Positions 1 through 29,927 of a stretch of DNA of 29,927 nt are shown in pieces. The notes beneath the pieces are model-generated. The model was not told where the DNA came from. It made no database searches and was given only the letters and a program-made list of their open reading frames with translations. Each line of letters starts with the position of its first letter. Position 1 is the first letter of the stretch. The position numbers and the translations under genes are program-made. Source of the stretch: Candidatus Tenderia sp. (GTDB lineage: Bacteria; Pseudomonadota; Gammaproteobacteria; Tenderiales; Tenderiaceae); NCBI GenBank assembly GCA_031416075.1, contig JANOSY010000080.1:1-29927 (forward strand), in the 5' to 3' direction.

Positions 1-61
1 CTATCCGGTGATCGGGGATAGTGCGAAAAAAATCGATGAATCCTTCGGGGGGCTCTTCCAT
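1..61 (-). CDS. ISAs1-family transposase, N-terminal 20 aa only (partial)
   Basis: My own translation: MEEPPEGFIDFFRTIPDHRI..., open to the window edge and absent from the ORF track. It resembles the N-terminal region of ISAs1 transposases (F..I.D.R). Confidence 0.7.
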   Translation of the reverse strand, partial: MEEPPEGFIDFFRTIPDHRI

Positions 62-141
62 TTCAAATGTTCCGTGCTGAAAATATCTGAAATGACAGAT
101 TGCCGGGAATTTGTCACTCGGTTTTTAATGAGGGAGCCCTG
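1..141 (-). mobile_element. Left end of an ISAs1-family insertion sequence (terminal IR plus start of transposase), running off the window
   Basis: Minus strand from 141 reads CAGGGCTCCCTCAT, which resembles the CAGGGC start of ISAs1-family IRs. An ATG at 61 opens an ORF with the ISAs1-type F-x-x-I-P-D-H/P-R N-terminal motif. Confidence 0.7.
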
Positions 142-160
142 TGGATATGGGTGATGGGGC

Positions 161-189
161 TTGCTGGTGGCAGGGCTTTTAGGTAGAAT
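161..189 (+). promoter_or_regulatory. Putative sigma70 promoter of rpmE
   Basis: TTGCTG (161-166), 17 nt spacer, TAGAAT (184-189), then a GC-rich discriminator-like GCCCGGC. AGAGG RBS before ATG 259. Confidence 0.6.
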
Positions 190-258
190 GCCCGGCTCTT
201 TCGCACAGCAATTTTGTTCTGATTGTGAAATTTGATTTGAGTTGAGAGGTTCAAAGCC

Positions 259-465
259 ATGAAAGCGGACATCCATCCCGCCTACCAAGAAGTAGAAGTT
301 ACCTGCAGTTGCGGTAATGTTTTCAAGACCCGGTCGACATTGACCAAAAGTGCGCTGCATCTGGACGTATGTGCCAGCTGCCACCCTTTCTACACTGGTA
401 AGCAGAAGATTGTTGATACCGCCGGTCGTGTAGATAAGTTTCGTCAGAAGTACGGGGTTAAGTAA
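259..465 (+). CDS. rpmE: 50S ribosomal protein L31 (Zn-binding type A)
   Basis: [12 protein letters not shown] and [19 protein letters not shown] motifs. Confidence 0.98.
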
Positions 466-473
466 CCAGCAAC

Positions 474-1280
474 GTGTCTGGGCTTGCCGGTTTAAAAAGG
501 GTGCCTCACAAGGGCACCCTTTTTGCGTTATGGGTTGTGTTGTTTTTCTCTGGCGCGTGGTCCCCGCGGGCCGGGGCACAGTTGTGCCTCCCGTTTCAGG
601 CGGACGAGTGGGTCAATGTGAGTTACGTCTACGATGGCGATACCGTCAGGCTCAGCGATGGCCGCAAGGTTCGTCTCATCGGTATTAATACCCCTGAAAC
701 TGGTCACGATGGTCATGTTTCCGAGCCACTGGGCGAGGCGGCGCGTCAGGCGTTGCAGGGGTTGCTGGCCGGGCAGTCACAGGTTGCCTTGCGTTACGAG
801 GAGGATCGCCACGATCAGTATGGGCGTCTGTTGGCCCATCTCTATTTGGCGGATCAGCGCAACGTTCAGGTGCTGCTGCTGGAGCAGGGGTTGGCGGCAG
901 CGGTTGCAGTTGCCCCCAACTTTGCCAATCTAGAGTGTTATTTCGCGGCGGAGGCACGTGCCAATGGCACAGGTATATGGCAGCAGCGCCGTTTTAGTGC
1001 CTATGAGTCTGGGCACTTGCCACGTGAGGCCCGTGGCTTTTATATAGTGCAGGGGGTGGTGGAGCGTATTGGTGAGAGTCGCCAGGCGTTATGGCTGAAT
1101 CTGCCTAATAGTGTTGCGGTACGGATTGATAACCGGGCGTTGCCCCGGTTTACGCCGGTGTTTGACCCTGACCAGCTTCAAGGTAAAAAGATCAGGGTGC
1201 GAGGCTGGTTGTCAGAGTGGCGTGGTGGTTTACAGATGCGGGTTGATCATCTTGCGGCGCTGCAGCGTCTTGATGAGTAA
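474..1280 (+). CDS. Thermonuclease (SNase) family protein with signal peptide and probable C-terminal OB-fold; start uncertain
   Basis: VYDGDTVRL, KVRLIGINTPE and DQYGRLLAHLY SNase motifs; hydrophobic N-terminus; C-terminal LQGKKIRVRGWL segment. Confidence 0.9.
   Translation: MSGLAGLKRVPHKGTLFALWVVLFFSGAWSPRAGAQLCLPFQADEWVNVSYVYDGDTVRLSDGRKVRLIGINTPETGHDGHVSEPLGEAARQALQGLLAGQSQVALRYEEDRHDQYGRLLAHLYLADQRNVQVLLLEQGLAAAVAVAPNFANLECYFAAEARANGTGIWQQRRFSAYESGHLPREARGFYIVQGVVERIGESRQALWLNLPNSVAVRIDNRALPRFTPVFDPDQLQGKKIRVRGWLSEWRGGLQMRVDHLAALQRLDE
494..524. terminator. Intrinsic terminator after rpmE, possibly bidirectional
   Basis: AAAAAGGGTGCC-TCACAAG-GGCACCCTTTTT, a perfect inverted repeat with A- and T-tracts. 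Confidence 0.8.
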
Positions 1281-1377
1281 TTCGCACCTCTGTAAACAAG
1301 AGGGTTACAATGGCGGCCTGACAGGCGGTTGACGTGGTTGGCCGCCGTAGATGTTTCTAAGGATCTGGGATCAACGT

Positions 1378-2628
1378 ATGAGCAGCGACTTGAAAGAGCG
1401 GGCCCTGAAGTATCACGCCGAACCGGTACCGGGGAAGATTGCCACGGCCATCACCAAGCCGTGCCGGGATCAGCGGGATCTGTCGCTGGCCTATACACCG
1501 GGGGTGGCGGAGCCAGTGCGTGAGATTGCCAGGGATAAAGAAAATGCTTATCTCTACACCGGCAAGGGCAATCTGGTAGCGGTGATCACTGACGGTACCG
1601 CCGTACTGGGGTTGGGCAATGTGGGTGCCCTGGCGGGCAAGCCGGTGATGGAGGGCAAGGCGGTGCTGTTCAAGAAGTTCGCCAATATTGATGTATTTGA
1701 TATCGAGGTCGATGCTGAGTCGCCGCAGGCCTTTATTGATACGGTGGCACGCATCGCCCCGACGTTTGGTGGCATCAACTTGGAAGATATTGCGGCCCCC
1801 CACTGTTTTGTTATTGAGAAAGCACTGAAGGAGCGGCTCGATATCCCGGTGTTTCATGACGATCAGCACGGTACTGCCATCATCATCGCCGCCGCGCTGC
1901 TCAACGCCCTGGAGCTGCAGGGCAAGTCGATTGGCACGGCGCAGATTGTCTGTGTTGGTGCGGGTGCGGCGGGCATCGCTTCCATGACCCTGTTGCGTGA
2001 GCTGGGCGCGACACATGGCAATATTATGTTGGTAGATCGCACCGGTGTGGTTCACAGCGGTCGCAGCGATCTGAACGAATATAAACGTGAATTTGTGGTT
2101 GAGACGGAGAAACGTAGCCTCGCCGATGCGGTGAATGGCGCGGATGTTGTGATTGGCGTCTCTGGTCCCGACATTCTGACGGCAGAGATGCTTAAGTCGA
2201 TGGCGGCTAAACCGGTGGTCTTTGCCCTCTCCAACCCCGACCCTGAGATCCGTCCGGAAGTGGCGTTGAAGACACGGGATGATCTGCTGATGGCCACGGG
2301 CCGCAGTGACTATCCCAACCAGGTGAATAATGTATTGGGCTTTCCATTTATTTTTCGTGGAGCGCTCGACGTGCTGGCAAGCGCTATTAATATGGAGATG
2401 CAGATTGCGGCGGTGGATGCCCTGCGGCGTCTCGCCCACGAGCCGGTGCCAGAGGAGGTGCTGGAGTGTTATGGTCTGGCGTCGCTGAGTTTTGGCCCTG
2501 ACTACATCATCCCTAAGCCTATTGATCCACGTTTGATTGAGTGGGTGCCACCGGCGGTGGCAAAAGCAGCGGTTAAGAGTGGTGTGGCACGTCGCCCCTA
2601 TCCAGGGCACTACCCCGCGTGTGACTAA
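1378..2628 (+). CDS. maeB: NAD(P)-dependent malic enzyme, short MaeB-type without PTA domain
   Basis: [60 protein letters not shown]. Start taken as ATG 1378 ([13 protein letters not shown]). Confidence 0.95.
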
Positions 2629-2686
2629 CCCCCTGGCACCGTACTGCCGTTAAGCAACTACCCCAGACTGAACAAGGGAATCAGGC

Positions 2687-3985
2687 ATGACAAAAAGAGA
2701 GACAGTGACCGTTACCGACAATGTGACCGGCAAGAGCATCGAGCTGCCGATTCAGCGCGGTACCCATGGCCCTGCTGCGGTGGATATCACCGGCCTCTAT
2801 CGTGAACTCGGTTACGTCAGTTTTGACCCCGGTTTTGTCGCCACCGCCAGCTGCCGCAGCGCCATCACCTATATTGATGGTGAAAAGGGGCAGCTGCTCT
2901 ACCGTGGTTATCCGATTGAACAGTTGGCGGCCAAGAGCTCTTTTCTCGAAGTGGCCTATCTGATGCTTTATGGCGAGCTGCCGCATCAGGGAGAGTTGGA
3001 TACGTTTGTGAACAGCATTACCCGTCACACCATGATCAACGAGAGTCTGAAGAGCTTCTATCGTGGCTTTAACCACGATGCCCATCCGATGGCGATCATG
3101 GTCGGTGTGGTGGGGTCGCTGTCGGCCTTTTACCATGAGTCGATCGACATCCGTAACCCGGAACATCGCGAGATAGCTGCCCATCGCCTGATCGCCAAGA
3201 TGCCCACCATTGCGGCGGCCTGTTATAAACACTCTGTCGGTGAGCCGTTTGTCTACCCTAAAAACTCGCTGGGTTACTGTGGCAATCTGCTGAATATGAT
3301 GTTTTCGGTCCCGTGTGAAGAGTATGACGTTGATCCGATTGCCAAAAAGGCACTGGATCTGATCTTCATCCTCCATGCTGATCATGAGCAGAACGCCAGT
3401 ACCTCGACCATCCGTCTGGCTGGCAGCTCGGCCGCCAACCCCTTTGCCTGTGTTGCCTCGGGCATTGCGGCGTTGTGGGGTCCGGCCCACGGCGGTGCCA
3501 ATGAGGCGGTGTTGCATATGTTAGGAGAGATCGGTGACGTCAGCAATATCCCCAAATATATCGCCAAGGCTAAGGATAAAAACGACCCGTTCCGGCTGAT
3601 GGGCTTTGGTCATCGTATCTATCGCAATTTCGATCCGCGCGCCACGCTCATCCGTAATATGTGCCATGAAATATTGGCTAAGTTGGGCGATGAAAAAGAT
3701 CCGTTGTTTGAGCTGGCATTGCGCCTGGAAGAGGTAGCCTTGCAGGATGATTATTTCAAAGAGCGCAGTCTCTACCCTAACGTCGATTTCTACTCGGGCA
3801 TCATCTATAAGGTATTGGGCATTCCTACCAACATGTTTACTGTTATGTTTGCCATTGCCCGGACTGTCGGCTGGGTCTCACAGTGGATGGAGATGATTGG
3901 TGATCCACAGCAGCGCATCGCCCGCCCACGCCAGCTCTATCAGGGGGCGGCACGTCGCGACTATCGGGAGATGTCAGGTCGTTAA
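2687..3985 (+). CDS. gltA: Citrate synthase (type II)
   Basis: [56 protein letters not shown]; AAGGGA RBS. Confidence 0.98.
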
Positions 3986-3988
3986 CGG

Positions 3989-4636
3989 TTAAAAAGGGGT
4001 GGGTTGGGCGGTTTCGGTGAGCCGGATCAGCTCTTCCACCCGTTTAATATCAAGCCGTTGCATCGGTTTATGGGTCACCGGGTCACGTGGCGGCTGCCGC
4101 AGCGCAATCTTATCAAAGACAATTAGATCGATATTCTCCCCCTCTAGCGCCATCTGATAAACCGGTAGGTTGACAGCTTGCCCGTTGCCATGGGCAGCGC
4201 GCTGGCTGCCAAGTTCGTAGGGGAGCCGCTGGTTGATCATGAAGAGGTGCAACTCTTCACTGCCCTCCGTAAACAGATGCAGCGTGATGGTTGAAAACTC
4301 ACTGGCACTGCCATCGGCCACCGCCCCGACCAGACGGGGTTCAAAATGTTTAAAAAAAGACATCGCCTTTAGCGCTGTTTGGCGTAGTCGCGCCACTGTT
4401 TGCGGGTGTGACTCGTGTTTGAACAGGCGCTGATACTCCCGCACGGCCAGCTGGATCTCTTCATTGCGTGGCAGGCTCTGGCCACGAGGCAGATGCAGGC
4501 GGGCTGCTGCCTTCTGTTTGGCAACGGTAATGTCCTGCACCCCCTCTTCAACCATTAGTCGTGCCGCCTCCTGCGCCAGTTGCAGGCGCAGGCGCTGTTC
4601 ATGGGGTTGATGGTGGCGTGGTGACTTTTTATCCAT
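3989..4636 (-). CDS. Hypothetical protein with degenerate nucleotidyltransferase-like motif
   Basis: Start taken at MDKKSP, just downstream of the mrcA stop. N-terminal helical AQEAARLM..AKQKAA..LPRNEEI region, then PRLVGAVADGSASEFSTITLHLF, resembling the pol-beta G-S...D-x-D motif but with the Asp residues replaced. Confidence 0.7.
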   Translation of the reverse strand: MDKKSPRHHQPHEQRLRLQLAQEAARLMVEEGVQDITVAKQKAAARLHLPRGQSLPRNEEIQLAVREYQRLFKHESHPQTVARLRQTALKAMSFFKHFEPRLVGAVADGSASEFSTITLHLFTEGSEELHLFMINQRLPYELGSQRAAHGNGQAVNLPVYQMALEGENIDLIVFDKIALRQPPRDPVTHKPMQRLDIKRVEELIRLTETAQPTPF

Positions 4637-4652
4637 GGTGGCCAGTGGCTGT

Positions 4653-7034
4653 TTAGAACAATAGCTGTGGTGCCGGTTTGTCACCATCACTGCTGTGTGG
4701 TGCGGTAATTGACTCGTCGATCTCCGGCGCACTCTCTTCAGGTGCGGTATCGCTATGGAAGATCTCAAAAATAGCATCATCCTGATCGGCGTTGGCAAGC
4801 AGTCCGGTACGTGGGTCGATCTTGACGGTTACAATGCCGCTGGGCTGGGGTTGGGTGGCTTCCGGACGGCCCTTGAGCGCAACACGCATGTAATCTATCC
4901 AGATGGGCAGGGCGGCCTTGCCGCCGGTTTCATCACTGCCCAGGGATTTGGCATCGTCCAGCCCTACCCAGCTAACGGTGACAATGTCACCGTTGTAGCC
5001 GGCAAACCAGGCATCACGCTGATCGTTGGTGGTGCCGGTTTTGCCCGCCAGGTCACTGCGCCCCAGCTGCAGGGCACGGCGGCCTGTGCCGTAACGAATG
5101 ACATCCTGCATCATGCTGGTGGCGATATATGTCACCTGCTCGGAGACCACACGGGGTGCCCGAGAGCCGCCCGTCTTATTAGCCATGACGCACTCCGGAC
5201 AGGCAATGGCGGGGTGGGCTTTAAATATGGTCTTGCCGTTGCCATCCACAATCTTGCTAATGAAGTGGGGGGTGACACGAAAACCACCATTGGCAAAAAC
5301 GGTATAACCCGCCGCCAGCTCCATTGGGGTCACTGAGGCGGTGCCCAGGGAGAGTGAGAGATCACGAGGTAATCTTGTGGGCTCAAAGCCAAATTTGGTG
5401 ACAAAGTCGATGGTATAACCAACACCCACAGCCTGGAGCAGACGGATCGAGACCAGATTGCGGGAGTGGGTCAGCGCTTCACGCAGGCGGGTCGGGCCGT
5501 AGATCTCACCGCTGTAGTTTTCCGGACGCCATGAAGACTCCAGCCCTGAGTTTTCAAATACCACCGGCGCATCATTGATGATGGAGGCGGCGGTAAACCC
5601 CTGCTCCAGCGCGGCGGCATAGACAAACGGTTTAAAGCTGGAGCCAGGTTGACGTTTGGCCTGGGTGGCGCGATTGAACTTGGTGTGGAAAAAGTCAAAA
5701 CCACCACTCAGCGCTAAAACGCTGCCGTCATGCGGATTGAGAGAGACAATGGCGGCACCGGGTTCGGGAATTTGTGCCAGCGCCCACTGCTGGGGTGATC
5801 GCTCCTGTATGTAGATCACATCACCGCTCTTAATAATATCGCTGGCGCTTTTGGGGGCGGCACCGATGCTGCGACTATTAATATAGCGAGCGGCCCAAGA
5901 GAGCCCCTGCCAGGGGACTTGGACCTGTTCACCATTGGCGCGTAGCGCAACAATCCCCTGTTCTTTAACCTTGTAAACCATGGCAACTTTAAGGTTACCA
6001 ACATCAGGAATAGGGTCTATTTGCTCAAGAATGTCAGTCACCTCAGTTGCTGCGGTGAACTTGATATGGCTGATGGGGCCGCGGTAGCCGTGGCGACGGT
6101 CGTAATCGAGCAGCGCTTGGCGCAGTGACTCCTGTGCCGCCTGCTGCAGATGGGCATCGATAGTGACATATACCTTGTAACCATCGGTGTAGGCATTTTT
6201 TCCATATTTTTCATAGATATAGCTACGAACCATCTCCCCAATATAGGGAGCCTGCAGATCGATAGTGGCTTGGTAAAGCTTGGCGCTCACCGGTTCAACA
6301 ATCGCCTTGTCGTGTTCGGCTTGGGTAATGAAGCCAAGTTTGAGCATACGATTGAGCACGTAATCGCGACGCAGCTGCGCCCGTTTGGGATCGGCCACCG
6401 GGTTATAACGTGACGGGGCCTTGGGCAGGCCGGCAATCATGGCTATCTCCGCCAGATTAAGCTGATCGAGTGGCCTGCCATAGTAGACCTGTGCCGCACT
6501 GCCCACACCGTAAGCACGGTTGCCCAGGTAGATCTGGTTGAGATAGAGGGCGAGGATCTGCTCCTTGGAGAGCTCAGACTCAATCTTGAGGGAGAGCAGA
6601 ATCTCATTAAATTTACGCAGGAAGGTCTTTTCACTGCTGAGAAAAAAGTTACGCGCGACCTGCATCGTGATGGTGCTGCCTCCTTGACTCTTCTCCCCGG
6701 TGACCACCAGTAACCCGGCAGCGCGCAGCAAACCATGGTAATCAACCCCCGGATGTTCAAAAAAACGGTCATCTTCGGCCGCTAAAAAAGCATTGATTAC
6801 ACTTTTAGGGATCTGTTCGTATTTCAACGGGTCCCGTTTTTTGGTACCGTACTCAGCCAAGAGCTGGCCGCTACTGGTATAAACCTGTAACGGAACCTGG
6901 AAACGGACATCACGCAGTACCTCGACAGAGGGCAGCTGCGGGGCCACGTAAAAATAGGCAGCCACCAGCGCGGCGAGGCCAAAAACAGAGAGAGCCGCAA
7001 GGCTGATAATGAGGCGGCGGAGAAGTATGGGCAT
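4653..7034 (-). CDS. mrcA: Penicillin-binding protein 1A (bifunctional transglycosylase/transpeptidase)
   Basis: AAEDDRFFEHPGVD and QGGSTITMQVARN (transglycosylase); QPGSSFKP (SxxK), SRN, GKTGTTND (transpeptidase). Divergent from pilM as is usual. Alternative TTG start at 7049. Confidence 0.97.
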   Translation of the reverse strand: MPILLRRLIISLAALSVFGLAALVAAYFYVAPQLPSVEVLRDVRFQVPLQVYTSSGQLLAEYGTKKRDPLKYEQIPKSVINAFLAAEDDRFFEHPGVDYHGLLRAAGLLVVTGEKSQGGSTITMQVARNFFLSSEKTFLRKFNEILLSLKIESELSKEQILALYLNQIYLGNRAYGVGSAAQVYYGRPLDQLNLAEIAMIAGLPKAPSRYNPVADPKRAQLRRDYVLNRMLKLGFITQAEHDKAIVEPVSAKLYQATIDLQAPYIGEMVRSYIYEKYGKNAYTDGYKVYVTIDAHLQQAAQESLRQALLDYDRRHGYRGPISHIKFTAATEVTDILEQIDPIPDVGNLKVAMVYKVKEQGIVALRANGEQVQVPWQGLSWAARYINSRSIGAAPKSASDIIKSGDVIYIQERSPQQWALAQIPEPGAAIVSLNPHDGSVLALSGGFDFFHTKFNRATQAKRQPGSSFKPFVYAAALEQGFTAASIINDAPVVFENSGLESSWRPENYSGEIYGPTRLREALTHSRNLVSIRLLQAVGVGYTIDFVTKFGFEPTRLPRDLSLSLGTASVTPMELAAGYTVFANGGFRVTPHFISKIVDGNGKTIFKAHPAIACPECVMANKTGGSRAPRVVSEQVTYIATSMMQDVIRYGTGRRALQLGRSDLAGKTGTTNDQRDAWFAGYNGDIVTVSWVGLDDAKSLGSDETGGKAALPIWIDYMRVALKGRPEATQPQPSGIVTVKIDPRTGLLANADQDDAIFEIFHSDTAPEESAPEIDESITAPHSSDGDKPAPQLLF

Positions 7035-7192
7035 TAAAATTGTTTCCAAAACGTGGGTGAAATGTCTTTAGCAGTATAATTTTACAGTAGATAGATCAAG
7101 CTTTGATAGTCTAACCCCGATAAGCTGGAATAGCATGAATGTGGCACCAGTGTGTCCATTATCTGTTGAATTAATATAAAGTATGATATTAA

Positions 7193-8313
<1,121 letters not shown>

Positions 8314-8314
<1 letters not shown>

Positions 8315-8895
8315 TGACAACGCGTATTAACCTATTGCCCTGGCGTGAAACGCTACGTAAAGAGCGTAAGCGCCAGTTTGCCTCGATTGCCGGGGGCGTT
8401 GTTTTTTTAATGGTGGCCGTTGTTTTTTACGTACATCTGCATATTGACAGCATGGTTGAGCATCAAAATGCCCGTAACGCCTTGCTGGAGGTGGAGATTG
8501 CCAAGGTTGACGAAAGCATTAAAGAGATTAGCGAGCTCGAGACTAAAAAAACCCAGTTGCTTAACCGGATGACGGTCATTCAGGACTTGCAGACACGCCG
8601 CCCATTGAGCGTGCATCTTGTTGATGAGCTGGTGCGTACATTGCCTGAAGGGACCGTATTGACGAAGGTGACGCAAAAAGAGACAGAGTTGGAGTTAGAA
8701 GGGATGGCACAATCGAATGCCAGAATATCCGCTTTTATGCGAAACCTGGAAGATTCCGCTTGGTTTAGTAACCCCAAGCTTGATGTTATTCAGGCACAGG
8801 ATAAGGCTGGGGATCGTGTCAGCAAATTTGTGCTGAAGGTAAAACAGTTGGCTCCCGACGCGGTTGAAAAGAAAAAGACCGGTGAAGCACAATGA
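8314..8895 (+). CDS. pilN: Type IV pilus assembly protein PilN
   Basis: RINLLPWRE N-terminal motif, TM helix, coiled coil, G.AQSNARIS.FMRNL; coupled to pilM by TGATG. Confidence 0.96.
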
Positions 8896-9500
8896 GCATC
8901 AAAAAAATTGATTTTGAACAGCTTAAAACCTTGGACTTTAATGACGTTGGTTCATGGCCTTTAATTGCCAAGGCAATTGCTATCGTATTGATTTCAGCGG
9001 CAGTTCTCTTTTTTGGTTACTGGTTTGATACCCAGCAGCAGTTAGAGGTGCTGAAGCAGGCTGAACAAAAAGAGGTGGAGTTGAAAGACGCTTTTAGAGC
9101 GAAGCAGATTAAGGCGATCAATCTGGAGGATTACAAGCAGCAGATGGCCGATATGGAGCGCTCTTTTGGTGCGATGTTGCGGCAGTTGCCGAGCAAAACC
9201 GAGGTGGCCGAATTGTTGGTGGATATCTCCCAGGCGGGTTTGGCCAACGGTCTGGAGTTTGAGCTGTTTAAACCGCTGGCTGAGGAACCCGCCGAGTTTT
9301 ATTCAGAATTACCGATTGATATCAAGGTGACCGGTAATTATCACGATTTTGGCAGGTTTGTAAGTGATGTGGCGGCATTGCCACGTATCGTGACGTTGCA
9401 CGATATTGGAGTCACTGCCGGCAAGGAGGCAAATAACCCCAAGAGGCTCTCCATGTCGGTTAAGGCCAAGACTTACCGGTACCTGGAGGAGGGGCAATGA
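8892..9500 (+). CDS. pilO: Type IV pilus assembly protein PilO
   Basis: GSWP plus TM helix, LRQLPSKTEV, FYSELPI, G.YHDFG.FVS.VA.LPRIVTL, AKTYRYL; ATGA overlap with pilN. Confidence 0.96.
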   Translation: MSIKKIDFEQLKTLDFNDVGSWPLIAKAIAIVLISAAVLFFGYWFDTQQQLEVLKQAEQKEVELKDAFRAKQIKAINLEDYKQQMADMERSFGAMLRQLPSKTEVAELLVDISQAGLANGLEFELFKPLAEEPAEFYSELPIDIKVTGNYHDFGRFVSDVAALPRIVTLHDIGVTAGKEANNPKRLSMSVKAKTYRYLEEGQ

Positions 9501-10057
9501 GATCGACATTGAAGAAAAATGGCGCTCTTCTGTTGCCCGGCTGCTGTATGGTGCTGGTACTGGTGCTATCAGGTTGCAGTGGTGGCAATATGGATGACCT
9601 GCAAAAAGATATTGTAGATATTAAGGCTAATAGTAAGGGTAAGGTGCCGCCGCTGCCGGAATTTACGTCAGTGAAGAGTTTTGCCTACTCAGCGGATGAG
9701 TTGGGCGATCCGTTTGTAGGCTGGGATGAAAAGGCCGCCAAGGCACGGGAAGCACAACGGCAGTCAACAACCGGTGGTGGTTTACAGCCTAGCTTTGAGC
9801 GTAGAAAGGAGCCACTGGAAGAGTATCCGTTGGATGCGCTAAGCATGGTGGGGACCTTGCAGCGTGACAAAGAGAGTGCCGCGTTGATCAGGTCGCCAGA
9901 GGGGTTGGTTTCACGGGTAGTGAAAGGCAATTATCTGGGGCAAAACCATGGCCGGGTGACGGCAATACTTCCTGACCGGGTCGAGATTACTGAAATAGTA
10001 CCGGATGGTCTGGGCGGTTGGCTGCCCCGCCAGGCATCATTGGCGATAGCAGAGTGA
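9497..10057 (+). CDS. pilP: Type IV pilus lipoprotein PilP
   Basis: Lipobox LSGC, VPPLP, DPF, RRKEPLEEYPLD.L.MVGTL, GNYLGQNHG, EIVPDG.GGW. Confidence 0.95.
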   Translation: MRSTLKKNGALLLPGCCMVLVLVLSGCSGGNMDDLQKDIVDIKANSKGKVPPLPEFTSVKSFAYSADELGDPFVGWDEKAAKAREAQRQSTTGGGLQPSFERRKEPLEEYPLDALSMVGTLQRDKESAALIRSPEGLVSRVVKGNYLGQNHGRVTAILPDRVEITEIVPDGLGGWLPRQASLAIAE

Positions 10058-10070
10058 TCCCAAAGGGGGC

Positions 10071-12296
10071 ATGGTAATGGAGCGGGTTTTGACGATGAGC
10101 GGTACAAAAAAAATGGTGGATCGAGCATGGAGGCTGGGGATGTTTAGACACGGAGTTTTGGCGGCCTTGATGCTGTTTAGTTTGACAGTCCCAGTGTTGG
10201 CACAGGCGCAGGCTACCGGGACAAAAGGGGGGAACGCCCTGGAGTCGGTGGATGCTTCTAATTTGCCGGGGAATCGTGTCCAGATTAAGTTCACCCTCTC
10301 CGCAGCGGCACCAGACCCCATCAGTTTTACGATTAATAATCCGGCACGTATTGCCCTGGATTTTCCCGATACTGAAAATAAGATGGCCAAACGTACCACT
10401 CAGGTGGGTCTGGGCGTGGCACGAAGTGTCAATGTCGTTGAGGCGCGTGGGCGGACCCGCGTCGTATTGAATCTTGTGCAACTGGTTCCGTATGAAACCA
10501 GGGTTGATGGTAAAAATGTCTACATCACGCTGGAGGGTGCCAGTGCTGGGGTGACCTCGCCGCCGGTTGATAAAAAACCAGCCGCCTTTAGCAGTCGTGA
10601 AACGCCGACGAGCTTCGCCATCAAAAGTATCGATTTCCGCCGCGGTGATAAGGGCGAAGGGCGCATTCTGGTGACGCTCTCCGACCCAGGTACTAATGTG
10701 AATATTCAGCAGCAGGGCGGTAAGCTGGCGTTAGACTTTACGGATACCAATGTGCCTGCCGCGCTGGAGCAGCGTCTGGATGTGACTGATTTTGCCACGC
10801 CAGTGACGTTAATAGATACGTTCCGCCAGGGAAATAACGTTCGTATGGTGGTGACGGGGCAGGGGCAGTATGAACATATGGCCTACCAGTCAGGCAATCT
10901 GATGACCATTGAGGTCAGAAAGAGTGTAGAAAAAGATATGGAAGAGCTAAAACGCAAAGGTGATCAACGTGCGTTTGGTGGCGAGCGGCTGTCGCTCAAC
11001 TTCCAGAATATTGAGGTGCGGGCAGTATTGCAGCTGATTGCCGACTTTACCAGTATGAACCTGGTGACCAGTGATACGGTAACAGGTAGCCTTACCTTGC
11101 GTTTGCAGAACGTGCCGTGGGATCAGGCGCTGGATATTATCCTGAGAACCAAAGGTTTGGCGATGCGTGAGATGGGCAGTGTTATGTACATTGGTCCATC
11201 TGAGGAGATTGCTGCGCGTGAGAAGCAGGAGCTGGAGGCTAAAAAGCAGATTACTGAGCTGGAGCCGTTATTTTCGGATCTGATCCAGATCAACTACGCC
11301 AAGGCCTCAGATATACAGTTGTTGTTGCGTGGCGGCGGAGTTGCGACAGCCTCATCGTCAGGGGCGGCGAGCGCAGCTGGGGCGAGCGGTAAGGCATCTT
11401 CACTCTTATCTACTCGTGGCACAGTCACGTTTGATGCCCGAACCAATACCCTGCTGGTTCAGGAGACTGCAAGCAAGCTGGATGAGATACGGAAGCTGAT
11501 TACAGTGCTCGATATCCCGGTACGTCAGGTGCTGATTGAGTCACGTATTGTGATTGCAAACAGTGGCTTTGATCGCAGCCTTGGCAGCCGTTTTGGGGTG
11601 TCGCGGGATACCATGGGGGCTGGTTCCAGTGGTCGTGGTACGGCCATTTCGGGTTCACTTGCTGGAACCGATCAATTGGTTAATAACCAGACGCTAACGA
11701 CGCCTGGGCGCTTGAATGTTAATTTACCCGTGCCTGCTGCTGCCGGTTCGTTTGCGTTGAGCATGGTTAAGTTGCCGTTTGGTACCAATGTTGATCTGGA
11801 GCTGTCGGCCATGCAGATTGAAGGCAAGGGTGAGGTGGTCTCCTCGCCTCGTGTCATCACCGCGAATCAGAAAGAGGCCACTATTGAGCAGGGGGTTGAG
11901 ATTGCCTATCAGGAGTCCTCATCTGCCGGTGCTACCACCGTCTCATTCAAAAAGGCGGTGTTAAGTCTGCGGGTGACACCGCAGATCACCCCTGATGATC
12001 GCGTGATTATGGACCTGCAGGTCAATAAGGACAGCGTGGGGGAGATCTTCTTTGATGTGCCAAGCATCAATACCCGTGAGATCAAAACTCAGGTTCTGGT
12101 TGAAAATGGTGAGACGATTGTCCTGGGCGGTGTGTTTGAACAGGAGACCCGTAAAGATACCACCAAGGTTCCATTCTTAGGTGACTTGCCGCTGATTGGT
12201 GCGCTTTTCCGCAGCAAATCTGAAAAAGATGGCAAGGAAGAGTTGCTGGTCTTTATTACGCCGAAGATCGTTAAGGAAGGGCTATCGCTCAACTAA
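10071..12296 (+). CDS. pilQ: Type IV pilus secretin PilQ (start uncertain)
   Basis: Two AMIN-like domains (PARIALDF; IDFRRG..GEGR), LSLNFQNIEVRAVLQ, VPWDQALD, secretin motifs QVLIESRIV and KVPFLGDLP.IG.LF..ELLVFITPKI. Confidence 0.97.
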   Translation: MVMERVLTMSGTKKMVDRAWRLGMFRHGVLAALMLFSLTVPVLAQAQATGTKGGNALESVDASNLPGNRVQIKFTLSAAAPDPISFTINNPARIALDFPDTENKMAKRTTQVGLGVARSVNVVEARGRTRVVLNLVQLVPYETRVDGKNVYITLEGASAGVTSPPVDKKPAAFSSRETPTSFAIKSIDFRRGDKGEGRILVTLSDPGTNVNIQQQGGKLALDFTDTNVPAALEQRLDVTDFATPVTLIDTFRQGNNVRMVVTGQGQYEHMAYQSGNLMTIEVRKSVEKDMEELKRKGDQRAFGGERLSLNFQNIEVRAVLQLIADFTSMNLVTSDTVTGSLTLRLQNVPWDQALDIILRTKGLAMREMGSVMYIGPSEEIAAREKQELEAKKQITELEPLFSDLIQINYAKASDIQLLLRGGGVATASSSGAASAAGASGKASSLLSTRGTVTFDARTNTLLVQETASKLDEIRKLITVLDIPVRQVLIESRIVIANSGFDRSLGSRFGVSRDTMGAGSSGRGTAISGSLAGTDQLVNNQTLTTPGRLNVNLPVPAAAGSFALSMVKLPFGTNVDLELSAMQIEGKGEVVSSPRVITANQKEATIEQGVEIAYQESSSAGATTVSFKKAVLSLRVTPQITPDDRVIMDLQVNKDSVGEIFFDVPSINTREIKTQVLVENGETIVLGGVFEQETRKDTTKVPFLGDLPLIGALFRSKSEKDGKEELLVFITPKIVKEGLSLN

Positions 12297-12315
12297 ACGC
12301 TGTTTAGACCCTTCG

Positions 12316-12354
12316 AAAACCGGGGCTACGGAAGATCGTGGCCCCGGTTTTTTT
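12316..12354 (+). terminator. Intrinsic terminator after pilQ
   Basis: AAAACCGGGGCTACG-GAAGAT-CGTGGCCCCGGTTTTTTT hairpin with T-tract. Confidence 0.85.
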
Positions 12355-12426
12355 ATTTGCATTGGCGGACATAGCCACTTATTTGGTAAATTCTGCGTTC
12401 GATCAGCATTTTGGATGTCTGTTGTT

Positions 12427-12981
12427 ATGTTGCATACTTCGGAAAAACCGGAGAATATTTTTTTGGTGGGTCCCATGGGGTCAGGTAAGACCACGGTTGG
12501 CAGGCAGTTGGCCAAAACCTTAAACCTTGAGTTTGTTGATAGTGATCACGAGATCGAACGTCGCACCGGAACCACCATCCCCGTGATCTTTGAGGTGGAA
12601 GGCGAGGCTGGTTTTCGGGAGTGGGAGCGTGATGTGATCGATGAGCTGAGTCAACGTCGTGGGCTGGTTTTGGCCACGGGTGGCGGTGCAGTGCTTGATG
12701 TCGATAGCCGGACCCATCTGCGCCTGCGTGGCACGGTGGTCTATCTGCGCGCCAAGGCGGAGCAGCTCTACCAACGTACTGCCCGTGACCGCAATCGGCC
12801 ACTGCTGCAAACCGCAGACCCACGGGCCAGGATTGCAGCGCTGATTGAGGCGCGTGACCCGCTCTATCGTGAAGTGGCAGATATTATTGTAGATACTGGT
12901 GAAGGCAGCGTACGTGGTGTGATCCGTCAATTGCTGAGCCAGCTGCGTCGCCGTGGCCTGTTTAAAGAAAGTGTGAAGTGA
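12427..12981 (+). CDS. aroK: Shikimate kinase
   Basis: [17 protein letters not shown]-loop, DSDHEIE, GEAGFR, ATGGG, RPLL. The ORF-track start at 12196 overlaps pilQ and its terminator and is unlikely. Confidence 0.96.
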
Positions 12982-14081
12982 TGACAAGGGATAATTTAGA
13001 GTTAAAAAAGCTCAACGTGGCGCTGGCAGAGCGTAGCTATCCGCTCTTCATCGGCCATGGTCTGTTAGGGCGGCCAGAGCTGCTGACGCCGTACATCAGC
13101 GGTCGCGAAGTGATGATCGTGAGCAATACCACCGTGGCACCGCTCTATCTTGGGCAGGTGGTGGCGATGCTGGCGGACTACCGGGTTGGCACGGTAGTGC
13201 TGCCGGACGGCGAGCAGTATAAAACCCTAGCGGTACTCGACGATCTATTTTCGGCACTGCTGGAGCAGCGTTTCAGCCGTCAAGTGACGATTATTGCGTT
13301 GGGCGGTGGTGTGGTGGGGGATATGTCCGGTTTTGCGGCGGCCTGTTATCAGCGTGGTGTCCCTTTTGTGCAGATACCTACAACCCTGCTGGCGCAGGTG
13401 GACTCTTCAGTGGGCGGTAAAACAGCGGTCAACCATCCGTTGGGTAAAAATATGATCGGTGCCTTTTACCAGCCGCGCTGTGTGATTGCCGATACCGCCA
13501 CACTGGACACCCTTGACGACAGGCAGTTTAGTGCTGGCATTGCGGAGGTGATTAAGTATGGTCTGATCCGCGATCGTGAGTTTTTTGACTGGCTGGAGTT
13601 AAATATGGCCGCGCTGTTGGCGCGTGACCCCGCCGCGTTGATCTATGCTGTGGAGCGCTCCTGCCAGAACAAGGCGGAGGTGGTGGCTGAAGATGAACAT
13701 GAGCAGGGTGTGCGTGCCTGGCTCAATCTGGGGCACACCTTTGGTCATGCCATCGAAACCGGCATGGGTTACGGCGAGTGGTTGCATGGCGAGGCCATTG
13801 CGGCGGGTACCTACATGGCCGCCGACCTCTCTGCCCGGTTGGGGTGGCTTGCCCAGGGTGATGTAGAGCGCATAGAGTCACTCCTGAAACAGGCGCGTTT
13901 ACCGGTGCGAGGACCAAAGGCACTTTCGGTTGAACGGATGCTGGAGCTGATGGCGGTGGATAAAAAAGTACAGGATGGTTCTATTCGACTAGTGTTGCTG
14001 CAGGGTATTGGCGCGGCGACAGTCACCGATCAGTTTGATCCTGCCCTGTTGCGGGCCACGCTGGAGCAGTGCCGAACCTAA
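12981..14081 (+). CDS. aroB: 3-dehydroquinate synthase
   Basis: [53 protein letters not shown]. Confidence 0.98.
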
Positions 14082-14094
14082 TGGAGAGTTGTTA

Positions 14095-15258
14095 ATGGCT
14101 ACCGATATTCCCCTTGCCCCATACGCGGCGCATCCTGAGCAGTCGCGTGGGCGGAGTTTCAGTGAGCCGCCGCCCAGCTATCGTAGCGAATATCAGCGCG
14201 ATCGCGACCGGATTGTGCACTCGGCGGCCTTCCGCCGTCTGGAGTATAAAACCCAGGTGTTTGTGAACCATGAGGGGGATATGTTCCGCACCCGCCTCAC
14301 CCACACCATCGAAGTGGCACAGATTGGCCGTTCCATCGCCCGCTGTCTTCAGCTTAATGAAGACCTGACCGAGGCGATTGCCCTCGCCCATGACCTGGGC
14401 CACACCCCGTTTGGCCACGCTGGTCAGGATGTGCTCAATGAGTGTATGCGCGCTTATGGTGGTTTTGAACACAACCTTCAGTCACTGCGGGTAGTGGATG
14501 AGTTGGAGGAGAAGTACGCCGATTTTCGTGGCCTCAATCTCAGCTTCGAAACCCGCGAAGGGATACTCAAACACTGTAGTCCTGACAAGGCCAAGGGGTT
14601 GGCTGAGATTGGCCAGCGCTTTCTGCTGCGCCTCCAGCCGGGGCTGGAGGCGCAGCTCGCCAATCTGGCGGATGAGATTGCCTATAACAACCATGACGTT
14701 GATGACGGTCTGCGGGCAGGTCTGATCACAGTAGAGCAGCTCTGTGACGTATCGCTGTTCCGCCAGCAGTATGAGGTGGTGATGGCGCGTTATCCGGATT
14801 TGTCTGGACGACGGCGGGTCCATGAAATTATTCGCCGCATGATCAATAGCCAGGTCACCGACCTGATTAACAACGCCAAAGCCAACCTTGCCCGGGTTCA
14901 GCCGGAGTCAATAGATGCCGTCAGATCGATGGACGGTCCGTTGATCTGTTTCAGTGATGAGATGAATGAGTTTAATCTTGAGATGAAGCGCTTTTTGCGC
15001 CGCCAGCTCTACCAGCACTACCGTGTACAGCGCATGACCAACAAAGCGGGGCGTGTTATCCGCGAGCTGTTTGGCGTTTTTATGGCCGAACCAAAACTGC
15101 TGCCGCCAGAGGCGTCGCGGGAGGCGGCGGCCTTTGAGGCAGCCACCGGCGAGGAGGGGCGCGCCCGCGCCGTGGCCGATTACATTGCCGGCATGACGGA
15201 CCGTTATGCCATTCTTGAATATGGGCGCATGTTTGATCCCGCAGCACTCACCTGGTGA
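14095..15258 (+). CDS. dgt: Deoxyguanosinetriphosphate triphosphohydrolase (HD family, short type)
   Basis: [61 protein letters not shown]; GGAG RBS before ATG 14095. Confidence 0.95.
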
Positions 15259-15268
15259 ACGATAACTG

Positions 15269-15529
15269 ATGCGTGTCTATATGCAGATTCCGGCGCTTGA
15301 GGATAAACCGCCGCGTTTTTATCATCTGATCTTGCAAAAAGATCTGCTGGAGGGGTGGTCACTGGTGCGAGAGTGGGGCTTTCAAGGCAGCGGTGGCCGC
15401 ATTAAACGTGAACACTACAGCAGTCGTGATGCCGCAGAGGCGGCGTTGATTGCCGGTCGTGATACCCAGGTCCAGCGTGGTTTTCGTGTGGTCTTTGTGC
15501 AAGGGCAACAGGCGCAAGAGTCGGAGTGA
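15269..15529 (+). CDS. Stand-alone WGR-domain protein
   Basis: RFYHLILQKDLLEGWSLVREWGFQGSGG...RGF matches the bacterial WGR pattern (RFY...DL.G.W.L.REWGR.G..G...GY). Confidence 0.8.
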   Translation: MRVYMQIPALEDKPPRFYHLILQKDLLEGWSLVREWGFQGSGGRIKREHYSSRDAAEAALIAGRDTQVQRGFRVVFVQGQQAQESE

Positions 15530-15599
15530 TTGCGCAGTCTCCCTTTGAATTTGGCATGGCTCTGGCCAGTGTGGCGTCAGCATAATATTGGGGCTGCCT

Positions 15600-17168
15600 A
15601 TGGACGAAAATTTCAACATTAATCCTGATGCGGTTGATCTGGGTGCCCGTGTAGCGCCACGGGACCCCTTTGCCAGCCAGTGGCTGGGGCCGGTCTATGT
15701 CAATGAGAGCTATAAACTCAGCTTCAACAAACTGCTGCATCTGGCCCCCTATAGCGAACTCCTGCGGGTAAGCGGGCCGGTGGGGGTGGGTAAAACTACC
15801 TTGCTGCTGCAGTTTGTGATCAGCGCAAAAAGGAGTTGGAAGGTTGTCTATATCCGCACCAGTTCCCAAATGACCCGTGAAGAGCTACTGCGTGAAGTGA
15901 TCCATGGTTTTGGTCTGGTTCTGGCGGTAGACCACCTGCTGGAGGCGATGTTAAAAGAGCTGGGCCGTTATCTGCAGGCAGTGGCGCGCAGTGGACGTCG
16001 GGTGATGGTGGTCATTGACGATTTCCACCTGCTGGCCGATGAGGTGGTCACCGTGGTTGAGCGCATCCTGAGCGATGAGCGGAGTAACAGCGCCATCAGT
16101 GTGGTATTGGGCGTTGGTGATGGCGCAGTACTGAAGCGTCTGGATAGTTTTTCGATACTATCGCAAAAACTTGCCTACACCCTGCGGCTTGAACCGTTGG
16201 CGCAGTCCGATATGGTGGGGTATATCCATCACCGCCTGAACTACTCTGGAAACGAGGCGTTGCAGATACACTTTGGTGCGGAGTTGATCGTTCAGCTGCA
16301 CAAAAAAAGTGCTGGTCTGCCTGGCAAAATAAATGAGCTGGCTCGGGCGCACCTCAACAAAATGGTAGGTCGCACGGCCATTACCGCAGTACAGGGGCGC
16401 GCCTTGGTACGGGGTGGATTGATACTCATTGCCATTGCCCTGGTGGGGGCGGTACTGCTGTTTCAGGAGCAGATTAATCGGTGGATCACTGCGCCCACAG
16501 CAGCGGTGACACCGCTGGCTGAGCTGGCTATCCCCGCTGTTGTGGAGCCGGTTGACGAGCCGGAGAGTCAGGCTGTGGAGCCGGTGGTCGTTGCGGGTGA
16601 TGGCGAGTCAGCGGCCGAGACGTTGAACATGGGGGCGTTGGCAGATCAGCCGGAGAGTTTTGCCACTCCGGGATCGGTGGTTGAGGTTCCGTCAGAATCA
16701 GAGGTTATCGCTGTGCCCATCCCTATCCCGCCGGTTTCAATATCACCGCCGACGGTAGCACCAACAGCCGCGCCGCCTGCCAAGCCAGTAGTCGAGGCCA
16801 CACCTGTTGAGGTTACTAAAAAGCCCGCTGCCAAGGTGCCGGAGAAACGTTCGCCCAAACCTGTACAGGGCGAGGGTGAGGAGGATTGGCTGGTATCACA
16901 ACAGCCACAGCACTTTACGCTCCAGTTAATGGCCCTTATCGATGAGCCACAGGTCAGGCAGTTTGTAGCCAAACACAAACTCCAGGGGCAGAGTGGGGTT
17001 TTTTACATCAACCGTAAAGGGCAGCGGTTGACCGCCATTGTTTATGGCAGTTATCCAACCCGTGCGGCGGCGGATGAGGCGGGGCGCGCACTGCCCGCCG
17101 GCTGGGGGGTGAAAAATCCCTGGGTACGGACATTTGCCAGCATCTCTGGTGAGGCCAAGCCCAATTAA
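15600..17168 (+). CDS. ExeA/AAA-like P-loop domain, TM helix, Pro/Glu-rich linker and SPOR domain (DamX-like)
   Basis: Walker A GPVGVGKT, Walker B VVIDD, YIHHRL, GLPGKIN, TM helix, and C-terminal FTLQL...YGSY...PWVR SPOR motif. Position between aroB and gltB matches the usual damX locus. Confidence 0.88.
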   Translation: MDENFNINPDAVDLGARVAPRDPFASQWLGPVYVNESYKLSFNKLLHLAPYSELLRVSGPVGVGKTTLLLQFVISAKRSWKVVYIRTSSQMTREELLREVIHGFGLVLAVDHLLEAMLKELGRYLQAVARSGRRVMVVIDDFHLLADEVVTVVERILSDERSNSAISVVLGVGDGAVLKRLDSFSILSQKLAYTLRLEPLAQSDMVGYIHHRLNYSGNEALQIHFGAELIVQLHKKSAGLPGKINELARAHLNKMVGRTAITAVQGRALVRGGLILIAIALVGAVLLFQEQINRWITAPTAAVTPLAELAIPAVVEPVDEPESQAVEPVVVAGDGESAAETLNMGALADQPESFATPGSVVEVPSESEVIAVPIPIPPVSISPPTVAPTAAPPAKPVVEATPVEVTKKPAAKVPEKRSPKPVQGEGEEDWLVSQQPQHFTLQLMALIDEPQVRQFVAKHKLQGQSGVFYINRKGQRLTAIVYGSYPTRAAADEAGRALPAGWGVKNPWVRTFASISGEAKPN

Positions 17169-17230
17169 TCCAGAGTGATTTTGAGTGAGGTGTTGTAGCA
17201 CCGTCATCTGTATCTAAGCGTTGGGCTGAT

Positions 17231-17260
17231 TTGCGCCTCTGGCCTCAAGGGATGTATACT
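17231..17260 (+). promoter_or_regulatory. Putative sigma70 promoter of gltBD
   Basis: TTGCGC, 18 nt spacer, TATACT, about 95 nt before ATG 17356. Confidence 0.55.
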
Positions 17261-17355
17261 CCTTGCCCCTTTTGCGCCGAACTTACACCTCGCTGCACGT
17301 CAGGGTGGCAAGCGTCACTGACTCTATAACAATCAACTGGTTAGATCGTTCACCT

Positions 17356-21798
<4,443 letters not shown>

Positions 21799-21907
21799 CC
21801 GGGCTGGATCCAGAGGGATCAACAGTGTGGGGGTTGCCCCTGTGCTGGTGATGCCCTTCTCAACGCACAGGCTTTGGCTCTGTGTGGACTAAACAAACAG
21901 CGGATAA

Positions 21908-23326
<1,419 letters not shown>

Positions 23327-23339
23327 AAAATAATAATTG

Positions 23340-23452
23340 ATGTAGGGCGGGTTAGGTTTGAAAAACCGTAACCCGCCAAATCGTGCCGCTAGGCACATAT
23401 CAAAAAATATATTGTGTCGCGCCGCGGCGCTCGGTGGGCTGTGCCCACTACA
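23340..23452. repeat. Inverted pair of GTAG-type REP-like palindromes (BIME/REPIN-like)
   Basis: GTAG-GGCGGGTTA-GGTTTGAAAAACCG-TAACCCGCC at 23342-23377. On the minus strand, GTAG-TGGGC-ACA-GCCCA starts at 23451. Outer ends ATGTAG...CTACAT are inverted. Confidence 0.65.
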
Positions 23453-23473
23453 TTGAAATCGGATGGGGAAGTA

Positions 23474-24538
23474 ATGAGCGAATTGAAGAATGATCGTTTC
23501 CTGCGTGCTCTGCTGAGAGAGCCGGTTGATTACACCCCGGTATGGATGATGCGCCAGGCCGGCCGTTATCTGCCCGAGTACCGCGCCACCCGCGAGAAGG
23601 CTGGCAGCTTCATGGATCTGTGCAAAAATGCCGAACTGGCCTGCGAAGTGACCCTTCAGCCGCTCGAACGTTTTCCGCTCGACGCCGCCATCCTCTTCTC
23701 CGACATCCTCACCATCCCCGATGCCATGGGTCTGGGGCTACGCTTTGCTCACGGCGAAGGTCCGGTGTTTGATAAGCCGGTGCGTACCGAGGCCGACGTT
23801 AATAAGCTGTTTGTGCCCGATCCCGAAGGTGAGCTGCAATACGTCATGAATGCCGTGCGTACCATTCGCCGTGAACTGAATGGCCGTGTGCCGCTGATCG
23901 GCTTCTCCGGTAGCCCCTGGACCTTGGCCACTTACATGGTCGAAGGGTGCGGCACCAAAGAGTACTCCAAGGTGAAGGGCATGATGTTTGATCGCCCCGA
24001 CCTGATGCACAAGCTGCTCGACACCGTGGCGCAGTCGGTCACGTCGTACCTGAATGCCCAGATCGCGGCGGGTGCCCAGGCAGTGCAGATCTTCGATACC
24101 TGGGGCGGCGTGCTGACCCCACGTGATTACAAAGAGTTTTCGCTGCGCTACATGCAGCAGATCGTTGCTGGTCTGACCCGCGAAAGTGATGGCCGCAAGG
24201 TGCCGGTCATCCTCTTCACCAAGGGTGGCGGCCAGTGGCTGGAGGAGATGGCCGCGACCGGTTGTGATGCGCTGGGTCTGGACTGGACCACCGACATCGG
24301 CGACGCCCGCCGCCGCGTCGGCAGCAAGGTCGCGTTGCAGGGCAACATGGACCCCTCAACACTCTACGCCTCACCTGAGCGGATTCGCCAGGAGGTGGCC
24401 ACCATTCTTGAGAGCTACGGCAGTGGCAACGGCCATGTCTTTAATCTTGGCCACGGTATCCACCAGCATGTTGATCCAGACCATGCCAAGGCCTTTATTA
24501 ACGCGGTGCATGAGCTGAGCCCCCAATACCACAAATAA
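23474..24538 (+). CDS. hemE: Uroporphyrinogen decarboxylase
   Basis: [58 protein letters not shown]. Confidence 0.99.
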
Positions 24539-24550
24539 GGTGAAACGCTG

Positions 24551-25417
24551 ATGATGCCGGAACGCTTTCAAAAACTGCGTGATATGGAGACCTTTACTGA
24601 TGGGTTGATGCAGCGCATCTTCTCGTTTCAGGAGAAGAGCCACCCCGCCTGGGATGAGAGTCAGCCCTTCACCCGGCGCATGGCCAATCTGTCGCTGCAC
24701 AATCTGATCTTCAGCAATCCGGATCGTGATCCCAAGCAGTTTGGCCCGACCATTGCCCACTACTATCCGCTGCGCGAAGAGAACCGTGCCCTGGTGCACT
24801 ACATCCGCCACGTCGCGGAAGATGCGGTGGTGCTTGATCTGCATGCCCGCAATGGTTTTATCGGCACACTGCTGGCCCATGAAGGGGCGAATGTGATCGG
24901 CTTGCGCGACCCGGTGGAAAAGCCAAATCAGATCGCCAACTTTTATGACCCGGCGGTCTATCAACTGCGTGAAGGCACGTTGGCAGATGTCGATTTTCCA
25001 GTGGATGTGGTGCTCTCCGCCTGGATGCCGATGGCCAAAAACTTCACCCCGGATATCCTTAAGCTCAAACCCAAGATGATCATCTACATCTACACCGAAC
25101 ATACCAACGAGTACAGCGGCGAGCGTCAAACCGGTACCCAAGAGGCGTTTGATAATCTGCCCGCCAATTACCGCATTGTGGATGAGTGGTCCATCGCCCG
25201 TCCGGAAAACCTGATGCAAGGTGCCTGGCCAGACCTGTCGGCCAACCTTGAAGAGAATCGGGTGGTACGGATCTATGCCGATGAGTCGATTACTGAAGTG
25301 CCGCGTTACGAGATCGACAAACCGGTACAGCCCTACGATTGGGAGGCTGAGCTGGAGATGGCGCTGTTGGCGATGGAGGCCAAGCAGGAGTTACGCTCTC
25401 GCGGCATTGAAGTATAA
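24551..25417 (+). CDS. Hypothetical protein, possible class I SAM-dependent methyltransferase-like fold
   Basis: AAGGTG RBS, 12 nt after hemE. VVLDLHARNGFIGTLLAHEGANVIGL resembles motif I (VLDLGxGxG); later VDVVLSAWMP and LKPKMIIYI strands fit the fold. Confidence 0.6.
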   Translation: MMPERFQKLRDMETFTDGLMQRIFSFQEKSHPAWDESQPFTRRMANLSLHNLIFSNPDRDPKQFGPTIAHYYPLREENRALVHYIRHVAEDAVVLDLHARNGFIGTLLAHEGANVIGLRDPVEKPNQIANFYDPAVYQLREGTLADVDFPVDVVLSAWMPMAKNFTPDILKLKPKMIIYIYTEHTNEYSGERQTGTQEAFDNLPANYRIVDEWSIARPENLMQGAWPDLSANLEENRVVRIYADESITEVPRYEIDKPVQPYDWEAELEMALLAMEAKQELRSRGIEV

Positions 25418-25449
25418 GTAGCGATACGTCCCCGGATTTTACTATGCCT

Positions 25450-25512
25450 CTTTAACGTTTGCGTAAAGGGTGCTCCGTTTCTGAGATGTCCTGCACCAAT
25501 GCAGGGTTAAGC
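25450..25512 (+). repeat. Degenerate attC-like (59-base element-like) site
   Basis: CTTTAAC ... GTTAAGC (GTTRRRY) spanning 63 bp with a weak internal palindrome (GGGTGCTC/GAGATGTCC); 23 nt before ATG 25536. Confidence 0.4.
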
Positions 25513-25535
25513 TCTCATAACGTGCAGGAAGAGAT

Positions 25536-26531
25536 ATGTATACGGATGAAGACCTGGAAAGTGCCGTGAAAAAAGGTATTTTTACAGACGACTCTGTAGA
25601 GAGGTTTCGCTCTGATATTGTGAAACGAAACAACCTTCGTATAGTAGATGAAGAAAATATTAGATTGATTGCCAGTTTTAACGACATTTTTGTTGTGATT
25701 GCGTGTGGTCTGCTCTTACTCTCTTCAGGCTGGGTGACTTACAAGGCTCATCCCTCTTTTGCAACGGTGGTTGTTGCTCTGCTCTCGTGGGGGCTGGCAG
25801 AGTTTTTTGTTCTAAAGAGAAGAATGGCACTGCCTGCTATAACGCTACTCATTACATTTGTAGGGGGTGTTTTTGCCTCAATTGTCTTAATGTTTGAAAA
25901 GCAGTCAGAAGTGGTATTTATGCTGGCTGCTTTTGCGGCATCAGTTGGCGCGTGGTTACATTGGAAGCGCTTTGCCGTGCCCATAACGGTGGCGGCAGGT
26001 GCTGCGGCCATGGTGACCTTTTTTACATCCTTACTTGTATCCTTAATGCCAGAAACCAAAAGCTATCTAACGTACATGACGTTCCTAGGTGGTGCTGTCA
26101 TATTTTATATTGCTATGCGCTGGGATATGGCTGATCTGCAACGGGTATCAGCAAAATCAGACGTGGCATTTTGGCTTCACCTGGCGTCTGCCCCGCTCAT
26201 TGTGCATCCAATTTTTTCCGGCCTTGGAGTTTTGGAGGGGAATGAGAGTTTGGTTAATCTGGCAGTTATAGTCGTCTTGTATATATTACTTACGTTTGTC
26301 TCTGTCGCTATAGACAGGCGTGCATTCATGGTTTCATCTCTTGTATATGTGCTTGTTGCGCTAACCCAGATACTTAAGACGTATGGTCTTGCTGGTGATG
26401 GCTTTGCCTACGTTGGGGTGTTGATTGGTTTTTCACTTTTATTACTATCCGGGTTCTGGCAGAGGGCGCGGCGGCAGTTGGTAGTACGCTTACCAGCGTC
26501 TATTCAAAGCAGAGTGCCGCTGGTGGGTTGA
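25536..26531 (+). CDS. Polytopic membrane protein of unknown function (possibly DUF2157-like)
   Basis: Short soluble N-terminus followed by about 9-10 hydrophobic helices; SDVAFWLHL..AP.IVHP and AIDRRA motifs; visibly more AT-rich than the core genes. Confidence 0.8.
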   Translation: MYTDEDLESAVKKGIFTDDSVERFRSDIVKRNNLRIVDEENIRLIASFNDIFVVIACGLLLLSSGWVTYKAHPSFATVVVALLSWGLAEFFVLKRRMALPAITLLITFVGGVFASIVLMFEKQSEVVFMLAAFAASVGAWLHWKRFAVPITVAAGAAAMVTFFTSLLVSLMPETKSYLTYMTFLGGAVIFYIAMRWDMADLQRVSAKSDVAFWLHLASAPLIVHPIFSGLGVLEGNESLVNLAVIVVLYILLTFVSVAIDRRAFMVSSLVYVLVALTQILKTYGLAGDGFAYVGVLIGFSLLLLSGFWQRARRQLVVRLPASIQSRVPLVG

Positions 26532-26545
26532 GCGCGTGTAAGTCC

Positions 26546-27136
26546 TTAGTTGAGCGTTGCTACCTCCCTGCGTCTCCGATACATAATGAGTACCACCAGC
26601 AGAATAGATGCTATTGCTATGGCAGCGGGAAACAGTATGGTGGCAACCGAATAGTGCTCCAGTGCCATCACCACAATGGTGTTGCGTGTGCCAAACAGCG
26701 CAAAGAAGAGCAGCGACTCTGAGTGTGGGTCGGCATTTGCCTTTCTAACGGTTGGCCCAAAGCCAAGCAGGTCGACCACGGTGAGTACGATCACCGCCCA
26801 CATGGGGTCCGATGTTAAGTACCAGAGTGGCAGTGATGAAATGGCTGCCAGAAAAAACAGCCAGTCTGTTTTTGTGATGGCGACGTCGGCCCGTTTTAGG
26901 TAGGCCAACAGGGCGATAAAAATTGTGATGCTGCCTGAAACACCGATGGGCCACGCGCCCACGCCAGCGTCTGCTTCGATTTGAGCCAGAAAGACCACAA
27001 AGGTGGTGGTTCCCCATATGATCCAGGAAAAGAGATGCGGTTTTATTGCCCCCTGAATGATGCCACGCAGGTATGGATAGAACGCTACAAAAGTGAGGAC
27101 TATTGCAGCGGTGCTGAGAATCTCTTTGTAAGACAC
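26546..27136 (-). CDS. Membrane protein with two PQ-loop/SemiSWEET-like repeats
   Basis: GTG start at 27136 with an AGGAG RBS; about 7 TM segments; repeats FYPYLRGI...KPHLFSW and FGPTVRKA...PHSES. Confidence 0.7.
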   Translation of the reverse strand: MSYKEILSTAAIVLTFVAFYPYLRGIIQGAIKPHLFSWIIWGTTTFVVFLAQIEADAGVGAWPIGVSGSITIFIALLAYLKRADVAITKTDWLFFLAAISSLPLWYLTSDPMWAVIVLTVVDLLGFGPTVRKANADPHSESLLFFALFGTRNTIVVMALEHYSVATILFPAAIAIASILLVVLIMYRRRREVATLN

Positions 27137-27159
27137 AAACTCTCCTATCCTCATCATGA

Positions 27160-27236
27160 GCCATAACGTTCGAAAGTTCATGGCATCTGCCCTGGCAATT
27201 ATGCCAGCACTCAAAGCCTTCTTGTCGAGTTAAGAC
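27160..27236 (-). repeat. Degenerate attC-like site
   Basis: Minus strand: GTCTTAAC ... TGGCAT/ATGCCA hairpin ... TGAACTTTCGAAC-GTTATGGC; 23 nt before GTG 27136. Confidence 0.4.
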
Positions 27237-27338
27237 ATGCCAGCCGTTCTGGCTCTTTGGCGATGTAAATCCCAGCCGCACCTAGCTATCTCGTTACCAT
27301 CGACGGTATATTGAACCGTATATATAAAGGAGTGGCAG

Positions 27339-27395
27339 ATGGGGATCTTCCACCGCGAGAAAATTTGGGCAGCTCAGGGGGAGTCAGGGGAGTGA
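27339..27395 (+). CDS. Possible 18-aa upstream ORF (MGIFHREKIWAAQGESGE) coupled to the MotA-like gene
   Basis: AAAGGAG (27326-27332) lies 6 nt before ATG 27339; the TGA overlaps GTG 27392 as GTGA. Confidence 0.3.
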   Translation: MGIFHREKIWAAQGESGE

Positions 27396-28387
27396 ATCAA
27401 CAGCCATACCGCACCTTAATTTTGTGGACCATCTGGGCCAGTGCCGCCTTGGTCATCTATCTTACGTTGTACCGTGATACCGAAGTCTGGAGTTTTGTGC
27501 AGACCGACCCGAGCCGTATCACCTGGCTCATTATCGGGCTCTTTCTGTTGGGTATGTTGGGTAGCTTTGTGGTGACATTGATGGTCACCAAGGAGTCGGT
27601 GCGTTGTATGCACCTCAATGCAGCGGCAAGTCAGGGGGGGCTGGATGCCATCACCATCGAATCGGAAAAACGGGCCGCAGACCGCTTTTTTCACTCAGTA
27701 AAATCGACCATGGAGCGCAAGGGTGAACCCGAGGTTGAAACCCTGCTGCATGTTGAGCTGGCCGTTTACGAGCGTATCAACCACACCATTGAAGTGATTG
27801 GTAACCTGCTCATCACTCTGGGGCTGATTGGAACCGTTATGGGGTTGACCATGACCCTTTCCGGACTCAGCAGCTCCCTCGATTCACTGGGCCATGACCA
27901 GGAGATGATGCTCCTGGGACTACGCCACGCCATGTCCGGCATGGGTACCGCTTTTTATACCACCCTGCTGGGTGCGGTGTTGGGGGGTATCCTGCTACGC
28001 ATGTTTGCACAGCTCACCTTGCACGGCATTGAAGGGCTGCATGACAACCTGCTGCGCATCTGCCTAGTCTACTGCTCTCCCGATTATGCACAGACGTTAG
28101 AACGTGATGTGCGACTGCTCAACGAAGAGTTGCGTCAGCTTGACCACAACGTACAGACCATGAAACAGAGTTTTGCCGAGTCGCGCCAGATGGTCACCGA
28201 GTTTCGCGAAGAGATAAAACGGTTGGGCGAGAGCGAGTCAGGTGAACAGGGCCAAGAGCCATTGCGGGTCATCATCAGCCGCCACCAGGAGTACTGCGAA
28301 GCGCTACGGCAGCAGATGCACATGTTAGCCGTGACCAACAAACCGTGGTGGATCAGACTCTATGAACTGTTCCGGCCCAGACAGTAA
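27392..28387 (+). CDS. MotA/TolQ/ExbB (ZorA-like) ion-channel protein with C-terminal coiled coil
   Basis: Four TM segments; ITLGLIGTVMG and GMGTAFYTTLLG channel motifs; heptad-rich tail. Start taken at GTG 27392 (ORF track extends it to TTG 27311). Confidence 0.88.
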   Translation: MNQQPYRTLILWTIWASAALVIYLTLYRDTEVWSFVQTDPSRITWLIIGLFLLGMLGSFVVTLMVTKESVRCMHLNAAASQGGLDAITIESEKRAADRFFHSVKSTMERKGEPEVETLLHVELAVYERINHTIEVIGNLLITLGLIGTVMGLTMTLSGLSSSLDSLGHDQEMMLLGLRHAMSGMGTAFYTTLLGAVLGGILLRMFAQLTLHGIEGLHDNLLRICLVYCSPDYAQTLERDVRLLNEELRQLDHNVQTMKQSFAESRQMVTEFREEIKRLGESESGEQGQEPLRVIISRHQEYCEALRQQMHMLAVTNKPWWIRLYELFRPRQ

Positions 28388-28398
28388 AGTGATCCACA

Positions 28399-29181
28399 AT
28401 GAGAAAAAAACGCCGCAACTCCGAATCAAACATCCATGAGAGCTTCTCTGATCTGGCGCTCATGATGTTAATGACCTTTATCTTTCTTCTGGTCATCATC
28501 CTCATCACCGCCAAGAGTCAGGAGGGCAGTGAGTTTCCACGCCTCAAAAAAGAGGCCGCAGCCATGAAAGAACGGCTGGCAGTGATGGGAGAGGATAATC
28601 AGCGCCTCTACAACGAACTGGGTGATATGAGCGACATGAGTGGCGAGGCGCAGCTGGAGCAGGTGCTGCAAGCGGTTGGGCTGAATGATGCAAAAGGGCG
28701 CAAAGATTTTGACCTGTTTGTAAAAGGGCTGGAGGCGATCCCCGGCAAAGATCTGCATCTCATCATCGACGCCACCGGCTCCATGCACGGTGTCTCCGGT
28801 TTTCTGGTACCACTGTTGCGGGTCATCGTCGCCCGCTCCCACAAAGATGTGTCAGCAATCACCTGGTTTGCCGATGGCAAAACCAATACCTATCAGGGCA
28901 CCATGGGTGAGATGCTCGATAGTTTCATGAAAGGGGCCCCGTTTATCGGCGGCAACGAAACCATTGGCGAAGCGTTTTTCCGCGCCAAAGAGAATGCCCC
29001 GGTGCCCGGCGCCTACATACTGCTGGGTGACGAACCTTCGGATGATCGCATCTATTATCTGGATATCCCCGCCCCCGTTTTCACCATCCCCATCGGCCGC
29101 GCCGATCCCAACACCTGGCACGAGTACAACACCCTTGCTGAAAAGACCCATGGCAAGTTGTTGCAGTTAATCTTTCAGTAG
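28399..29181 (+). CDS. MotB/ZorB-like TM helix, coiled coil and vWA (MIDAS) domain protein
   Basis: Basic N-terminus, ESFSDLALMMLMTFIFLLVII (Asp18), coiled coil, LHLIIDATGSM (Asp124), GGNET, YILLGDEP (Asp211), PVFTI, LAEKTHG. Confidence 0.8.
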   Translation: MRKKRRNSESNIHESFSDLALMMLMTFIFLLVIILITAKSQEGSEFPRLKKEAAAMKERLAVMGEDNQRLYNELGDMSDMSGEAQLEQVLQAVGLNDAKGRKDFDLFVKGLEAIPGKDLHLIIDATGSMHGVSGFLVPLLRVIVARSHKDVSAITWFADGKTNTYQGTMGEMLDSFMKGAPFIGGNETIGEAFFRAKENAPVPGAYILLGDEPSDDRIYYLDIPAPVFTIPIGRADPNTWHEYNTLAEKTHGKLLQLIFQ

Positions 29182-29254
29182 TAAGAGTAATAGCCTTGAG
29201 CCTTGGATTAAGGTGTTTGATTGCCCCGACGTGGGGTTCATTTGAAGGTTAGGT

Positions 29255-29803
29255 ATGGAAATTATGGGTATAGAAAAAATAGGTGTAAGACGCTTATATG
29301 ATGCGCTTGGTTGTAGTGTTTTTGATGGCGTCCCGATCCAAGTTGCTGGTCCTATTGGTAGTGGAAAAAATGTTTCAATATACATTGGCCCAACTCCACC
29401 ATTAGGCGTAATGCGCATTGAGGCCGATCAGTATCATGTGCCTGGAAAGCAAGCAAAGATTATGAATACGGACATTGGTTATCAGTCTGATTGCTTTTTG
29501 GAAATTGTACTTTCATTTGATTATGAAGCTACGGAAGAAATATCAAGTGGGTTGCTAAATAAAGATCAGAAGTCAAGGGAATATCTCCTTGGGATTGTTG
29601 AAAAAGAATTAGAATTATTTGAAAAATTAATTGATTCTATCGTCGGTATTATTGGTCTGAAATTTCACCGTCAATTTACTCTAAAGAATTTGATAGAGAA
29701 TTCGATGATATTGTCTGGTCCCGAGCCGGTAAGTAGTATTGTAGGCCCAAGTGTAGAAATGCTTGAATCAGTCAATCTTGTTGACCAAGCTAGTGTACTG
29801 TAA
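29255..29803 (+). pseudogene. AT-rich hypothetical ORF, probably truncated by IS insertion
   Basis: Markedly AT-rich. The last codons (AGT GTA CTG TAA) and the stop lie within the putative IS630 end at CTAG 29790-29793. Confidence 0.5.
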
Positions 29804-29927
29804 CAAATAGTGTGATCATATATAATAGCGCTACTCCTTCCTTATTTTCTGGTGCGCTGACTATGCCTGTCCCCGTTGCTATCTCACTCACAGAAGAAGA
29901 ACGCCAAGAATTTCATCGCTGTTGTCG
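29791..29927 (+). mobile_element. Left end of an IS630-family insertion sequence, running off the window
   Basis: C|TA|GTGTACTGTAACAAATAG, consistent with a TA (CTAG) target, followed by an ORF from ATG 29863. Confidence 0.65.
29863..29927 (+). CDS. IS630-family transposase, N-terminus only (partial)
   Basis: My own translation: MPVPVAISLTEEERQEFHRCC(R), resembling the I-x-L-T-x-E-E-R-x-x-L start of IS630 transposase HTH regions; open at the window edge. Confidence 0.65.
   Translation, partial: MPVPVAISLTEEERQEFHRCC

Follow-up and report, generated by a model that had tools for sequence, protein, structure and literature searches.

Ion-driven motors of the 5:2 type power flagella, TonB uptake, the Tol-Pal system, gliding and Zorya defence. 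In every case, understanding came with the identification of the part that couples the motor to its task in the periplasm or cytoplasm. The locus described here raises the question of whether such a motor can end in a metal-dependent adhesion head. It lies in a window of 29,927 nt, the whole stretch of DNA analysed, from contig JANOSY010000080.1 of a Candidatus Tenderia species, and it consists of two small genes, A and B, on the plus strand. A preliminary description of this DNA had proposed that A is a channel subunit and that B joins an Asp-bearing membrane helix to a vWA domain with a MIDAS site, and had cautioned that the novelty of this architecture was not established. That caution was well placed. 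TolQ-like genes partnered with 'trans-pore-helix vWA' (TPH-vWA) proteins form the subject of a computational prediction published in 2025 in Mol Biol Evol, as far as the accessible text of that paper goes, and the surprise is limited accordingly (PMC12204202). No other literature on a TolQ- or MotA-like gene with a vWA partner bearing a trans-pore helix was found beyond that paper. If the motor reading is true, an axle with an integrin-like metal-dependent adhesion head would be a new coupling principle.

The two genes and their products

Gene A (27392..28387, +) encodes a 331-aa channel subunit of the MotA/ExbB/TolQ family. Gene B (28399..29181, +) encodes a single-pass protein of 260 aa in which a trans-pore helix bearing an Asp is followed by a helical stalk and then by a vWA head. 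The stop of A ends at 28387 and the ATG of B is at 28399, leaving the 11-nt spacer (28388..28398, +) noted in the preliminary description. Since this spacer is so short and no clear ribosome-binding site can be read in it, the two genes are likely to form one operon. The longest open frame of A extends from a TTG at 27311 to 28387; this start has no support among homologues, whose N-termini align with an in-frame GTG at 27392. A Shine-Dalgarno-like GGGGGAG, read from the sequence, lies 8 nt 5′ of that GTG (27377..27383, +). Because the homologues begin there and GGGGGAG precedes it, GTG 27392 is the likely start of A, as had been proposed. Both genes are real and not chance open reading frames, since 533 relatives of B turned up in a word-indexed search, one-genome-per-species contigs contain 143 encoding loci, and the AF2 models are confident (pLDDT 85.9 for A and 74.7 for the whole of B). 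Mean pairwise identity within the B family is 59%.

Gene A is a member of the MotA/ExbB/TolQ channel family. It matches Pfam PF01618 with an E value of 5.7e-10 and 39.5 bits, against a curated cut-off of 22.9, and the genome scan recovered this same place. Among the Foldseek matches listed for the model there are only A subunits of 5:2 motors (ExbB, TolQ, ZorA, PomA and MotA chains), which is in keeping with the MotA/ZorA-like channel first suggested; the matches are weak, with a best E of 1e-3, rmsd of 6–8 Å and TM of 0.36–0.56. The best match in a profile search against solved-structure sequences was C. jejuni MotA, with an E of only 0.004.

Hydropathy marks four hydrophobic segments in A (aa 8–27, 41–68, 132–159 and 184–210), and charge places the N-terminus inside. 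By hydropathy and charge count, TM1 (aa 8–27), a short acidic periplasmic loop and TM2 (aa 41–68) occupy 27413..27595 (+), a region in which W12, W15, D39, T44 and W45 are invariant in 30 aligned homologues. The cytoplasmic loop (aa 69–131; 27596..27784, +) contains 8 K/R, and its charged residues R98, E116, E122 and R128 are conserved in 30 sequences. The region matched by PF01618 corresponds to the pore helices TM3 (aa 132–159) and TM4 (aa 184–210) at 27785..28021 (+), which carry the motifs ITLGLIGTV (T142, T148) and GMGTAFYTT (T190, T191). These four threonines are invariant in 30/30 aligned homologues, and we take them to be equivalent to the essential threonines of ExbB, TolQ and MotA, in part after PMC12204202. 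The protein ends in a cytoplasmic tail of 121 residues (aa 211–331; 28022..28384, +), in which C224-x3-C228 is near-invariant and the C-terminal end is W-W-x-R-L-like. Hydropathy and model agree with the earlier account of four TMs, the two pore motifs and a C-terminal tail, and the tail is helical in the model.

In B, hydropathy and charge indicate one TM segment (aa 14–42; 28438..28524, +) that follows a K/R-rich N-terminus. It contains the sequence E-S-F-S-D18, with the Asp18 codon at 28450–28452, and D18 is present in 192/192 distinct family members, so that both the single TM and the conservation of its Asp, on which the preliminary description turned, hold. B shares only this helix with the MotB and ExbD families and is a member of neither. 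Its N-terminus matches the PADLOC ZorB model with an E of 9.5e-5, and its best match among profiles of solved structures, at E 0.047 and below significance, is the MotB-like N-terminal domain. Sub-threshold Pfam matches among 30 members were to ExbD in 7/30 (best E 0.021) and to MotB_plug in 6/30, and no OmpA domain was found in B by Pfam. Beyond the membrane, a periplasmic helical stalk (aa 43–113; 28525..28737, +) is predicted by AF2 secondary structure. Its first helix (13–77) runs on from the TM segment and is followed by two short ones (82–92 and 98–113); pLDDT is only 51–77 here, hence the length of the stalk is uncertain.

The head of B was recognized by fold comparison of the model and by motif conservation. 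It is a compact domain (aa 114–260; 28738..29178, +) modelled mostly with a pLDDT of 72–92. VIA-align was run against 48,161 chains, and the best 50 rows had Z scores of 10.2–12.9 with rmsd of 2.6–3.6 Å over 134–158 aligned residues, covering model residues of about 113–260; among the matches listed, we take the rows that could be named to be vWA or integrin-I-type domains. Foldseek returned 23 matches at E ≤ 0.001, the best being the CLCA1 VWA domain with an E of 3.2e-5. The codons of the MIDAS motif lie on the plus strand at 28768–28770 (D124), 28780–28782 (S128), 28960–28962 (T188) and 29029–29031 (D211), with T126 as a further residue. Of the 192 members, all have D124, T/S126, S128 and D211, and 183/192 have T188. 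We presume T188 and D211 to be MIDAS positions from their places in the model, after helix 169–179 and at the end of strand 205–210, and from the vWA consensus.

Sequence models for VWA domains miss B. Pfam gave no VWA family on the window B, whether whole or cut down to its C-terminal part, at a threshold as loose as E ≤ 10, and residues 110–260 matched nothing in Pfam, NCBIfam or PADLOC. VWA_4 matched 3/30 B members, with a best E of 0.046, and a profile search of B against solved-structure sequences gave no credible match. The assignment is therefore based on the fold, the motif and a profile link to VWA-annotated relatives. As modelled, the C-terminus of B is a vWA fold with an intact, conserved MIDAS motif, as had been claimed, rather than an OmpA or ExbD domain. 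Phmmer against 1.84 billion representatives yielded 26 matches to B at E ≤ 0.001, and among these no other named architecture appeared except a borderline LysM fusion. This distant relative of the B head has a signal-like N-terminus and a LysM match of 20.5 bits against a cut-off of 20.9.

Pairing, setting and distribution

A and B are strictly co-conserved. Gene A immediately precedes B in 72/72 loci whose upstream sequence exceeds 1 kb and in 77/80 loci overall; the other three begin within 61 nt of B. Homologue neighbourhoods thus confirm that the two are paired genes. Every locus (80/80) has one A and one B, and the pairwise identities of the two proteins correlate with r = 0.91 over 58 loci. 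There is no conserved third gene in these 80 loci, the next-largest ORF cluster being present in 19/80 and the neighbours changing by clade, and no conserved neighbour hints at a ligand of B or at a target in the cytoplasm. The genome of the window contains seven other PF01618 paralogues, in two true MotAB pairs, a TolQR set and four ExbBD sets, and all seven adjoin a canonical MotB(OmpA) or ExbD/TolR partner. The A of the window is the sole paralogue without an ExbD/MotB neighbour, and only B stands in the partner position. A complex prediction with four A(1–215) and two B(1–65), a 4:2 design that is unnatural, scored 0.01, which speaks neither for nor against binding.

The setting of the pair is housekeeping and not a defence island. 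Genes of the window include PBP1A, pilMNOPQ, aroK, aroB, gltBD and hemE. The preliminary description had placed the pair in an accessory region, which is correct in part: the immediate flanks vary, as does the spot directly 3′ of B, while the pair itself keeps its place beside hemE in related genera and closes off a block of core genes. Housekeeping genes flank the pair in every clade-specific arrangement seen. As stated at the outset, tonB, tolA, flagellar and zorC/D/E genes are absent, both from the 6 flanking ORFs, by Pfam and PADLOC, and from the 16 further ORFs of the window. PADLOC, whose use had been recommended, found no defence system at the locus among these 22 ORFs. Apart from the ZorA and ZorB matches of the pair, its sole defence-family matches were a dGTPase and an SNase-type match far upstream.

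The pair follows its lineage in inheritance. Of the other genomes of the family, 14/16 have it, as do both genomes sampled from each of 8 further families, and its range extends from Gammaproteobacteria to, by record title, iron-oxidising Zetaproteobacteria. In a class sample of 301 genomes, 22/22 holders of the pair bear RuBisCO, compared with 116/279 genomes without it, a count in which the holders belong to 12 families and kinship between genomes limits their independence. Two clade-specific arrangements give the pair distinct neighbours: in approximately 17/80 loci it abuts cytochrome c, COX1-like and thioredoxin genes, and in approximately 10/80 a polyferredoxin gene. According to the accessible text of a metatranscriptome study of Ca. 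Tenderia electrophaga, a polyferredoxin and three hypothetical proteins, from a region that shares synteny with Mariprofundus, were more highly expressed when the electrode potential was lower (PMC5371394); we draw no claim on A or B from this.

Relation to known and predicted motors

The layout of A and B is that of MotAB and PomAB in several respects. A has four TMs, an inside N-terminus and a cytoplasmic loop that joins TM2 to TM3; B is the downstream gene and has a cytoplasmic N-terminal stub with its Asp at the cytoplasmic end of the TM. MotA and PomA chains are among the fold matches listed for A, and the sequence link, the C. jejuni MotA profile already mentioned, is weak. Unlike MotAB, A has no MotA_N and B has neither MotB_plug nor OmpA, all of which are found in the two true MotAB pairs of the genome; there are no flagellar genes nearby, and a vWA head takes the place of the peptidoglycan binder. 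The top Foldseek matches of A (E 1e-3 to 3e-3) are to the ExbBD-TonB and TolQRA systems, with which it also has its Pfam family in common. ExbB and TolQ, however, have three TM segments compared with four in A, B lacks a domain of the ExbD fold, and the pair is accompanied by neither a TonB-like nor a TolA-like gene. The GldLM/PorLM motor, which serves gliding and type IX secretion, provides an earlier example of a 5:2 motor in which the axle carries the periplasmic output in place of a wall anchor. GldM spans the periplasm, whereas the stalk of B is short, and neither GldL nor GldM matched in any sequence or fold list.

The closest counterpart is the TPH-vWA class. In the accessible text of PMC12204202, TPH-vWA genes, in a set seeded from Idiomarina, occur 'predominantly in heterologous pairs'. 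As described there, the class has a MotA/ExbB/TolQ-type gene and, immediately after it, a gene whose product combines an Asp-bearing helix with a coiled coil and a vWA domain in the periplasm, without tolR, exbD or motB, and this is the arrangement found here. The Asp-bearing helix of the class is without SHLS; in B, E-S-F-S-D18 is conserved and no S-H-L-S is visible. One locus, L108, attributed to Oceanococcus by one source, encodes two vWA proteins and a 264-aa A-like protein, and from the accessible description it appears to fit the class. Among the outgroups of A in the 301-genome class sample it comes closest, with 84.5 bits compared with at least 408 for orthologues. Hhalign of A with the L108 A-like protein gave 98.9% and an E of 1.2e-17 in a match that covers the pore-helix region of A, and B aligned with pair-type TPH-vWA proteins at 98.5% and an E of 2.8e-15 over 182 columns with an identity of only 18%. 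B and the pair-type proteins have in common the helix motif ESFSD, the motif D-x-T-G-S-M and a G-D at strand 4.

There are also differences. A single B is present in each locus studied here (80/80), in contrast to the heterologous pairs of the class and the two vWA genes of L108; with one B per locus, two copies of the same protein would make up the axle. B has 260 aa, pair-type members 303–356 aa. Pfam VWA models miss B, whereas pair-type members carry PF00092 or PF13519, and the 331-aa A has a tail of 121 residues, which the 264-aa L108 protein lacks. Judged by sequence comparison, the A-B family is a remote relative of the pair-type locus and a variant of the predicted design. It appears to be a family in its own right, strongly conserved and confined, in the class sample, to carbon-fixing bacteria.

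A proposed proton-driven motor and its rivals

With a probability of roughly 0.7, we propose that the two proteins assemble into an ion-driven membrane motor that belongs with MotAB, ExbBD, TolQR and ZorAB and has a MIDAS head, and which would serve a housekeeping envelope function in chemolithoautotrophs and not phage defence. By analogy, five A subunits would surround a B homodimer (A5B2), and the driving ion would most likely be the proton. Protons would pass between Asp18 of B and the threonines of TM3 and TM4 of A, a contact proposed by analogy with the known motors, and their flow would drive relative rotation of A5 and B2. The stalk would bear the vWA head, in which a divalent cation at the MIDAS would clamp an acidic residue of a periplasmic or wall-proximal ligand, making a load-bearing link.

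Which part turns can be argued either way. We lean slightly to B as the tether; the ring of four-TM A subunits would then be the part that turns, and its cytoplasmic loop and tail would pass on the action. MotB and ZorB are the tethered parts of their motors. This leaning is based on the stalk helix, which ends near aa 77 in the model, on the MotA/ZorA-like four-TM layout of A with its conserved cytoplasmic loop and tail, and on the signal-like N-terminus and borderline LysM match in the distant relative of the B head. Almost as probable is that the vWA-headed axle is itself the force-transmitting output, as proposed in the accessible text of PMC12204202.

The proposed motor appears to offer a good experimental entry. 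It would consist of only two genes, encoding small proteins (331 and 260 aa) with a predicted homodimer axle and strong conservation, and D18, D124, S128 and D211 offer clear point mutants. Since the pair is conserved in uncultured sulfur- and iron-oxidising bacteria, the ligand of B may reveal an unrecognised envelope process. A more specific form of the proposal, which we consider speculative and rather improbable, is a dedicated envelope motor of chemolithoautotrophs that would draw on the proton gradient and, by means of a MIDAS 'catch' head, hold, move or turn over part of the periplasmic energy-harvesting apparatus, with cargo such as electron-uptake cytochromes or the handling of mineral or sulfur deposits. 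The association with RuBisCO in 22/22 holders, the presence in Zetaproteobacteria and the cytochrome and polyferredoxin neighbours would allow it. If true, it would amount to delivery of force in the periplasm independent of TonB and TolA.

The rival that survives best, though we think it unlikely, is a ligand-gated ion channel or envelope sensor that neither rotates nor performs mechanical work. Its vWA/MIDAS head would sense a periplasmic cue, for example a divalent metal or an envelope protein, and either gate a proton leak or signal through the Cys-x3-Cys tail of A. A MIDAS is by nature a metal site and is invariant here, the holders bear RuBisCO and include iron oxidisers by record title, C224 and C228 are near-invariant, and no mechanical partner gene is conserved nearby, all of which would suit a sensor. 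The conservation of the pore threonines and of Asp18, exactly as in the known motors, argues against it, and the long helical stalk would suit the bearing of a load. To our knowledge, every characterised MotA/ExbB member with an Asp-bearing partner helix is a motor.

Far less probable is a minimal Zorya-like anti-phage module, whose head would detect an envelope perturbation or a phage protein and whose A tail would relay this to a remote effector. The best PADLOC matches are indeed to ZorA (E 2.2e-8) and, as noted, ZorB; ZorAB chains are among the fold matches listed, A resembles ZorA in having a helical tail in the cytoplasm, and the spot just 3′ of B is variable. Against this, NCBIfam ZorA scores only 19.7 bits with cut-offs of 100 and 500, and no ZorC, ZorD, ZorE or other defence family apart from the two remote matches mentioned is found among the 22 window ORFs; membership in Zorya was rejected, as was the defence-island reading. 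The ZorA tail has several hundred residues compared with 121 in A, and the vWA domain of B replaces the peptidoglycan-binding domain of ZorB. The link to phage suggested in the preliminary description is thus not sustained, with ZorA/ZorB scores far below the NCBI cut-offs, a housekeeping context in all clade arrangements seen and lineage-stable inheritance (14/16 family genomes).

Least credible of all is that A and B form no complex, A having partners elsewhere and B being a free-standing vWA adhesin or an FtsL/DivIC-like coiled-coil protein: weak DivIC matches in 16/30 B members (best E 7e-5), the label 'FtsL' given to relatives by two sources and the want of a significant match between B and solved ExbD/MotB chains point that way, against the strict adjacency from Gammaproteobacteria to Zetaproteobacteria, the position of A as the one PF01618 paralogue of the genome that has no ExbD or MotB neighbour, and an invariant membrane-embedded Asp18 that would be energetically costly unless functional.

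The channel gene and its vWA-headed partner

The A and B open reading frames lie on the same strand at the right end of contig C80 (29,927 nt), which the window covers in full and which is part of a 3.49 Mb assembly that is 99.98% complete. Gene A, the channel gene of the MotA/ExbB/TolQ family, extends from 27392 to 28387 (+) in a frame that is open from a TTG at 27311. Seventy homologous ORFs have N-termini that align with a GTG in this frame at 27392, just downstream of GGGGGAG at 27377–27383 (+), and A is therefore read as a protein of 331 amino acids with a GTG start. It matches the Pfam family MotA_ExbB (PF01618; E 5.7e-10, 39.5 bits against a cut-off of 22.9). Hydropathy gives four transmembrane (TM) segments, at residues 8–27, 41–68, 132–159 and 184–210; with charge, it places two short acidic loops outside, and, inside, a loop of 63 residues and a tail of 121, each rich in lysine and arginine. 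The sequence motifs quoted in the preliminary description were all found in A and B. Across 30 homologues of A, with identities down to 34%, TM3 (ITLGLIGTV) and TM4 (GMGTAFYTT) are nearly constant, T142, T148, T190 and T191 are invariant, and the cysteine pair C224-x3-C228, close below TM4, is near-invariant. The AlphaFold2 model of A is confident (pLDDT 85.9), and the Foldseek matches listed for it are A subunits of 5:2 motors throughout (ExbB, TolQ, ZorA, PomA, MotA), all of them weak (best E 1e-3). Among the PADLOC models those for ZorA score best (E 2.2e-8); with the NCBI ZorA families A scores 19.7 bits, where 100 and 500 are required.

Gene B (28399–29181, +; 260 amino acids) starts 11 nt past the stop codon of A. 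Its N-terminus has five lysine or arginine residues within 13, followed by a single TM helix at 14–42 that opens with E-S-F-S-D18. In the AlphaFold2 model (pLDDT 74.7, pTM 0.63) this helix is predicted to run on to about residue 77 and to be followed by two short helices, in a stalk of low model confidence, and then by an alpha/beta domain of six strands covering residues ~114–260. No curated sequence model picks up this C-terminal domain of B; VWA_4 appears in 3 of 30 family members, with a best E of 0.046. By structure, the modelled domain clearly has a vWA fold. Foldseek returned 23 PDB matches with E no higher than 0.001, headed by the VWA domain of CLCA1, integrin I domains and calcium-channel alpha2-delta. 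An independent structure alignment against representatives gave, in the 50 matches listed, Z scores of 10.2–12.9 and rmsd values of 2.6–3.6 Å over 134–158 aligned residues, spanning residues ~113–260 of the model. Those that could be named are of the vWA type: Rpn10, ArnB, BatB, integrins, collagen VI, complement factor B/C2, TFIIH p44 and Sec23/24. Among 192 distinct family sequences the MIDAS residues D124, S128 and D211 are each present in all 192, position 126 is threonine or serine in all, and T188 is found in 183; T188 and D211 are presumed MIDAS positions from their place in the secondary structure and the vWA consensus. Asp18 is likewise present in 192 of 192. The earlier reading of B as a MotB-like helix fused to a vWA/MIDAS domain is thus borne out by the structural matches of the head and by the conservation of its MIDAS residues and Asp18.

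Pairing and genomic setting

The B family has at least 533 members in a word-indexed protein collection; the 120 relatives listed are without Pfam domains and are named "hypothetical", apart from two named "FtsL". Contigs representing one genome per species gave 143 loci encoding B, of which 80 were fetched for comparison. The titles of their records assign them to uncultured Gammaproteobacteria (Ca. Tenderia, Chromatiaceae, Thiotrichaceae, Ectothiorhodospiraceae, Chromatiales) and to Zetaproteobacteria/Mariprofundaceae. In 77 of the 80 the gene immediately upstream of B is A, and the remaining three loci start within 61 nt of B; the same order is seen in all 72 loci with more than 1 kb of upstream sequence, so that the two genes are co-conserved. 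No locus of the 80 has a second A or a second B. When the ORFs were clustered, A was found in 70 loci and B in 69, and the next most frequent cluster in 19. For the 58 loci in which A and B are both full length, their pairwise identities are correlated (r = 0.91), as expected for any two co-inherited genes, and B is the more conserved, with a mean identity of 59% vs 50% for A.

The neighbours of the pair differ by clade: hemE with a 288-aa protein, fructosamine kinase, DUF1820, a Zn-peptidase, phosphoglycerate mutase, a cytochrome c/COX1-like/thioredoxin set, or polyferredoxin. No conserved neighbour pointing to a ligand or a cytoplasmic target was found among the loci. In about 17 of the 80 a divergent set upstream of A encodes a dihaem cytochrome c, a cytochrome c, a 202-aa COX1-like protein, a thioredoxin-like protein and a 150-aa protein, and in about 10 a polyferredoxin (Fer4_18/Fer4_5) lies downstream of B. 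The loci recorded for these two arrangements are L040, L049, L052, L053, L067, L069, L070, L078, L085, L090 and others in a first group, and L057, L064–L066, L068, L079, L083 and L099 in a second. A paper on Ca. Tenderia describes a region, syntenic with Mariprofundus, that encodes a polyferredoxin and three hypothetical proteins (PMC5371394); these are not equated with A or B.

In the window the setting of the pair is a housekeeping one. Upstream lie genes for SNase, malic enzyme, citrate synthase and PBP1A, pilMNOPQ, aroK and aroB, and the core block further includes dGTPase, an AAA+SPOR protein, gltB, gltD and hemE. Among the 22 window ORFs scanned, PADLOC matched only the dGTPase and an SNase-type model, and nothing adjoining the pair. 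The suggestions of a phage-defence role and of an accessory island are therefore unsupported.

Despite this core block, the immediate flanks are variable. The 288-aa protein (24551–25417), between hemE and the pair, has no Pfam match and contains a stretch, V-L-D-L-H-A-R-N-G, that looks Rossmann-like and resembles methyltransferase motif I. It holds this place in the window's family and in a handful of further loci (its cluster counts 7 loci among the 80). Between its gene and A are two multi-pass membrane-protein ORFs of no known family (25536–27214; 331 aa, +, and 222 aa, −), with a G+C of 0.49–0.50 compared with 0.57–0.585 upstream. This interruption is confined to the window's genus: among seven related loci compared, the 222-aa ORF is common to same-genus genomes only and the 331-aa ORF was found in none. 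Downstream of B is a 182-aa ORF of no family (29255–29803), and the contig ends soon after. In a same-genus sister genome (G003) the place directly downstream of B is taken by two ORFs on the minus strand (L013, 8641–9524). One, of 146 aa, belongs to the Tae4 family of T6SS amidase effectors (PF14113, E 4e-20) and is unrelated to the 182-aa ORF; the other, of 155 aa, might, at a guess, be its immunity partner. A small variable islet thus lies between B and the fructosamine-kinase gene.

Proposed mechanism and relation to the TPH-vWA class

By homology and architecture, A and B most likely form an ion-driven motor of the MotAB/ExbBD/TolQR/ZorAB class, as first proposed. Homology supports this motor reading well. 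A ring of A would enclose a B dimer, the axle being a homodimer since there is one B gene. Protons would hop by way of Asp18 of B and the TM3 and TM4 threonines of A, and A5 would turn relative to B2. At the periplasmic end the vWA head would clamp an acidic residue of a protein ligand through the MIDAS metal, as the intact site implies in the light of what is established for integrin I and vWA domains. We lean slightly toward B as a tether, the fixed partner, on four grounds. The confidently helical part of the modelled stalk is short, at about 35 residues beyond the membrane; such a stalk may be long enough for the wall region but would be too short for the outer membrane. The four-TM layout of A is that of MotA/ZorA, and both its charged cytoplasmic loop and its tail are conserved. 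MIDAS bonds are known to bear load, and a distant relative of the B head has a borderline LysM match. Alternatively, the axle with its vWA head may itself pass on the force, as a 2025 paper proposes (PMC12204202).

The preliminary description had cautioned that MotA-plus-vWA neighbourhoods might already exist in databases, and rightly so: the design is in print (Mol Biol Evol 2025, PMC12204202), the one source in which a full-text literature search found the TolQ-like/TPH-vWA ("trans-pore-helix vWA") design described. There, membrane-tethered vWA proteins are reported to co-occur tightly with tolQ homologues, with no tolR or exbD. They have a TolR/ExbD-like trans-pore helix with a conserved Asp, heterologous pairs predominate, and AF3 places them inside a TolQ-like pentamer (PMC12204202). 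The nearest outgroup of A in a sample of 301 genomes of the class, locus L108 (84.5 bits), fits this description: downstream of a 264-aa A-like gene come two genes, of 335 and 349 aa, each with the Asp-helix/coiled-coil/vWA layout. The product of one scores above the Pfam VWA_2 cut-off (29.6 bits vs 27) and is annotated "VWA domain-containing protein" in an Oceanococcus MAG.

Profile–profile comparison of the B family with 19 such pair-type proteins gave a probability of 98.5% (E 2.8e-15; 182 columns, 18% identity), the match extending from the helix through strand 4 of the vWA head, and that of the A family with the A-like protein of L108 gave 98.9% (E 1.2e-17). On these sequence links the A-B family counts as a distant sister group to the predicted class, set apart by its single B, by a smaller head that escapes sequence models and by a tail on A. 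Observation of the A-B pair is confirmed, and the single-B family is a variant of a design predicted earlier (PMC12204202).

Distribution and other MotA/ExbB-type modules

B was found in 18 of 61 genomes of relatives, the window's own counted: in 14 of 16 others of its family and in 3 of 44 from other families. Two related genomes, G005 and G010, each hold two complete A-B pairs at separate places, so the module as a whole was either duplicated or gained on two occasions. Those of G010 are on its contig C1 near 3.10 Mb and 0.99 Mb (B 64% and 56% identical to the window's) and those of G005 on its contigs C86 and C88 (61% and 59%).

In the evenly drawn 301-genome class sample, 22 genomes, belonging to 12 families, have a full-length A orthologue (≥ 408 bits), and in 8 families both genomes sampled do. 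The RuBisCO large subunit (PF00016, E ≤ 1e-20) is present in 22/22 pair-bearing vs 116/279 pair-less genomes; Fisher's one-sided p of 1.3e-8 assumes independent genomes, which these are not, since the holders fall in 12 families. From this co-occurrence and the zetaproteobacterial loci, the pair stands out as a chemolithoautotroph trait; the cause may lie in common descent and habitat and not in function.

The window's own genome has seven further PF01618 genes, on contigs C14, C43, C45, C50, C56, C58 and C90. Unlike A, whose sole partner is B, each lies beside a canonical partner, in two MotAB, one TolQR and four ExbBD sets, and the two MotB proteins carry MotB_plug and OmpA. ExbD genes occur in tandem in two of the ExbBD sets, and a 582-aa ExbB-like protein is part of one. 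Other gammaproteobacterial genomes (L109, L111, L112, L115, L116 and L117) hold a MotA-like module of yet another, third kind. It consists of an A-like gene of ~217–277 aa and a ~200-aa Asp-helix protein (D-P-F-T-D-L-L-F-N...) with no Pfam domain, together with, in all of the six loci except L111, a 144–178-aa membrane protein; at L112 it is followed by a 496-aa vWA-FHA protein.
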